DNA from: a virus
Lineage: Duplodnaviria > Heunggongvirae > Uroviricota > Caudoviricetes
Length of the DNA stretch: 12,276 bases
Strand: one strand, 5' to 3'
Virus record (IMG/VR): IMGVR_UViG_2609459774_000003
Coordinates: 1-12,276 of that record
In this document: positions 1 to 12,276 of the stretch, piece by piece
Numbering within the stretch: position 1 is the first letter of the stretch
Layout of the letters: each line of letters begins with the position of its first letter
Position numbers and translations under genes: made by a program
The notes under the pieces: model-generated
Database searches by the model: none
What the model saw: the letters and a program-made list of their open reading frames with translations, nothing else
What the model was told of the DNA's origin: nothing

Positions 1-651
1 TTACCAGTCAATCCAGAGCGGACCGTGTTCAGCGTAAATATAACTGTACACATCCAGATTATATTTGTGGTCTGTTAAGAACAGGCCGCAAATACATGCC
101 GAAGCTTCCAGGGCAGCGGCTCTGTTACTGAATAACCATGTGGCAACATTCCAGCGTTTTTCTGCATCCCAGTCTTTCTCAAGGCCTGATACCATGAAGA
201 AACCGTTAGTGTTGCCATCAAATAATTCTGTTTCCAGATTTTTAAGCAATGCCTGATGGACTCTTGCCAGGTATTCCGCCGGAATTTCGCCACGAATTCT
301 GATGAGATTGTCATAAACAAACATGTTCCCCGCATATGGCGATTTTTCTTTCTTGTTTTTTAAACCAGCATCATGAGCAAACTGATCAATTTCTTCTTCC
401 GTTGGTTTCGTATTGATGTTTTGCGCTGTCGTTTCTGCAATTTTATTTGCCACACTATCTGAGTCGTGTTTATTTACAGACGCACAGAAATACAATCCGG
501 TAAACGCATCGCGCACATTACGAGCCATATTATCAGTGTCTTTTTTCGTTACCGATTCCAATGCAAGTTCGTTCAGACGATGACGAAGTGTGTGTGCTGC
601 AATCTCCTGGATTGAAGTAGGTAAATCTTTAAATTCCATCGTCAACCTCAT
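1..651 (-). CDS. Hypothetical prophage early-left operon protein (216 aa), function unknown
   Basis: Complete ORF with ATG at 651..649 and stop (TAA on minus strand) at 3..1. Its ATG overlaps the stop of the upstream small ORF (CTGATG on minus strand), suggesting translational coupling. No family recognised by eye; moderately AT-rich. Confidence 0.55.
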   Translation of the reverse strand: MRLTMEFKDLPTSIQEIAAHTLRHRLNELALESVTKKDTDNMARNVRDAFTGLYFCASVNKHDSDSVANKIAETTAQNINTKPTEEEIDQFAHDAGLKNKKEKSPYAGNMFVYDNLIRIRGEIPAEYLARVHQALLKNLETELFDGNTNGFFMVSGLEKDWDAEKRWNVATWLFSNRAAALEASACICGLFLTDHKYNLDVYSYIYAEHGPLWIDW

Positions 652-884
652 CAGTCAGAGTTTCTTGCTAACCAGCGATGCGCGCCAGCTTCGGTTTTAA
701 ACGTTTTGCTTTTGGTATACGTCATCGCGGTGAACGTGCCGTCCTGGTTGGGAAACACGCCGCACACCAGAGATTCGTTGTTGCCAAGATCGATAGTATC
801 CATGTTGACCTCATTTCCCCTTAACGCCGGGGTAGCGGAACAAAAACCTGCTGCATAGTTATTAAAGTTGAACCCTGCCGTCAT
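651..884 (-). CDS. Small prophage protein; size and position are consistent with YdaF/YdaG-like small proteins of Rac-type prophages
   Basis: ORF 884..651 on minus strand; GAGG motif 6 nt upstream of the ATG at 884. An internal ATG at 803..801 is also preceded by GAGGT with a 5-nt spacer and would give a 50-aa product, so the true start is ambiguous. Lies downstream of the leftward promoter candidate. Confidence 0.45.
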   Translation of the reverse strand: MTAGFNFNNYAAGFCSATPALRGNEVNMDTIDLGNNESLVCGVFPNQDGTFTAMTYTKSKTFKTEAGAHRWLARNSD

Positions 885-984
885 GTTCTTACGCCTCGGG
901 CTGGCTACTTAACCCCTGACCACTGCCTGGTAACTCGAGGTATTGCCCTGTATTGTGTGGGACGGGATGGGTTGGTATGGGAAA

Positions 985-1026
985 ACTATAGGAAATGCCT
1001 AATTACTTGTCAATAGGCTATGCCTA
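985..1026 (-). promoter_or_regulatory. Leftward PL-like promoter with two operator half-palindromes (OL-like)
   Basis: On the minus strand: -35 TTGACA (1013..1008), 17-bp spacer, -10 TATAGT (990..985). 13-bp dyad sites TAGGCTATGCCTA (1014..1026) and imperfect TAGGAAATGCCTA (989..1001), centres 25 bp apart. Forms a 23-bp perfect inverted repeat with the PR module. Confidence 0.45.
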
Positions 1027-1121
1027 ATAATTTGGGCGCAACCTAATAGGTGATGGTTTGTGGAAGAGGTAGTAGGAGTTAACTAACGGGAACTAGGAAT
1101 TTCCCGTCGGACCATATAAGT

Positions 1122-1598
1122 TTAAGTTCCTGTCTTGGTGATGTTCTGGCTTTTCCGTTTTGATTCTTGATTTTTCAGATAGTTAGCTACCTTCATTTCC
1201 ATTGCGGCAATGTAGGCGCGAACGTCATGATCAACCCAACTAGGCTCCGTAGCATTTCCAGATAAGATGAAAGCCACAATTGCTCTTTTTTCATCAGAGG
1301 CGGCTTGATAAAGGCTGTTTATGTCTAAAAGTTCACTTTTTGTATCTGAAGTGGATGGGGTTGGTATGGGGTATTCGTTAAGCCCCCAATGCTCTGGACC
1401 AACCACATCAGAAAAGAAACGCCATAGTTCTGGAAGTTTGTCTTTACTTATCGAACCTTTCTTAATCCAGTCATGGATTGATGGTGGTTGGACTTTGAAA
1501 TGACGTGCGATTTCCGCCTTTGATTTGACGGCTCCTGATGCAATTTTTTTGTTAATGGCCTGCTCTATCGCTCGGCCTAAGTCTTTACCACTAAGCAT
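1122..1598 (-). CDS. racR: Prophage repressor, RacR-like (158 aa)
   Basis: 158-aa ORF; sequence recalled as matching the Rac prophage repressor RacR, with an HTH-like segment near the N-terminus. AGGAGA RBS 8 nt upstream of the ATG at 1598. Divergent from the ydaS-like gene, a classic immunity-region layout. Confidence 0.8.
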   Translation of the reverse strand: MLSGKDLGRAIEQAINKKIASGAVKSKAEIARHFKVQPPSIHDWIKKGSISKDKLPELWRFFSDVVGPEHWGLNEYPIPTPSTSDTKSELLDINSLYQAASDEKRAIVAFILSGNATEPSWVDHDVRAYIAAMEMKVANYLKNQESKRKSQNITKTGT

Positions 1599-1627
1599 TG
1601 CTTAATAGTCTCCTATGCGCATCGCGT

Positions 1628-1695
1628 TAGGCAATCCCTATTCTCGATGTATTAGGCATAGCCTATTGACAATTTCATTAGGCTAAGCCTAATAT
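1628..1695 (+). promoter_or_regulatory. Rightward PR-like promoter with tripartite operator (OR-like) in the racR-ydaS intergenic region
   Basis: -35 TTGACA (1666..1671), 18-bp spacer, -10 TAATAT (1690..1695). Three 13-bp dyads TAGGC-N3-GCCTA: TAGGCAATCCCTA (1628..1640), TAGGCATAGCCTA (1653..1665), TAGGCTAAGCCTA (1679..1691), centres 25-26 bp apart. Confidence 0.5.
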
Positions 1696-1722
1696 TGTTG
1701 CGTGTTTTTTGGAGTTCATTCG

Positions 1723-2043
1723 ATGAAAAAAGATAACTATTCATTCAAACGAGCTTGTGCTGTTGTCGGTGGGCAATCAGCAATGGCTAGGCTTTTAGGT
1801 GTATCTCCTCCAAGCGTAAATCAATGGATCAAAGGTGTACGTCAGTTACCTGCTGAGAGATGTCCTGCGATTGAACGAGCAACAAAAGGTGGTGTCCTGT
1901 GTGAAGAACTTCGTCCTGATGTTGATTGGACATACTTACGACGCTCGTCATGTTATTCGCAGAATATGTCGATGAAGCAACCAAATGACGAAAACGATCA
2001 TAAAAACGCAGAAATGCATGACGTGTGGCAATCAGGCAGATGA
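1723..2043 (+). CDS. ydaS: Cro-like HTH regulator, YdaS-like
   Basis: ATG at 1723 preceded by GGAG (1711..1714); the ORF-track start at 1702 lacks an RBS. N-terminus MKKDNYSFKRACAVVGGQSAMARLLGVSPPSVNQWIKG is HTH-like and recalled as YdaS. Divergent from racR. Confidence 0.75.
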   Translation: MKKDNYSFKRACAVVGGQSAMARLLGVSPPSVNQWIKGVRQLPAERCPAIERATKGGVLCEELRPDVDWTYLRRSSCYSQNMSMKQPNDENDHKNAEMHDVWQSGR

Positions 2044-2248
2044 TCCGCATCACATCATGGGTCATGGACTGGGAGGGATGGGAACAAAGGCTGATGATTT
2101 GTTTGTTATTCCGCTGTGCCGTAAATGCCATAGCGAACTACACGCCGGGGTAAAAGATTTTGAAGAAAAACACGGCAGCCAGCTGTTGTTGCTGATTCGT
2201 TTTTTAATGCACGCGAGAAATTCGGGTGTCCTGAAGTGGAAAGCATGA
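1985..2248 (+). CDS. DUF1364/YbcO-like Cys/His-rich putative zinc-dependent nuclease
   Basis: 87-aa ORF with CxxC ... HH ... PLCRKCHSELH pattern resembling nin-region YbcO-type proteins. Its 5' end overlaps the ydaS-like ORF (start ambiguous, 1985 or 2018); its stop TGA (2246..2248) abuts the rusA ATG. Confidence 0.55.
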   Translation: MTKTIIKTQKCMTCGNQADDPHHIMGHGLGGMGTKADDLFVIPLCRKCHSELHAGVKDFEEKHGSQLLLLIRFLMHARNSGVLKWKA

Positions 2249-2614
2249 ATGACTGAACGCATAGAATTTGTTTTGCCTTACCCGCCAACGGTGAACACTT
2301 ACTGGCGACGTCGTGGCAGCACATATTTTGTATCAAAAGCCGGTGAGCGTTATCGCCGTGATGTGGCGCTTATTGTTCGCCAGCAGCGACTGAAATTAAA
2401 CCTGTCCGGACGGCTGGCGATAAAGATTATTGCAGAGCCACCGGATAAACGTCGTCGTGACCTGGACAATATCCTGAAAGCACCACTGGATGCGCTGACG
2501 CATGCCGGACTTCTCATAGACGACGAGCAGTTTGATGAAATCAATATTGTGCGCGGTCAGCTCGTTCCTGGGGGGCGGCTGGGCGTGAAGATTTACAAAA
2601 TTGAGAGTGAGTGA
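2249..2614 (+). CDS. rusA: Holliday junction resolvase RusA
   Basis: 121-aa ORF; the RRRDLDN segment and overall size match the RusA family. ATG follows immediately after the upstream stop (ATGAATG), and its stop overlaps the next start (GTGA). Confidence 0.85.
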   Translation: MTERIEFVLPYPPTVNTYWRRRGSTYFVSKAGERYRRDVALIVRQQRLKLNLSGRLAIKIIAEPPDKRRRDLDNILKAPLDALTHAGLLIDDEQFDEINIVRGQLVPGGRLGVKIYKIESE

Positions 2615-3168
2615 TCGTAAATATGATATACCCGGAAATTACAGGCAAAAGCGGCGAGCATTTACGTCTAAAAACGCTGGAAGCCGTCTGGATCCAGGGG
2701 AAATTACGGATGTGGGGGCGTTGGTCGTACATAGGTGGTGGCAAACCAGGAAATATGTTCAATCAGTTGCTGGCATCCAAAACACTTACAAAAACTGCGA
2801 TCAATGAAGCTCTGCGCAGAATAAAAAAATCAGGGATTGATAAAACTGAGCTGGAAGCGTTTTTGCGTGAGATGATCAACAGCAAGCAAAAGAGCGGGCT
2901 GGCTTATTGTACTGATGCCGAGGCGTTATGTATCGATCGGGTAATTAGTGAAGTGTTGGCAGAGCATCCGGGATTGATTTGTATCCTCCGACAAAGATAT
3001 GAAGGGCTGGGTATGAGCAAGCTGAAAATGGCAGAACAGTTAAAAAAGAATCACCCTGACTGGAGCCTGAAAACTTGTAGAAATCGCATTGATGTTTGGT
3101 TGGCGATGGCTGAAACCATGCTTTTCCTTCCAATGTGCGTGGCACTTCGGTGCTTTTCTGATAACTGA
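2611..3168 (+). CDS. Putative late-gene antiterminator Q-like protein
   Basis: 185-aa ORF in the canonical position after the nin/rusA genes. GTG start at 2611 overlaps the rusA stop; alternative ATG at 2623. Assignment is mainly positional, with weak recalled similarity to small Q-family proteins. Confidence 0.5.
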   Translation: MIVNMIYPEITGKSGEHLRLKTLEAVWIQGKLRMWGRWSYIGGGKPGNMFNQLLASKTLTKTAINEALRRIKKSGIDKTELEAFLREMINSKQKSGLAYCTDAEALCIDRVISEVLAEHPGLICILRQRYEGLGMSKLKMAEQLKKNHPDWSLKTCRNRIDVWLAMAETMLFLPMCVALRCFSDN

Positions 3169-3197
3169 TGATAGAAGTGCATCAGCTATCAATCTTG

Positions 3198-3226
3198 TTG
3201 ACGTTCATCAAGGTCTGGACAATACT
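3198..3226 (+). promoter_or_regulatory. Candidate sigma70 promoter downstream of Q (pR'-like position)
   Basis: TTGACG (3198..3203), 17-bp spacer, AATACT (3221..3226), about 30 bp upstream of the ATPase start. The -10 is weak; this is a sequence-only guess. Confidence 0.25.
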
Positions 3227-3257
3227 TACGTTAAGTTCCAACATATGGAAGATAAGA

Positions 3258-4448
3258 ATGATATTTACACGATTGAGATTTATCAATTTGTACGCTTTTG
3301 AGGATGCAGAGCTTAACCTGTCCTATCCAAGGAAACCTGTAAACATGCCTCTTGATGGGGAGTTTTTGGCTGGACGGCCTAAATTTTACTATAAAAAAGT
3401 CTGTATCATAACGGGGGGAAATGCTTCAGGTAAGACGTCACTAGGGCGAATTCTTTGTGGAATTCAGGTGTTTCTAAGAACCAAAGAGTTGCGGAGTAAT
3501 CTGCGAGTGAATAATAAAAATAATGATGCTTCGTTTGAAGTGGACTTTGCTACGGAGGATCATTTTCATCATCGTTTGTATGTACGCTTTGCTACCAGTG
3601 AAGGCGGAGCGCACATAATCAAAGAAATTAAATATGGTTTTGTTCAAATAGCATTAAATGATTCTTGCCATAAAACCACAGAAAAACTGAATCAACTCTT
3701 TTCTGGAAGGGCCCCAGAAGATACAGAATATTTTTTTCAGGAACTAGCTACTGATAGCGAACCAGTTGTATTGGAGTTTTTCAAGCAACTTAAGTTTTTT
3801 GGTGGATGGTACTATTTGTTGTCTGAAACTAAAGAGAGTACCACTGCAATTTCAGGAATGAATAAAAATATTCTTGAAAGGATAATTCGCACTTTCGATT
3901 CAAGTATTATAGGAGTTACCGAGATGCTGGAGTCTGAAAGTGACGGGGATGAAAATAAATCATCTGCGGTTTATCTGATTAAATTTAAAAACTCTGATTC
4001 TCTTGTCGTTACCAGTAAAGGTGAAATAATTAACTCAGACCGTCTTTCTCGAGGAACATACGAGGCAGTGACGGTAGCGCATTTTATAAGCGCTATTATC
4101 TCTGATTGTGAAAGACTAGGTAAGCAATCTCTAATACCATCAATGACTTATTTTCTTGACGAGAAATTGGCTTATACACATTCAGAGTTAGAGCGTATGA
4201 TTGTGGCGCTGATTATATCTAATTTGAAAGAAAATACTCAGTTTTTCTATACAACGCATAACATGGATATTTTTGAGTTGGATCTGCCTGTTCACTCGTT
4301 CATTTTTATTAAAAAAACGAAAGACTATTCGGAGTTTGTTGAAGCAAATTCAGTTGTTAAAAAAAATGACCGTAGCATGCGAAACGCTGTTGAGAGAGAT
4401 GTCTTTGGTGTCTTACCTGACACATCATTAGTATCGGAGCTACTCTGA
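3258..4448 (+). CDS. OLD/AAA_21-like ABC-type ATPase (396 aa), candidate defence-system ATPase
   Basis: N-terminus MIFTRLRFINLYAFEDAELNL typical of SMC/RecF-like ABC ATPases. Walker A ITGGNASGKTS, ABC signature-like LSRGT, Walker B YFLDE, H-loop TTHN, with about 200 aa inserted between Walker A and the signature. AT-rich relative to flanks. The ORF-track start at 3168 is an RBS-less upstream extension; ATG at 3258 chosen. Confidence 0.75.
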   Translation: MIFTRLRFINLYAFEDAELNLSYPRKPVNMPLDGEFLAGRPKFYYKKVCIITGGNASGKTSLGRILCGIQVFLRTKELRSNLRVNNKNNDASFEVDFATEDHFHHRLYVRFATSEGGAHIIKEIKYGFVQIALNDSCHKTTEKLNQLFSGRAPEDTEYFFQELATDSEPVVLEFFKQLKFFGGWYYLLSETKESTTAISGMNKNILERIIRTFDSSIIGVTEMLESESDGDENKSSAVYLIKFKNSDSLVVTSKGEIINSDRLSRGTYEAVTVAHFISAIISDCERLGKQSLIPSMTYFLDEKLAYTHSELERMIVALIISNLKENTQFFYTTHNMDIFELDLPVHSFIFIKKTKDYSEFVEANSVVKKNDRSMRNAVERDVFGVLPDTSLVSELL

Positions 4449-4981
4449 TGGCGGGGTTGTCTAAAATAAGAATAATTTTTGTCGAAGGTGAAACAGAAAA
4501 CTCTCTTTTTCTGAAGATGAAACAACAGAGAGTTATTGATGCCAAATCAATTGTAAAAAGAAACTTTTGGCAAGAGAGCATAAGAAATTATGCGATTACT
4601 ATTCCGAAGGGAAGTGATATACTAATTGTCTTTGATAGTGATGAAGTGGAGCAATCTGCAAGATTCATTGAAAATGTAAAGTTCCTTAAAAACAGAGGGC
4701 ATAAAGTTTATCTTTTGCAGCAGAAAAGAAATTTTGAGGAGGAGTTGGCCTGGTGTTGCGGAATTCCTGTAAAAAAACTAATTGCTGGGTTCTGTGCAAA
4801 AAAAACATCGGGTATAAATGATTTCAAGAGAGATTTTATTGCTTGTAACAATCAACTTTCAAAGTTACTGAAAATGGGCATGCAGGAAACTAAGTGGTTT
4901 ACAAGAGATTTACATGCTGTATTGGAGCCTGTTGCAAGTTTTAAGTCATCTTTTTCTAAACATTTCAGGTTAACAAGATGA
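4448..4981 (+). CDS. Small TOPRIM-domain protein (177 aa), putative nuclease partner of the ATPase
   Basis: N-terminal IIFVEGETE (conserved TOPRIM glutamate) and ILIVFDSDE (DxD motif). ATG overlaps the ATPase stop (TGATG), with GGAG 8 nt upstream. AT-rich like its partner. Confidence 0.7.
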   Translation: MAGLSKIRIIFVEGETENSLFLKMKQQRVIDAKSIVKRNFWQESIRNYAITIPKGSDILIVFDSDEVEQSARFIENVKFLKNRGHKVYLLQQKRNFEEELAWCCGIPVKKLIAGFCAKKTSGINDFKRDFIACNNQLSKLLKMGMQETKWFTRDLHAVLEPVASFKSSFSKHFRLTR

Positions 4982-5116
4982 TTTATTTTCTTTTTTGTTC
5001 AGCTGATTGTTTTTGTTTGTAAAATGTCTTGATTTTTTGCCAATAAACTGTTTCAATCCAGCTACGCTTCGCAAAGCTGTACCGCGAGGCGAATAGCAGA
5101 CATGGACACCTGAAAG

Positions 5117-5140
5117 AACCCGCTTTATGCGGGTTTTTTT
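5117..5140 (+). terminator. Rho-independent terminator
   Basis: Stem AACCCGC / GCGGGTT with loop TTTAT, followed by a T7 run (5134..5140). Confidence 0.7.
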
Positions 5141-5263
5141 ATGCCTGAAAAACGGCACAGAACATTAAACGCGCTGGTAGTTGTGAATACTGGTCTTTCA
5201 GCTTGCTGGCTTTTTCGACAAGAGGTATTGGTATATCACGTTAACCAGAAAAGGGAAAAAGGC

Positions 5264-5461
5264 ATGCTAAAACAGCAGGATATGACCGAAACCGCCAGAG
5301 TGGTGTTTAATGAATTAAGCGTCACCGAACCGGCGACCGTCGGGGAAATTGCGCAGAATACTTACCTTTCACGCGAACGCTGCCAGTTAATACTGACTCA
5401 GCTTGTTATGGCGGGTCTGGCAGATTATCAGTTCGGTTGTTACAGACGCCTTCCGCAGTGA
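5264..5461 (+). CDS. Small hypothetical protein (65 aa)
   Basis: ATG at 5264 preceded by a purine-rich AAGGGAAAAAGG stretch. The longer ORF-track version (5141) would begin inside the terminator T-run and is unlikely. Confidence 0.45.
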   Translation: MLKQQDMTETARVVFNELSVTEPATVGEIAQNTYLSRERCQLILTQLVMAGLADYQFGCYRRLPQ

Positions 5462-5611
5462 AGGCTTTTTAATTTGTGGTAATGGGCGGCTGGTGGGTGT
5501 TAGCGGCACCTGCCAGCCATCTGCTCATGCGTTGGGGTCACAAGCAAACCTCAGGCCCATCTGCTTTGCGCAAAAGCGGTATGAGCCTATCAGAGAAGTG
5601 CTTATTGATCT

Positions 5612-6661
5612 ATGGCCAATACTGTAAAAATATCCAGTTGTGAGTTAATCAACGCTGATTGCCTGGAATTTATCCAGACCTTACCGGAAAATTCTGTCGA
5701 TCTGATAGTCACAGACCCGCCATACTTTAAAGTGAAGCCCGAGGGCTGGGATAACCAGTGGGAGGGCGACGATGATTACCTGAAATGGCTGGACCAGTGT
5801 CTGGCGCAGTTCTGGCGGGTACTGAAGCCTGCCGGAAGTCTTTACCTGTTCTGTGGTCATCGCCTGGCATCTGACACCGAAATCATGATGCGTGAGCGCT
5901 TTAATGTGCTGAACCACATTATCTGGGCGAAGCCGTCCGGACGCTGGAACGGGTGCAATAAGGAAAGTCTGCGGGCGTATTTTCCGGCAACAGAGCGCAT
6001 TCTGTTTGCAGAACATTATCAGGGACCGTATCGCCCGAAAGATGATGGCTATGTGGAGCAGGGGCGCGAGCTAAAACAGCACGTCATGGCCCCGCTGATT
6101 TCTTACTTTCGTGATGCGCGTAAATCACTGGGAATAACGTCAAAACAGATAGCGGAAGCCACCGGAAAGAAAAACATGGCTTCGCACTGGTTTGGTACCA
6201 GTCAGTGGCAGTTACCGAACGAGGGTGATTACAACAAATTGCAGGCGTTGTTTGCGCGTGTTGCGGCAGAAAAACATCAGCGCGGGGAACTGGAAAAGCC
6301 ACACCACCAGCTGGTCAGCACATACAGTGAGCTGAACCGGCAGTATACGGAACTGCTGAGTGAATATAAAAATTTGCGGCGGTATTTCGGTGTGACGGCG
6401 CAGGTTCCGTACACCGATGTCTGGACGCATAAACCGGTGCAGTACTATCCAGGAAAACATCCGTGCGAAAAACCGGCAGAAATGCTGCAGCAGATAATCA
6501 ACGCGAGCAGTCGTCCGGGAGACCTGGTTGCAGATTTTTTTATGGGTTCAGGTTCAACGGTAAAAGCGGCGATGGCACTGGGGCGTTGTGCGATTGGTGT
6601 TGAGCTGGAGACCGGACGTTTTGAACAGACAGTCAGGGAAGTTCAGGATTTAATCGTTTGA
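5612..6661 (+). CDS. DNA N6-adenine/N4-cytosine methyltransferase, beta-class (orphan, phage-type)
   Basis: Motif IV DPPY (VTDPPYF) near the N-terminus and motif I FxGxG (DFFMGSGST) near the C-terminus, the beta-class order. No adjacent restriction endonuclease is visible. Confidence 0.85.
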   Translation: MANTVKISSCELINADCLEFIQTLPENSVDLIVTDPPYFKVKPEGWDNQWEGDDDYLKWLDQCLAQFWRVLKPAGSLYLFCGHRLASDTEIMMRERFNVLNHIIWAKPSGRWNGCNKESLRAYFPATERILFAEHYQGPYRPKDDGYVEQGRELKQHVMAPLISYFRDARKSLGITSKQIAEATGKKNMASHWFGTSQWQLPNEGDYNKLQALFARVAAEKHQRGELEKPHHQLVSTYSELNRQYTELLSEYKNLRRYFGVTAQVPYTDVWTHKPVQYYPGKHPCEKPAEMLQQIINASSRPGDLVADFFMGSGSTVKAAMALGRCAIGVELETGRFEQTVREVQDLIV

Positions 6662-6710
6662 AACGGATGAGATTGCAGAATTAATTACGCACCATTATTA
6701 TTCTGCTCCC

Positions 6711-6786
6711 GGCCCTTTAGCTCAGTGGTGAGAGCGAGCGACTCATAATCGCCAGGTCGCTGGTTCAAATCCAGCAAGGGCCACCA
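6711..6786 (+). tRNA. ileZ: tRNA-Ile2 (anticodon CAU, lysidine type; could be annotated tRNA-Met by software)
   Basis: Manually folded cloverleaf: acceptor GGCCCTT/AAGGGCC, D-stem GCTC/GAGC, anticodon loop CTCATAA, T-arm GCTGG-TTCAAAT-CCAGC, encoded CCA. Closely resembles E. coli tRNA-Ile2. Confidence 0.8.
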
Positions 6787-6793
6787 TCACATA

Positions 6794-6870
6794 CCGCCAT
6801 TAGCTCATCAGGATAGAGCGCCAGCCTTCGAAGCTGGTTGCGCGGGGTTCGAGTCCTCGATGGCGGTCCA
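6794..6870 (+). tRNA. argN: tRNA-Arg (anticodon UCG)
   Basis: Manually folded cloverleaf: acceptor CCGCCAT/ATGGCGG (unusual C1:G72), D-stem GCTC/GAGC, anticodon stem CCAGC/GCTGG, loop CTTCGAA, T-arm with one G:U pair, encoded CCA. Confidence 0.7.
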
Positions 6871-6883
6871 TTATCTGCATTAT

Positions 6884-6960
6884 GCGTTGTTAGCTCAGCC
6901 GGACAGAGCAATTGCCTTCTAAGCAATCGGTCACTGGTTCGAATCCAGTACAACGCGCCA
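6884..6960 (+). tRNA. argO: tRNA-Arg (anticodon UCU)
   Basis: Manually folded cloverleaf: acceptor GCGTTGT/ACAACGC, D-stem GCTC/GAGC, anticodon stem ATTGC/GCAAT, loop CTTCTAA, T-arm ACTGG-TTCGAAT-CCAGT, encoded CCA. Confidence 0.8.
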
Positions 6961-6974
6961 CGCTTATTTTTCCA

Positions 6975-6997
6975 GGCTCGCTTCGGCGGGCCTTTTT
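6975..6997 (+). terminator. Rho-independent terminator after the tRNA cluster
   Basis: Stem GGCTCGC / GCGGGCC (one G:U pair) with a UUCG tetraloop, followed by TTTTT (6993..6997). Confidence 0.6.
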
Positions 6998-7135
6998 CAT
7001 ATCCGCGCCACGCCCGGCGCACATCAAAAAACCACAGAGCCTTTCAGGGATGAGCTTACGGGATGGTCAGTGTGACTTTCTCTGTGGGCTGGTCACCCCC
7101 GGGCGCAGGCTCACCCACTAAAAGGAAAAGTCACG

Positions 7136-7561
7136 ATGTTTGGTATTTTCAAAAAGAAAACCCGCAAGGCCATTACCGAGGTGAAGAAGATGGAGAACCG
7201 TGACGCAGTGGAGGCGACCGTCTGGGGCGCGTACTCCATTGCATACGCTGACGGCACCTGTGACGCGAAAGAAATCGCGGTACTGGAAAAAACCATTGCA
7301 GCACTTCCTGTCTTTGCGCCGTTCTCCGGTGAGATTGCACAAATGAGTGCAAATATCCGCGCCCGTTATGAAGCGTCGCCGCGTTCTGCCAATGCCGAAG
7401 CTCTTCGTCAGCTGGCTGATGTTGCCGGTACTGATGATGCAGTTAATGTGCTGTGCCTGTGTCTGGATATCGCTGACCAGGACGGTATCGGTCAGGAAGA
7501 AGAAGCGCAACTGAAGAAAATTGCGCAGGCGCTGCAGTTGCCGCTGGAGCAGTACCTGTGA
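7136..7561 (+). CDS. TerB-like domain protein (tellurite-resistance TerB family fold), cargo gene downstream of the tRNAs
   Basis: 141-aa ORF with AAGGA RBS; acidic helical protein whose ADG/DQDG and EEEAQL features resemble TerB-like domains. Sits where stx or other cargo genes sit in related phages. Confidence 0.5.
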   Translation: MFGIFKKKTRKAITEVKKMENRDAVEATVWGAYSIAYADGTCDAKEIAVLEKTIAALPVFAPFSGEIAQMSANIRARYEASPRSANAEALRQLADVAGTDDAVNVLCLCLDIADQDGIGQEEEAQLKKIAQALQLPLEQYL

Positions 7562-8559
7562 AAAGTGCGCGCCTTGTGCTGGCTGTCATCCTGTTGTTTC
7601 TGGTACAGGCTGCAGCCGTACACACGTTGTACGGGTATATCGATTATCTTGCCAGAAATCTGTTGCCGGACATGTGTGATGAAGACTGGTTGTACCGGCA
7701 CGCCAGAATCAAACGCTGCCTGCGAAAAGATGCGGTGACAGCCCGGGGATTTGTGCGCTGGGATGGCGTAGAGGGAACACCTGTATTGCCAGCGGGAACG
7801 CAGATCCAGCGTGATGATCAGGTGACCTTCACCACGACGGCGACGGTGACCGCAGCCGATGGTCTTCTCCGGGTGCCTGTTGTGGCAGATGAACCGGGGG
7901 CGGCGGGGAATACGGATGATGGTATTGCCATGCAACTGGGAACACCCGTCAGTGGTCTGCCGTCCACAGGGTACGCGGACACCATTACAGACGGTGAAGA
8001 TATTGAAAATCTGGAAATATGGCGTGCCCGCGTTATGGAACGTTATTACTACATTCCACAGGGGGGCGCAGACCCTGATTATGTTATCTGGGCGAAAGAA
8101 GTTCAGGGTATTAACCGTGCATGGACTTTCAGACACTGGAAAGGCATTGGAACGGTTGGCGTGATGGTGGCGACAAACGATCCGGAACATCCGGCTCCGG
8201 ATGAAAGCGTCATTAATGCAGTCAGAGAACACATTCTTCCTCTGACACCGGTTGCCGGAAGTGGATTGTATGTATTCGGTGCCACAGAAAAAGTCATCCC
8301 GATGACGATTGCATTATCGAAAGACACACCGCAGATCAGGACTGCAATAAAAGCAGAGCTGAATGCACTGATGTTACGGGATGGTGTGCCAGAGGGGCGT
8401 ATGTATCTGTCCAGAATCAGTGAGGCCATCAGTTTGTCTGCTGGTGAAGTGGCTCACCGGTTAATCGTCCCTTCATCGGATATTGACCTGGGGGAGACCG
8501 AGCTTCCGGTGCTCGGCGAGATCACCTGGCAGGCTTATGACCCGGCAAGGAGTAAATAA
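7558..8559 (+). CDS. Baseplate J-like protein (Mu gp47 / P2 gpJ family), probably 5'-truncated or fused at a deletion junction
   Basis: The conserved baseplate-J core appears only about 25 aa from the start. The preceding N-terminus (GTG start overlapping the TerB-like stop) is hydrophobic and unlike the family. The rest is GC-rich and tail-like. Confidence 0.6.
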   Translation: MKSARLVLAVILLFLVQAAAVHTLYGYIDYLARNLLPDMCDEDWLYRHARIKRCLRKDAVTARGFVRWDGVEGTPVLPAGTQIQRDDQVTFTTTATVTAADGLLRVPVVADEPGAAGNTDDGIAMQLGTPVSGLPSTGYADTITDGEDIENLEIWRARVMERYYYIPQGGADPDYVIWAKEVQGINRAWTFRHWKGIGTVGVMVATNDPEHPAPDESVINAVREHILPLTPVAGSGLYVFGATEKVIPMTIALSKDTPQIRTAIKAELNALMLRDGVPEGRMYLSRISEAISLSAGEVAHRLIVPSSDIDLGETELPVLGEITWQAYDPARSK

Positions 8560-9518
8560 TGGATTCGTTACAGGATGATTATACAAAGCTGCTGTACGGA
8601 CTGATGCCGCCGGGGCCTGCATGGAGCGATACCGACGGCGTGCTTGATGGTCTGGCACCATCGCTTGTACGTGTTCATCAGCGGACTGATGAACTGATGG
8701 CTGAAATCGATCCTGGTCAGTCAACAGAGCTGATTGAACGTTATGAAGAATTGTATGGTTTACCTGACACCTGCTCTCCTGTTGGAGCCCAGACATTACG
8801 CCAGCGTCAGCAACGGCTGGAAGCAAAAGCCAATGTGGCTGGTGGCATAAATGAGCAGTTCTTCCTGGAGCAGCTTGAGGCGCTGGGATATACCGGCGTG
8901 ACGATCGAACAGTTCCAGCACCTGGATGCAAGCCCCGATCCGGAATGGGGTGATCGCTGGCGTTATTTCTGGCGTGTGACGTTGCCGGTGGATGCCGGTG
9001 CTCAGTGGCAGACATGTTCGGACACCTGTAACACACCGATCCGGACGTGGGGTGATACGGTTGCGGAGTGCGTGATTAATAAATTATGTCCGTCGCATAC
9101 TGTTGTCCTTTTTGCATATCCGGATGAGTCTGGTGAAGGGCAACAAGCCGCCCTGACTATAAACAGCCTCTCCTTTCAGGCCGGACACAAGACGACTGAG
9201 CCATTAGCGATTAATCATACAGGTGTTCATTTTGCGGTTGTTCCGGCACTGACAGGTAAGCCGCTGACAATTAACCGGATTAACTTTTATGCCGCCCGTC
9301 CGATGGCAGAACCACTGGTACTCAGCAGGGCGCAATTGCACTCAGGTCTGCCGACAACGGACCCCATGACCATGAACAGCGCACAGTTGCAGACGGGATA
9401 CAGGACCCGCTCCCCCGTACCGGTTAACAGTATGCAGTTGCAGACAGCCAGCAGAACCCGTGAACCGTTATTGATTAATCACCCGGGACTGCATTTTGCT
9501 GTGGTCACGTCCGAATGA
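8559..9518 (+). CDS. YmfQ-like (DUF2313, Mu gp48-like) baseplate protein with a ~125-aa repeat-containing C-terminal extension
   Basis: ATG overlaps the upstream stop (TAATG), with AAGGAG RBS. The N-terminal ~190 aa is recalled as YmfQ-like. The C-terminus carries degenerate repeats (EPLAINHTGVHFAVV / EPLLINHPGLHFAVV; AQLHSG / AQLQTG / MQLQTA). Confidence 0.7.
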   Translation: MDSLQDDYTKLLYGLMPPGPAWSDTDGVLDGLAPSLVRVHQRTDELMAEIDPGQSTELIERYEELYGLPDTCSPVGAQTLRQRQQRLEAKANVAGGINEQFFLEQLEALGYTGVTIEQFQHLDASPDPEWGDRWRYFWRVTLPVDAGAQWQTCSDTCNTPIRTWGDTVAECVINKLCPSHTVVLFAYPDESGEGQQAALTINSLSFQAGHKTTEPLAINHTGVHFAVVPALTGKPLTINRINFYAARPMAEPLVLSRAQLHSGLPTTDPMTMNSAQLQTGYRTRSPVPVNSMQLQTASRTREPLLINHPGLHFAVVTSE

Positions 9519-9541
9519 CATAAAATAAAAGGAGAGCCGCT

Positions 9542-10591
9542 TTGAATATTATTAAACTCGAAAGTTTTCGACAAATTCCGGCGAATGAGGGATTGTGCGA
9601 GAACTATTATTCAACAAATATTATTTCAGCACTGAACGAAAACGGTGTCACGCTTATCAATGATATGTCCGGTTCTGTAACATCCGTCTGTCGTGGCACT
9701 CAGGCCGTAAATACTGTAGAAAGAACGGGGCTGATTTTTACGACACCCTCATATGTCACACTGTACAGCACACTTCCGGACTTAAAAGCCTCAGCTGTAC
9801 AGCTGGGATTTCGTCTGACATTAAGTGCGGGAAAGAAATATTCATCTTCGCCATCCCACATCAGGATTAATGGCTATTCATTTACAACCCCGTATCCTGA
9901 TGAAGCAGCCAGTTATTACTATGAAATTTTCGCAACGCGAAACGAAAACGGCTATGTCTCAGCCAGTCTGTACTGCAACCGCTCATTAGTTGGAAATACA
10001 TCGTTTTATGTACCAGATGACCGGACTGACAAAATTCAGGTGAGTATTGGTGGTGGTAACAATATTTTTTCATCGGGTGCATCCGGCACGTTAATGCTGG
10101 GTGATATGTACTGTGGAACAGTGACATACGGTAGAAATAATAGTGCAGAACCCGCCCTGCTCGGAAGCATTGAGGTCAGATACAGCCCGGTAACGGCATT
10201 TACCGGTGGAAGCGCCAAAAACTCACTGAATAAAGATATTGTCACGGGGCTGAACACCTCTGACAGCGAGGCCGGATATCTGATGCTCTCGCCGTCCCTG
10301 AATGCAGCACAGGCCACGTTTGGTGCGGTGGATAACAGCAACAGTGATGTTGTGGCCGTTATGGCCTCGGTCACTTACCGCGGTGCTGATGCCCCCAATA
10401 ACCGCCTGGCCTGGAAAGTGAAAAATGGCAGCCATGAAGGCGCAACGATTACAGAGAATGGCGTACAAAGCGACACAAACAGCTGGACGACTGTCTCACA
10501 GAGTTTTATGACCCAACCAGGAGGGAGCACTCCCTTCGCTAAGGGTGAACTGACTTTTACAGCGGAATTGTTTAATCAGGCAAGGACATAA
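9542..10591 (+). CDS. Hypothetical tail-associated protein (349 aa), S/T/N/G-rich, possible receptor-binding or cargo protein
   Basis: TTG start with a strong AAGGAG RBS 7 nt upstream. Lower GC than the neighbouring baseplate genes. No recognisable catalytic motifs; composition is typical of beta-rich fibre or lectin-like domains. Confidence 0.55.
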   Translation: MNIIKLESFRQIPANEGLCENYYSTNIISALNENGVTLINDMSGSVTSVCRGTQAVNTVERTGLIFTTPSYVTLYSTLPDLKASAVQLGFRLTLSAGKKYSSSPSHIRINGYSFTTPYPDEAASYYYEIFATRNENGYVSASLYCNRSLVGNTSFYVPDDRTDKIQVSIGGGNNIFSSGASGTLMLGDMYCGTVTYGRNNSAEPALLGSIEVRYSPVTAFTGGSAKNSLNKDIVTGLNTSDSEAGYLMLSPSLNAAQATFGAVDNSNSDVVAVMASVTYRGADAPNNRLAWKVKNGSHEGATITENGVQSDTNSWTTVSQSFMTQPGGSTPFAKGELTFTAELFNQART

Positions 10592-10621
10592 TTCTGATAT
10601 TTCATTCACGGGAGGTTTAAT

Positions 10622-11731
10622 ATGCACAGAATTGACACTCCGACAGCAGTTAAAGATAAATTTGGCCCGGGCAAGAACGGATTTACTGACGGGAATATTC
10701 GTACAGGGCGTCATGCCACCTGGCTGAACAGTGCCATGTGGGATGCCCTTCAGGAGGAAATCTGTGGTGTCATTGAGAAGGCCGGGATAGAACTGAATAA
10801 AGAGGAACACGACCAGTTATATAAAGCCATATTATTACTGGTTGGCGGTGCGATTAACGAAGAGGCATTGCTGATAAAAAATAATCTTTCGGATGTCGAA
10901 GACAGTGATGAGGCTGTTGAAAACCTCGGATTAAAACCCACGGTGGATAAGGCAAAAAATGCCGTTCAGCGTGATGGAGACACCATGACCGGGGAGCTGA
11001 AAATCCGTGGCGTTAATGCACTGAGGATTTTCAACGAAGCCTTTGGTCTGATTTTTCGTCGTTCGGAAGAGTGTCTGCACCTCATTCCTACCCGGGAAAA
11101 TCAGGGCGAGAGTGGTGATATTGGGCCGCTACGCCCCTTTACGCTTAATCTCAGGACCGGTCGCATAACTATGGGACATGGTCTGGATGTTACAGAAGAT
11201 GTATTTGCAGGCCGTTTTGCGATTAACAGCAGTAACGGAACGTGGATTCAGATGCGTGACAACAACGTTATTTTCGGGAAAAACAGGATAAATACTGATG
11301 CTGCTCAGGCGCTTCTGCGTCAGGATCATGCAGACAGAAAGTATTTCCTGGCTGGTCTTGGGAATAAGCAGTTTGGCATTTACATGATAAATAATAGCCG
11401 TACGGATAATGGTACGGACGGTCAGGCGTATATGGATGATGCGGGAAACTGGCGATGCGGGCGTCAGGTTATACCGTCAGACTACGGAAACTTCGATGCC
11501 CGCTACCAGACCAAAACAGGTGGCGTACAGAATTTTCAGTATACCAGTGAGGTGTTTTACAACCCGGGCGGGAATGAGCACAGCTGGACGTTTCGAGCAC
11601 CTTCTGGTTGTGTTTTGTCAGGCATTAATGTTCAGGATACTGGCCGTAACTCTGCAGACAATATCGGTGGCGTGTATTACAAACAGGCTCAGATTTATAT
11701 TAATGGTGCATGGCGATCTGTATCAGGTTAA
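10622..11731 (+). CDS. Side tail fibre protein (Stf-like)
   Basis: N-terminus MHRIDTPTAVKDKFGPGKNGFTDGN matches the conserved N-terminus of enterobacterial prophage side tail fibres. DGDTMTGEL motif present. GGGAGG RBS. Confidence 0.8.
   Translation: MHRIDTPTAVKDKFGPGKNGFTDGNIRTGRHATWLNSAMWDALQEEICGVIEKAGIELNKEEHDQLYKAILLLVGGAINEEALLIKNNLSDVEDSDEAVENLGLKPTVDKAKNAVQRDGDTMTGELKIRGVNALRIFNEAFGLIFRRSEECLHLIPTRENQGESGDIGPLRPFTLNLRTGRITMGHGLDVTEDVFAGRFAINSSNGTWIQMRDNNVIFGKNRINTDAAQALLRQDHADRKYFLAGLGNKQFGIYMINNSRTDNGTDGQAYMDDAGNWRCGRQVIPSDYGNFDARYQTKTGGVQNFQYTSEVFYNPGGNEHSWTFRAPSGCVLSGINVQDTGRNSADNIGGVYYKQAQIYINGAWRSVSG
10913..10938. other. Candidate Hin/Gin/Pin-family invertase crossover site inside stf
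   Basis: GCTGTTGAAAACCTCGGATTAAAACC: the left half TTGAAAACC and core match the hix/gix consensus as recalled. It falls at the ENLGL-encoding constant/variable junction of the fibre gene, as in Mu G and e14 P segments. Confidence 0.4.
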
Positions 11732-11745
11732 TTAAGGAGAAAATA

Positions 11746-12276
11746 ATGGAACTCTCAAACATTACGCGTTACTACCCTGAAGACATGCCTTATGGTGACG
11801 GCATTCAGTATTTCCGTAGTGAAGACGGGCAGGATTTTTATGAATCACTGGATAAATTCACGAAGAAATACAAGCTGTGCACGCATCCTGAAACCGGCGT
11901 TATTTATTCCGTGGCGGAAGATGTATCCCGTCTTTATCCCGTTGGTTTTACCATTGTGGAAGTGGATGAACTACCGGATGGCTTTTGTATAGAGGCGCGC
12001 TGGTATTATAAAGACGGTGAAGTACTACCGGTCCCTGTTGACTACAGGCAGCAGGCAGAGTCGGAGCGTGCACGTCTTACTGCGATTGCCGAACGGGAAA
12101 TATCCGATAAGAAGACGGATTTACTTTTGGGAATCATCGGTGATGAAGAAAAAGAAAAGCTGACAGTCTGGCGCATTTACGCGAAATTGCTGCAGGCGAT
12201 GGATTTCAGCACCATCACTGATAAAACCTCATATAACGCCATTGAATGGCCCGTCTCTCCGGAAGCCTCTTCCTGA
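11746..12276 (+). CDS. Tail fibre assembly protein (Tfa-like, 176 aa)
   Basis: ATG at 11746 with AAGGAGA RBS 5 nt upstream. N-terminus MELSNITRYYPED is typical of Tfa/U-family chaperones. Stop is at the window end (12274..12276). The ORF-track start at 11710 overlaps stf and lacks an RBS. Confidence 0.8.
   Translation: MELSNITRYYPEDMPYGDGIQYFRSEDGQDFYESLDKFTKKYKLCTHPETGVIYSVAEDVSRLYPVGFTIVEVDELPDGFCIEARWYYKDGEVLPVPVDYRQQAESERARLTAIAEREISDKKTDLLLGIIGDEEKEKLTVWRIYAKLLQAMDFSTITDKTSYNAIEWPVSPEASS

Follow-up and report, generated by a model that had tools for sequence, protein, structure and literature searches.

Does the repressor gene of a Rac-type prophage lie between two matched sets of operators, each with its own outward promoter, and is the set beyond the end of the gene a working early-left control region? 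We addressed this question in a stretch of 12,276 nucleotides (hereafter, the window). Rac is the cryptic prophage behind recET recombineering, division arrest by KilR and the 'essential' racR gene, and its regulation is actively studied. Segment 850-1800 of the window is 99.9% identical to many E. coli chromosomes, in which racR and an HTH protein are annotated there and in which the racR segment belongs to a prophage with adjoining genes for integrase, excisionase, exonuclease and dicB. In the window, the ORF at 1723-2043 is directly followed by a truncated DUF968 gene, RusA and a Q-like antiterminator (Pfam), and tRNAs, a methylase and tail genes lie further along. The window is the immunity region of an E. 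coli Rac-type prophage, within a rearranged and defective prophage. The positions of all features are given in Table 1. The DUF1391 ORF listed there is shorter in its RefSeq form (about 648-803).

Table 1. Genes, predicted or assigned promoter elements, dyads and repeats around racR, in window coordinates.
Feature	Position	Strand	Basis or remark
First leftward ORF past PL, DUF1391 (YdaF/YdfA) family	651..884	-	Pfam DUF1391, 1.9e-29
Predicted PL -10, TATAGT	985..990	-	Promoter scan; nearly invariant in 52 variants
OL1, PL-proximal dyad TAGGAAATGCCTA, 1 mismatch	989..1001		Fills the PL spacer and the first two -10 bases
Inverted repeat, left arm, 23 bp (OL2 and -35)	1007..1029		Inverted-repeat pairing
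Predicted PL -35, TTGACA	1008..1013	-	Abuts OL2; essentially invariant in 52 variants
OL2, PL-distal dyad TAGGCTATGCCTA, perfect	1014..1026		Directly upstream of the PL -35
Possible weak third left site TGGGCGCAACCTA, 2 mismatches	1033..1045		19 bp from OL2; not counted as an operator
Small stem-loop between the racR stop codon and OL	1087..1108	-	Fold -13.2 kcal/mol, z -1.9
racR, repressor gene, 158 aa	1122..1598	-	RefSeq annotation of 99.9%-identical genomes
OR4, degenerate dyad TAAGCATTGCTTA, 2 mismatches	1592..1604		Covers the racR start codon (ATG = 1598-1596); published 'O3' (operator 3)
OR3, dyad TAGGCAATCCCTA, 1 mismatch	1628..1640		Over the racR promoters; homologous to PR-distal TAGGCAATTCCTA of relatives outside Escherichia
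Inverted repeat, right arm, 23 bp (OR2 and -35)	1650..1672		Inverted-repeat pairing
OR2, PR-distal dyad TAGGCATAGCCTA, perfect	1653..1665		Directly upstream of the PR -35
PR (= PydaST) -35, TTGACA	1666..1671	+	Promoter scan; experimentally assigned in K-12 (PMC9638921, PMC11879457)
OR1, PR-proximal dyad TAGGCTAAGCCTA, perfect	1679..1691		In the PR spacer and the first two -10 bases; published O1
PR (= PydaST) -10, TAATAT	1690..1695	+	Promoter scan; box substitution abolished activity in K-12 (PMC9638921)
ydaS-like cro analogue, first gene of the rightward operon	1723..2043	+	Pfam YdaS_toxin 4e-30, P22_Cro 1e-8

The initial annotation of this DNA had described mirror-image promoter-operator modules on either side of racR, and re-reading the window confirmed its coordinates and sequences for the repeat, the hexamers and the dyads. 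The repeat is perfect over 23 bp, as claimed: TTGTCAATAGGCTATGCCTAATA at 1007-1029 is the exact reverse complement of 1650-1672. Each arm does hold a perfect TTGACA -35 (minus strand, 1013-1008; plus strand, 1666-1671), and the dyad spacings, put at 25-26 bp, measure 25, 25 and 26 bp centre to centre. Allowing one mismatch, the pattern TAGGC-N3-GCCTA has five occurrences in the 12,276 bases, all flanking racR, against 0.13 expected by chance, and none of 200 shuffles reached five. These are the five 13-bp dyads of the annotation, although two of them, at 989 and 1628, are imperfect. The description of OR as tripartite accounted for three dyads but was an undercount, missing a fourth at 1592-1604. 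Because this sixth, degenerate dyad lies over the racR start codon, OR is four-part in E. coli and not three-part, and four inverted repeats have indeed been reported in the racR-ydaS region of E. coli Rac (NAR 2024, PMC11014345). Dyad matches with two mismatches are not above chance in number (8 found versus 3.65 expected); OR4 aligns with the -6 dyad of all relatives described below. A candidate third operator on the left, at 1033-1045, was rejected: it has two mismatches, lies out of register at 19 bp and is poorly conserved.

We scanned for sigma-70 promoters at the default threshold of 9/12 and obtained exactly two sites in segment 850-1800, one per strand. The leftward site on the minus strand, TTGACA (1013-1008) and TATAGT (990-985) separated by 17 bp, scores 11/12, and the rightward site on the plus strand, TTGACA (1666-1671) and TAATAT (1690-1695) separated by 18 bp, scores 10/12. 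The number of promoters at 9/12 does not exceed that in shuffles (2 versus 1.7 expected); the PL site is the sole match of at least 11/12 in the whole window, where 0.22 would be expected, and is the best sigma-70 match there. Transcription from PL is predicted to start at about 978 ± 2 on the minus strand.

The OR half of the finding is correct but already known, since the right module has been published for K-12 Rac. The racR-ydaS intergenic region of the window is 92% identical to that of K-12 and its half-sites are identical; the substitutions all spare the half-sites and fall mostly in the N3 spacers and in the DNA between dyads. Krishnamurthi et al. (2017) described three variant GCCTAA/TTAGGC repeats in the 123-bp intergenic region, observed three complexes of RacR with intergenic DNA by EMSA and enrichment by ChIP-qPCR, and found the repression of ydaS in K-12 to be RacR-dependent (PMC5700373). 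Subsequent work (NAR 2022) assigned a single ydaS start by primer extension, with TTGACA as -35 and TAATAT as -10, and showed that replacing the -10 abolished PydaST (PMC9638921). In DNase I footprints from K-12 the PydaST region was protected first, at the lowest RacR concentration, and one RacR operator was placed over the racR ATG (PMC9638921). The same study derived the RacR monomer motif ATTAGGC and the operator consensus (T/A)TAGGC-n3-GCCTA(T/A) (PMC9638921), which the window matches with three perfect sites, two sites with one mismatch and one site with two mismatches. OR1, OR2 and PR of the window are the published RacR-repressed promoter PydaST, with ydaS and ydaT as analogues of cro and cII. 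The reading of the dyads as RacR operators is thus supported on the right by the EMSA, ChIP-qPCR and footprint data from K-12 (PMC5700373, PMC9638921) and on the left by sequence comparison.

K-12 has the left module too. Its dyads TAGGTAATGCCTA and TAGGCTATGCCTA, with TTGTCAA between them, lie 100-126 bp beyond the racR stop codon and upstream of ydaG, with TAGGTAATGCCTA at the position of OL1. The K-12 counterpart of window segment 960-1060 is at about 1,419,600-1,419,700 of NC_000913.3, and the predicted PL start corresponds to about 1,419,619 on its minus strand. The left sites were invisible to the published binding work because its RacR DNA substrates reached from -186 to +85 with respect to the racR start (PMC9638921), and the RacR regulon, including the racR-proximal ydaFG operon, has been called uncharacterised (PMC11014345, PMC11879457). 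We found no description of a Rac OL or PL in the literature that we searched; EcoCyc and RegulonDB lay outside this search, and an earlier description is possible. The left half, OL and PL, appears to be an expected and well-supported counterpart that is apparently undescribed.

To assess conservation, we built an alignment of 52 variants: 48 distinct IMG/VR sequences, drawn from 79 loci, plus the window, K-12 and two genome loci. The half-sites of the five non-coding dyads (OR4 was left out) had a mean entropy of 0.034 and 92% invariant positions, compared with 0.245 and 59% for the other non-coding DNA and 0.305 and 40% for the N3 spacers. The promoter hexamers were equally constrained, with a mean entropy of 0.016 and 92% invariant positions. 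The conservation of the half-sites was significant (Mann-Whitney p ~5e-6), only 1 of 20,000 random placements was as conserved, and the footprint held on either side separately, with p ~1e-4 for the left alone. The off-consensus base of OL1, 993, toggles between A and T in the 52 variants and is never the consensus C, suggesting that OL1 is maintained as a weak site.

The alignment also bears on a different use of the mirrored arms. Perfect 23-bp inverted repeats flanking a 620-bp segment recall the fim and hin switches, and the arms could be recombination sites at which the racR segment is flipped. However, all 79 of the 79 full-length loci on viral contigs, K-12 and the genome loci are collinear over 801 bp, with no inverted form among them. 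Each arm consists of a dyad and a promoter hexamer, the dyad recurs at three to four further positions that are not mirrored, and neither the annotation nor Pfam places a recombinase gene next to the module. An invertible switch is therefore extremely improbable.

We extended the comparison with a scan of one genome per species, which yielded twelve loci with RacR relatives. Downstream of racR homologues we found two dyads spaced by 25 bp; the first is followed by TTGAC(A) and the second by a hexamer resembling a -10. This left pair is present in E. ruysiae, Mixta (63% identity), a Pseudomonadota MAG (57%), Proteus (60%) and two Achromobacter loci; in Achromobacter it is placed 1.6-2.3 kb past the repressor gene and its flanks cannot be aligned. 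No such pair turned up within 3 kb at the Klebsiella, Nitrosomonas and Aeromonas loci. The motif of the left module reads dyad-TTGAC(A)-N5-7-dyad-(-10), and the PR cassette has the same plan. PL and PR of E. ruysiae, Mixta, the MAG, Proteus and Achromobacter share a distal TTAGGC-N3-GCCTA, an abutting TTGACA, five to seven bases and a proximal TTAGGC-N3-GCCTA, with the -10 starting on the TA that ends the proximal dyad. Every divergent PL module has TTGAC(A) after its distal dyad, and dyads equivalent to OL1 occur in Mixta, the MAG, Proteus and Achromobacter. Across the relatives the N-terminal DNA-binding domain of RacR is 65-96% identical to that of the window (96% over the first 80 residues for K-12 RacR), and PSI(H/Y)DWI(K/N)KGSISKDKLP, around the published recognition helix (PMC11014345), is near-invariant, which fits the unchanged half-site across relatives.

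This retention across bacterial orders and classes, with fully diverged flanks, argues against dismissing the left module as a chance resemblance or as the functionless, decaying relic of a duplication. Duplication did occur at this locus, as part of the Escherichia OR looks copied from the left cassette (see below). Nevertheless, the enrichment of dyads over chance, the promoter statistics and the footprint on the left side taken by itself are at odds with chance or a relic, and we regard a functionless module as highly improbable. The left cassette is most likely the Rac PL/OL.

Published expression data are consistent with a promoter at this position. In RNA-seq, the transcripts of ydaF, ydaG, kilR, ydaE and racC rose 40-70-fold when RacR fell (PMC6765115, PMC11014345), while racR mRNA went down (PMC6765115), and the same genes rise upon CRISPRi of racR (bioRxiv 10.64898/2026.09.06.749655). 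As racR mRNA falls meanwhile, the rise of the leftward genes is not read-through from the racR promoters, and a separate RacR-controlled promoter between racR and ydaG is supported. Part of this derepression could be indirect, via YdaS/YdaT or via excision. Within the racR region itself, an Rfam search gave no match (three tRNAs elsewhere in the window were its sole hits), and a terminator scan detected no intrinsic terminator between racR and OL. The stem-loop in this interval lacks a U-tract; it is kept in K-12 through a change of G:C to A:U and could conceivably be a racR 3' structure.

Could the left dyads act as auxiliary operators only, anchoring a cooperative or looped repression of PR and the autoregulation of racR, with the hexamers unused? 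RacR is octameric (PMC11014345), the left pair mirrors the OR1-OR2 pair, and the PL start is predicted rather than mapped, all of which would suit such a role. The hexamers are, however, as conserved as the half-sites, each divergent locus has TTGAC(A) and a -10-like hexamer alongside its dyads, PL scores higher than any other sigma-70 site in the window and co-directional ORFs follow it in the Mixta, MAG and Proteus loci. The leftward genes also respond to a drop in RacR while racR mRNA declines (PMC6765115). Conservation of the hexamers at the level of the half-sites, together with the ORFs after PL, makes an operator-only role unlikely. It is less likely still that the left dyads chiefly serve YdaS, the Cro analogue, or some other factor, and not RacR. 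YdaS and RacR have been described as competitors for the same operators (PMC11014345), and PL933P of CP-933P is repressed by both PaaR2 and YdaS (PMC8630535), but the left dyads match the consensus footprinted with RacR, and sharing of operators is the norm in lambda and compatible with control by RacR. YdaS probably shares the left sites. Overall, we consider it very likely that two outward promoter-operator cassettes bracket racR and that the left one is a RacR-repressed early-left promoter.

Each cassette consists of a distal RacR dyad, an abutting TTGACA -35, a proximal dyad filling the spacer and a -10 that starts at the last 'TA' of the proximal dyad. In the mechanism that we propose, RacR dimers on OL1, over the spacer and the start of the -10, and on OL2, abutting the -35, would block access of RNA polymerase to PL, in parallel to the published effect of OR1 and OR2 at PydaST. 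Bound at OL, RacR would keep the leftward operon silent; in the window this operon would start with the DUF1391 gene, and in K-12 it would comprise ydaG-ydaF and continue towards kilR, recET and xis/int. OR3 and OR4, which lie over the racR promoters and the start codon, would serve the autoregulation of racR. We infer both the occupancy of OL1 and OL2 by RacR and the activity of PL from the sequence and its conservation. If RacR directly controls the leftward operon, loss of RacR alone, and not YdaS, could explain part of the reported excision and toxicity of Rac.

The mirror identity of the two cassettes may have its own history. A comparison of the arms with each other revealed a constrained core of 21 bp, TTGTCAATAGGCTATGCCTAA, with identity stopping abruptly at both sides, and in K-12 the arms differ by one base, in the N3 spacer. 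As the core common to the arms is 21 bp long and co-variation is absent from the outer positions, the perfect 23-mer is simply the commonest pairing of alleles. Concerted evolution of the arms beyond the 21-bp core, to which the window and K-12 by themselves would point, was considered and rejected, as the outermost positions showed no consistent co-variation. All relatives outside Escherichia have TAGGCAATTCCTA as their PR-distal dyad and TAGGCATAGCCTA, or a close variant of it, at the PL-distal position. The Escherichia PR cassette has a distal dyad of the PL type, and the TAGGCAATCCCTA dyad (OR3) lies one step nearer to racR, without an adjoining TTGACA. When the intergenic regions are aligned, the relatives' three dyads correspond to OR2, OR3 and OR4 of E. 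coli, and the Escherichia PR cassette lies about 26 bp further outward. The Escherichia lineage has probably gained one operator unit, copied from the left cassette, and such a copy would account for the four dyads of OR as well as for the mirror identity.

RacR forms an octamer in size exclusion, and its authors assign the eight subunits to the four intergenic dyads (PMC11014345). An octamer might instead bridge OL1-OL2 with OR1-OR2 through a loop around racR, as lambda CI does; we see this as possible, at somewhat less than even chances. The centres of OL and OR are 639-690 bp apart in the window. The distance between them is not conserved in phase, being 614-641 bp in Enterobacterales and the MAG and 1.9-2.6 kb in Achromobacter. 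If looping takes place, the published assignment of the octamer to four intergenic dyads needs revision. A reading that joins a working OL/PL, an octamer loop of about 640 bp, direct control of the leftward operon by RacR and a fourth OR operator copied from the left unit of distal dyad and -35 is more tentative than the loop by itself, and we put it forward with some doubt.

Compared with K-12 Rac, the right half of the window is the same element, with TTGACA and TAATAT, an 18-bp spacer and the same consensus; the K-12 publications stop at the intergenic region and the racR start, and the left dyads and promoter lie beyond. The lambda OL/OR logic proposed in the initial annotation holds up well. 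As in lambda, the repressor gene is located between two operator clusters of the same specificity, each overlapping an outward promoter sequence, an arrangement kept in the relatives, and PL is co-directional with the repressor gene. The first rightward gene is of the Cro type (YdaS_toxin and P22_Cro on 1723-2043), and each cluster has an outward sigma-70 promoter by its sequence (11/12 and predicted on the left, 10/12 and mapped in K-12 on the right). Adjacent operators are 23-24 bp apart in lambda and 25-26 bp apart in Rac. Rac differs from lambda in that OL has two sites and not three, OR has four in E. coli, the operator is a 13-bp core within the 17-bp ATTAGGC-N3-GCCTAAT, and each cassette has one dyad upstream of the -35 and one in the spacer. 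Further likenesses reported for Rac are the leaderless repressor mRNA (PMC9638921) and the octameric repressor (PMC11014345), whereas YdaS reportedly does not repress racR (PMC9638921). RacR matched no Pfam family at E <= 1e-3 and no S24 peptidase domain, and its C-terminal fold has been reported to differ from that of CI (PMC11014345). RacR acts like CI at the DNA, yet stands outside the CI/LexA-type family of cleavable repressors, and without an S24 domain and with a different C-terminal fold it does not imply induction of the RecA type.

A precedent for the left promoter is found in the related prophage CP-933P, which has a similarly organised rightward ydaS/ydaT operon and an octameric repressor (Jurenas et al. 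2021, PMC8630535). Its PL933P has -35 and -10 hexamers identical to those of its PR and has OL operators, and repression was verified with a gfp fusion (PMC8630535). CP-933P differs in its unrelated repressor PaaR2, in its 18-bp palindromes of the GTTTAGTAA type and in the toxin-antitoxin pair between the repressor gene and OL (PMC8630535). The putative OL/PL of Rac would provide a concrete cis-element for the leftward derepression seen in K-12, bear on what the RacR octamer means, looping or four adjacent sites, and help to separate direct effects of RacR from those of YdaS/YdaT on excision. It fills a gap without changing the picture, because lambda biology predicts such an arrangement. Set beside lambda, CP-933P and K-12 Rac, the arrangement around racR corresponds to the ordinary lambdoid plan, in which the right set is the published one and the left set appears to be its expected counterpart.

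Relative to the Rac prophage of E. coli K-12 and to an E. coli genome that is 99.9% identical over window positions 850-1800, the window is missing the cII analogue ydaT as well as the genes for replication, and hence its prophage has a deletion right after the cro analogue, the ydaS-like gene. The DUF968 ORF found at this point is truncated and covers positions 96-169 of the 171 in the profile; the genes for RusA and the Q-like protein come next (see the table of features). Downstream of Q, the AAA ATPase was matched best by the AbiLi model, with weaker PADLOC matches to AriA and mad3, and the ORF behind it had zero matches in profile searches. These two genes may constitute a putative two-gene AbiL-like anti-phage system. 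At the left end of the window, the 216-aa ORF had no match in Pfam or PADLOC. Here the window departs from the E. coli genome to which it is otherwise 99.9% identical, whose annotation shows a ydfC/dicB arrangement.

Features of the prophage window and RacR-type ORFs of two Achromobacter loci (locus coordinates)
Feature	Position	Strand	Remarks
216-aa ORF	1-651	minus	distal end of putative leftward operon
Stem-loop	1087-1108	minus	folds at -13.2 kcal/mol (z -1.9), just past stop codon of racR
Truncated DUF968 ORF	within 1985-3168		profile match; directly after ydaS-like gene (1723-2043), overlapping its end
RusA, then Q-like DUF1133 protein	within 1985-3168		after truncated DUF968 ORF
AAA ATPase, 426 aa	within 3168-4981		PADLOC AbiLi model, 7.6e-26
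177-aa ORF	within 3168-4981		directly after AAA ATPase gene, stop/start codons overlapping
N6/N4 DNA methylase	within 5612-6957		Pfam, 1.9e-44
Three tRNA genes	6711-6783, 6794-6867, 6884-6957		after methylase gene
L011 RacR-type ORF, 366 aa	3001-4101		Achromobacter
L013 RacR-type ORF, 362 aa	3001-4089		Achromobacter

In K-12 an A:U pair replaces a G:C pair in the stem 3' of racR, which is thereby preserved; a classical terminator was ruled out here because the U-tract is missing. We also found two short perfect repeats that involve racR. The 13-bp direct repeat GGGTTGGTATGGG has one copy in the predicted start region of the leftward promoter PL (969-981), where the K-12 sequence differs, and the other within racR (1358-1370); a rough estimate puts the number expected in 951 bp below 0.01. 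The 12-base inverted repeat TCTTTTTTCATC / GATGAAAAAAGA, which joins a site within racR (1284-1295) to the ydaS start-codon region (1722-1733), is A/T-rich and may be due to chance.

Among the loci with RacR relatives, the K-12-type E. coli Rac immunity region was also present in JARKOR010000130.1, a whole contig of 5,219 bases binned as 'Candidatus Nanosynbacter'. Its RacR is 91% identical to that of the window, and its dyads have the same sequences and spacing as those of the E. coli loci L003 and L004. This contig is very probably mis-binned or a contaminant.

The two Achromobacter relatives have a much longer C-terminal part fused to the RacR-type DNA-binding domain, and several ORFs separate the gene from the cassette of PL and its operator OL, which is found 1.6-2.3 kb further downstream. 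The position of these ORFs, between the repressor gene and OL/PL, recalls the 'moron' slot occupied by rexAB in lambda and the toxin-antitoxin 'moron' slot of CP-933P.

Follow-up and report, generated by a model that had tools for sequence, protein, structure and literature searches.

The DNA that follows the gene of the antiterminator Q in this prophage carries two genes, for an ATPase and a TOPRIM-like protein, and their position raises the question of whether they are expressed under the control of Q. The first-pass annotation had proposed, by analogy with stx, that the pair is Q-dependent cargo in the late-promoter slot and ends in its own strong terminator or, alternatively, that its insertion had separated Q from its original target. 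Both possibilities were studied in the window, that is, the whole stretch of 12,276 nt corresponding to positions 1 to 12,276 of the virus record IMGVR_UViG_2609459774_000003, and the features found are listed in Table 1.

Table 1. Features of the window around the Q gene, the ATPase/TOPRIM cassette and the conserved block behind it.
Feature	Position	Strand	Evidence
Q antiterminator gene, DUF1133 family, related to Q21, intact, 181 aa	2623..3168	+	Pfam, PHROG and PDB profile matches
Predicted cassette promoter: -35 TTGACG (3198-3203), 17-nt spacer, -10 AATACT (3221-3226)	3198..3226	+	Consensus scan, 9/12
Palindrome TTCCA-N5-TGGAA over the Shine-Dalgarno sequence of the ATPase gene	3236..3250	+	TTCCAA and TGGAA invariant in 6/6 lineages
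ABC-type (AAA_15/21) ATPase, AbiLi-like, 396 aa (annotated start)	3258..4448	+	HMM matches and motifs
ATPase Walker A, GGNASGKT	3414-3437	+	
ATPase signature, LSRGT	4044-4058	+	
ATPase Walker B, YFLDE	4149-4163	+	
ATPase H-loop, TTHN	4251-4262	+	
Small TOPRIM-like protein (AbiLii/RloB-like), 177 aa	4448..4981	+	Start overlaps ATPase stop
T-rich junction spacer of unclear origin, without terminator	4982..5020	+	
Putative late promoter pR': -35 TTGATT (5029-5034), 17-nt spacer, -10 TTCAAT (5052-5057)	5029..5057	+	
Invariant ATAAACTG in the pR' spacer, where a Q-binding element is expected	5043-5050	+	Placement according to PMC6606751
-10-like TAnGCT at about +1, candidate sigma-dependent pause element	5063..5068	+	TA.GCTTC invariant in all alleles
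Leader hairpin GCTTCGC...GCGAGGC	5066..5090	+	Seven pairs kept in 9/9 distinct sequences
Intrinsic terminator, hairpin and seven T, read as phage tR'	5117..5140	+	Fold energy; conserved position
Conserved 65-aa ORF, first gene downstream of the terminator	5264..5461	+	PHROG 331, 1.4e-37
N6/N4 DNA methyltransferase in the late leader	5612..6661	+	Pfam N6_N4_Mtase, 1.9e-44

The cassette spans window positions 3194-4981 and consists of two co-oriented genes lying between Q and the block formed by the 65-aa ORF, the methylase and the tRNA genes. The stop codon of the ATPase gene and the start codon of the TOPRIM-like gene overlap in TGATG (4446-4450) and both genes are translationally coupled; their pairing was maintained in every context examined. 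With its low G+C content (36%, versus 45-51% in the flanks) and its absence from most relatives, the cassette is foreign DNA. No terminal direct or inverted repeats flanking it were found and, as a consequence, transposon- or integron-like ends were ruled out.

Regarding the identity of the pair, the ATPase matched the PADLOC model AbiLi (PDLC02335) with an E-value of 7.6e-26 and 88.9 bits, and also Pfam AAA_15 (8.5e-07) and PHROG 5836 (2.5e-126); 212 protein clusters homologous to it were found. In the family of the 177-aa protein the residues E13/G14/E17, D63/D65 and N95/E97/E99 are invariant and, at the sequence level, they form the Glu...DxD pattern of TOPRIM domains. The catalytic motifs of the ATPase and the TOPRIM-type motifs of its partner are intact. 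The HMM support for TOPRIM was weak yet consistent throughout this family. The protein of the window alone matched AbiLii with E 1.5e-3 and 17.2 bits, short of a confident threshold, and the same model matched 18 of the 22 members, the best with 2.8e-06. The family of the partner comprises 24 clusters. Fold searches with the TOPRIM-like protein did not single out TOPRIM, Foldseek comparison of its model with the PDB was uninformative and the PDB search with its family profile gave no match. Likewise, single-sequence searches of the PDB with Q, the ATPase and the TOPRIM-like protein gave no matches and NCBIfam supplied no useful names. A PARIS identity was rejected because HMM searches matched the 177-aa protein to neither AriB nor DUF4435 and the ATPase matched AriA (PADLOC) with just 1.5e-07.

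The pair resembles instead AbiL, an abortive-infection system of Lactococcus in which the gene of an ABC/Rad50-like ATPase comes first and that of a small TOPRIM/OLD-like protein follows (PMC13064643). Both are arrangements of two adjacent co-oriented genes, and AbiL sits within the wider class of ABC-ATPase plus TOPRIM/OLD systems (PARIS AriAB, RloAB). However, the pair of the window is very distant in sequence from AbiLi/AbiLii and is hosted by an enterobacterial prophage rather than by a lactococcal plasmid. We therefore regard it as an AbiL-like, candidate defence system whose anti-phage activity we infer from these likenesses. On the model of AbiL, PARIS and OLD-family systems, one would expect the ATPase to be the sensor of infection and the TOPRIM protein to be the nuclease, with protection of the lysogen population from other phages as the outcome. 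The earlier description of the pair as horizontally acquired, defence-like cargo adjoining Q is supported.

The Q gene itself was recognised by several profiles. It matched Pfam DUF1133 (8.4e-99), Phage_antitermQ PF06530 (31.5 bits, above the 26-bit cut-off) and the PHROG 'anti-termination protein Q-like' (1.2e-74), and the only significant matches of the Q-family profile in the PDB were the Q21 chains 6P18 and 6JNX (E 5.7e-05). DUF1133 has been assigned as a Q antiterminator by HHpred (PMC8136144) and, according to these sequence comparisons, Q belongs to the Q21 family. The DUF1133 Q proteins form about 900 clusters. Its AF2 model was poor (pLDDT 55.7). The possibility that the cassette had truncated Q was rejected: the protein ends ...LFLPMCVALRCFSDN, and P0146, an 87%-identical allele sharing this unusual tail, ends ...CVAFERFSDN. 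As the tail is common to both alleles, the stop codon of Q is native. A terminator-like hairpin at the end of Q (3141-3154) was also discarded, its fold being no better than those of shuffled sequences (z -0.6).

The site TTGACG-17-AATACT upstream of the ATPase gene had been put forward as a candidate promoter. The consensus scan found 10 promoter-like sites versus 17.7 expected and, judged by the scan alone, the cassette promoter does not stand out from chance. Across six diverged lineages of the cassette, however, TTGACG and xATACT do not vary, unlike the spacer and the upstream sequence, and the promoter therefore belongs to the cassette. Three of these six lineages lie in unrelated genomic contexts without Q nearby; the copies sharing the promoter include one by an integrase gene, one by an LPD/MuF gene and one in Erwinia. 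The palindrome of the 5'-UTR, which is possibly an operator or an RBS hairpin, is equally invariant, and beyond the TOPRIM stop codon the cassettes are no longer homologous. For these reasons the conserved sequence indicates that the cassette has a promoter of its own and is autonomous. In a lysogen it would be transcribed from this sigma-70 promoter, although the AT-rich cassette could be silenced despite its promoter, e.g., by H-NS.

Alignment with relatives lacking the pair set the boundaries of the insertion. Three of them (L002, L004, and L005) carry about 39 bp in place of window 3115-5020, and the identity with the backbone resumes at 5021 (5028 versus L004). In L005 the stop codon of Q lies inside AAAATGTCTTGA, which corresponds to window 5021-5032; the sequence from 5021 on is thus phage backbone that directly follows Q in the relatives without the pair. 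A sequence scan of the + strand over 3155-5447 gave no terminator-like site, and there is none before the hairpin at 5117. At least 80% of region 5021-5300 was present in 727 of 5,426 complete Escherichia coli genomes, O157 strains included, whereas the pair was present in seven of them. Carriers of the cassette include ETEC B7A, E200086 and CB209. Nevertheless, the pair is not recent, since the same arrangement is found in L215, whose DNA is colinear with the window and 88.6% identical to it. The question of whether the pair is ancestral or inserted has accordingly a mixed answer: its composition is foreign and most relatives do not have it, but it is stably inherited with the one Q-allele sublineage represented by L215. 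Among phage records, a near-identity search with 3100-5200 recovered only the block behind the cassette, in one phage, and a protein search gave just distant homologues of the ATPase (about 32-34% identity) in two phages. In L214, all that remains of recognised prophage genes at the Rac attachment locus, between direct repeats, is a 3' remnant of Q together with the cassette, and this points to selection for retaining the cassette.

The block at 5029-5140 was studied by comparing the sequences downstream of Q. The elements TTG, ATAAACTGYTTCAAT, TAnGCTTCGCAArGCT and the leader hairpin were retained in 36 distinct Q-downstream sequences, and this hairpin is present in the minimum-free-energy fold. 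In L215 the spacer and the -10 read ATAAACCATTCTAAT, so the otherwise invariant motif is not universal. The hexamer TTCAAT was not listed by the consensus scan because it has T instead of A at position 2. Direct repeats like those of phage 21 (TGAGCA twice; PMC6606751) were sought in the spacer and none was convincing. The terminator at 5117-5140 was as strong as had been stated, with -18.2 kcal/mol for the 37-mer and z -7.3. Other alleles have three sequence-different terminators at the same position (-16 to -24 kcal/mol); each type was folded separately because RNAalifold mis-registered the stems when it was run across types. The presence of three different stems at one site, all folding strongly, indicates at the sequence level that the terminator is under selection. 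In SfV the homologous site, behind Q, carries a terminator annotation, and the annotation of phage Ayreon has one at the matching site. The Rfam model isrK (RF01394) hit 5066-5139 with 21.6 bits, far below its gathering threshold of 50 bits. Homology with isrK was rejected, as the hit is owed to a 5' hairpin and a terminator of generic type; other loci have a true isrK nearby, which in L119 scored 69.4 bits.

In the canonical Q cassette the Q gene is followed by pR', which has a Q-binding element (QBE) between its -35 and -10, then by an early -10-like element, a terminator and the late genes (10.1101/651190; PMC6606751). Lambda and Stx phages produce short RNAs terminated between pR' and tR', and IsrK of Gifsy-1 has been interpreted likewise (PMC7547250; PMC4825925). 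In the literature, we found no experimental definition of the late promoter, qut or tR' for the DUF1133 branch. As in the cassettes of lambda, 21, 82 and Stx phages, the Q gene, here of the Q21 family, is usually abutted by a promoter-like block, here with invariant spacer sequence, a -10-like element near +1 and, about 77 nt downstream, a strong terminator followed by genes of the late region. We therefore read 5029-5140 as the pR'/qut/tR' of Q, with promoter activity and Q binding predicted from its sequence and with TAnGCT in a pausing role suggested by analogy with the qut sites of lambda and phage 21; for a DUF1133-type Q the QBE, pause and start sites are putative. The hairpin at 5117-5140 is a backbone element, most likely tR'. 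The window differs from the canonical arrangement in the 1.86 kb of foreign DNA between Q and the block. Among about 190 loci bearing the block motif, the distance from the stop codon of a DUF1133 Q to this motif is -4 to 91 nt in 169, and the insertion of the pair has thus, in agreement with the comparative data, probably separated Q from its target, one of the two alternatives first considered.

Taken as a whole, we think it probable that the pair is a defence-like, self-promoted cassette placed between Q and the cognate pR'/tR' of Q, and that it is not Q-dependent. This reading builds on what was observed, namely gene content, boundaries, two conserved promoters, a conserved terminator and the linkage of the block to Q; from these we infer the defence activity and all transcriptional behaviour, including the start site, the pause and the Q-dependent read-through. 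The cassette sits just after the stop codon of Q in a Rac-like lambdoid prophage, just before a proposed control region formed by pR' with a Q-binding region in its spacer, a pause element, a leader of about 77 nt and tR'. As the cassette has no terminator of its own, its transcripts would cross pR' and stop at tR', which it probably uses as its terminator and which would keep constitutive transcription of the cargo out of the late genes. The terminator that had been assigned to the pair belongs to the backbone shared with pair-less relatives. Upon induction, early transcription through Q could add to the expression of the cassette. The prophage of the window has lost replication, lysis and head genes and, given these losses, the late switch may no longer matter in its strain.

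Membership of the pair in the late operon, with Q turning it on at induction as in the case of stx, would fit its location directly downstream of Q, the promoter-like site after the stop codon of Q and the precedent of Stx-phage cargo between Q and the lysis genes, which is Q-dependent (PMC7547250). We consider this highly improbable. Q acts only on polymerase starting at pR', and the single copy in the window of the Q-linked motif (5043-5078) is downstream of the pair, so that the pair is not in the slot of stx, which lies downstream of pR'-tR' (PMC7547250). Moreover, the 90-bp interval that separates Q from the ATPase gene has no similarity to the block, no terminator that Q could override is found between the cassette promoter and the genes, and cassettes without Q nearby have the identical promoter. 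The cargo is thus probably not controlled by Q. Quite unlikely as well is that 5029-5140 is an ordinary promoter and attenuator serving the 65-aa ORF and the methylase module, the true target of Q being elsewhere, e.g., nearer the deleted lysis genes. The -10 of the block is non-canonical, pR' is putative for DUF1133-type Q, and the terminator, the 65-aa ORF and the methylase module are also found behind annotated Q genes in phages of other lineages, such as SfV (with a Q gene of 753 nt) and Ayreon. However, the window shares with those phages only the sequence from 5129 onward, and the promoter half (5021-5094) matches only beside an annotated antitermination protein Q. In L007, where this Q is of the DUF1133 type, the block follows Q and precedes tRNA-Thr/Gly and the lysis genes, without a methylase module; the block is therefore linked to Q, which it abuts in most loci, and not to this module. 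The 65-aa protein (WP_000917767.1) is present in identical form in relatives that carry the pair and in relatives that lack it.

The function of the pair could also be other than anti-phage, either as an addiction or toxin-antitoxin-like module or as a nuclease and ATPase beneficial to the cycle of the phage itself. PARIS-type ATPase/TOPRIM pairs do act as toxin-antitoxin pairs (PMC13064643), addiction could equally explain the persistence of the cassette in the L214 remnant, and the family of the pair has no phenotype on record. Nonetheless, the best HMM matches are with defence families and the pair occupies typical accessory positions of prophages (at the integrase end, by a polyvalent protein and after Q). 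In addition, its absence from most otherwise similar phages indicates that the phage cycle can proceed without it. Defence is thus preferred and a different function appears rather unlikely.

Comparison with other cargo places the cassette near the phage morons, with which it shares a conserved promoter of its own, a deviant G+C content, presence or absence among otherwise similar phages and an expression expected from the prophage. Morons have their own terminator, whereas the cassette depends on a downstream one, here the phage tR'. Stx phages also carry accessory cargo between Q and the lysis genes, but in them it is downstream of pR'-tR' and in the window it lies upstream of the putative pR'. 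In 15 of the approximately 190 loci, the place that the pair has between a DUF1133 Q and the block is taken by an IsrK/C4-antirepressor module of the Gifsy-1 type. This module also has its own promoter, but its content (a small RNA, a C4 antisense RNA and an ORF6N protein) is unrelated to the pair and, unlike the pair, it carries its own terminator. The junction between the stop codon of Q and pR' is thus used by two unrelated types of cargo. It might be a recurrent docking site for self-promoted cargo, with tR' as shared insulator and with cargo transcription tuning the late switch, an idea that we offer as a long shot. Such tuning would occur by promoter interference at pR' or by Q capturing polymerases that retain sigma-70 while they are paused at the -10-like element. 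If true, the late gene expression of the prophage would be linked to the activity of a defence module.

These results correct a plausible misreading, as cargo adjoining Q is not automatically controlled by Q and what decides is the side of pR'/qut on which it lies. They also single out, as a candidate defence system, an ATPase/TOPRIM family that is small, rare and enterobacterial, and the block of the window provides a testable candidate late promoter, qut site and tR' for the DUF1133 branch of the Q21-family antiterminators.

The window represents a Rac-like lambdoid prophage of E. coli that has undergone extensive deletion. Relative to the intact relative L001, 5.4 kb are missing at junction 2001/2002, where the ydaS-like HTH gene is fused to the last 87 codons of the DUF968 gene. 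After ~7603 the window lacks the lysis, terminase and head genes present in the relative L005, and a second junction at ~7603–7605 fuses the TerB gene to a truncated baseplate J gene. The whole window was found in one place in no complete E. coli genome searched, and its halves (1–7605 and 7603–12276) lay in separate places in all of them. In relatives, the TerB-family gene is located between the tRNAs and the holin genes, with a DUF3927 ORF following it. The first tRNA (6711–6786) was identified as tRNA-Met (CAT) by ARAGORN and is annotated as tRNA-Ile in RefSeq records of relatives, as expected if its anticodon is lysidine-modified; two tRNA-Arg genes (TCG, TCT) follow, a trio typical of lambdoid late leaders. 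The 65-aa ORF belongs to PHROG 331, with a weak TrmB-like winged-helix match; as a conserved gene it immediately follows the terminator in SfV (orf47), in Ayreon and in numerous E. coli prophages, and phiP27 and Stx2 phage records also match it.

Features of the window and of comparison locus L119
Feature	Position	Strand	Remarks
racR	1122–1598	−	First in gene order, with ydaS-like HTH gene
DUF968 gene			C-terminal remnant, after ydaS-like HTH gene and before rusA
rusA	2249–2614		Between DUF968 remnant and Q
Q gene (DUF1133)	2623–3168		Directly before cassette
ATPase gene	3258–4448	+	396 aa from annotated start
TOPRIM-like gene	4448–4981	+	177 aa
TTG of −35 hexamer	5029–5031		Invariant or near-invariant in 36-sequence alignment
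ATAAACTG	In 17-nt spacer		As above
TTCAAT	5052–5057		As above
TAnGCTTCGCAArGCT	5063–5078		As above
7-bp hairpin	5066–5090		As above
Terminator	5117–5140		−18.2 kcal/mol, z −7.3
65-aa ORF	5264–5461		First gene downstream of terminator
N6/N4 methyltransferase	5612–6661		After 65-aa ORF
Three tRNAs	6711–6960		After methyltransferase
TerB-family gene	7136–7561		Late leader, after tRNAs; baseplate and tail-fibre genes abruptly next
isrK/C4/ORF6N insert	L119 6385–6572 and downstream ORF		Between DUF1133 Q gene and block

The ATPase/TOPRIM pair reported by the first-pass annotation between Q and the methylase/tRNA genes is present there, the two genes overlapping in the sequence TGATG. The first product, an ABC-type ATPase carrying all the catalytic motifs (Walker A, signature, Walker B, H-loop), matched PADLOC AbiLi (7.6e-26). 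The second is a member of a family of small size, with 24 clusters among 5.8 billion proteins, in which E13/G14/E17, D63/D65 and N95/E97/E99 are invariant, as in the TOPRIM pattern. The ATPase and the gene arrangement are those of AbiL; for the second protein the assignment is tentative, with 18 of 22 members of its family matching AbiLii by HMM, 8 OLD-like_TOPRIM and 6 RloB. [quoted passage not shown] We regard the window pair as an AbiL-like prophage defence cassette; by analogy, the ATPase would be the infection sensor and the TOPRIM-like protein the nuclease effector. Assignment to PARIS fails because an AriB-type partner is absent.

Downstream of the cassette, alignment of 36 distinct sequences lying 3' of DUF1133 Q genes revealed a conserved block (5029–5140). 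Beyond its hairpin the sequence diverges, yet a strong terminator always comes next: three unrelated stems occupy the same position, each of −16 to −24 kcal/mol. The terminator of the window was missed by a consensus scan, presumably because its stem can extend into the T-run. When a pattern search was pooled with the loci already fetched (~190 usable instances), the motif started −4 to 91 nt after the DUF1133 Q stop codon in 169 of them; in the window it occurs only once. In phage vB_EcoS-683R6 (L007), Q and the block precede tRNA-Thr/Gly, after which come the holin, lysozyme and spanin genes; the methylase module is absent. The part comprising terminator, 65-aa ORF and methylase is common to SfV, Ayreon, phiP27 and several Stx2 phages, whose records show similarity to the window starting only at 5129 or 5114; the Q genes of SfV and Ayreon are longer (753 nt). 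This pattern of sharing marks 5021–5094 as the half specific to Q, which is what one would expect of a qut site. The Q protein belongs to the Q21 family (PF06530 above threshold), and Q21 structures were the only significant PDB matches of its family profile (5.7e-05). The layout of the block agrees with the described Q cassette, in which a Q-binding element lies between −35 and −10, the early transcribed region carries a −10-like element, and a terminator follows (10.1101/651190; PMC6606751). Its predicted ~77-nt transcript would be the counterpart of lambda 6S RNA and StxS (PMC7547250). Judged by sequence, the block is the phage's own and probably constitutes pR'/qut/tR'.

The pair is thus placed between Q and the putative late promoter, upstream of the latter. 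The proposed analogy with stx cargo is consequently not borne out, and Q-dependence of the pair is unlikely. The comparative data bear out the alternative proposal, that the insertion parted Q from its putative target; since Q acts in trans, this separation should be harmless, and both Q and the block are still intact. As for a terminator belonging to the pair, its strength was confirmed and its ownership was not, the hairpin at 5117–5140 being that of the phage. It is the first plus-strand terminator 3' of the cassette in the window, and the sequence after the TOPRIM stop codon differs at once between cassette contexts. The cassette has a putative promoter of its own and lacks a terminator. 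Its transcript would likely end at the phage terminator, an arrangement that would hold constitutive cargo transcription back from the late genes.

The promoter suggested earlier is found at 3198–3226 and is invariant as TTGACG-17-(A/G)ATACT in six cassette lineages, in which the hexamers are constant while the spacer and upstream sequence have diverged. Three of these lie 3' of Q (the window, L215 and the L214 remnant) and three have no Q nearby: L089 from Erwinia, L090 next to the integrase in a different prophage, and L094 by an LPD/MuF polyvalent protein gene. A palindrome, TTCCA-N5-TGGAA (3236–3250), covers the ATPase Shine-Dalgarno, is also invariant in the six diverged lineages and may act as an operator or as a hairpin affecting translation.

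The proposed alignment with relatives lacking the pair defined the boundaries of the insertion. L005, L002 and L004 have ~39 bp in place of window 3115–5020, with identity resuming at 5021 or 5028. The Q stop codon of L005 falls within AAAATGTCTTGA (window 5021–5032), so the block there overlaps the end of Q. The window Q has an odd C-terminal tail (...PMCVALRCFSDN), which from its sequence we consider a genuine feature of the allele; the 87%-identical allele P0146 ends ...PMCVAFERFSDN. As P0146 shares this type of tail, the insertion is 3' of the native Q stop codon. Between cassettes in unrelated contexts, homology starts slightly upstream of the −35 hexamer (~3194) and stops at the TOPRIM stop codon (4981). 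No terminal repeats flanking the cassette were found.

Whether the pair is inserted or ancestral has a double answer, at different depths. It is foreign by composition (GC 0.36, against 0.45 in Q and 0.46–0.51 downstream), is absent from most relatives and was found in only 7 of the 5,426 complete E. coli genomes, each time in the same context, while at least 80% of window 5021–5300 is present in 727 of the complete E. coli genomes. A recent arrival is not supported, because L215 shares the layout: it is colinear with window 2036–6609 (88.6% DNA identity), with the same Q-cassette-block order (L215 5001–7700). At protein level the two are 86.7% identical in Q, 76.3% in the ATPase and 92.7% in the TOPRIM-like protein. 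The association with Q is thus of long standing in a single Q-allele sublineage. The ATPase of L215 is far more diverged than either Q or the TOPRIM partner, and the L215 block has ATAAACCATTCTAAT in place of ATAAACTGTTTCAAT, which may reflect co-variation of Q and its site. In L214 (3700–5534; Logan ERR10124956 contig), no recognised prophage genes survive at the ttcA/uspF locus, the Rac attachment site, other than a Q 3' remnant and the cassette, with GTATGGTACGGATTA direct repeats on either side. The cassette has thus outlived the rest of that prophage, suggesting selection for keeping it.

The Q|pR' junction has been used more than once. Among the ~190 loci are 15 in which 850–904 nt separate Q from the block; this insert carries an ORF6N antirepressor-like gene together with two RNAs, a true isrK (69.4 bits) and a C4 antisense RNA (67 bits), and is a second and unrelated type of cargo. 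By ORF sizes and positions alone, L217 (the 'Actinobacillus phage vB_Apl-pPE4' record) appears to have the same arrangement. In phage Ayreon (L008 1300–2017), a 141-aa ORF bracketed by two annotated terminators lies between Q and the shared terminator/65-aa ORF/methylase module, a further case of small cargo close to Q. The useful correction provided by this analysis is where the cassette sits relative to the late promoter and, as a by-product, a candidate pR'/qut/tR' is obtained for DUF1133-type Q proteins.

Follow-up and report, generated by a model that had tools for sequence, protein, structure and literature searches.

An AbiL-like ABC-ATPase and TOPRIM gene pair as a predicted mobile anti-phage cassette of Rac-like and other prophages

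The targets of nucleases related to the OLD family differ: GajA cuts DNA, and AriB and Old cut tRNA. Modules that combine an ABC ATPase with a TOPRIM protein are among the most widespread architectures of bacterial immunity; AbiL is classed with PARIS as an ATPase and TOPRIM system, yet its mechanism is still unknown (PMC13064643). In PARIS, AriA keeps AriB sequestered, and once set free AriB acts as a tRNase (PMC11464382); Old of phage P2 is an abortive tRNase (bioRxiv 10.64898/2026.07.10.737580). Pairs of an AAA-ATPase and a TOPRIM_OLD or RloB protein act as antitoxin and toxin, the NetFlax AAA-ATPase : TOPRIM_OLD pairs have been suggested to be abortive-infection defence systems, and RloB is related to the OLD TOPRIM and to AbiLii (PMC10440598).

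Here we analyze a pair of genes with this architecture, termed A and B, in a viral DNA stretch of 12,276 nt (the window). The pair is quite likely a mobile anti-phage cassette made up of an ABC ATPase plus a TOPRIM protein, in which the ATPase would restrain the nuclease until infection. A defence role is suggested by homology and by genomic location.

The cassette and its insertion site

The window derives from a decayed Rac-like lambdoid prophage of Escherichia coli, whose replication, lysis and head genes are gone. The following features have been identified around the pair.

2611..3168, + strand: Q-like late antiterminator gene directly upstream (DUF1133 in RefSeq; PHROG 753, "anti-termination protein Q-like", E 1.3e-74)
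3114..5020, + strand: variable cargo segment, 36% G+C, found where related Rac-like prophages have about 70 bp of intergenic DNA
3198..3226, + strand: predicted sigma-70-type promoter of the cassette itself, from a promoter scan, with –35 box TTGACG (3198–3203), 17-nt spacer and –10 box AATACT (3221–3226)
3236..3252, + strand: palindrome TTCCA-N5-TGGAA, overlapping the Shine-Dalgarno sequence GGAAGA and invariant in five of five contexts
3258..4448, + strand: gene A (396 aa), AbiLi-like ABC ATPase of the Rad50/SMC/OLD/AAA_15-21 class, predicted sensor or regulator
4448..4981, + strand: gene B (177 aa), compact OLD-type TOPRIM protein, AbiLii/RloB-like, predicted nuclease effector
5060..5145, + strand: conserved, strongly folding segment with a terminal hairpin and U-run (CCCGC-TTTAT-GCGGG-TTTTTTT, about 5119–5140)

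Both reading frames are intact and comprise 573 aa in total, and the stop codon of A and the start codon of B share one nucleotide (cTGATGg), in agreement with the overlap given in the initial annotation. A longer frame is available for A, beginning from the ATG at 3168 (426 aa); we place the start at 3258, since M1 of the N-terminal MIFTRL is invariant in all homologues and the conserved promoter lies inside the extension.

The same annotation had described an AT-rich block inserted downstream of Q, and both parts of this description hold: the G+C content of the cassette is 36.2%, compared to 45.0% in the left and 50.2% in the right flank, and the upstream gene matches the Q-like family, with only about 70 bp at this place in related prophages. 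In the empty-site alignment (L009), homology on the left stops near 3113, within the diverged 3' end of Q, and restarts on the right at 5021–5043; the Q stop codon of related prophages lacking the pair lies about 70 bp from the counterpart of window position 5021 onward. The full cargo segment is present in 7 out of 5426 complete E. coli genomes, and the right flank, in 691. Although the prophage of the window has decayed, the cassette within it is kept at 100% identity.

The segment at 5060..5145 has a minimum free energy of –35.7 kcal/mol (z –5.35), none of 200 shuffled sequences folding equally well; of the 691 E. coli genomes carrying it, many match it at 97% identity or more. From its position after Q, it is probably a tR'-like terminator proximal to the late promoter. 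If so, the space separating Q from the late-transcript terminator in Rac-like lambdoid prophages would join the known defence-cargo sites. We found nothing that ties the cassette to the phage tRNA genes downstream, which cassette-free prophages possess as well.

Ahead of the ATPase gene, the TTGACG box and ATACT are invariant across five genomic contexts that are otherwise unrelated, the sequence farther upstream included, so we infer promoter activity for 3198..3226. Nothing is conserved 3' of the B stop codon across the contexts compared. The palindrome is weak as an RNA hairpin (–4.8 kcal/mol, z –0.38, not significant) and shows no covariation; it may serve as an operator or act in the control of translation.

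The ATPase and the TOPRIM protein

All motifs of an ABC ATPase, as well as the long insertion previously pointed out between two of them, have been confirmed in A: Walker A GGNASGKTS at aa 53–61 (nt 3414–3440), signature LSRGT at aa 263–267 (nt 4044–4058), approximately 200 aa downstream, Walker B YFLDE at aa 298–302 (nt 4149–4163), and H-loop TTHN at aa 332–335 (nt 4251–4262). In 41 ATPase homologues N55, G58, K59, T60, R262, S264, G266, T267, D301, E302 and H334 are all invariant, and the dN/dS ratio of A, calculated against a 90%-identical copy, is 0.036. Given this ratio and the conservation of the motif residues in homologues of both proteins, the ABC motifs of A and the TOPRIM motifs of B are more than chance occurrences.

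Among all defence models, the top profile for A is PADLOC AbiLi PDLC02335 (E 3.4e-25, 86.8 bits), covering positions 50–288 of 326 (73%), and five homologues of A from other contexts match the same profile at E from 1e-24 to 2.5e-29. Both Pfam families proposed earlier for the ATPase, AAA_15 (30.3 bits) and AAA_21 (22.2 bits), are matched by A; the match to the mad3 profile is weak (E 4.5e-11), and comparison with all PDB chains, using either the single sequence or a profile, yielded chance matches only. Judged by these data, A is an intact ABC ATPase of the Rad50/SMC/OLD type. Its assignment to ABC transporters or to housekeeping ATPases such as RecF or RecN, which would have spoken against the initial annotation, is rejected: none of these families scores above its curated cut-off or provides the closest structural match, the NCBIfam RecF model giving 14.7 bits with a cut-off of 172.

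The same score bears on the possibility that the pair serves phage DNA metabolism, that is, acts as an accessory of recombination, repair or replication during prophage growth, similar to SbcCD/Rad50-Mre11 or RecF-RecR. We consider this very improbable. Apart from the low RecF score, the insert of A contains short helices and no long coiled coil, and its best profile is that of a defence ATPase; moreover, nearly identical prophage backbones lack the pair completely, marking it as dispensable cargo, and the pair has its own predicted promoter and occupies unrelated sites, some of them in non-phage islands or on a plasmid.

In B, the two TOPRIM motifs reported previously are present, VEGETE at aa 12–17 (nt 4481–4498) and FDSDE at aa 62–66 (nt 4631–4645), and their residues are conserved in the family. 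D63, D65, E97 and E99 do not vary in two sets of B homologues (17 and 56 proteins), and the conservation of E13, G14, E17, N95 and K127 is complete or reaches at least 90%, so that the motif set of the family is E13-G14-x-x-E17, D63-x-D65, N95-F-E97-x-E99, which reads NFEEE, and K127. The catalytic residues of Bp OLD are E400/E404, D455/D457, E508 (a metal-B ligand) and K562 (PMC6755086), and E13/E17, D63/D65, E97/E99 and K127 of B follow the same order.

The AF2 model of B (pLDDT 90.5) has a beta-alpha-beta-alpha-beta-alpha-beta core, with strand beta-1 at 8–12 and strand beta-3 at 57–62; the first glutamate follows beta-1, and the DxD motif follows beta-3. E97/E99 are located at the start of helix 96–104, and their order, with K127 after them, is as in Bp OLD, this comparison being one of sequence order only. 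B thus appears to have the two-metal set of TOPRIM residues of the OLD type, its predicted fold being beta-alpha-beta. A Foldseek search of PDB with this model returned no match at E ≤ 0.001, sugar isomerases and other Rossmann-like folds ranking highest, and the B profile found only chance matches among all PDB chains.

An hhalign comparison aligned B 8–157 with P2 Old 393–543, with the EGxxE and DxD motifs in register (E 0.002, probability 14%), and A with P2 Old 258–342. As the homologue search for the TOPRIM region of P2 Old retrieved just four near-identical fragments, the B profile was here compared with a single Old sequence.

The window B itself has no match in Pfam, NCBIfam or PDB sequences, RloB and DUF4435, which had been named earlier as families to search, included; it weakly matches PADLOC AbiLii PDLC02337 (E 0.0015, 17 bits) and strongly matches PHROG 10204 (E 1e-97), both protein families of the pair being listed as "unknown function" in PHROGs. 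Among 56 members of the family, 29 match AbiLii at E ≤ 0.01 (best 7.8e-6), six match OLD-like_TOPRIM and two, RloB, all of these weakly; Toprim and Toprim_2 also recur, one member matches mad4, and DUF4435 is absent from the families matched. The family comprises 614 clusters at 50% identity, and the best 150 of them contain proteins of 85–212 aa, mostly 160–190 aa, none fused to an ATPase. The small size of B, initially taken as a possible sign of a distinct variant, is not unusual, the AbiLii profile itself having 170 positions. As to the substrate, nothing in the sequence of B decides between tRNA and DNA.

Distribution and proposed function

In 12 out of 12 independent loci, A is located directly 5' of B, the genes overlapping or being at most 4 nt apart; these loci span Enterobacterales, Acinetobacter, Oligella, Actinobacillus and a sponge-associated genome. 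A and B are translationally coupled, always adjacent, and under purifying selection, and in every context the cassette consists of these two genes only.

The genomic contexts vary widely. In P2-like prophages of Klebsiella and Erwinia the pair is situated between the portal gene and gpA, which is the old/tin position of P2; at the prophage edge it adjoins the integrase gene, as seen in E. coli and Acinetobacter phage Ab105-3phi, and in Acinetobacter prophages it adjoins the lysis genes. It is also found on a small mobilizable plasmid. In Oligella its neighbours are a transposase gene and further AAA_15 pairs, and in Actinobacillus, an apparent restriction-modification locus with ATPase and helicase genes, as judged from the size and the leading sequence of the ORFs. 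E. coli carries the pair in about 17 of 5426 complete genomes, as three alleles. A tblastn search with A and B among sequenced phages and plasmids produced a single phage and a single plasmid, both of Acinetobacter, and a profile search of genome contigs with the B alignment, four loci.

These varied contexts, together with the empty sites, confirm the earlier suggestion of mobile prophage cargo, and, as far as sequence comparison can tell, the pair is a mobile cassette travelling with its own promoter among prophage cargo slots and defence islands. Since the 614 clusters of the B family have no Pfam or NCBIfam model and are labelled "hypothetical" in RefSeq, defence catalogues probably undercount it; our literature search found no publication citing the RefSeq accessions of these proteins or naming the A–B subfamily.

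The conserved gene arrangement also bears on the origin of the two frames. A combined length of 396 + 177 aa close to the 586 aa of P2 Old, the collinearity of A and B with Old, and the degraded state of the host prophage could be explained by a frameshift-split, decaying and functionless copy of a single-chain OLD gene. This explanation is extremely improbable and has been ruled out, as the same split with the same gene sizes is observed in 12 independent loci, no ATPase fusion is seen in the best 150 of the 614 B clusters, all catalytic motifs are intact, and the dN/dS of A indicates purifying selection.

For the intact pair we propose the following mode of action. In a lysogen, the conserved promoter would drive A and B, and the two proteins would form a complex in which the ATPase holds the TOPRIM nuclease inactive. 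The ATPase would sense a phage-derived cue, which may be a phage protein or aberrant DNA, and the nuclease would be freed as ATP is bound or hydrolysed, or as the complex comes apart. The latter would then cut nucleic acid and halt the infected cell, so that the superinfecting phage could not multiply (abortive infection). By analogy with AriB and P2 Old, the target is more likely to be tRNA than DNA; this is the least certain step. More generally, how A and B interact, what triggers the system, what it cuts and whether infection aborts are modelled on the relatives of the pair and should be read as predictions.

Defence could also be mediated by a DNase, with B nicking or degrading phage or host DNA, as does GajA or as in in vitro studies of OLD proteins. 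We regard this as rather unlikely: AriB and P2 Old, whose in vivo targets have been resolved most recently, are tRNases leaving DNA intact (PMC11464382; bioRxiv 10.64898/2026.07.10.737580), and TOPRIM_OLD toxins of AAA-ATPase pairs showed a signature of translation inhibition (PMC10440598).

A different role would be that of a toxin–antitoxin addiction module, where B is the toxin, A is the antitoxin, and the pair stabilizes the prophage or plasmid with no relevant anti-phage activity. AAA-ATPase and TOPRIM_OLD/RloB pairs have indeed been validated in E. coli as toxin-neutralization pairs (PMC10440598), and the compactness of the cassette, its overlapping genes, the conserved promoter-side palindrome that could provide autoregulation, the presence on a small mobilizable plasmid and the persistence in a decayed prophage would all fit. 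However, toxin–antitoxin behaviour and defence are not mutually exclusive, the closest systems, PARIS and AbiL, are defence systems, and the cassette recurs in anti-phage slots (the P2 old/tin hotspot, integrase-adjacent sites, a restriction-modification island). Furthermore, deletion of ariA in PARIS is not toxic (PMC9122126), hence the toxin–antitoxin reading fails for some relatives. Addiction as the sole role thus seems quite improbable, and an anti-phage cassette with a restrained nuclease is our preferred reading.

Comparison with known systems

The lactococcal AbiLi and AbiLii proteins are presumably roughly 460 and 300 aa long, that is, larger than A and B. AbiL of Lactococcus lactis, to which the AbiL class in PADLOC and DefenseFinder corresponds, is likewise composed of two co-oriented genes, with the ABC ATPase (AbiLi) first and the TOPRIM/RloB-like protein (AbiLii) second; A has its best match in AbiLi, and about half of the B family matches AbiLii. 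The differences are that the window B scores only 17 bits with AbiLii and lacks Pfam RloB, and that the pair resides in prophages of Proteobacteria, compared to lactococcal plasmids for AbiL. Homology of B to AbiLii is likely, yet with so low a score a standard defence-system scan may miss the pair as AbiL.

RloA/RloB of Campylobacter type I restriction-modification loci (Pfam RloB, PF13707) also combine an ATPase with a small TOPRIM-related protein in defence loci, but the window B has no RloB match, and the pair here is outside any type I restriction-modification operon. The NetFlax AAA-ATPase : TOPRIM_OLD toxin–antitoxin pairs follow the same logic, a TOPRIM toxin with an AAA/ABC ATPase neutralizer; they come from Clostridium and Streptococcus, and the likeness to A–B noted here is one of architecture.

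In contrast to PARIS (AriA and AriB, class 4 OLD), B lacks DUF4435 (PF14491), and its 177 aa amount to roughly half of AriB (35 kDa); A is shorter than AriA and has no long coiled-coil insert. The PARIS detection rule of Rousset et al. (2022) demands at least 32 bits for AAA_15 or at least 27 bits for AAA_21 (PMC9122126), and A is below both thresholds. Membership in PARIS, for these reasons, is rejected.

P2 Old (class 1 OLD) shares the domain order and is of almost equal total length, and A followed by B is collinear with it; still, Old is one polypeptide, whereas here there are two, the aligned stretches are about 16% identical, and the hhalign probabilities are 14% and 23%. The single chain characteristic of class 1 OLD is seen in none of the 12 loci, the genes being separate in all of them.

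Unlike in Gabija GajA (class 2 OLD) and in retron-associated OLD or PtuA-like ATPases, the ATPase and the TOPRIM protein are here separate. Neither in the window nor in strain B7A does the pair have a UvrD-like helicase gene (GajB) next to it, and no reverse transcriptase or HNH partner adjoins it. Gabija is rejected, given the lack of a GajA-type fusion and of a GajB neighbour, and Septu is rejected as well as the identity of the pair. The same applies to MADS (mad1-8), where mad3-mad4 are part of a multigene locus, as opposed to the two-gene cassette found everywhere here.

It is conceivable, though we hold this idea only tentatively and find it doubtful, that the pair founds a separate compact class of split-OLD immunity, an "Old in two pieces", with trigger and target unlike those of PARIS, Old and Gabija. 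Such a class would be missed by current Pfam models and be marginal on PADLOC AbiLii, and its promoter-operator-A-B unit would move among plasmids, defence islands and the cargo slots of prophages, whether lambdoid, P2-like or from Acinetobacter. In any case, the A–B subfamily offers a small, E. coli-native and tractable version of these modules for studying the trigger, the substrate and the control of the nuclease by the ATPase.

Taken together, the profile and motif comparisons identify the pair as a divergent relative of AbiL, RloAB, PARIS and OLD, not as a new kind of system. Among the split OLD-like, PARIS-like and AbiL-like identities proposed in the initial annotation, PARIS has to be abandoned, and AbiL-like is the best fit.

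Organization of the cassette

Genes A and B are located on the same strand, the stop codon of A and the start codon of B having one base in common (TGATG). All motifs that the initial annotation had listed are found where it placed them:

3258..4448, same strand as B: gene A, ABC-type ATPase, 396 aa
A aa 53-61: Walker A, GGNASGKTS
A aa 263-267: signature, LSRGT
A aa 298-302: Walker B, YFLDE
A aa 332-335: H-loop, TTHN
4448..4981, same strand as A: gene B, small TOPRIM-type protein, 177 aa
B aa 12-17: VEGETE
B aa 62-66: FDSDE

The AT-richness of the block holds as well, the segment having a G+C content of 36.2% compared to 45.0% on the left and 50.2% on the right. A longer frame of A, starting from ATG 3168, yields a 426-aa version that is present in protein databases and is frequently chosen both there and by gene callers; at 3166-3170 TGATG occurs again, the stop of the Q-like gene overlapping the in-frame ATG of the ATPase frame. 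Since the methionine of MIFTRL, at 3258, is invariant in 41 homologues, and a conserved promoter-like sequence falls within the 3168-3257 extension, position 3258 is the true start, and the 396-aa form, the conserved protein.

Approximately 65 nt upstream of this start are retained in five unrelated genomic contexts and contain two elements:

within 3190-3257: promoter-like TTGACG-17-AATACT (17-nt spacer), with TTGACG and ATACT invariant in the five contexts
within 3190-3257: palindrome TTCCA-N5-TGGAA, overlapping the ribosome-binding site, invariant in the five contexts

Folded as RNA, the palindrome gives a weak hairpin with no covariation; it may therefore serve as an autoregulatory operator. 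Given the conserved upstream region and no conservation 3' of the B stop, the mobile unit is comprised of the promoter, A and B (~3190-4981).

Family assignment of the two proteins

In Pfam, A matches AAA_15 below the threshold (E 4e-7, 30.3 bits, cut-off 32.1), AAA_21 is also sub-threshold, and NCBIfam yields no meaningful match. The best defence profile is clearly AbiLi (PADLOC PDLC02335, E 3.4e-25, 73% of the profile), with mad3, AriA and PtuA trailing by far. The family of A has more than 200 relatives; its invariant residues are N55, G58, K59 and T60 of Walker A, R262, S264, G266 and T267 of the signature, D301 and E302 of Walker B, and H334 of the H-loop. In the AlphaFold model (pLDDT 86) the insert is compact and mostly beta with short helices, and contains no long coiled coil. 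Taken together, the profile matches, invariant motifs and insert model identify A as a chromosome- and defence-type ABC ATPase and reject a transporter ATPase or RecF, placements that the initial annotation had named as counter-evidence.

B has no match in Pfam, NCBIfam or PDB sequences, matches PADLOC AbiLii weakly (E 0.0015), and belongs to PHROGs family 10204, labelled ‘unknown function’. Among 1.84 billion representatives, searching with the profile recovered a large, coherent family of 614 clusters, the best 150 of which have lengths of 85-212 aa (mostly 160-190) and include no ATPase fusion. Among 56 diverse members, D63, D65, E97 and E99 are invariant, while conservation is 90% or higher at E13, G14, E17, N76, Q92, N95, F126 and K127. 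The AlphaFold model (pLDDT 90.5) has a beta-alpha-beta-alpha-beta-alpha-beta core followed by helices, with E13 right behind beta-1 and D63 right behind beta-3, which is how a TOPRIM domain is laid out. The conserved residues (EGxxE, DxD, an acidic residue opening the next helix, and Lys) come in the same order as the residues of two-metal catalysis in Burkholderia OLD, namely E400, E404, D455, D457, E508 and K562 (PMC6755086).

Single scans of the 56 members agree with the proposed TOPRIM identity: AbiLii is matched by 29 (best 7.8e-6), Pfam OLD-like_TOPRIM by six, RloB by two, and Toprim, Toprim_2 and OLD-like_TOPRIM_1 by single members each; no further family is matched by more than one. 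In hhalign, residues 8-157 of the B family profile align to 393-543 of P2 Old (E 0.002, probability 14%), with EGxxE and DxD in register, and the A profile aligns to Old 258-342; thus, A and B are collinear with Old, which is a single chain. The evidence, each piece individually weak, converges on B being an OLD-type TOPRIM protein, kin of AbiLii and RloB.

Prophage setting, linkage and mobility

The window represents a Rac-like lambdoid E. coli prophage in a state of decay. Relevant features around the pair are:

upstream of the pair: RusA gene
2611..3168, upstream of the pair: Q-like antiterminator gene (PHROG 753, E 1e-74; RefSeq ‘DUF1133’)
downstream of the pair: small conserved ORF, DNA methyltransferase gene, three tRNA genes
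6711-6960: the three phage-borne tRNA genes (anticodon CAT, Arg-TCG, Arg-TCT)

Region 3100-5200 is shared at 100% identity with enterotoxigenic strain B7A and two further strains, and at 99.5% with another four. Seven of 5426 complete E. coli genomes contain the full stretch, and about 17 contain the pair, as three alleles; the pair is rare in E. coli, yet widespread in Proteobacteria. In related prophages without the pair, ~70 bp separate the Q stop from sequence equal to the window from 5021 onward, so ~3114-5020 is inserted or exchanged cargo. Compared to the B7A prophage, the window lacks 5.7 kb of replication-region genes; this internal deletion, at ~2002, joins the 3' end of the DUF968 gene to the region that follows the HTH gene. 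The window also has no lysis, terminase or head genes, and the TerB-family gene (7136..7561) runs straight into genes for baseplate-J-like and tail-fibre proteins, from 7558 on (junction ~7605). The cassette is intact despite this decay.

The conserved right flank opens with a strongly folding element at 5060-5145 (-35.7 kcal/mol, z -5.35 vs shuffled controls) that terminates in a hairpin and U-run. Of the 691 E. coli genomes carrying this element, many match it at 97% identity or more. It matches no Rfam family and is absent from the output of a simple terminator scan. A Q-dependent late promoter and terminator (tR', 6S-like RNA) are expected at this place, and from its position we infer a late-promoter-proximal terminator. 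The CAT tRNA is Met according to ARAGORN and tRNA-Ile in RefSeq, and so is probably lysidine-modified. As the three tRNA genes also occur in cassette-less prophages, nothing was found to tie them specifically to a possible tRNase effector.

A is immediately upstream of B in 12 independent loci, the genes overlapping or at most 4 nt apart. The settings include:

behind Q in Rac-like prophages (window, B7A)
integrase-adjacent, edge of another E. coli prophage
between portal and gpA in P2-like prophages of Klebsiella and Erwinia, the site of old and tin in P2
adjoining lysis genes, Acinetobacter prophages
integrase-adjacent, Acinetobacter phage Ab105-3phi
12.7-kb mobilizable plasmid
E. coli ttcA site, without prophage
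L023-L025, 7637-14534, E. coli prophage: tail-to-tail with the gene of a 2792-aa polyvalent protein (LPD5/LPD1/MuF_C/LPD38)
Actinobacillus: adjoining what looks like a restriction-modification locus that includes ATPase and helicase genes (neighbours judged solely by ORF size and leading sequence)
L006, 1-3819, Oligella urethralis: with further AAA_15 pairs and a transposase gene as neighbours
sponge-associated genome

In the Oligella locus the stretch directly upstream of A-B holds two further AAA_15 ATPase genes, each followed by a small ORF (145 and 166 aa) with no Pfam domain, and the transposase gene; the locus resembles a small island of modules that pair an ATPase with a small partner.

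A and B thus form one mobile unit. Their identities across loci (L022, another carrier locus, and others) are 90/76, 73/67, 73/65 and 59/51% for A/B; the divergence is correlated, with B consistently faster than A in the same cassette. The dN/dS of A is 0.036. A frameshift-split OLD pseudogene, raised initially as a refuting case, is contradicted by the conserved split and by this selection.

Possible mechanism and comparison with known systems

The cassette combines an intact ABC ATPase with an intact OLD-type TOPRIM residue set, under strict linkage, purifying selection and placement in cargo or defence slots. In PARIS, AriA holds AriB, which is freed when AriA binds a phage trigger and then cuts tRNA (PMC11464382); P2 Old works as an abortive tRNase once its inactive tetramer has disassembled (bioRxiv 10.64898/2026.07.10.737580); pairs of AAA-ATPase and TOPRIM_OLD/RloB act as antitoxin and toxin (PMC10440598); and AbiL also acts by abortive infection, through an unknown mechanism (PMC13064643). 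By analogy with these closest studied systems, A would sense infection and control the nuclease B, and the pair is quite probably an anti-phage ATPase-controlled TOPRIM nuclease. RNA or tRNA is tentatively favoured over DNA as the predicted target, with low confidence.

The initial reading as an ABC ATPase and TOPRIM defence-type pair appears correct in kind, and such an architecture is not surprising. Current profile libraries cover the pair poorly, leaving an annotation gap, and it is a good candidate for experiment. Gabija, MADS and Septu are rejected, their partner genes missing at the window locus. PARIS does not apply either, B having no DUF4435 and the AAA scores of A being under published thresholds, nor does class 1 OLD, which is a single chain. 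AbiL is the closest: the pair has the AbiL architecture and the AbiLi profile, while the AbiLii/RloB profile match of B from the window is marginal. Within the ABC-ATPase and TOPRIM defence systems, the pair belongs, as a putative divergent member, to the AbiL-like branch.

Follow-up and report, generated by a model that had tools for sequence, protein, structure and literature searches.

In lambdoid prophages, the leader that runs from Q to the lysis genes serves as a shared cargo site, which may hold stx, tciAB, nanS-p or nothing. What it holds in a decayed prophage, and whether that cargo took the place of stx, is the question raised by a 12,276-nt stretch of viral DNA (the window, by which we mean this whole stretch), whose host prophage has had its lysis, packaging, head and most tail genes deleted. 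A first-pass annotation, made from the letters alone, had read the locus as three rare-codon tRNAs followed by a TerB-like gene in the slot occupied by stx in Stx phages. We consider it likely that the region is a lambdoid prophage late-operon leader with two independent accessory modules, kept in a defective remnant; the gene identities, boundaries, deletion and distribution that enter this explanation are direct observations. A tRNA trio followed by TciA-like cargo is a well-known lambdoid prophage arrangement, already annotated in many genomes, and the consequence of the explanation as a whole is little more than correct annotation.

The first of the two modules is a tRNA unit, preceded by a methyltransferase gene:

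5612-6661, + strand: full-length N6/N4 DNA methyltransferase gene (Pfam PF01555, E 1.9e-44; PADLOC MTase_II, E 4.9e-159)
6673-6701, + strand: promoter-like element TTGCAG-17 nt-TATTAT, homologue of the 'pT, putative tRNA promoter' of Stx2 phage 06-3462; putative function
6711-6786, + strand: tRNA-Ile2, anticodon CAU, ileZ-type, CCA encoded (ARAGORN; Rfam RF00005, 72.5 bits)
6794-6870, + strand: tRNA-Arg, anticodon UCG, argN-type, CCA encoded (ARAGORN; Rfam RF00005, 56.0 bits)
6884-6960, + strand: tRNA-Arg, anticodon UCU, argO-type, CCA encoded (ARAGORN; Rfam RF00005, 70.1 bits)
6974-7001, + strand: intrinsic terminator closing the tRNA unit, with an 8-bp G+C-rich stem, a TTCG loop and a T-run (terminator scan)

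ARAGORN and Rfam (RF00005 gathering score, 29 bits) agree on the positions and anticodons of all three tRNAs, as had been read by hand, and an Rfam gathering search of the window returned nothing beyond them. ARAGORN labels the CAU tRNA 'Met' because it names tRNAs by anticodon. The body of this tRNA is that of an Ile2: it matches K-12 ileX at 68 of 76 positions, with a compensatory 6:67 change, is identical (76/76) to the ileZ of the Stx2 phage and to five other loci, and the identical sequence is called tRNA-Ile by PGAP in four E. coli genomes. Its acceptor stem, GGCCCTT...AAGGGCC, contains the pairs C4:G69 and C5:G68, which are reportedly used by TilS. Arginyl-tRNA synthetase recognizes C35 and G36 or U36 in the anticodon together with A20 in the D-loop. 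Consistent with this, the anticodon loops of the two Arg tRNAs read CTTCGAA (UCG) and CTTCTAA (UCU) and both D-loops carry A20, so that both are predicted to be charged with arginine.

The hand folds had been described as clean. In both Arg tRNAs all 21 stem pairs are standard with 0 mismatches; Ile2 has one A27xC43 mismatch, found also in 80 of 82 surveyed viral copies. The C1:G72 acceptor pair that had been singled out as unusual in the second tRNA is real and, with U73, atypical; it is not peculiar to the window, however, but a trait of the argN family, present in 53 of the 82 surveyed copies.

A comparison with Stx2 phage 06-3462 bore out the assignment of the trio to the ileZ-argN-argO module, which in Stx2-converting phages (such as 06-3462, and the 933W/Sp5 type) is found between Q and stx, with 76/76, 75/77 and 76/77 identical positions. 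The same three tRNAs occur there in the same order and with the same spacing, together with pT, the terminator and the methylase 3' end. Positions 6560-7009 of the window, spanning all of these, are 91.6% identical to the Stx2 phage, and the ~100 nt at the 3' end of the methylase gene (6560-6661) form the left end of this common block. Compared with the annotated pT, the pT-like element has 3 differences in 29 positions and was missed by a simple consensus scan because its -35 hexamer matches at only 3 of 6 positions; the terminator at 6974-7001 is homologous to the one annotated 3' of argO. In contrast, 06-3462 has a 153-bp 'DNA methylase' remnant where the window has a full-length gene before the tRNAs, the window has neither stxAB nor nanS-p, and its Q gene is of the DUF1133 type rather than the 933W type. 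The stretch homologous to the Stx2 phage runs as far as 7009, ~43 nt 5' of the stx2A start in 06-3462, and no Stx homology was detected in the window, so by gene content this is not an stx region of the form q - tRNAs - stxAB - nanS-p - S.

Was stx replaced here? Among 100 viral loci with this tRNA, TciA/TciB come next in 31 and Stx in 8. A cargo replacement at a conserved hotspot had been proposed, and the slot used by stx does hold TerB-like cargo, but 'replacement' is an overstatement: since tciAB is about four times as frequent as stx in the slot in this sample, it is an alternative cargo, and the commoner of the two. The series tRNAs, TciA, TciB, NanS-p occurs in 16 viral loci and mirrors the order tRNAs, stxA, stxB, NanS-p of phage 06-3462. 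The window lacks the lysis cassette by which the slot is normally bounded.

The tRNA unit would add decoding of AUA (by the CAU tRNA after lysidine modification), AGA/AGG and CGA/CGG. Such codons are several-fold enriched in the genes of the prophage itself: the window's genes have 13.7 ATA, 10.7 AGA and 5.2 AGG per 1000 codons, versus 3.1, 1.8 and 0.3 in flanking host genes. The adjacent cargo does not follow this pattern. The composition and codon usage of tciA are host-like, and 0 of its 142 codons belong to the five rare codons (P ~0.003 given the rate in the window), which had also been overlooked. A role of the tRNAs in serving the neighbouring cargo, as has been argued for stx2A with its 87.5 rare codons per 1000, was accordingly rejected for tciA.

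The three tRNAs differ sharply in how much they vary. Across 82 viral loci, the argN-type slot has 39 alleles and a pi of 0.26, versus 0.004 for the ileZ-type and 0.055 for the argO-type, of which 75 of 82 copies are intact. The middle anticodon also shifts between relatives: it is Arg-UCG in the window, Lys-UUU in Evi and several viral loci, and Arg-CCG in one locus. Anticodon nucleases target both tRNA-Lys(UUU) and tRNA-Arg. The trio might thus act mainly in anti-defence rather than in rare-codon supply, as a source of substitute or decoy tRNAs when anticodon nucleases of host or colicin origin attack, with the variable middle slot tracking the conflict. We regard this as distinctly improbable, because much of the variation is plain decay (at least one stem pair is broken in 43 of 82 argN-type copies, against 39 with fully paired stems; some lack T54/A58; and the middle tRNA could not be called in 26 of 114 loci), while the two invariant tRNAs fit classic rare codons enriched in prophage genes. 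Judged from its sequence, the window's Arg-UCG is an intact copy of the trio's variable, often decayed member. A Met/Pro/Arg tRNA triplet has been described (PMC7366253).

Beyond the terminator lie a conserved leader and the second module:

7010-7109, + strand: conserved backbone leader, from the tRNA terminator to the lysis operon (aligned in E200086, AST85 and pPE4)
7110-7135, + strand: left cassette end, a 26-nt 5' UTR (indel boundary versus AST85)
7136-7561, + strand: tciA, encoding a 141-aa TerB-fold protein, homologue of phage P1 TciA
7558-7605, + strand: 5' remnant of tciB, 16 codons (DUF3927 small membrane protein; aligned with intact TciB of E200086, pPE4, P1 and Evi)

The leader persists whether the tciAB cassette is there or not (AST85 has none), and likewise for the tRNAs (pPE4 has none). 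The RNA fold of 6961-7140, which spans it, has a z of -2.59. Relative to AST85, which has the same backbone, the cassette is an indel of ~640 bp, as a moron would be; it is 53% GC, with flanks of 51-59%.

The reading of a 141-aa TerB-like gene with its own ribosome-binding site proved correct. The Shine-Dalgarno sequence, AAGGA at 7122-7126, is separated by 9 nt from the tciA ATG, and TciA exceeds the gathering cut-off of Pfam TerB PF05099 (32.4 versus 24.4 bits, E 1.3e-7), although over residues 11-57 only. Over its full length TciA matches PHROG 632, 'tellurite resistance' (E 2.8e-64), which PHROGs places in the category 'moron'. Its predicted fold is TerB-like and helical, resembling 2h5n and the COG3793 tellurite-resistance protein 2ou3; the protein appears soluble, with a basic N-terminal tail, and two D-G-x5-E motifs are kept across seven diverse phage TciA homologues. 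Neither TciA nor TciB was matched by NCBIfam or by any PADLOC model, and a PDB sequence search with TciA returned only chance-level PNPase matches.

The cargo is not tciA alone but a two-gene cassette, tciA-tciB, a point that had been overlooked. The GTG start of tciB overlaps the tciA stop codon. When intact, TciB has 50 aa and two hydrophobic segments (PHROG 1470, 'TciB-like'). It lies directly 3' of TciA in 79 of 80 related loci, with an E200086-type holin as the next recognized gene in 58 of them; these 80 are all close relatives, with TciA 88-100% identical despite a diverse TciA alignment as query, and do not sample independent lineages. Where TciA is identical to that of the window, the order is TciA-DUF3927-holin-holin-M15 peptidase in 8 of 8 places among the matches listed. 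The window itself has only the tciB remnant and thus not the P1-type TciA-TciB module.

When would such a cassette be expressed? We infer both the timing of its expression and the biochemical roles of TciA and TciB. A promoterless tciA-tciB cassette would have entered the prophage with the conserved leader on one side and the holin genes on the other. A simple scan found no sigma-70-like promoter between 6997 and 7135, though it may miss weak or non-sigma-70 sites; the terminator was called at 6974-6993. With a terminator upstream and no promoter detected, transcription of the cassette most likely depends entirely on terminator-resistant RNA polymerase modified by Q. The tciAB genes would then be late genes co-expressed with the lysis cassette. 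TciA and TciB would probably act at the inner membrane in lytic growth, in Ter-like membrane protection or exclusion; in the window, TciA has lost its usual partner TciB through deletion.

Late-only expression is not the sole way to view this gene. The host-like codons of tciA, and the fact that two lineages have kept it in a defective prophage, would be compatible as well with a gene of benefit to the lysogen. On such an account, tciA is a lysogenic-conversion moron with its own promoter, conferring tellurite or colicin resistance or phage exclusion, and this would explain its survival in a decayed prophage. The TerB homology and predicted fold, the PHROGs category, the absence of rare codons and the persistence of tciA and the tRNAs in a remnant that occurs in two diverged backgrounds all favour this account. 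However, the cassette begins only 26 nt before the ATG, with no promoter-like site detected and an intrinsic terminator upstream; the obligate partner TciB is destroyed in the window; and the window contains no other ter genes, nor a PADLOC match. We therefore think it unlikely, and favour expression of the cassette as part of the late operon.

Comparison with phage P1 bears on how far a lysis-specific role might extend. TciA is 85.8% identical to P1 TciA over all 141 residues, and homology between P1 and the window is limited to the tciA-tciB coding block; the window has no tciC. P1 TciB is intact and directly 3' of TciA, as in the window's intact relatives, whereas the window's tciB is truncated. 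In P1, tciABC belongs to the ban operon, flanked by its C1-controlled Pban promoters and by ban, and not to a late/lysis operon. The curated P1 record shows no promoter immediately before tciA, and the tci annotation is 'by homology'. In the N4-like phage SP-058, TciA/TciB are found among hypothetical genes. Given the placement in the P1 ban operon and in SP-058, a lysis-specific role of TciA/TciB would not be general; a 2022 survey termed their role unclear.

A tRNA-Ile2(CAU) gene adjoins the P1 tci cassette as well, but downstream of it, whereas the tRNAs of the window are upstream. A common acquisition of P1 trnI and the window's Ile2 was rejected, the two being identical at only 65 of 76 positions. 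TciA-TciB nonetheless has tRNA genes as neighbours in three settings: lambdoid prophages, P1/P7 and an Erwinia jumbo phage. One could suppose that it is a conserved phage membrane module functionally tied to tRNA clusters and that, with the rapidly varying middle tRNA (Arg-UCG, Lys-UUU, Pro, or a decayed copy), it forms an anti-defence island in the late-operon leader against colicin-type or anticodon-nuclease-type attack. The locus would then be more than codon supply plus a passenger gene, but we assign this idea little probability and retain the reading of two independent modules.

The likeness to TerB of the terZABCDEF operons (IncHI2 plasmids and O157 islands; tellurite resistance, phage inhibition and colicin resistance) is also partial. 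TciA passes the Pfam TerB profile and its predicted fold matches, but its partner is a 50-aa DUF3927 peptide, not TerC, and only residues 11-57 align to the profile. No terC, terD, terE or terZ gene was found among the ORFs of the window or in its intact relatives, so that neither contains a Ter system as judged by these genes.

The right end of the cassette is set by a deletion:

7603-7605, no strand: deletion junction with a 3-bp GTA microhomology (similarity on the left ends at 7605 and on the right begins at 7603)
7606-8559, + strand: baseplate J/gp47 gene without its first 42 codons (Pfam Baseplate_J, E 5.6e-53; compared with the 360-aa J protein of E100341)

To the left of the junction is a lambdoid late region and to the right a Mu-like tail module. 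What was lost extends from codon 17 of tciB through codon 42 of baseplate J, so that tciB codon 16 is joined to J codon 43, and the two fragments are fused in frame into a chimeric ORF of 333 aa (7558-8559) that had been overlooked. As its junction indicates, the deletion, which removed the lysis, packaging, head and most tail genes, is microhomology-mediated. Accessory modules are thus kept by a defective prophage while lysis and structural genes disappear.

Such a join could also have arisen as an assembly chimera of two prophages in one genome. The junction was not found in 5,426 complete E. coli genomes, GTDB representative genomes, IMG/VR or JGI metagenomes, and both halves do occur apart in single genomes such as E200086. 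However, the identical junction and the exact 333-aa chimeric protein are present in Logan contig L139, from a separate sequencing run (ERR15823401), which is 99.1% identical to the window over 5.6 kb (49 differences) and has a different upstream module. With a second contig 0.9% diverged, a junction that is in frame with 3-bp microhomology, and analogous deletions of this prophage family in three other genomes, we rejected an assembly chimera as extremely improbable, and take the deletion as real. The remnant resembles defective lambdoid/e14-like remnants that keep the regulatory and tail-fibre ends, although its exact breakpoint occurs in only one other public contig. As a side observation, lambdoid prophages have another cargo site, directly 3' of Q.

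The locus consists of two separable modules, a tRNA unit with a pT-like promoter and a terminator and a tciA-tciB (tciAB) cassette without a detectable promoter, both in the late-operon leader of a lambdoid prophage. The tRNA trio that the first-pass annotation had folded by hand is confirmed, identities included. In the window ARAGORN finds three tRNA genes and no more; all three score above the gathering score of the Rfam tRNA model (29), and an Rfam scan of the whole window gives no RNA family besides tRNA. The features are:

6673-6701, pT-like promoter, TTGCAG-17 nt-TATTAT, equivalent to the annotated 'pT putative tRNA promoter' of Stx2 phage 06-3462
6711-6786, tRNA with anticodon CAT (Ile2, ileZ), ARAGORN, Rfam 72.5 bits
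6794-6870, tRNA-Arg with anticodon TCG (middle, argN), ARAGORN, Rfam 56.0 bits
6884-6960, tRNA-Arg with anticodon TCT (argO), ARAGORN, Rfam 70.1 bits
6974-6993 and T-run, terminator, equivalent to that annotated in 06-3462
7558-8559, 333-aa chimeric ORF: TciB residues 1-15, a shared valine and baseplate J residues 44-360

ARAGORN calls the CAT tRNA 'Met' because it names by anticodon. This tRNA matches K-12 ileX at 68 of 76 positions, with a compensatory change at pair 6:67, and PGAP names the identical sequence tRNA-Ile in four complete E. coli genomes, so the Ile2 assignment stands. Both Arg tRNAs form a standard cloverleaf without stem mismatches; the single A27xC43 mismatch of the Ile2 tRNA is common to 80 of 82 viral copies among the matches listed. 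The CCA end is encoded in all three. The unusual C1:G72 pair reported for the second tRNA is present, together with U73.

The proposed ileZ-argN-argO organisation of Stx phages also holds. Megablast against phage genomes matched 291 records, the majority Stx2-converting phages. Window 6560-7009 is 91.6% identical to 06-3462, and this five-element span takes in the methylase 3' end, pT, ileZ/argN/argO and the terminator. The window tRNAs are identical to the Stx phage copies at 76/76, 75/77 and 76/77 positions; the methylase of 06-3462 is a 153-bp remnant CDS that shares the gene's last ~100 nt with the window. The stx2A start of 06-3462 lies about 43 nt beyond the end of the homology, and therefore the gene after the tRNAs sits in the stx slot, as had been claimed. 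In Logan contig L139 (run ERR15823401), homology to the window begins exactly at the first Ile2 base (6711; L139 2873), so that the tRNA edge acts as a module boundary; upstream, a PF03589 antiterminator, a TfpB-like gene and tRNA-Gly(CCC) take the place of the methylase.

The gene in the slot, tciA (141 aa, 7136-7561), had been called TerB-like with its own ribosome-binding site, and a Shine-Dalgarno AAGGA indeed lies 9 nt before the ATG. The Pfam TerB match (32.4 bits, E 1.3e-7; gathering score 24.4 bits) aligns residues 11-57 only, while PHROG 632 ('tellurite resistance', moron category) matches at full length (E 2.8e-64). Two D-G-x5-E motifs are invariant across seven aligned phage homologues, down to 34% identity. 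A confident AlphaFold model (24 homologues; pLDDT 85.2, pTM 0.81) predicts six helices and a basic, disordered N-terminal tail, and its sole strong Foldseek hit is 2h5n (probability 1.00, TM 0.52-0.55). Sequence and predicted fold both support a TerB-like protein. NCBIfam, PADLOC and a PDB sequence search gave no match, and no other ter genes were found near tciA. Close homologues carry the public names 'tellurite/colicin resistance protein' or 'TciA'; the phage P1 TciA is 85.8% identical, and P1's likeness to the window is confined to the tciA-tciB coding block.

In the phages pPE4 and Evi and the E. coli genomes E200086 and AST205, a gene of ~50 codons follows tciA, its start overlapping the tciA stop. 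This partner is DUF3927 / PHROG 1470 ('TciB-like'), with D-F-T-G-R between two hydrophobic segments. TciB lies directly 3' of TciA in 79 of 80 viral loci with this TciA type, and an E200086-type holin is the next recognised gene in 58 of the 80. The window's exact TciA is very common (564 index blocks list it), and the order TciA-DUF3927-holin-holin-M15 peptidase recurs in 8/8 exact-TciA places among the matches listed. A 196-aa natural fusion, P0060, joins TerB (PF05099) and DUF3927 (PF13064) domains, TciA and TciB in one chain, which by its domain content is consistent with the two acting together.

E. coli AST85 has the same backbone as the window with the tRNAs running straight into the holin, and therefore the cassette is an indel of about 640 bp. 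Alignment with AST85 sets its start at 7110, 26 nt before the tciA ATG, leaving the 100-nt leader 7010-7109 in the backbone. This leader follows the tRNA terminator and precedes the cassette or holin. It is conserved, with long imperfect hairpins, and is kept in cassette-less AST85 and tRNA-less phage pPE4. For the fold of 6961-7140, z = -2.59, and Rfam has no match for the leader.

How often the slot is so occupied was assessed with the 3' 25-mer of ileZ, which found at least 120 viral loci. Among the matches listed, 114 loci were long enough to score tRNA architecture: 59 carry Ile2/Arg-UCG/Arg-UCU, 26 Ile2/Arg-UCU without a callable middle tRNA, about 15 a Lys-UUU/Thr/Gly set, and the remainder rarer variants. 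The tRNA set between q and stx is known to differ by Stx subtype (PMC7366253). For 100 loci among the matches listed, 1.5 kb past the tRNAs could be read: TciA and/or TciB occur in 31 (both in 25) and Stx in 8; NanS-p is the first recognised gene in 29 and a holin in 12, and 20 have no reference-protein match in that 1.5 kb. The order TciA > TciB > NanS-p, found in 16 of the 31, is the exact counterpart of stxA > stxB > NanS-p in Stx phages. Thus, of the suggested cargo replacement at a hotspot, the stx slot stands but the replacement of stx does not, TciAB being a frequent alternative occupant. A bioRxiv preprint (10.64898/2026.05.13.724894) describes TerB (PF05099) as conserved beside the holin/lysozyme operon of lambdoid prophages in pathogenic E. 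coli. The first-pass observation was correct and its interpretation right in essence. The arrangement occurs widely and has been annotated before. That the cargo is TciA/TciB, that TciA's partner is truncated, that the prophage is defective and that C1:G72 is a family trait had been missed, and these points make the locus more ordinary, not less.

In unrelated phages, too, the TciA-TciB pair has tRNA neighbours: Asn, Thr and Ile2 in P1 and P7, Trp and Cys in Erwinia phage Asesino. Across 80 viral loci, tRNA genes number 0.66 per kb up to 500 bp from tciA and no more than 0.03 per kb at a distance of 2-5 kb. The adjacency may reflect a common placement in accessory regions.

Transcription of the tRNA unit would start at pT and stop at the terminator, and tciAB, along with the holins, would be reached only by Q-modified polymerase that runs past it; TciA and its putative partner TciB would act at the inner membrane in lytic growth. 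P1 lends this some support: its curators mark no promoter immediately before tciA, and the C1-controlled Pban promoters and ban flank tciABC there. The main rival, in which tciA is a conversion gene expressed in the lysogen, is less probable, given that the promoter is missing, that a terminator lies upstream and that TciA depends on TciB.

In the window the cassette is broken: a deletion has inactivated tciB and removed lysis and morphogenesis genes. Similarity to the intact tciAB arrangement ends at 7605, and from 7603 onward the match, at 99.9% identity, is to the end of a Mu-like tail module (baseplate J - gp48/YmfQ - tail-fibre), which in E. coli E100341 sits beside yecD/aspS. The junction, with 3-bp GTA microhomology, is in frame. 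Since it joins tciB to baseplate J, the holins, endolysin, terminase, head genes and most tail genes are missing. No junction-spanning place exists among 5,426 complete E. coli genomes, and the junction is absent from GTDB representatives, IMG/VR and JGI metagenomes. The exact 333-aa chimeric protein occurs in one Logan contig, from ERR15823401, which matches window 6711-12276 at 99.1%, junction included, with a different Q-type module upstream of ileZ. This second contig rules out an assembly chimera and indicates, from sequence, that the deletion is real and inherited. In the adjoining 319-aa ORF (8559-9518), the Mu gp48 match is limited to residues 13-187, and in relatives the equivalent is a YmfQ-family pseudogene without its C-terminus (RefSeq); the C-terminal ~130 residues may therefore be a fusion or read-through.

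Per 1000 codons, window genes use ATA, AGA and AGG 13.7, 10.7 and 5.2 times (flanking host genes 3.1, 1.8 and 0.3), and CGA and CGG are about two-fold enriched, which fits the usual codon-supply explanation. Unlike stx2A, with 87.5 of these five codons per 1000, tciA has 0/142 (P ~0.003 at the window's own rate); therefore the tRNAs do not serve the adjacent cargo here, and that role is ruled out.

Constraint on the three tRNAs is uneven in 82 in-register viral loci among the matches listed. ileZ is near-invariant (pi 0.004 over 51 nt outside the search pattern) and argO is conserved (pi 0.055, 75/82 copies intact); for the middle tRNA there are 39 alleles, pi is 0.26, and only 39/82 copies, the window's among them, have fully paired stems. 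C1:G72/U73 occurs in 53/82 and, on this comparison, is a family trait of a decaying tRNA. A middle allele with 14 substitutions (C1xA72, C2xA71, T54>C and A58>G among its features) is present in both E200086 and the Logan contig within otherwise near-identical DNA, and PGAP annotates no middle tRNA in E200086. Aligned across window 6794-6870, L003 21175-21251 and L139 2956-3032, the two alleles differ at 14/77 positions, 12 of them transitions, in DNA that is elsewhere 99-100% identical; the deletion-bearing remnant occurs with both, the window having the one and the Logan contig the other. So sharp a difference suggests a gene-conversion patch between paralogous prophage tRNA clusters. A common middle-slot variant (CCGCCATTAGCTTATCAGGAAGAGCAGACGACACGATAACAGGG...), in L014, L021 and about 20 similar viral loci, keeps the acceptor-stem ends around a non-tRNA interior, without an ARAGORN call; a 117-aa ORF and a shortened TciB-like ORF lie downstream.

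Between the Q-like gene and the methylase is a two-gene insert (3168-4981). Its products are a 426-aa AAA ATPase (PADLOC AbiLi, E 7.6e-26) and a 177-aa protein with a weak AbiLii match (E 1.5e-3); the insert is AT-rich (34-37% GC) and has the window's highest rare-codon content (68 and 90 per 1000). In relatives the place is taken by Pkinase+PP2C or other genes, or is empty, which makes it a second cargo hotspot just after Q. In the ~90-nt gap between the Q-like and AbiLi-like genes, a promoter-like TTGACG-17 nt-AATACT seen by eye at 3198-3226 may be the late promoter.

Follow-up and report, generated by a model that had tools for sequence, protein, structure and literature searches.

Why does a prophage region that carries a late antiterminator, a DNA methylase and tRNA genes run directly into a baseplate gene? 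The locus lies in a 12,276-nt stretch of DNA from a Caudoviricetes record, analysed here in full (the window), for which a reading made from the sequence alone had proposed a deletion or recombination junction between positions 7000 and 7640. The gene content described in that reading was confirmed. On the plus strand the window encodes a Q-like late antiterminator (DUF1133/Phage_antitermQ; 2611–3168), a low-GC cargo pair consisting of an AbiLi-like ATPase (3168–4448) and an AbiLii-like protein (4448–4981), an N6/N4 DNA methyltransferase (5612–6661), and three tRNA genes (CAT, TCG, TCT; 6711–6960) that form an ileZ-argN-argO type cluster of Stx/phiP27 phages and were the only Rfam matches. A TerB-family moron gene (7136–7561) follows, in the slot of stx2e in phiP27; its function is putative, as the Pfam TerB match (PF05099, 32.4 bits against a cut-off of 24.4) covers only profile positions 60–106 of 118. 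Next comes the baseplate J-like gene, and no lysis, terminase, head, sheath, tube, tape-measure or hub gene was found between it and the tRNAs, as had been claimed. Downstream lie a Mu gp48/YmfQ-like wedge protein with a 125-aa C-terminal extension (8559–9518), a 349-aa protein of unknown family together with a 369-aa tail fibre homologous to phiP27 L54 (9542–11731), and a tail-fibre assembly protein (Caudo_TAP; 11746–12276), at whose stop codon the window ends.

The chimeric baseplate J reading frame

The J-like ORF (7558–8559, plus strand) encodes 333 residues, in which residues 1–16 of a DUF3927 protein are fused in frame to residues 44–360 of a baseplate J homologue. Its J portion, from codon 43 to the stop (7603–8559), is 100% identical to WP_000785585.1-type genes. 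The Pfam Baseplate_J domain (PF04865) was detected at 180.3 bits (cut-off 21.1, E 5.6e-53), with ORF residues 42–290 matching profile positions 2–255 of 255. The overlap of the GTG start with the TerB stop, reported earlier, is present as GTGA. The J core had been placed about 25 residues from this start; homology to J in fact begins at residue 16/17, and the Pfam domain at residue 42.

Alignment to homologues bore out the proposed truncation. J proteins of this family are 352–364 aa long and match the whole ORF except its first ~16–20 residues; their residues 1–42, conserved across genera, are missing here. The loss amounts to 42–43 of 360 residues, replaced by 15–16 residues of DUF3927, so that the full-length architecture of about 352–364 aa with a conserved N-terminal helical segment is absent. 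The lost segment is predicted to be helical, an AlphaFold model of full-length J placing helices at residues 11–28, 30–33 and 37–62. The N-terminal regions of Mu gp47 and gp48 build the three-helix bundle of the wedge core (PMC11915804), and the chimera lacks the helices that J-type wedge proteins use for that bundle. The gene neighbourhood is also only half preserved: gp48 is present downstream, while hub, gpV and gp46 are missing upstream and TerB stands directly upstream instead.

The N-terminus had been described as hydrophobic and foreign to the family. It is indeed foreign to J, and its hydrophobic core reaches a mean Kyte-Doolittle value of 3.7, but it belongs to a known gene, DUF3927, which normally stands after TerB and of which codons 1–16 are present here (7558–7605; GTG start, GGAG Shine-Dalgarno sequence at 7546–7549). 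DUF3927 (PF13064) is a small membrane protein of ~50 aa. An intact 50-aa homologue scores 53.9 bits, and with codons 1–16 alone left, Pfam reports no DUF3927 domain in the chimera.

The junctions and their intact parents

Base-level three-way alignment placed the junction at 7603–7605, within the interval originally proposed. Homology on the left (the Q/methylase/tRNA/TerB/DUF3927 block) stops at 7605, and homology on the right begins at 7603, which is codon 43 of 360 in J. The trinucleotide GTA is the sole sequence common to both parents, and no bases were inserted. In E. coli ATCC 43886, one intact prophage carries both flanks on the same strand, each with 99.3% identity to the window; 17,794 bp separate them, and both ORFs are in phase across the gap. 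A flank spacing of ~17.8 kb was also seen in at least 10 further complete genomes (11 including ATCC 43886). This arrangement shows an internal deletion, one of the two origins previously suggested, and not a join of two prophage types, the other.

Between the two breakpoint sites, the ATCC 43886 prophage contains every expected late gene. According to its gene table, the deleted block begins with the rest of DUF3927, the first gene past TerB at the start of the late operon, and continues with two holins, an M15 endolysin and two small ORFs. The packaging and head genes follow: HNH endonuclease, small and large terminase subunits, a small frameshifted ORF, portal, protease, major capsid protein, connector and closure proteins, and tail terminator. 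Then come sheath, tube, chaperone, tape measure, DNA-circularisation protein, hub protein, gpV, gp46 and the first 126 nt of J. The window thus matches phiP27-like prophages on both sides of the gap (99.3% to ATCC 43886, ~91–92% to phiP27), whereas all of its lysis, packaging and head genes and most of its tail genes have gone with the 17,794 bp.

The claim that a lambdoid early region had been joined to Mu/e14-like baseplate genes is not supported. Phages of the phiP27/SfV/SfI type natively have both lambdoid control genes and a Mu-like tail (PMC3636060); a phiP27-like phage unites lambdoid regulation with an HK97-type head and a Mu-type contractile tail. A more specific version of the proposal takes the left flank from another lambdoid type, for example a RacR lambda-like siphovirus prophage, and the baseplate region from a separate phiP27/e14-like prophage or infecting phage. 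Lambdoid prophages are strongly mosaic, and window positions 1–2002 (the RacR-type immunity region) share 99.9% identity with differently tailed, lambda-like prophages in E300010 and E200086, which also carry TerB-DUF3927. Yet the 2.6 kb at 5028–7605, which holds the TrmB-like gene, methylase, three tRNAs, TerB and DUF3927, is 99.3% identical to the phiP27-type prophage of ATCC 43886 and unlike the E300010 type, which has a different Q, two tRNAs and no methylase. In ATCC 43886, AST205, Z0117EC0133, FDAARGOS_1077 and at least 10 others, late genes of the phiP27 type are linked to this left module. The mosaic transition to the RacR region is found 5.6 kb farther upstream, at a separate junction. 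An inter-element origin of the 7603–7605 junction is consequently very unlikely. The window is instead, with high confidence, part of a defective phiP27-like E. coli prophage that underwent one illegitimate, microhomology-mediated deletion of 17,794 bp, from DUF3927 codon 16 to J codon 43.

The separate junction, at 2001–2002, is a second deletion, with the microhomology TA. It joins the 3' end of a ydaS/cro-like gene to codon ~271 of a 352-aa DUF968 gene, and ydaT, the replisome organiser, the loader and other genes (about 6–7 kb) are missing there. Because the left end is shared with lambda-like, different-tailed prophages, the element is mosaic, and for part of it a two-element history is formally conceivable. 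The AbiL-like pair is a further difference from the ATCC 43886 relative, which lacks it (insert at 3114–5027).

Functions essential for lytic growth were thus lost twice, late genes at 7603–7605 and replication genes with most of DUF968 at 2001–2002. The element is a defective remnant that retains the repressor, Q, the AbiL-like pair, the methylase, three tRNAs, TerB and the fibre genes, and it is probably non-inducible. Any integrase and att sites lie beyond the 12.3-kb window, and no longer contig containing the junction was found. The earlier suggestion of a cryptic remnant with retained cargo is strengthened by the loss of the replication genes.

Inheritance of the chimera and origin of the breakpoints

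No place in 5,426 complete E. coli genomes matched at least 80% of a 2.1-kb junction-spanning query, and an exact search for the 46-nt junction among GTDB representatives returned no match. Such absence would be expected of an assembly artefact or chimeric contig, an explanation to which we nevertheless assign almost no probability. The identical 333-aa product is present in NCBI nr as the RefSeq non-redundant protein WP_050489353.1, and the same chimera is encoded in an independent Logan (SRA) assembly, which differs by 50 SNPs over 5.6 kb and has another module upstream; the two SNPs inside the chimera gene are synonymous. In addition, a derived form of this junction is present on contig L014, whose flanks have SNPs in common with the lineage of the independent assembly. 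Occurrence in RefSeq and in an independent SRA assembly establishes that the chimera is heritable and not an artefact. L014 was also considered as a third independent use of J codon 43; this was rejected, since it shares flank SNPs with L005 and most plausibly reflects a secondary deletion of 174 bp between GGTAC repeats.

An inherited in-frame fusion might have been domesticated. The DUF3927 leader (MKSARLVLAVILLFLV-QAAAV), which resembles a signal peptide or anchor, could send a J-gp48-fibre complex to the envelope under Q control, a proposal in keeping with the retention of the native Shine-Dalgarno sequence and start codon, the hydrophobicity of the leader core and the synonymous nature of both intragenic SNPs. 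However, an in-frame join arises by chance one time in three, two synonymous SNPs carry no statistical weight, the helices of the wedge core bundle are gone, the partner genes gp43–46 are absent, and the L014 derivative has already destroyed the fusion. We therefore regard domestication as highly improbable. The in-frame join is fortuitous; from DUF3927 the chimera retains the Shine-Dalgarno sequence, the GTG start and the TerB coupling, and it gains a hydrophobic leader. Most likely it is a non-functional relic, as the hub, gpV, gp46, tube and sheath genes are absent from the window.

The deletion probably arose through a replication template switch or double-strand-break end joining. No recombinase gene was found in the window, and the breakpoints share only 3 nt. 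Site-specific recombination was rejected, as the phiP27 att core (CACGCAGTTAA) and cos site (CCGCCCGCCC) are unlike the junctions; resemblances to invertase, dif, IS1-end and Chi-like sequences were weak and post hoc and were dropped. A hairpin or palindrome as the cause was likewise discarded, because the 100 nt around each parental site fold no better than shuffled sequences (z −0.3 and +0.1). A small quasi-palindrome (TGTACA / GGCTGCAGCC) adjoins the J site and is not significant. A promoter scan near the junction found a terminator-like hairpin at 6974–6993 and no sigma-70-like site. Neither breakpoint is a general hot spot: the sequence across J codon 43 is intact in 51 of 52 records and that across DUF3927 codon 16 in 156 of 174, where no partial match ends at the latter codon in the 60 records sampled. 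The same region has been deleted independently in the relatives AST205, Z0117EC0133, FDAARGOS_1077 and K-12 e14.

Large deletions in the phiP27-type prophage family recurrently join at GGTA/NNTA. This raises the possibility that the deletion is real but that the breaks were directed to 5'-GGTA-3'/NNTA sequences rather than joined at random microhomology, DUF3927 codon 16 (CTGGTA) and J codon 43 (GTGTA) being two such sites. An unidentified nuclease, an aberrant transposase or IEE-type insertion-deletion-excision pathway, or a topoisomerase-like staggered cut could be responsible. GGTA/TACC lies within the microhomology ±3 nt in 9 of the 14 junctions for which both parents were identified, against a null rate of ~0.06 (P ~1.5e-8, or ~1.7e-6 without site-sharing junctions). 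All eight deletions larger than 6 kb (known or inferred size) are of this type, and the motif is in register in both parents at four junctions (K-12 e14, FDAARGOS_1077, AST205 and L014). The microhomology of FDAARGOS_1077, which was examined after the hypothesis had been stated, is exactly GGTA. Both breakpoints of the window recur, joined to other partners, in Z0117EC0133, and IEE-dependent IS excision leaves IS-free microhomology deletions of up to >40 kb, with IEE reported in >30% of E. coli assemblies (PMC9943667).

Against this stands the post hoc discovery of the motif in a small sample whose members are partly non-independent; of the six junctions examined once the hypothesis had been framed, only two fit (P ~0.046). 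No IS-bearing intermediate was found at either site among the 5,426 genomes, and DNA folding around the sites shows nothing unusual. GGTA is not accounted for by the cos and att cores of phiP27, nor by the enzymes considered: gyrase Topo-seq describes quinolone-stabilised scission before G, which leaves the bias unexplained (PMC6379681), Rpn nucleases have no sequence specificity (PMC5350276), and IEE is described as acting by MMEJ with no motif given (PMC9943667). The window's two breakpoints are re-used in genome L001 and family junctions are biased to GGTA/NNTA, neither of which is predicted by a plain model of random microhomology. For the window deletion itself, directed breakage is a possible but rather doubtful cause. 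The broader proposal, that large inactivating deletions in E. coli phiP27/SfV/lambdoid prophages such as e14 and the window element are non-random and sequence-directed at preferred GGTA/NNTA sites, is similarly tentative. It would imply that prophage decay is shaped by a nuclease, transposase or topoisomerase activity not yet recognised. If the bias and breakpoint re-use hold, they would identify a specific mechanism behind prophage domestication.

Significance and comparison with known systems

The kind of event described here is already known as ordinary, textbook prophage decay, and its main value is for annotation. The entry WP_050489353.1 bears the label 'baseplate J/gp47 family protein' although it is a DUF3927::J fusion from a dead prophage. 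The element, with its AbiL-like defence pair, methylase, tRNAs and TerB, should be classed as defective cargo and not as an inducible phage. Its exact breakpoints and parental arrangement also make it a clean marker by which lineages of ETEC-like E. coli can be traced.

Some deletions in EHEC/ETEC prophages, both IEE/IS-associated and 'simple' microhomology events, are likewise seamless and IS-free, span tens of kb and have 2–5 nt of microhomology (PMC9943667). In contrast to the IEE/IS type, neither an IS nor an IEE gene is visible in the window, and the search for IS-bearing intermediates was negative, so a role for IEE/IS here is speculative.

At the protein level, Mu gp47 (baseplate wedge protein 2, PDB 9ki1) is a homologue with the same length of 360 aa as the parental J (E 2.2e-37 over residues 37–351), and in the window, too, a gp48 homologue lies downstream. 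The window protein differs in having a foreign hydrophobic leader in place of the N-terminal helical wedge-core region.

The gene order of the window type is that of phiP27 (NC_003356), an Stx2e phage, and of the ATCC 43886 prophage at yecE: Q, a small TrmB-like gene, methylase, tRNAs, moron, holins, endolysin, HNH and P27-type terminase, followed by an HK97 head, a Mu-like tail, J, gp48 and fibres. The ~91–92% identity of phiP27 to the window extends over the methylase-tRNA and J-fibre blocks, and its 360-aa J has an identical N-terminus; the gp48-like protein of the window is identical in the intact relative. Both the ATCC 43886 prophage and phiP27, an isolated phage, are complete, unlike the window element. 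phiP27 further differs in carrying stx2e in place of TerB-DUF3927, a GIY-YIG gene in place of the AbiL-like pair, and another immunity region.

The closest analogue of the event itself is the beeE'::'jayE fusion of K-12 e14. Like the window element, e14 is of SfV/SfI/phiP27 type, has kept its repressor region, cargo and distal baseplate and fibre genes (jayE, ymfQ, stfP and tfaP), and has lost head and tail genes by an internal deletion that truncates the N-terminus of the J homologue. In e14 as well, a second junction, the ymfN chimera, destroys replication and terminase genes. The details differ: e14 joins portal codon ~94 to codon 91 of a 352-codon J, with 12,692 bp gone relative to SfI and a microhomology of GGTA, and the two J regions are only ~72% identical at the DNA level. 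Whereas jayE is an out-of-frame pseudogene, the join in the window is in frame and costs J only 42 residues.

Mapping of the 17.8-kb deletion

In a megablast search of the junction region against 5,426 complete E. coli genomes, the window up to position 7605 matched a tRNA-TerB-DUF3927 block, and from 7603 on it matched 'baseplate J/gp47 - YmfQ' with identity of up to 100%. A single intact prophage of E. coli ATCC 43886, integrated at yecE/DUF72, holds both blocks. The two fetched ATCC 43886 loci were joined and aligned to the window: window 5028-7605 corresponds to reference 23298-25875 (99.3%), and window 7603-12276 to reference 43667-48340 (99.25%). A base-level three-way alignment placed the crossover at GTA, which alone is common to both parents, with zero inserted bases and 17,794 bp absent relative to ATCC 43886. 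This comparison supports the internal deletion that the sequence-only reading had offered as one of two origins.

The RefSeq annotation of the intact ATCC 43886 relative gives the content of the missing block. It runs from the remainder of the DUF3927 gene through two holins, the M15 endolysin, and a pair of small ORFs to an HNH endonuclease, terminase subunits of the P27 family (small and large), a small frameshifted ORF, and the portal. Next come the protease and capsid protein of HK97 type, connector proteins, and the tail terminator, then sheath, tube, chaperone, tape measure, and the DNA-circularisation protein. The baseplate hub protein, gpV, gp46, and nucleotides 1–126 of J close the block.

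The other proposed origin, a junction made from two separate prophage types, is very improbable. The isolated Stx2e phage phiP27 shows, as one phage, the same order of Q, methylase, tRNAs, moron (stx2e, at the position held by TerB-DUF3927 in the window), holins, endolysin, HNH, terminase, HK97 head, Mu-like tail, J, gp48, and fibres, and the flanks lie 17.75–18.09 kb apart on one strand in eleven complete genomes including ATCC 43886. Within lambdoid genomes, SfI, SfV, phi-P27, ST64B, and e14 likewise have homologous packaging and morphogenesis genes in a similar organisation (PMC3636060). The lambda-like prophage of E. coli E300010 has in common with the window just the RacR region and TerB-DUF3927. 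Since the 2.6 kb adjoining the junction on its left are of the ATCC 43886 type and not of the E300010 type, internal deletion within one prophage is the parsimonious history.

The junction at 7603-7605 is genuine and heritable. RefSeq WP_050489353.1, 'baseplate J/gp47 family protein [Escherichia coli]', is exactly the 333-aa sequence that it encodes, and the same chimera is encoded by an independent SRA-derived contig (L005) that is 99.1% identical to the window over everything from the first tRNA on and carries an unlike antiterminator module upstream of the tRNAs. The start of the first tRNA is the exact mosaic boundary; L005 1-2872 (versus window 1-6710) has a PF03589-type antiterminator and tRNA-Gly, and the methylase is absent. 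In a third contig (L014), which shares flank SNPs with L005, TerB is joined to the same J position. On these alignments, the L014 join is best explained by a secondary deletion of 174 bp between GGTAC repeats, one of them a product of the first deletion.

The chimeric 333-aa reading frame

The ORF uses the native DUF3927 start, a GTG at 7558 that overlaps the stop codon of TerB as GTGA and is preceded by GGAG 8 nt upstream; the intact DUF3927 gene encodes 50 aa. Because both sides of the join are in phase in the three-way alignment, the product consists of DUF3927 residues 1–16 followed by J residues 44–360, the shared GTA encoding V16/V43. The hydrophobic N-terminus, previously described as non-family, is indeed foreign to J and is recognisable as a DUF3927 fragment; the intact DUF3927 homologue matches PF13064.

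A search among 5.8 billion proteins bore out the proposed truncation of J. Homologues are almost all 352–364 aa long (360 aa in phiP27, with an identical N-terminus) and align to the whole ORF except its first ~16–20 residues. Residues 1–42 of full-length J, missing from the window ORF, are highly conserved across 15 aligned sequences from several enterobacterial genera, and helices at 11–28, 30–33, and 37–62 are predicted in a model of full-length J (mean pLDDT 81.5). J matches the solved Mu gp47 (9ki1, E 2e-37). The wedge core of the Mu baseplate has a three-helix bundle, built from the N-terminal regions of two gp47 copies and one gp48, that docks between gp43 subunits (PMC11915804). A part of J critical for assembly is therefore missing from the chimera. 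Given that its partner genes are also absent, we infer that it is a relic.

Gene content and a second deletion

The gene content previously read at 7000-7640 was correct, as judged from the gene list and an Rfam scan of the window, which found nothing besides the tRNAs. A RacR-type repressor (1122-1598, minus strand) and a YdaS/Cro-like gene (1723-2043) are followed by a C-terminal DUF968 fragment (1985-2248), RusA (2249-2614), and a Q-like antiterminator (2611-3168). Homology to RacR-type prophages ends at 2002, and DUF968-RusA-Q homology begins at 2001, at about codon 271 of the 352-aa DUF968 gene, with TA common to both. This second junction, at 2001-2002, joins the YdaS/Cro-like gene to the DUF968 gene; between its two sides, relatives carry YdaT, a replisome organiser, a loader, and several others (about 6–7 kb). 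The two deletions thus leave the element without replication genes and without late genes, which supports its earlier description as a cryptic remnant that retains cargo. We infer that it is non-inducible.

The low-GC AbiLi/AbiLii-like pair (3168-4981) lies in a two-gene cassette (3114-5027, about 35% GC) between Q and a small TrmB-like ORF, and resembles an AbiL abortive-infection pair (PADLOC AbiLi 7.6e-26, AbiLii 1.5e-3). The same slot holds a GIY-YIG gene in phiP27 and no gene in ATCC 43886. The TrmB-like ORF is followed by a DNA methyltransferase (5612-6661) and three tRNAs (6711-6960) matching the ileZ-argN-argO cluster of Stx phages. ARAGORN calls the first (6711-6786) Met (CAT); in relatives, RefSeq gives tRNA-Ile of the ileZ type, presumably lysidine-modified. 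A GC-rich terminator-like hairpin with a T run (6974-6993) separates the last tRNA from the TerB-family gene (7136-7561), for which no sigma-70-like promoter was found.

Downstream of the Baseplate_J ORF (7558-8559), the gp48/YmfQ-like ORF (8559-9518) encodes 319 aa versus 196 aa in phiP27; its C-terminal extension of 125 aa has repeated 'PL.IN'-like motifs. The intact ATCC 43886 prophage carries an identical, open ORF, which PGAP flags there as a partial pseudogene. Next come a protein of 349 aa with no family match, a tail fibre of 369 aa, and a fibre-assembly gene whose end is the last base of the window.

Breakpoint sequences and related deletions

Both window breakpoints are re-used with other partners in E. 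coli Z0117EC0133 (L001, about 7161 and about 14116): DUF3927 codon 16 meets a fragment of an O-like gene, and J codon 43 meets J codon 204. Neither codon is a general hot spot. The same locus carries the DUF968-to-TerB block in two diverged tandem copies.

Among 14 junctions with both parents known, TA lies within the microhomology in eight (null rate 0.03–0.10). In this small sample, and post hoc, GGTA or its complement TACC occurs in the microhomology ±3 nt at 9/14 (null rate about 0.06; P about 1.5e-8, or about 1.7e-6 without site-sharing junctions). The junctions behind this bias include 7603-7605, 2001-2002, and those of L001, L004, L006, L009, L014, and L017. The window junction parents read CTGGTA (left) and GTGTA (right), and the K-12 e14 and FDAARGOS_1077 junctions have exactly GGTA in both parents, the latter having been looked at after the GGTA hypothesis was stated. 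The pattern holds for all large deletions (>6 kb where the size is known); the five junctions outside it are all <1.6 kb. No match was found to phiP27 cos and att sites, gyrase, Rpn nucleases, or the IEE literature. We regard the GGTA/TA bias in deletion junctions of this prophage family as a lead, not a result; a possible sequence-directed deletion process is the sole element that could raise the interest of the deletion.

Independent deletions affect the same general region in AST205 (terS'::'gp46) and Z0117EC0133 (three junctions). In FDAARGOS_1077 a 6,061-bp deletion connects the capsid gene with the DNA-circularisation gene, and in E300010 a lambda-type tube gene is joined to the fibre region (L009, about 20853, inside the 349-aa gene of the phiP27-type fibre region). 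The E300010 prophage, lambda-type with a RacR immunity region as in the window and ending in the same fibre and assembly genes, is another hybrid remnant. The closest described analogue is e14 of K-12, in which alignment to phage SfI shows 12,692 bp absent, from the portal gene (beeE fragment) to codon 91 of the J homologue, the jayE pseudogene, and which has a second junction in ymfN. Given these independent deletions in e14 and relatives, the window deletion adds a new allele to a well-known class of events, ordinary prophage decay.

Follow-up and report, generated by a model that had tools for sequence, protein, structure and literature searches.

The window, by which is meant the whole stretch of 12,276 nucleotides analysed here from the Caudoviricetes record IMGVR_UViG_2609459774_000003 of IMG/VR, carries a run of baseplate and tail fibre genes from a prophage, the features of which are collected in Table 1. 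The gene under study encodes a baseplate wedge protein of the gp48/YmfQ type whose reading frame continues into a C-terminal arm of seven repeat units. It is placed 3' of the baseplate J/gp47 gene and 5' of the tail fibre genes, and it is followed directly by ORF349, the gene that is treated below as the partner of the array. Identity between the window and the complete prophage L004 starts only at position 7603, a point 126 nt into the J gene, and the window prophage lacks the head and tail genes. The prophage is a deletion remnant, and its copy of the repeat-arm YmfQ is probably not assembled into virions; alleles identical to this copy sit in complete prophages. The conventional tail fibre of the window is homologous in its N-terminal domain to L54 of phage phiP27, with 90.5% nucleotide identity from position 10612.

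Table 1. Features of the window in the region of the gp48/YmfQ-type gene
Feature	Positions	Strand	Basis or remark
Baseplate J/gp47-like wedge protein (BW2), N-terminally truncated in the window	7558..8559	+	Pfam Baseplate_J, 5.6e-53
gp48/YmfQ-type baseplate wedge protein 3 with C-terminal repeat arm, whole CDS	8559..9518	+	319 aa plus stop
gp48/YmfQ domain, aa 1-187, with the segment aligned to the fibre-docking loop of Mu gp48	8559..9119	+	Pfam PF10076
Low-complexity linker PDESGEGQQ, aa 188-196	9120..9146	+	translation
Cassette of 1,483 bp without counterpart in phiP27: linker, 7-unit array, Shine-Dalgarno site and ORF349	9129..10611	+	blastn vs phiP27
Unit 1, aa 197-213, 17 aa: AALTINSLSFQAGHKTT	9147..9197	+	
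Unit 2, cap type, aa 214-233, 20 aa: EPLAINHTGVHFAVVPALTG	9198..9257	+	DNA repeat with unit 7
Unit 3, aa 234-250, 17 aa: KPLTINRINFYAARPMA	within 9258..9461	+	
Unit 4, aa 251-267, 17 aa: EPLVLSRAQLHSGLPTT	within 9258..9461	+	
Unit 5, aa 268-284, 17 aa: DPMTMNSAQLQTGYRTR	within 9258..9461	+	
Unit 6, aa 285-301, 17 aa: SPVPVNSMQLQTASRTR	within 9258..9461	+	
Unit 7, terminal cap, aa 302-319, 18 aa: EPLLINHPGLHFAVVTSE, plus stop	9462..9518	+	
Shine-Dalgarno sequence AGGAG with the TTG codon that starts ORF349, 23 nt past the stop of the array gene	9530..9544	+	sequence
ORF349 (phrog_8291, no Pfam), predicted virion protein with a two-domain concanavalin-A-like lectin fold	9542..10591	+	
Conventional tail fibre, 369 aa	10622..11731	+	phrog_6859 tail fibre, 4e-171
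Tail fibre assembly protein (Caudo_TAP), incomplete at the window end	11710..12276	+	Pfam PF02413, 1.2e-21

The gp48/YmfQ domain and its C-terminal extension

The family assignment of the N-terminal part is supported by three types of comparison. Residues 13-187 match Pfam Phage_Mu_Gp48 (PF10076) with 86.8 bits against a cut-off of 37.4, residues 1-205 match phrog_203, annotated as 'baseplate wedge subunit' (E 7.4e-73), and in a phmmer comparison with PDB entry 9ki1, the Mu gp48 of 180 residues, query residues 14-189 align with residues 12-177 (E 7.8e-8). [quoted passage not shown] The segment of the window protein that aligns with this loop, at about residues 146-167, is kept and is conserved within the family. 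In the literature library searched, no paper was found linking YmfQ to tail fibres or a baseplate.

Proteins of this family are expected to be compact, of about 180-200 residues, and to end just past a conserved F.YP motif, an expectation from which the window protein with its 319 residues departs. The solved Mu gp48 stops three residues past the point aligned with residue 189 of the window protein, and most of the 118 clusters of YmfQ homologues have lengths of 193-196 residues. The extension is present in only four of these clusters, namely P0002 (319 aa), P0003 and P0004 (both 321 aa) and P0051 (324 aa), and is not routine among homologues. The protein is a bona fide member of the gp48 family to which a module has been added.

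The extension consists of a 9-residue linker and seven units of 17-20 residues with a period of 17 residues and the consensus [E/K]PLxINxxxLQxG..., or, in a broader form for the 17-residue units, [E/K]PLx[I/V]Nxxx[L/F]QxG.... Units 3-6 form the body of the canonical five-unit array, and units 2 and 7 are of a cap type distinct from the others, recognised by 'HFAVV' and, at the terminus, by 'GLHFAVV'. Conservation across all array types is highest in unit 7 (0.53 vs 0.41-0.45 for the other units). In a self-comparison with BLOSUM62 and windows of 12 residues, the top diagonal scored 53, compared with 20.7 +/- 3.6 and a maximum of 35 in 300 shuffles, and 112 window pairs reached a score of at least 20 against a shuffle mean of 2.0, so that the repeats are significant. 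At the DNA level a repeat is left only between the two caps, positions 9197-9241 and 9461-9505 being 73% identical. The earlier note, drawn from the letters alone, had described a YmfQ/gp48-like N-terminal domain followed by a C-terminal repeat extension. That description is right, all motifs that it quoted occur in the translation, and its length of about 125 residues, its coordinates and its wording of degenerate short repeats are accurate.

Searches with the extension gave no match in Pfam or PHROGs (E<=10, with Pfam run on six arrays), and its profile met only chance matches among PDB sequences (E about 1). AF2 modelling of the full protein gave pLDDT values of 37-56 in the extension and no usable or confident fold, for which the shallow alignment alone could account. 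No known fold was found for the extension in these comparisons. A left-handed beta-helix, with its 18-residue coil, was rejected by inspection, as the hydrophobic spacing of the array is inconsistent with it. The units were also considered as copies of the gp48 docking loop, given the likeness between 'TPLRVYESG' of Mu and 'EPLRVNHVQLQSG'; the array HMM matches no short YmfQ domain, the loop motif of the family is [ILV]RxWG[DE] and not PLxIN, and the likeness was taken as coincidence.

Distribution and origin of the repeat array

The extension alone recovered one fragment in a word-indexed search, and an exhaustive phmmer search of 1.84 billion cluster representatives was needed, which gave eight matches at E<=0.001. 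In seven of the eight the array lies at the extreme C-terminus; the eighth, P0125 (865 aa, E 1.3e-5), is repetitive but unrelated. Six types of anchor carry the array. Four of them are YmfQ proteins (P27-like, Mu-like, the type found in L017 and L018, and another whose middle domain is Ig-like, P0122), and the other two are truncated tail fibres, that is, stubs with the lambda Stf N-terminal domain (PF08400; P0123 and P0124) and stubs of the P2 gpH type (PF12571; P0126). The arrays on the six anchor types are 35-47% identical. In every family member the array ends at most about five residues from the C-terminus, and it has always been found in frame as the end of a larger ORF and never as a free-standing gene. 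A low-complexity or Pro-rich linker precedes it on every anchor and separates it from the trimeric collars on the fibre stubs, and on no carrier does a head domain follow. The array is, as its distribution over these anchors shows, a mobile C-terminal module.

Four units and a cap make up the canonical array of five. In three YmfQ lineages a further pair of a unit and a cap stands ahead of it, giving the arrangement 2+5, or 2+4 in L027; the array of L029 has one unit fewer, that of L030 contains three identical units, and the unit numbers observed are 4, 5, 2+4 and 2+5. This variation points to slippage or gene conversion at the level of single units.

The occurrence of the array on fibre stubs indicates that it belongs to the fibre apparatus. 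To that extent the earlier proposal of a fused fibre-like or adhesin-like domain is borne out; its adhesin half is not, the extension having no confident fold and its one constant companion being a separate protein with a predicted lectin fold.

A tblastn search with the extension and ORF349 against 50,697 GenBank phages gave no match, and prophages and metagenomes are the only sources from which the module formed by the array and ORF349 is known. An array of the window type is carried by 57 (about 1%) of 5,426 complete E. coli genomes, many of them human isolates of the ETEC type, and in these 57 the reading frame is intact at >=98.5% identity. The array has dN/dS values of 0.24-0.54, compared with 0.20 in ORF349 and 0.14 in the gp48 domain, and the extension is a translated sequence under purifying selection.

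These data bear on a reading in which the extension has no function and results from read-through, from a pseudogene artefact or from a gene that was once separate, which is in effect what the PGAP annotation implies. In L004, L056 and L057 PGAP calls the array gene 'incomplete, missing C-terminus' (pseudogene), and in 36 of 58 records the array has no annotation, with the consequence that the repeat module is invisible in most genomes annotated by PGAP/RefSeq. The degraded state of the window prophage is in keeping with such a reading. It is opposed by the frame kept intact in the 57 E. coli genomes, by dN/dS values below 1, and by the conservation of the array over six anchor types, always in frame and C-terminal and never free-standing.

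The manner in which the extension was acquired is also against it. In a blastn comparison of the window with phiP27, window positions 7603-9128 align with positions 3045-4570 of the P27 locus, and 10612-11161 align with 4568-5117. Since the phiP27 coordinates are contiguous across the gap of the window at 9129-10611, the window carries a clean insertion of 1,483 bp, and the extension arrived by insertion of this cassette relative to phiP27 and not by loss of a stop codon. A read-through into a former gene, as the earlier note had offered for choice, is contradicted by these findings, and a non-functional extension is considered highly improbable. The repeat feature is real, selected and previously undescribed.

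Association of the array with ORF349

The product of ORF349 was modelled with high confidence (pLDDT 90, pTM 0.89) as two beta-sandwich domains. Foldseek searches with this model returned legume lectins as well as uncharacterised virion proteins of Achromobacter, Serratia and Providencia phages, the latter matching over the full length with TM 0.6-0.66. The beta-jelly-roll fold resembles that of lectins, CBMs or polysaccharide lyases at an identity of only 5-14%, and the protein is predicted to belong to the concanavalin-A-like lectin/glucanase fold class. An assignment of ORF349 to the tail fibre assembly proteins (Caudo_TAP, PF02413) was rejected, given the lack of a Pfam match and the separate Caudo_TAP gene at 11710-12276. 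No clear N-terminal docking peptide stands out in the ORF349 family, the first 20 residues being only mildly better conserved (mean column identity 0.66) than the others (0.58).

A gene of the ORF349 family is present in the same tail fibre cluster in every evaluable array locus (about 45), usually 23-33 bp downstream of the array gene. The association was observed from both directions. Loci reached through the array protein contain ORF349 in L005-L011, and the search that started from ORF349 led to one GTDB species genome (E. albertii) and 27 IMG/VR loci, in which an array-bearing ORF is found wherever upstream DNA is available, usually ending 23-33 nt before the TTG start. Both the TTG start and this spacing recur in loci of the adjacent type. 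An independent scan of IMG/VR and of metagenomes used a degenerate DNA pattern for two consecutive array units. In IMG/VR, eight of eight contigs recovered with the pattern carry ORF349, all of them already known through ORF349. The metagenomes gave eight matches, of which three are true arrays, each with ORF349, and five are due to chance; in one of the rejected matches, L052, a 51-bp tandem repeat in non-coding-looking DNA translates by chance as QPLTINSPLLQTAPYYK. Among the 5,426 complete E. coli genomes, near-full-length ORF349 is present in 57, the same number as carry the array, and in every E. coli array record that is also among the ORF349 matches listed, ORF349 starts 24 nt past the end of the array.

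The order of genes within the cluster is less constant. In L018 and in L056, a plasmid of 249 kb, the array gene and ORF349 are separated by fibre and Tfa genes; in L057 an IS21 element is inserted between the two, and neither fibre nor Tfa follows ORF349 in L010, L039 and L012. In the loci compared, ORF349 is the sole constant neighbour of the array.

Mosaicism among prophages further illustrates this association. The Mu-like prophage L002 has a gp48 domain and a downstream fibre that are unrelated to those of the window. Its nucleotide identity with the window rises from 49% in unit 1 through 76% in unit 2 to 100% in units 3-7, and is then 98.3% up to window position 10586, five bases before the end of ORF349, where it stops. 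The profile places the left recombination breakpoint in unit 2 (9198-9257), inside the array, and indicates that the five-unit array and ORF349 were exchanged as one piece. The two parts of the cassette do not diverge together. In L005/L058 and L017/L018, ORF349 is 97% identical to that of the window and the arrays are only 36-45% identical, so that a mirror-tree relation between the two had to be abandoned. Any interface between the array and ORF349 would accordingly have to depend on the small number of invariant positions (P, L, N, Q, F and A).

The gene order in several loci would also suit a different arrangement, in which ORF349 acts as a joint that is docked by the array and in turn holds the N-terminus of the downstream fibre, yielding an articulated fibre of three parts with a logic comparable to that of T4 gp34-gp35-gp36/37. 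The order of array, ORF349, fibre and Tfa recurs in the window, L002, L005 and L006, and the lambdoid prophage L058 has the order gpJ, Stf-N plus array, ORF349, TF369 and Tfa, where TF369 has an N-terminal domain of the P27 type, yet no gp48 is there for it to dock on. A joint is difficult to place in L010, L039 and L012, where no fibre or Tfa comes after the array and ORF349, or in L018 and L056, where fibre and Tfa precede ORF349. In addition, the fibres 3' of near-identical ORF349 genes have unrelated N-termini, and the window fibre keeps the N-terminal domain that serves phiP27, a phage without ORF349. The joint is therefore regarded as distinctly unlikely.

Possible functions and comparison with known systems

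Gene context suggests, with about an even chance in our estimate, that the extension serves as a portable tether through which ORF349 is recruited as an accessory protein for host recognition. The tether would comprise a short flexible linker, tandem 17-residue units and the hydrophobic 'GLHFAVV' cap at the extreme C-terminus, and recombination would graft it onto any protein anchored in the virion. In the window the recipient would be the peripheral gp48/YmfQ, present once per wedge, and elsewhere fibre stubs of the lambda Stf type or the P2 gpH type. Once in place, the tether would recruit the product of the adjacent gene, ORF349, which as a virion protein probably binds or cuts surface polysaccharide. 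Each wedge of a virion bearing the cassette would then have two devices for recognising the host, namely the ordinary fibre and the ORF349 borne by the arm. The retention of both the gp48 docking region and the phiP27-type fibre N-terminus suggests that the arm would add to the ordinary attachment of the fibre and not replace it. We infer the physical binding between the array and ORF349, its stoichiometry and the role of ORF349 in receptor recognition. The linkers and the absence of a confident fold in the array fit a flexible arm that becomes ordered on binding. The tight linkage between the array and ORF349 is in keeping also with a chaperone-client pair or with another functional relationship.

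In another explanation the array is a structural segment of a fibre or adhesin, such as a shaft resembling a beta-spiral, and ORF349 either assists its folding or assembly or is an independent tail protein inherited along with it. The shaft repeats of adenovirus fibres are 15-20 residues long with the pattern xPLxVxxxxLxLxxx, and the array units, xPLx[I/V]Nxxx[L/F]Qx, resemble them by eye. The shafts of adenovirus and reovirus would share with the array, by the same visual likeness, the short Pro-Leu-x-hydrophobic repeats, a second hydrophobic stretch and an association with attachment fibres. On the trimeric Stf-N and gpH-N stubs the array stands in for the distal shaft, fibres without a head generally require a helper protein, and the array and ORF349 lack co-divergence. 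The comparison fails at the level of profiles, as no similarity to the triple beta-spiral was found (no Pfam match including Adeno_shaft at E<=10 for six arrays, and no match in the profile search of PDB sequences), and AF2 gave no confident fibre model. The array also differs from these shafts in having no C-terminal knob and in residing on a protein present in a single copy per wedge. The single gp48 per wedge in Mu (PMC11915804) argues against a homotrimeric shaft on the YmfQ anchors, and on the fibre stubs flexible Pro-rich linkers intervene between the array and the trimeric collars. The lectin/glucanase fold predicted for ORF349 resembles virion proteins and not known chaperones, and the cluster has its own Caudo_TAP gene. 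A structural segment of this kind is thus judged unlikely.

For the tether, the varying number of units is difficult to square with a single fixed interface joining the array to ORF349. It is possible, if rather doubtful, that the array serves as a multivalent docking rack indifferent to its anchor, each 17-residue unit or each sub-array ending in a cap binding one copy of ORF349. If this were true, a flexible arm on one wedge subunit or fibre stub would present several glycan-binding heads, and the rack would represent an undescribed mount for receptor-binding proteins that one recombination event could move between the baseplate of a myovirus and the side fibre of a siphovirus.

The host range of tailed phages depends on how receptor-binding proteins sit on the tail, and this two-part cassette of an arm and a protein with a predicted lectin fold appears to plug into four gp48 lineages as well as lambda-type side-fibre stubs and P2-type fibre stubs. 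Should ORF349 dock on the arm, this would be a compact natural plug-and-socket for a second specificity, which could serve the engineering of phages or tailocins, and it would explain phrog_8291, a family of unknown function.

Several known systems resemble parts of this arrangement. The window protein is like Mu gp48, P2 gpI and E. coli YmfQ (PF10076) in its N-terminal 187 residues, in gene order and in the docking-loop region, and it differs from Mu gp48 and nearly all of the homologue clusters in about 130 additional C-terminal residues. Among other wedge proteins, the 'foot' loops of TssG in the type VI secretion system (T6SS) and gp7 of T4 hold receptor-binding modules. They share with the window protein the position in the wedge and the use of a single polypeptide segment to hold peripheral binding proteins, but TssG and gp7 employ internal loops or domains and bind trimeric TssK or gp10, whereas the window protein has a terminal array and a candidate partner of another fold. 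In T2 and at fibre tips, the gp38 adhesin and Tfa, respectively, are products of the next gene that sit on the C-terminal end of a fibre and supply receptor binding. A separately encoded next-gene protein at a C-terminal end is likewise what is proposed for ORF349, which, however, has no similarity to gp38 or Caudo_TAP, and the window contains a Caudo_TAP gene of its own.

[quoted passage not shown] These systems and the TSP complexes of Ackermannviridae are alike with the present arrangement in that an exchangeable module of an anchored protein recruits, or in the present case would recruit, a recognition protein encoded by an adjacent gene, a likeness drawn here from gene context; the array gene and ORF349 are, as in branched RBPs, co-encoded and exchanged together. 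No sequence relationship exists between the branched RBP systems and the array with ORF349. The branched systems employ a folded branching domain and a partner that is a trimeric tailspike, whereas the window employs a tandem array of 17-residue units at the extreme C-terminus and a candidate partner with a two-domain lectin fold, and, unlike in the branched systems, the array is carried by a monomeric baseplate wedge protein as well as by fibre stubs.

Settings and unit-level dynamics of the repeat array

The 17-aa repeat array and its constant genomic partner, the lectin-fold-modelled ORF349, are also encountered in other surroundings. In a lambdoid prophage of E. coli E200086 (L058), the array is carried on a lambda-type side-fibre N-terminal domain (Stf-N) within a tail cluster, of which the tail fibre shares 98% DNA identity with that of the window and possesses a P27-type N-terminal domain, which would ordinarily attach to gp48, a protein absent from this phage. 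On the 249-kb E. coli plasmid NZ_OZ547049.1 (L056), array-bearing YmfQ and ORF349 lie within a complete-looking baseplate and fibre cluster of Mu/P27 type that adjoins ssb, parB and psiB; the plasmid may be a phage-plasmid, or the cluster may be a fragment of a prophage that has integrated there.

The array is subject to unit-level dynamics, with one locus (L030, 4737-5975) containing three identical EPLVINRVMLQSGRMTQ units, which reflect homogenisation, and another (L029, 4788-5975) being exactly one 17-aa unit shorter than the closely related L028. The array HMM also matched (E 9e-11) a tandem DNA repeat of 51 bp in metagenome contig JGI20169J29049_11288370, translated as QPLTINSPLLQTAPYYK x3; because this contig contains no convincing ORFs, the match was judged a chance resemblance rather than a true array.

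Annotation and translation starts

RefSeq/PGAP labels the extended YmfQ (baseplate wedge protein plus array) as a pseudogene, "incomplete, missing C-terminus", in the complete P27-like prophage L004 (10001-10585), in L056 (2621-3184) and in L057 (762-1346), and no feature at all covers the repeat array in 36 of 58 E. coli records. A full-length annotation is given to the Mu-like version alone. In every ORF349 locus inspected, including window 9542, L002, L005, L006 and L012, a TTG start is located approximately 7 nt after AGGAG, an arrangement of sequence suggesting that ORF349 translation is deliberately modest or coupled relative to the upstream gene.

The window prophage and its accessory genes

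The window prophage is a deletion remnant. Its 99.4% identity to L004 begins only at position 7603, 126 nt into the baseplate J gene, and terminase, head, tail and baseplate genes as far as gp46 are missing from the window.

Features of the window and of the L058 prophage
Feature	Location	Remarks
AbiLi-like AAA ATPase + 177-aa ORF	window 3168-4981	PADLOC 7.6e-26 for ATPase
Type II-like N6/N4 DNA methylase	window 5612-6661	tRNA trio just downstream
tRNA genes Met-CAT, Arg-TCG, Arg-TCT	window 6711-6960	consecutive
TerB-like ORF	window 7136-7561	upstream of the start of identity at 7603
Lambdoid prophage cluster (E. coli E200086)	L058 2880-6736	gpJ, directly followed by Stf-N with array, then ORF349, tail fibre and tail fibre assembly protein (Tfa)

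Between a Q-like antiterminator and the DNA methylase lies a candidate prophage-encoded abortive-infection pair, consisting of an AbiLi-like ATPase, with Pfam AAA_15/AAA_21 scores under threshold, and a 177-aa ORF that directly follows it, has a start overlapping the ATPase stop and returned no family match. The tRNA trio is reminiscent of the one found in phages of the Stx/P27 type.

Follow-up and report, generated by a model that had tools for sequence, protein, structure and literature searches.

The window, a 12,276-nt stretch of DNA comprising positions 1 to 12,276 of IMG/VR virus record IMGVR_UViG_2609459774_000003 (Caudoviricetes), carries a 349-aa open reading frame, ORF X (hereafter X), in the late part of a tail gene cluster. 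The question raised by this locus is what X does and why it occupies this slot. A sequence-only reading had described it as a candidate receptor-binding or cargo protein placed between the baseplate wedge and stf. The placement is confirmed by the domain matches of the flanking genes, with Gp48/YmfQ on one side and a tail fibre on the other:

7558-8559, jayE (Baseplate_J), upstream of ymfQ
8559-9518, + strand, ymfQ (Mu Gp48/YmfQ ORF, 319 aa), the upstream neighbour of X
9529..9534, + strand, Shine-Dalgarno AAGGAG of X, read from the sequence, 7 nt before the TTG at 9542-9544
9542..10591, + strand, X (349 aa, phrog_8291 member), TTG start, TAA stop at 10589-10591
10622..11731, + strand, tail fibre gene stf (369 aa), phrog_6859 'tail fiber'
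11710..12276, + strand, tail fibre assembly gene tfa, partner of stf, Pfam Caudo_TAP, E 1.2e-21

X is a real gene under purifying selection, with a dN/dS of 0.18-0.34, about 0.2, against eight alleles. The reading frame is intact, and the proposed TTG start with its AAGGAG ribosome-binding site is upheld by comparison with relatives: equivalent purine-rich sites precede X homologues, which begin at the same position with TTG or ATG. Because the start position is shared and the N-terminus (MNIIxLEGFRQIP) is the most conserved stretch of the family alignment, the TTG start can be taken as genuine. The composition also agrees with the initial description of X as rich in S, T, N and G and lower in GC than its upstream neighbours. 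These four residues make up 39.3% of X, versus 21.6-22.3% in jayE and ymfQ, and its GC content is 0.469, below jayE (0.535) and ymfQ (0.534) and the same as that of the downstream genes stf (0.474) and tfa (0.460). The low GC is restricted to the first 200 codons (GC 0.423, GC3 0.39), the C-terminal part having a GC content of 0.529. No promoter-like or terminator-like sites were found between ymfQ, X and stf, and the X sequence contains no signal peptide or transmembrane segment.

X belongs to a small family without annotation. Searches against Pfam-A, NCBIfam and PADLOC HMMs matched zero families, and a profile search of PDB sequences reached a best E of only 0.32. The one match is to phrog_8291, an unannotated PHROGs family, over the full length (E 4.1e-244, X residues 1-349 on profile positions 1-349 of 349), in line with the absence of a recognisable motif or known family remarked on by eye. 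Three distant homologues (P0027, P0030 and P0034) match the same profile. The family comprises 27 homologous clusters at 39-99% identity, has 17 representatives among 1.84 billion proteins, and is present in 64 of 5426 complete E. coli genomes (about 1%); the GTDB representative genomes hold one X locus, in E. albertii. It recurs as a 'hypothetical protein' in prophages of ETEC, other E. coli, E. albertii, Raoultella and Salmonella. All carriers found are prophages, which may not all be viable; an intact example is the SfV/Mu-like prophage of E. coli E100341 (NZ_CM128606, about 2.015-2.033 Mb, locus L001). A tblastn search with X, the repeat module described below and the distant member P0041 against 50,697 sequenced phages returned nothing.

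The sequence-only reading made no mention of a second element at this locus, the candidate partner of X, which lies in the C-terminal extension of ymfQ (9150-9515). The features of the extended gene are as follows:

8559..9140, + strand, canonical Mu Gp48/YmfQ baseplate-wedge domain, aa 1-194 (PF10076 at aa 13-187, E 1.7e-24; phrog_203)
9150..9515, + strand, C-terminal extension of seven tandem repeats, 17 aa each, one of 20 aa
9150-9200, + strand, repeat R1
9201-9260, + strand, repeat R2, cap-like, ...GVHFAVV
9261-9311, + strand, repeat R3
9312-9362, + strand, repeat R4
9363-9413, + strand, repeat R5
9414-9464, + strand, repeat R6
9465-9515, + strand, repeat R7, terminal cap, PLLINHPGLHFAVVTSE followed by the stop

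Normal YmfQ proteins, which belong to the family annotated in phrog_203 as 'baseplate wedge subunit', are 193-196 aa long (~195), versus 319 aa here. The 125 extra residues follow the consensus E-P-L-x-I-N-R-x-x-L-Q-S-G/A-x-x-T-x, and R2 and R7 form a 45-nt DNA repeat at 73% identity. The extension has a dN/dS of 0.30-0.36. AlphaFold2 (AF2) modelling of the full 319-aa protein as a monomer gave a pLDDT below 50 for aa 189-319, as might be expected of a segment whose folding requires a partner. The low value could also stem from a shallow alignment, and it does not tell a shaft, a solenoid and disorder apart. A homology search with the 125-aa extension alone was little informative, returning a single fragment. 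PGAP labels the extended ymfQ a truncated pseudogene, a label that would be an annotation error if the docking proposed below is real.

X and the repeat module are genetically linked in both directions, across different carrier proteins. The repeat module accompanied all X homologues that were examined. At 33 of 35 X loci, a repeat array forms the C-terminal end of the ORF that stops 1-32 nt before X; at the other two (L018 and L019), the repeats are on an upstream Gp48 of 330 aa that is separated from X by two genes, stf and tfa. The module likewise occurs with a 30%-identical Salmonella homologue and with a distant metagenomic one. The arrays comprise thirteen distinct tail sequences with a spacing of 17-20 aa, and across loci contain 2-7 copies and a final cap repeat, PLxINxxGLxFAVxxE followed by the stop codon. 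In the reverse direction, a scan of 2.9 M IMG/VR contigs with a degenerate two-repeat DNA pattern gave 54 matches, 8 of them genuine arrays, and all 8 were on contigs already known to carry X.

The carriers of the array differ. Gp48/YmfQ is the commonest (the window, L011, L019, L028, L029 and L036). In L006, L007, L009 and L037 the carrier is phage_tail_N, the N-terminus of Stf, identified by Pfam matches; those of L013, L023 and L024 probably belong here too, to judge from the tail-fibre motif that they share at their ends. In L002 and L041 the repeats form a free small protein, a form of 64-84 aa. An apparent correlation in L007, where the cap motif and the X N-terminal strand both looked absent, was dropped, as the DNA shows a frameshift near X codon 10. 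The locus of P0092 (L036) illustrates exchange between carriers: its Gp48 domain is only ~49% identical to that of the window, while repeats 3-7 and X are 98-100% identical, which places a recombination joint at the internal cap repeat.

The distribution of X is accessory and cassette-like. Among 118 YmfQ clusters only a handful exceed ~196 aa, and four (P0043, P0044, P0045 and P0092) bear the repeat extension. A prophage with a 92%-identical YmfQ of 196 aa proceeds directly to the fibre and lacks X in the slot, which supports the initial view that X is not a standard conserved tail component. The fibre of that prophage is 80% identical to the window stf over its N-terminal 180 aa. X was also considered as an adaptor for stf, and this was rejected since the same stf N-terminus occurs in that prophage with unextended YmfQ and no X; X is, in addition, the terminal gene in loci with a Stf stub. 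The stf gene is a neighbour that is dispensable for explaining X. The window prophage itself is a deleted remnant that has lost head, tail and lysis genes, with X remaining intact. The module is therefore either only a remnant here or acts in trans, and particle proteomics would be unworkable in this strain.

Structure prediction, which had been suggested as a check for a lectin or LamG fold, gave a single-chain AF2 model of X with lectin-type beta-sandwiches (pLDDT 90.3, pTM 0.89). Two domains are predicted:

9542..10141, + strand, N-terminal beta-sandwich (jelly-roll) domain of X, about aa 1-200, the low-GC half (0.423)
10154..10588, + strand, smaller C-terminal beta-sandwich domain of X, about aa 205-349, GC 0.53

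The N-terminal domain contains the N-terminal strand NIIKLE(S/G)F, which is conserved. Three of its long strands carry the invariant polar residues Q87, R91, Y126, E128, D188, Y190 and Y196, and the family alignment combined with DSSP suggests that Q87, R91, Y126, E128, D188 and Y190 form an invariant polar face. Among the less conserved regions of the family are parts of the C-terminal domain, around aa 291-335. The model superimposes on ConA-like lectins, carbohydrate-binding modules (CBMs) and jelly-roll lyases at the level of the fold only, and places X in the ConA-like lectin/CBM fold class. It is a compact two-domain globule with no helix bundle and no beta-helix. A trimeric fibre or tailspike would instead have an N-terminal anchor and an elongated trimeric shaft, beta-helix or coiled coil, and X matched no tail-fibre Pfam or PHROG family.

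Probable remote relatives of X are found in Casjensviridae. Full-length BFVD matches to proteins of ~350 aa have TM-scores of 0.6-0.67 and E values of 1e-13 to 1e-15, and hhalign of the X family alignment against the AchV4 paralogues gave a probability of 84% (E 7e-6, 194 columns). P0041, the most distant X family member, matches phrog_2448 at E 5e-5, and an N-terminal motif, MxhhxM(D/E)GF(D/E)Q, is common to X and the Casjensviridae paralogues; hmmsearch of the X family profile against Casjensviridae proteins found nothing significant. For two of the paralogues, AchV4_0025 and AchV4_0026, LC-MS/MS has shown presence in virions (PMC7996906). X is probably a remote relative of these virion proteins. 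In AchV4 (AchV4_0025/0026/0027), JS26 (QGF20882/20879/20874/20872) and Chi (chi_072-075), the gene order continues from the X-like paralogues to one long repeat protein (578-707 aa). The paralogues resemble X in size (316-415 aa), in two-sandwich architecture and in gene position: they close the tail module, come after a short 'tail fibre' gene and are accompanied by a repeat-rich protein. They differ in being only about 14% identical and in occurring as 3-5 tandem paralogues, whereas X is a single gene. Their repeat protein is a separate downstream gene with roughly 25-aa repeats of different sequence, in contrast to the fused, upstream 17-aa array of the X module, and their carriers are siphophages rather than Mu-like or lambdoid prophages.

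We hold, with somewhat more conviction than doubt, that X and the repeats make up a portable accessory appendage of the tail in two parts, with X as its distal subunit, which probably binds surface glycan. The first part would be a tether, the short 17-residue repeat array ending in the cap repeat, fused here to the C-terminus of YmfQ/Gp48 and elsewhere placed on a lambda Stf N-terminal stub or made as the free small protein. The second would be X, a soluble subunit of two beta-sandwich domains translated from the same late tail operon. X may dock non-covalently onto the tether, most likely through the strand at its N-terminus (MNIIxLEGFRQIP), through the invariant polar face of the N-terminal domain, or through both. 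Once docked, it would be displayed at the baseplate periphery or on the side-fibre stub, where it could bind a host-surface glycan (LPS or capsule) and serve as an extra adsorption and host-range determinant beside the ordinary stf/tfa fibre. We infer the physical docking of X, its virion presence in these prophages, its glycan binding and, as the best-supported reading of its role, receptor binding. Several observations count against this reading. X and the repeat module are absent from the 50,697 sequenced phages searched, the window prophage is truncated, and the link to the Casjensviridae virion proteins is remote. In many receptor-binding proteins variation is concentrated in the C-terminal tip, and the divergence of X is spread evenly over its length.

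A bolder version of this arrangement is rather doubtful. Each 17-residue repeat would be a docking site, so that several X subunits would sit on one tether like beads on a string and the repeats would not form a shaft. Each wedge or side-fibre stub would then bear a multivalent lectin array, whose valency would depend on how many repeats (2-7) the tether has. The same scaffold principle would explain the Casjensviridae arrangement, in which 3-5 X-like paralogues accompany a 578-707-aa protein of more than 20 repeats. If true, it would represent a widespread, previously unrecognised way of assembling adhesion appendages from a linear repeat scaffold and plug-in jelly-roll adhesins, and would likewise yield a portable tag with which engineered receptor-binding proteins could be docked.

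Other explanations of the locus divide over whether X belongs to the particle at all. As a non-virion moron or cargo gene in the tail-fibre region, X might encode a superinfection exclusion, defence or host-fitness factor. The tail-fibre region of phages is a known moron hot spot, and the GC below that of the baseplate genes (GC3 of 0.39 in the N-terminal half), the patchy distribution over 64 of 5426 complete E. coli genomes and the survival of X within a deleted, cryptic prophage would all suit such a gene. A moron would, however, be expected to have its own promoter and terminator, a deviating composition and no tie to structural neighbours. X has neither a promoter nor a terminator of its own, nor a signal peptide, transmembrane segment or PADLOC match, and its GC equals that of stf and tfa. 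Its strict two-way linkage to repeats in virion structural proteins is hard to explain on this account, and its probable remote relatives are virion proteins. A moron is accordingly improbable, and of the two roles first proposed for X receptor binding is the better supported; cargo or exclusion gives way before the missing promoter, terminator, signal peptide and defence-family match and the linkage to the repeat module. We attach similarly little credence to X as an assembly factor or chaperone for the extension or the fibres, absent or sub-stoichiometric in the mature particle. Such a role would be consistent with an extension predicted to be unfolded alone, with the position of X directly downstream of its target, where fibre chaperones often sit, and with the conserved weak TTG start, which would suit a low-abundance factor. 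Yet 349 aa and two lectin-like domains are unlike known tail-fibre chaperones, and the Caudo_TAP HMM (PF02413; about 130-200 aa) does not match X. Moreover, a repeat extension that existed only to be chaperoned would itself be functionless, the Stf-stub loci have X as the last tail-module gene with no distal fibre part to fold, and AchV4 relatives of X are found in virions.

Two further explanations keep X on the tail and alter its activity or its mount. X could be a tail-borne polysaccharide lyase or glycanase (a 'depolymerase') whose catalytic domain is a jelly-roll; mounted on the same tether, it would cleave capsule, O-antigen or another surface polymer instead of only binding it. The fold-level resemblance extends to jelly-roll lyases, but X contains none of the PL7/PL14/PL36 lyase motifs, which we take to be RxExR, QxH and YxKxGxYxQ, and the family alignment has no invariant His; we consider this activity unlikely. 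Alternatively, the repeats could build a trimeric triple beta-spiral shaft of the adenovirus/reovirus type with X as its tip knob, the fibre being split in two genes. The hydrophobic spacing P0-L1-x-I3-...-L8-x-(S/F)10 is compatible with that of the adenovirus shaft repeat, PLxVxxxxLxV. The repeat period is compatible with the 15-17-aa type, Stf N-terminal carriers are expected to be trimeric, and the special last repeat would make a natural cap. Against this, phmmer of the repeats against all PDB sequences found no match, and the AF2 monomer was uninformative. Gp48/YmfQ, the commonest carrier, is present as one copy per baseplate wedge and cannot give three parallel chains, and the free 64-84-aa repeat protein also serves as a carrier. 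We therefore doubt strongly that the array is such a shaft.

In temperate coliphages, host range is determined by tail-tip modules that can be exchanged, and the X locus appears to be an undescribed module of this kind. It would pair a lectin-like subunit with a tether of short peptide repeats, for which tail proteins as unrelated as the Mu-type wedge Gp48 and a lambda Stf stub, or else a free adaptor, can serve as the mount. Real docking would account for a recurrent 'hypothetical protein' of prophages. It would also supply a small tag, portable between myo- and siphophage tails, by which engineered receptor-binding proteins could be attached, and would give a first clue to the role of the chi_072-075-type proteins in Chi-like phages. 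If docking is not real, X would be an ordinary accessory prophage gene of unknown function.

The proposed appendage can be compared with several known systems. In T2/T6/S16 gp38 on gp37 and in the Tfa-type proteins of Mu and lambda, a small protein encoded downstream binds the C-terminal end of a fibre and provides or modulates receptor recognition. X is similarly encoded directly downstream of its putative anchor gene, and the pair is exchanged as a cassette. X has no sequence or fold relationship to these tip proteins, no Caudo_TAP match and no polyglycine-sandwich. Where they sit on the tip of a long trimeric fibre, X would be anchored by an array of 17-aa repeats that a baseplate wedge protein or a fibre stub carries.

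Within the ConA-like superfamily (legume lectins, CBM4/22/51, sialidase lectin domain and PL7/14/20/36 lyases), X is 6-13% identical to the members compared and has no family HMM match. It differs from them in having two such domains and a putative N-terminal docking strand, and in lacking a recognisable metal or sugar site or catalytic motifs. Branched or adaptor systems with multiple receptor-binding proteins, such as G7C gp63.1/gp66, CBA120 TSP1-4 and dual-RBP Klebsiella phages, use a docking element to add a second specificity (see also PMC13579863). The proposed X appendage would share with them its modular, exchangeable nature and its place alongside a primary fibre. Those systems consist of trimeric beta-helix tailspikes whose N-terminal anchors dock on other spikes, whereas X is compact, lectin-like and a predicted monomer, and its docking element would be a tandem peptide repeat.

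A further parallel is with lambda Stf (phage_tail_N, PF08400) and Tfa. Several repeat carriers are bona fide Stf N-terminal domains, sometimes with Phage_fiber_2 repeats, and follow J and lom as in lambda. Unlike lambda Stf and Tfa, these loci have the long shaft, the C-terminal receptor domain and Tfa replaced by the 17-aa array and X.

X, the ORF between ymfQ and stf, and the array of 17-aa repeats that ends the upstream ymfQ product are best explained together as a two-part accessory tail appendage. The repeats would act as a tether that is either part of a peripheral tail protein or attached to one; X would dock on this tether and be displayed as an additional lectin-like adhesin beside the regular fibre. 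The window is part of an E. coli-type prophage, with the following genes:

2611-3168 (+), Q-like antiterminator (DUF1133)
3168-4981 (+), two-gene low-GC island
5612-6661 (+), DNA methyltransferase, N6/N4
7136-7561 (+), TerB-like ORF of 141 aa (PF05099; phrog_632 'tellurite resistance')
7558-8559 (+), Baseplate_J (jayE)
8559-9518 (+), Mu Gp48/YmfQ (ymfQ)
9542-10591 (+), X
10622-11731 (+), tail fibre (stf)
11710-12276 (+), Caudo_TAP assembly protein (tfa)

Among complete E. coli genomes, one prophage type matches positions 1-7605 and a different one 7603-12276, and none of these genomes holds both halves together. The Baseplate_J ORF has 333 aa and a GTG start, compared with 360 aa in other prophages. 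At ~7603, inside this ORF, lies the joint of a deletion or recombination event that took out the genes for lysis and head and most of those for the tail. What is left is a cryptic prophage remnant, to which X belongs whatever its role in the intact phage. The TerB-like ORF and the methyltransferase separate the early region from the truncated baseplate gene. The island (GC 0.34-0.37 versus a window mean of 0.47) consists of two overlapping ORFs, a 426-aa ATPase matching PADLOC AbiLi (E 7.6e-26) and a 177-aa ORF weakly matching AbiLii (E 1.5e-3); the two resemble an abortive-infection pair of the AbiL kind, inserted directly after the antiterminator.

X is a real gene, as indicated by its end-to-end match to phrog_8291 (E 4e-244), its 27 homologous clusters (39-99% identity), its conserved N-terminus and a dN/dS of 0.18-0.34 against eight alleles. 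The 349-codon frame begins, as the sequence-only reading proposed, at a TTG (9542) behind a strong ribosome-binding site (AAGGAG, 9529-9534, 7 nt 5' of the TTG); the start is set by the conserved MNIIxLEGFRQIP, and most E. coli alleles use TTG at the same codon. The proposed S/T/N/G-richness is also borne out (39.3%, versus ~22% in jayE and ymfQ). The claim of a GC content below that of jayE and ymfQ is correct for the whole ORF (0.469 versus 0.535), but the difference is limited to codons 1-200 (9542-10141; GC 0.423, GC3 0.39), the C-terminal 149 codons (10142-10591) having a GC of 0.529 and GC3 of 0.553; overall, X equals the downstream stf and tfa in GC. This mosaic suggests differing recombination histories for the two domains. 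No promoter-like or terminator-like sites were found at the borders of X, which is transcribed with the late tail operon.

The family was rightly called unknown, as X has no match in Pfam, NCBIfam or PADLOC. A profile search against PDB sequences likewise gives no match. The family is very small: a profile search of 1.84 billion representative proteins returns 17. X occurs in 64 of 5426 complete E. coli genomes, in E. albertii and Raoultella, as a distant homologue in Salmonella, and in 0 of 50,697 sequenced phages. The X-positive E. coli include many isolates of human diarrhoeal or ETEC type (B7A, ETEC6, E2528-C1, RIVM, Gambia/GEMS-like series), and several hold 2-5 matching places each. In one lambdoid-prophage allele (locus L007, 7960-8030), a single-base frameshift around codon 10 divides the reading between ATG-MSKTNIQLEGY... 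and, in the following frame, ...RVIGQIPEDEEL, so that the called protein (P0026) lacks the conserved N-terminal strand; either the allele is a pseudogene or the assembly is in error.

The window ymfQ ORF encodes 319 aa, compared with the usual 193-196 aa, a length that few of 118 YmfQ clusters exceed. Its extra 125 residues are seven tandem 17-aa repeats (one of 20 aa; 9150-9515) with the consensus E-P-L-x-I-N-R-x-x-L-Q-S-G/A-x-x-T-x. Repeats 2 and 7 are unlike the others and both terminate in ...GxHFAVV; across arrays, the final repeat almost always takes the form of a distinct cap, PLxINxxGLxFAVxxE*. Purifying selection acts on the extension (dN/dS 0.30-0.36). RefSeq/PGAP labels the extended ymfQ (window 8559-9518; locus L001 13018-13602) a pseudogene, 'YmfQ family protein, incomplete, missing C-terminus', leaving the 125-codon extension unannotated; the 319-320-codon frame is open and conserved, and the call is probably a systematic mis-annotation. 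An AF2 monomer model, built on a shallow alignment, leaves the extension unfolded (pLDDT <50), a result consistent with a segment that folds onto a partner.

The linkage of repeats and X holds in both directions. In the genomic context of homologues across the entire X family, 33 of 35 loci have a repeat array at the C-terminus of the ORF that stops 1-32 nt before X; in the other two, the repeat-bearing 330-aa Gp48 is found two genes upstream, beyond an inserted stf and tfa. Conversely, a degenerate two-repeat DNA pattern scanned over 2.9 million IMG/VR contigs gave 54 matches, of which eight are genuine arrays, all on X-bearing contigs, and the remainder chance. Both the 30%-identical Salmonella X and a distant member of metagenomic origin (profile E 6e-42) come with a correspondingly diverged repeat (xVPVKxxYGxxh...). 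The carriers vary: several rather dissimilar versions of Mu-type Gp48; the lambda Stf N-terminal domain (PF08400), with or without Phage_fiber_2 repeats, after J and lom in lambdoid siphoprophages and after the regular fibre and Tfa in Mu-like myoprophages; and a free 64-84-aa protein (N-terminus MFxLLLxGK) after an Stf stub. The PF08400 genes that follow fibre and Tfa in Mu/SfV-like myovirus prophages (L042 7505-8189; L009 7391-7999; L006 7141-7983) indicate that this 'siphovirus' side-fibre anchor serves contractile-tail baseplates too.

The pair is also exchanged as a module. In a prophage with a 92%-identical, unextended YmfQ (196 aa), the fibre gene follows directly, its first 180 residues 80% identical to the window stf; extension and X are thus an insertion, and the normal fibre is independent of them. 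In the Gp48 protein P0092 (locus L036), the Gp48 domain is ~49% identical to that of the window, while the repeats from the internal cap onward, and X, are 98-100% identical, a shift that marks a recombination joint within the array. That repeats and X form a split conventional fibre is an improbable alternative. The repeat spacing is reminiscent of the adenovirus triple beta-spiral shaft; the repeats have no match among PDB sequences, and such a shaft fits poorly with a wedge protein that is probably single-copy per wedge.

In the appendage reading, physical docking of X on the repeats is inferred from the conservation of the X N-terminal strand and of the cap, and from an invariant polar face on three long strands of the X N-domain (Q87, R91, Y126, E128, D188, Y190). 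X would then be present in the virion and may bind glycan. A tethered enzyme would share the docking and differ in activity, and seems improbable; an assembly factor would act on the tail before completion and is as doubtful. A moron outside the virion, to which we give equally little credence, would have to be reconciled with the linkage to tail-protein carriers and with relatives in virions.

The fold class of X is established, and Foldseek searches of BFVD with X find full-length matches to ~350-aa proteins of Casjensviridae, the Chi-like siphophages, including AchV4, JS26, Kokobel1, JC01, Saba and Enc34 (TM 0.6-0.67, E 1e-13 to 1e-15, ~14% identity). AchV4, JS26 and Chi share an uncharacterised block at the extreme end of the tail module, in which 3-5 tandem paralogues of ~320-415 aa precede a repeat protein:

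L098 (AchV4), 16050-20991
L099 (JS26), 949-7477
L101/L102 (Chi), chi_072-075 and chi_001

The N-termini of the paralogues (MTLLHMDGFDQF, MAIIDLEGFERL, MLKFMDGFDQL; pattern MxhhxM(D/E)GF(D/E)Q) are the equivalent of the X strand MNIINLEGFRQI. Profile-profile comparison (84%, E 7e-6) supports remote homology; a plain HMM search does not. AchV4_0025 and AchV4_0026, reported as tail-module proteins without known relatives, were found in purified virions by LC-MS/MS (PMC7996906). After the paralogues and directly before the lysis genes, all three phages encode a 578-707-aa protein that consists of little else than short repeats (roughly 20-26 aa, (Y/F)PDxxxPxSxxxVxQVhE...), which may be likened to the ymfQ tether by analogy, with no homology of the repeats claimed.

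An accessory receptor-binding protein attached via an adaptor is a well-known general idea. A full-text literature search returned no account of a 17-aa repeat tether, nor of such a tether moving between Gp48 and Stf stubs. What appears new here is the X family, unannotated in all databases examined, and a repeat tether portable between these carriers; together they offer a concrete, testable hypothesis with engineering appeal, based wholly on comparative and predicted-structure evidence.
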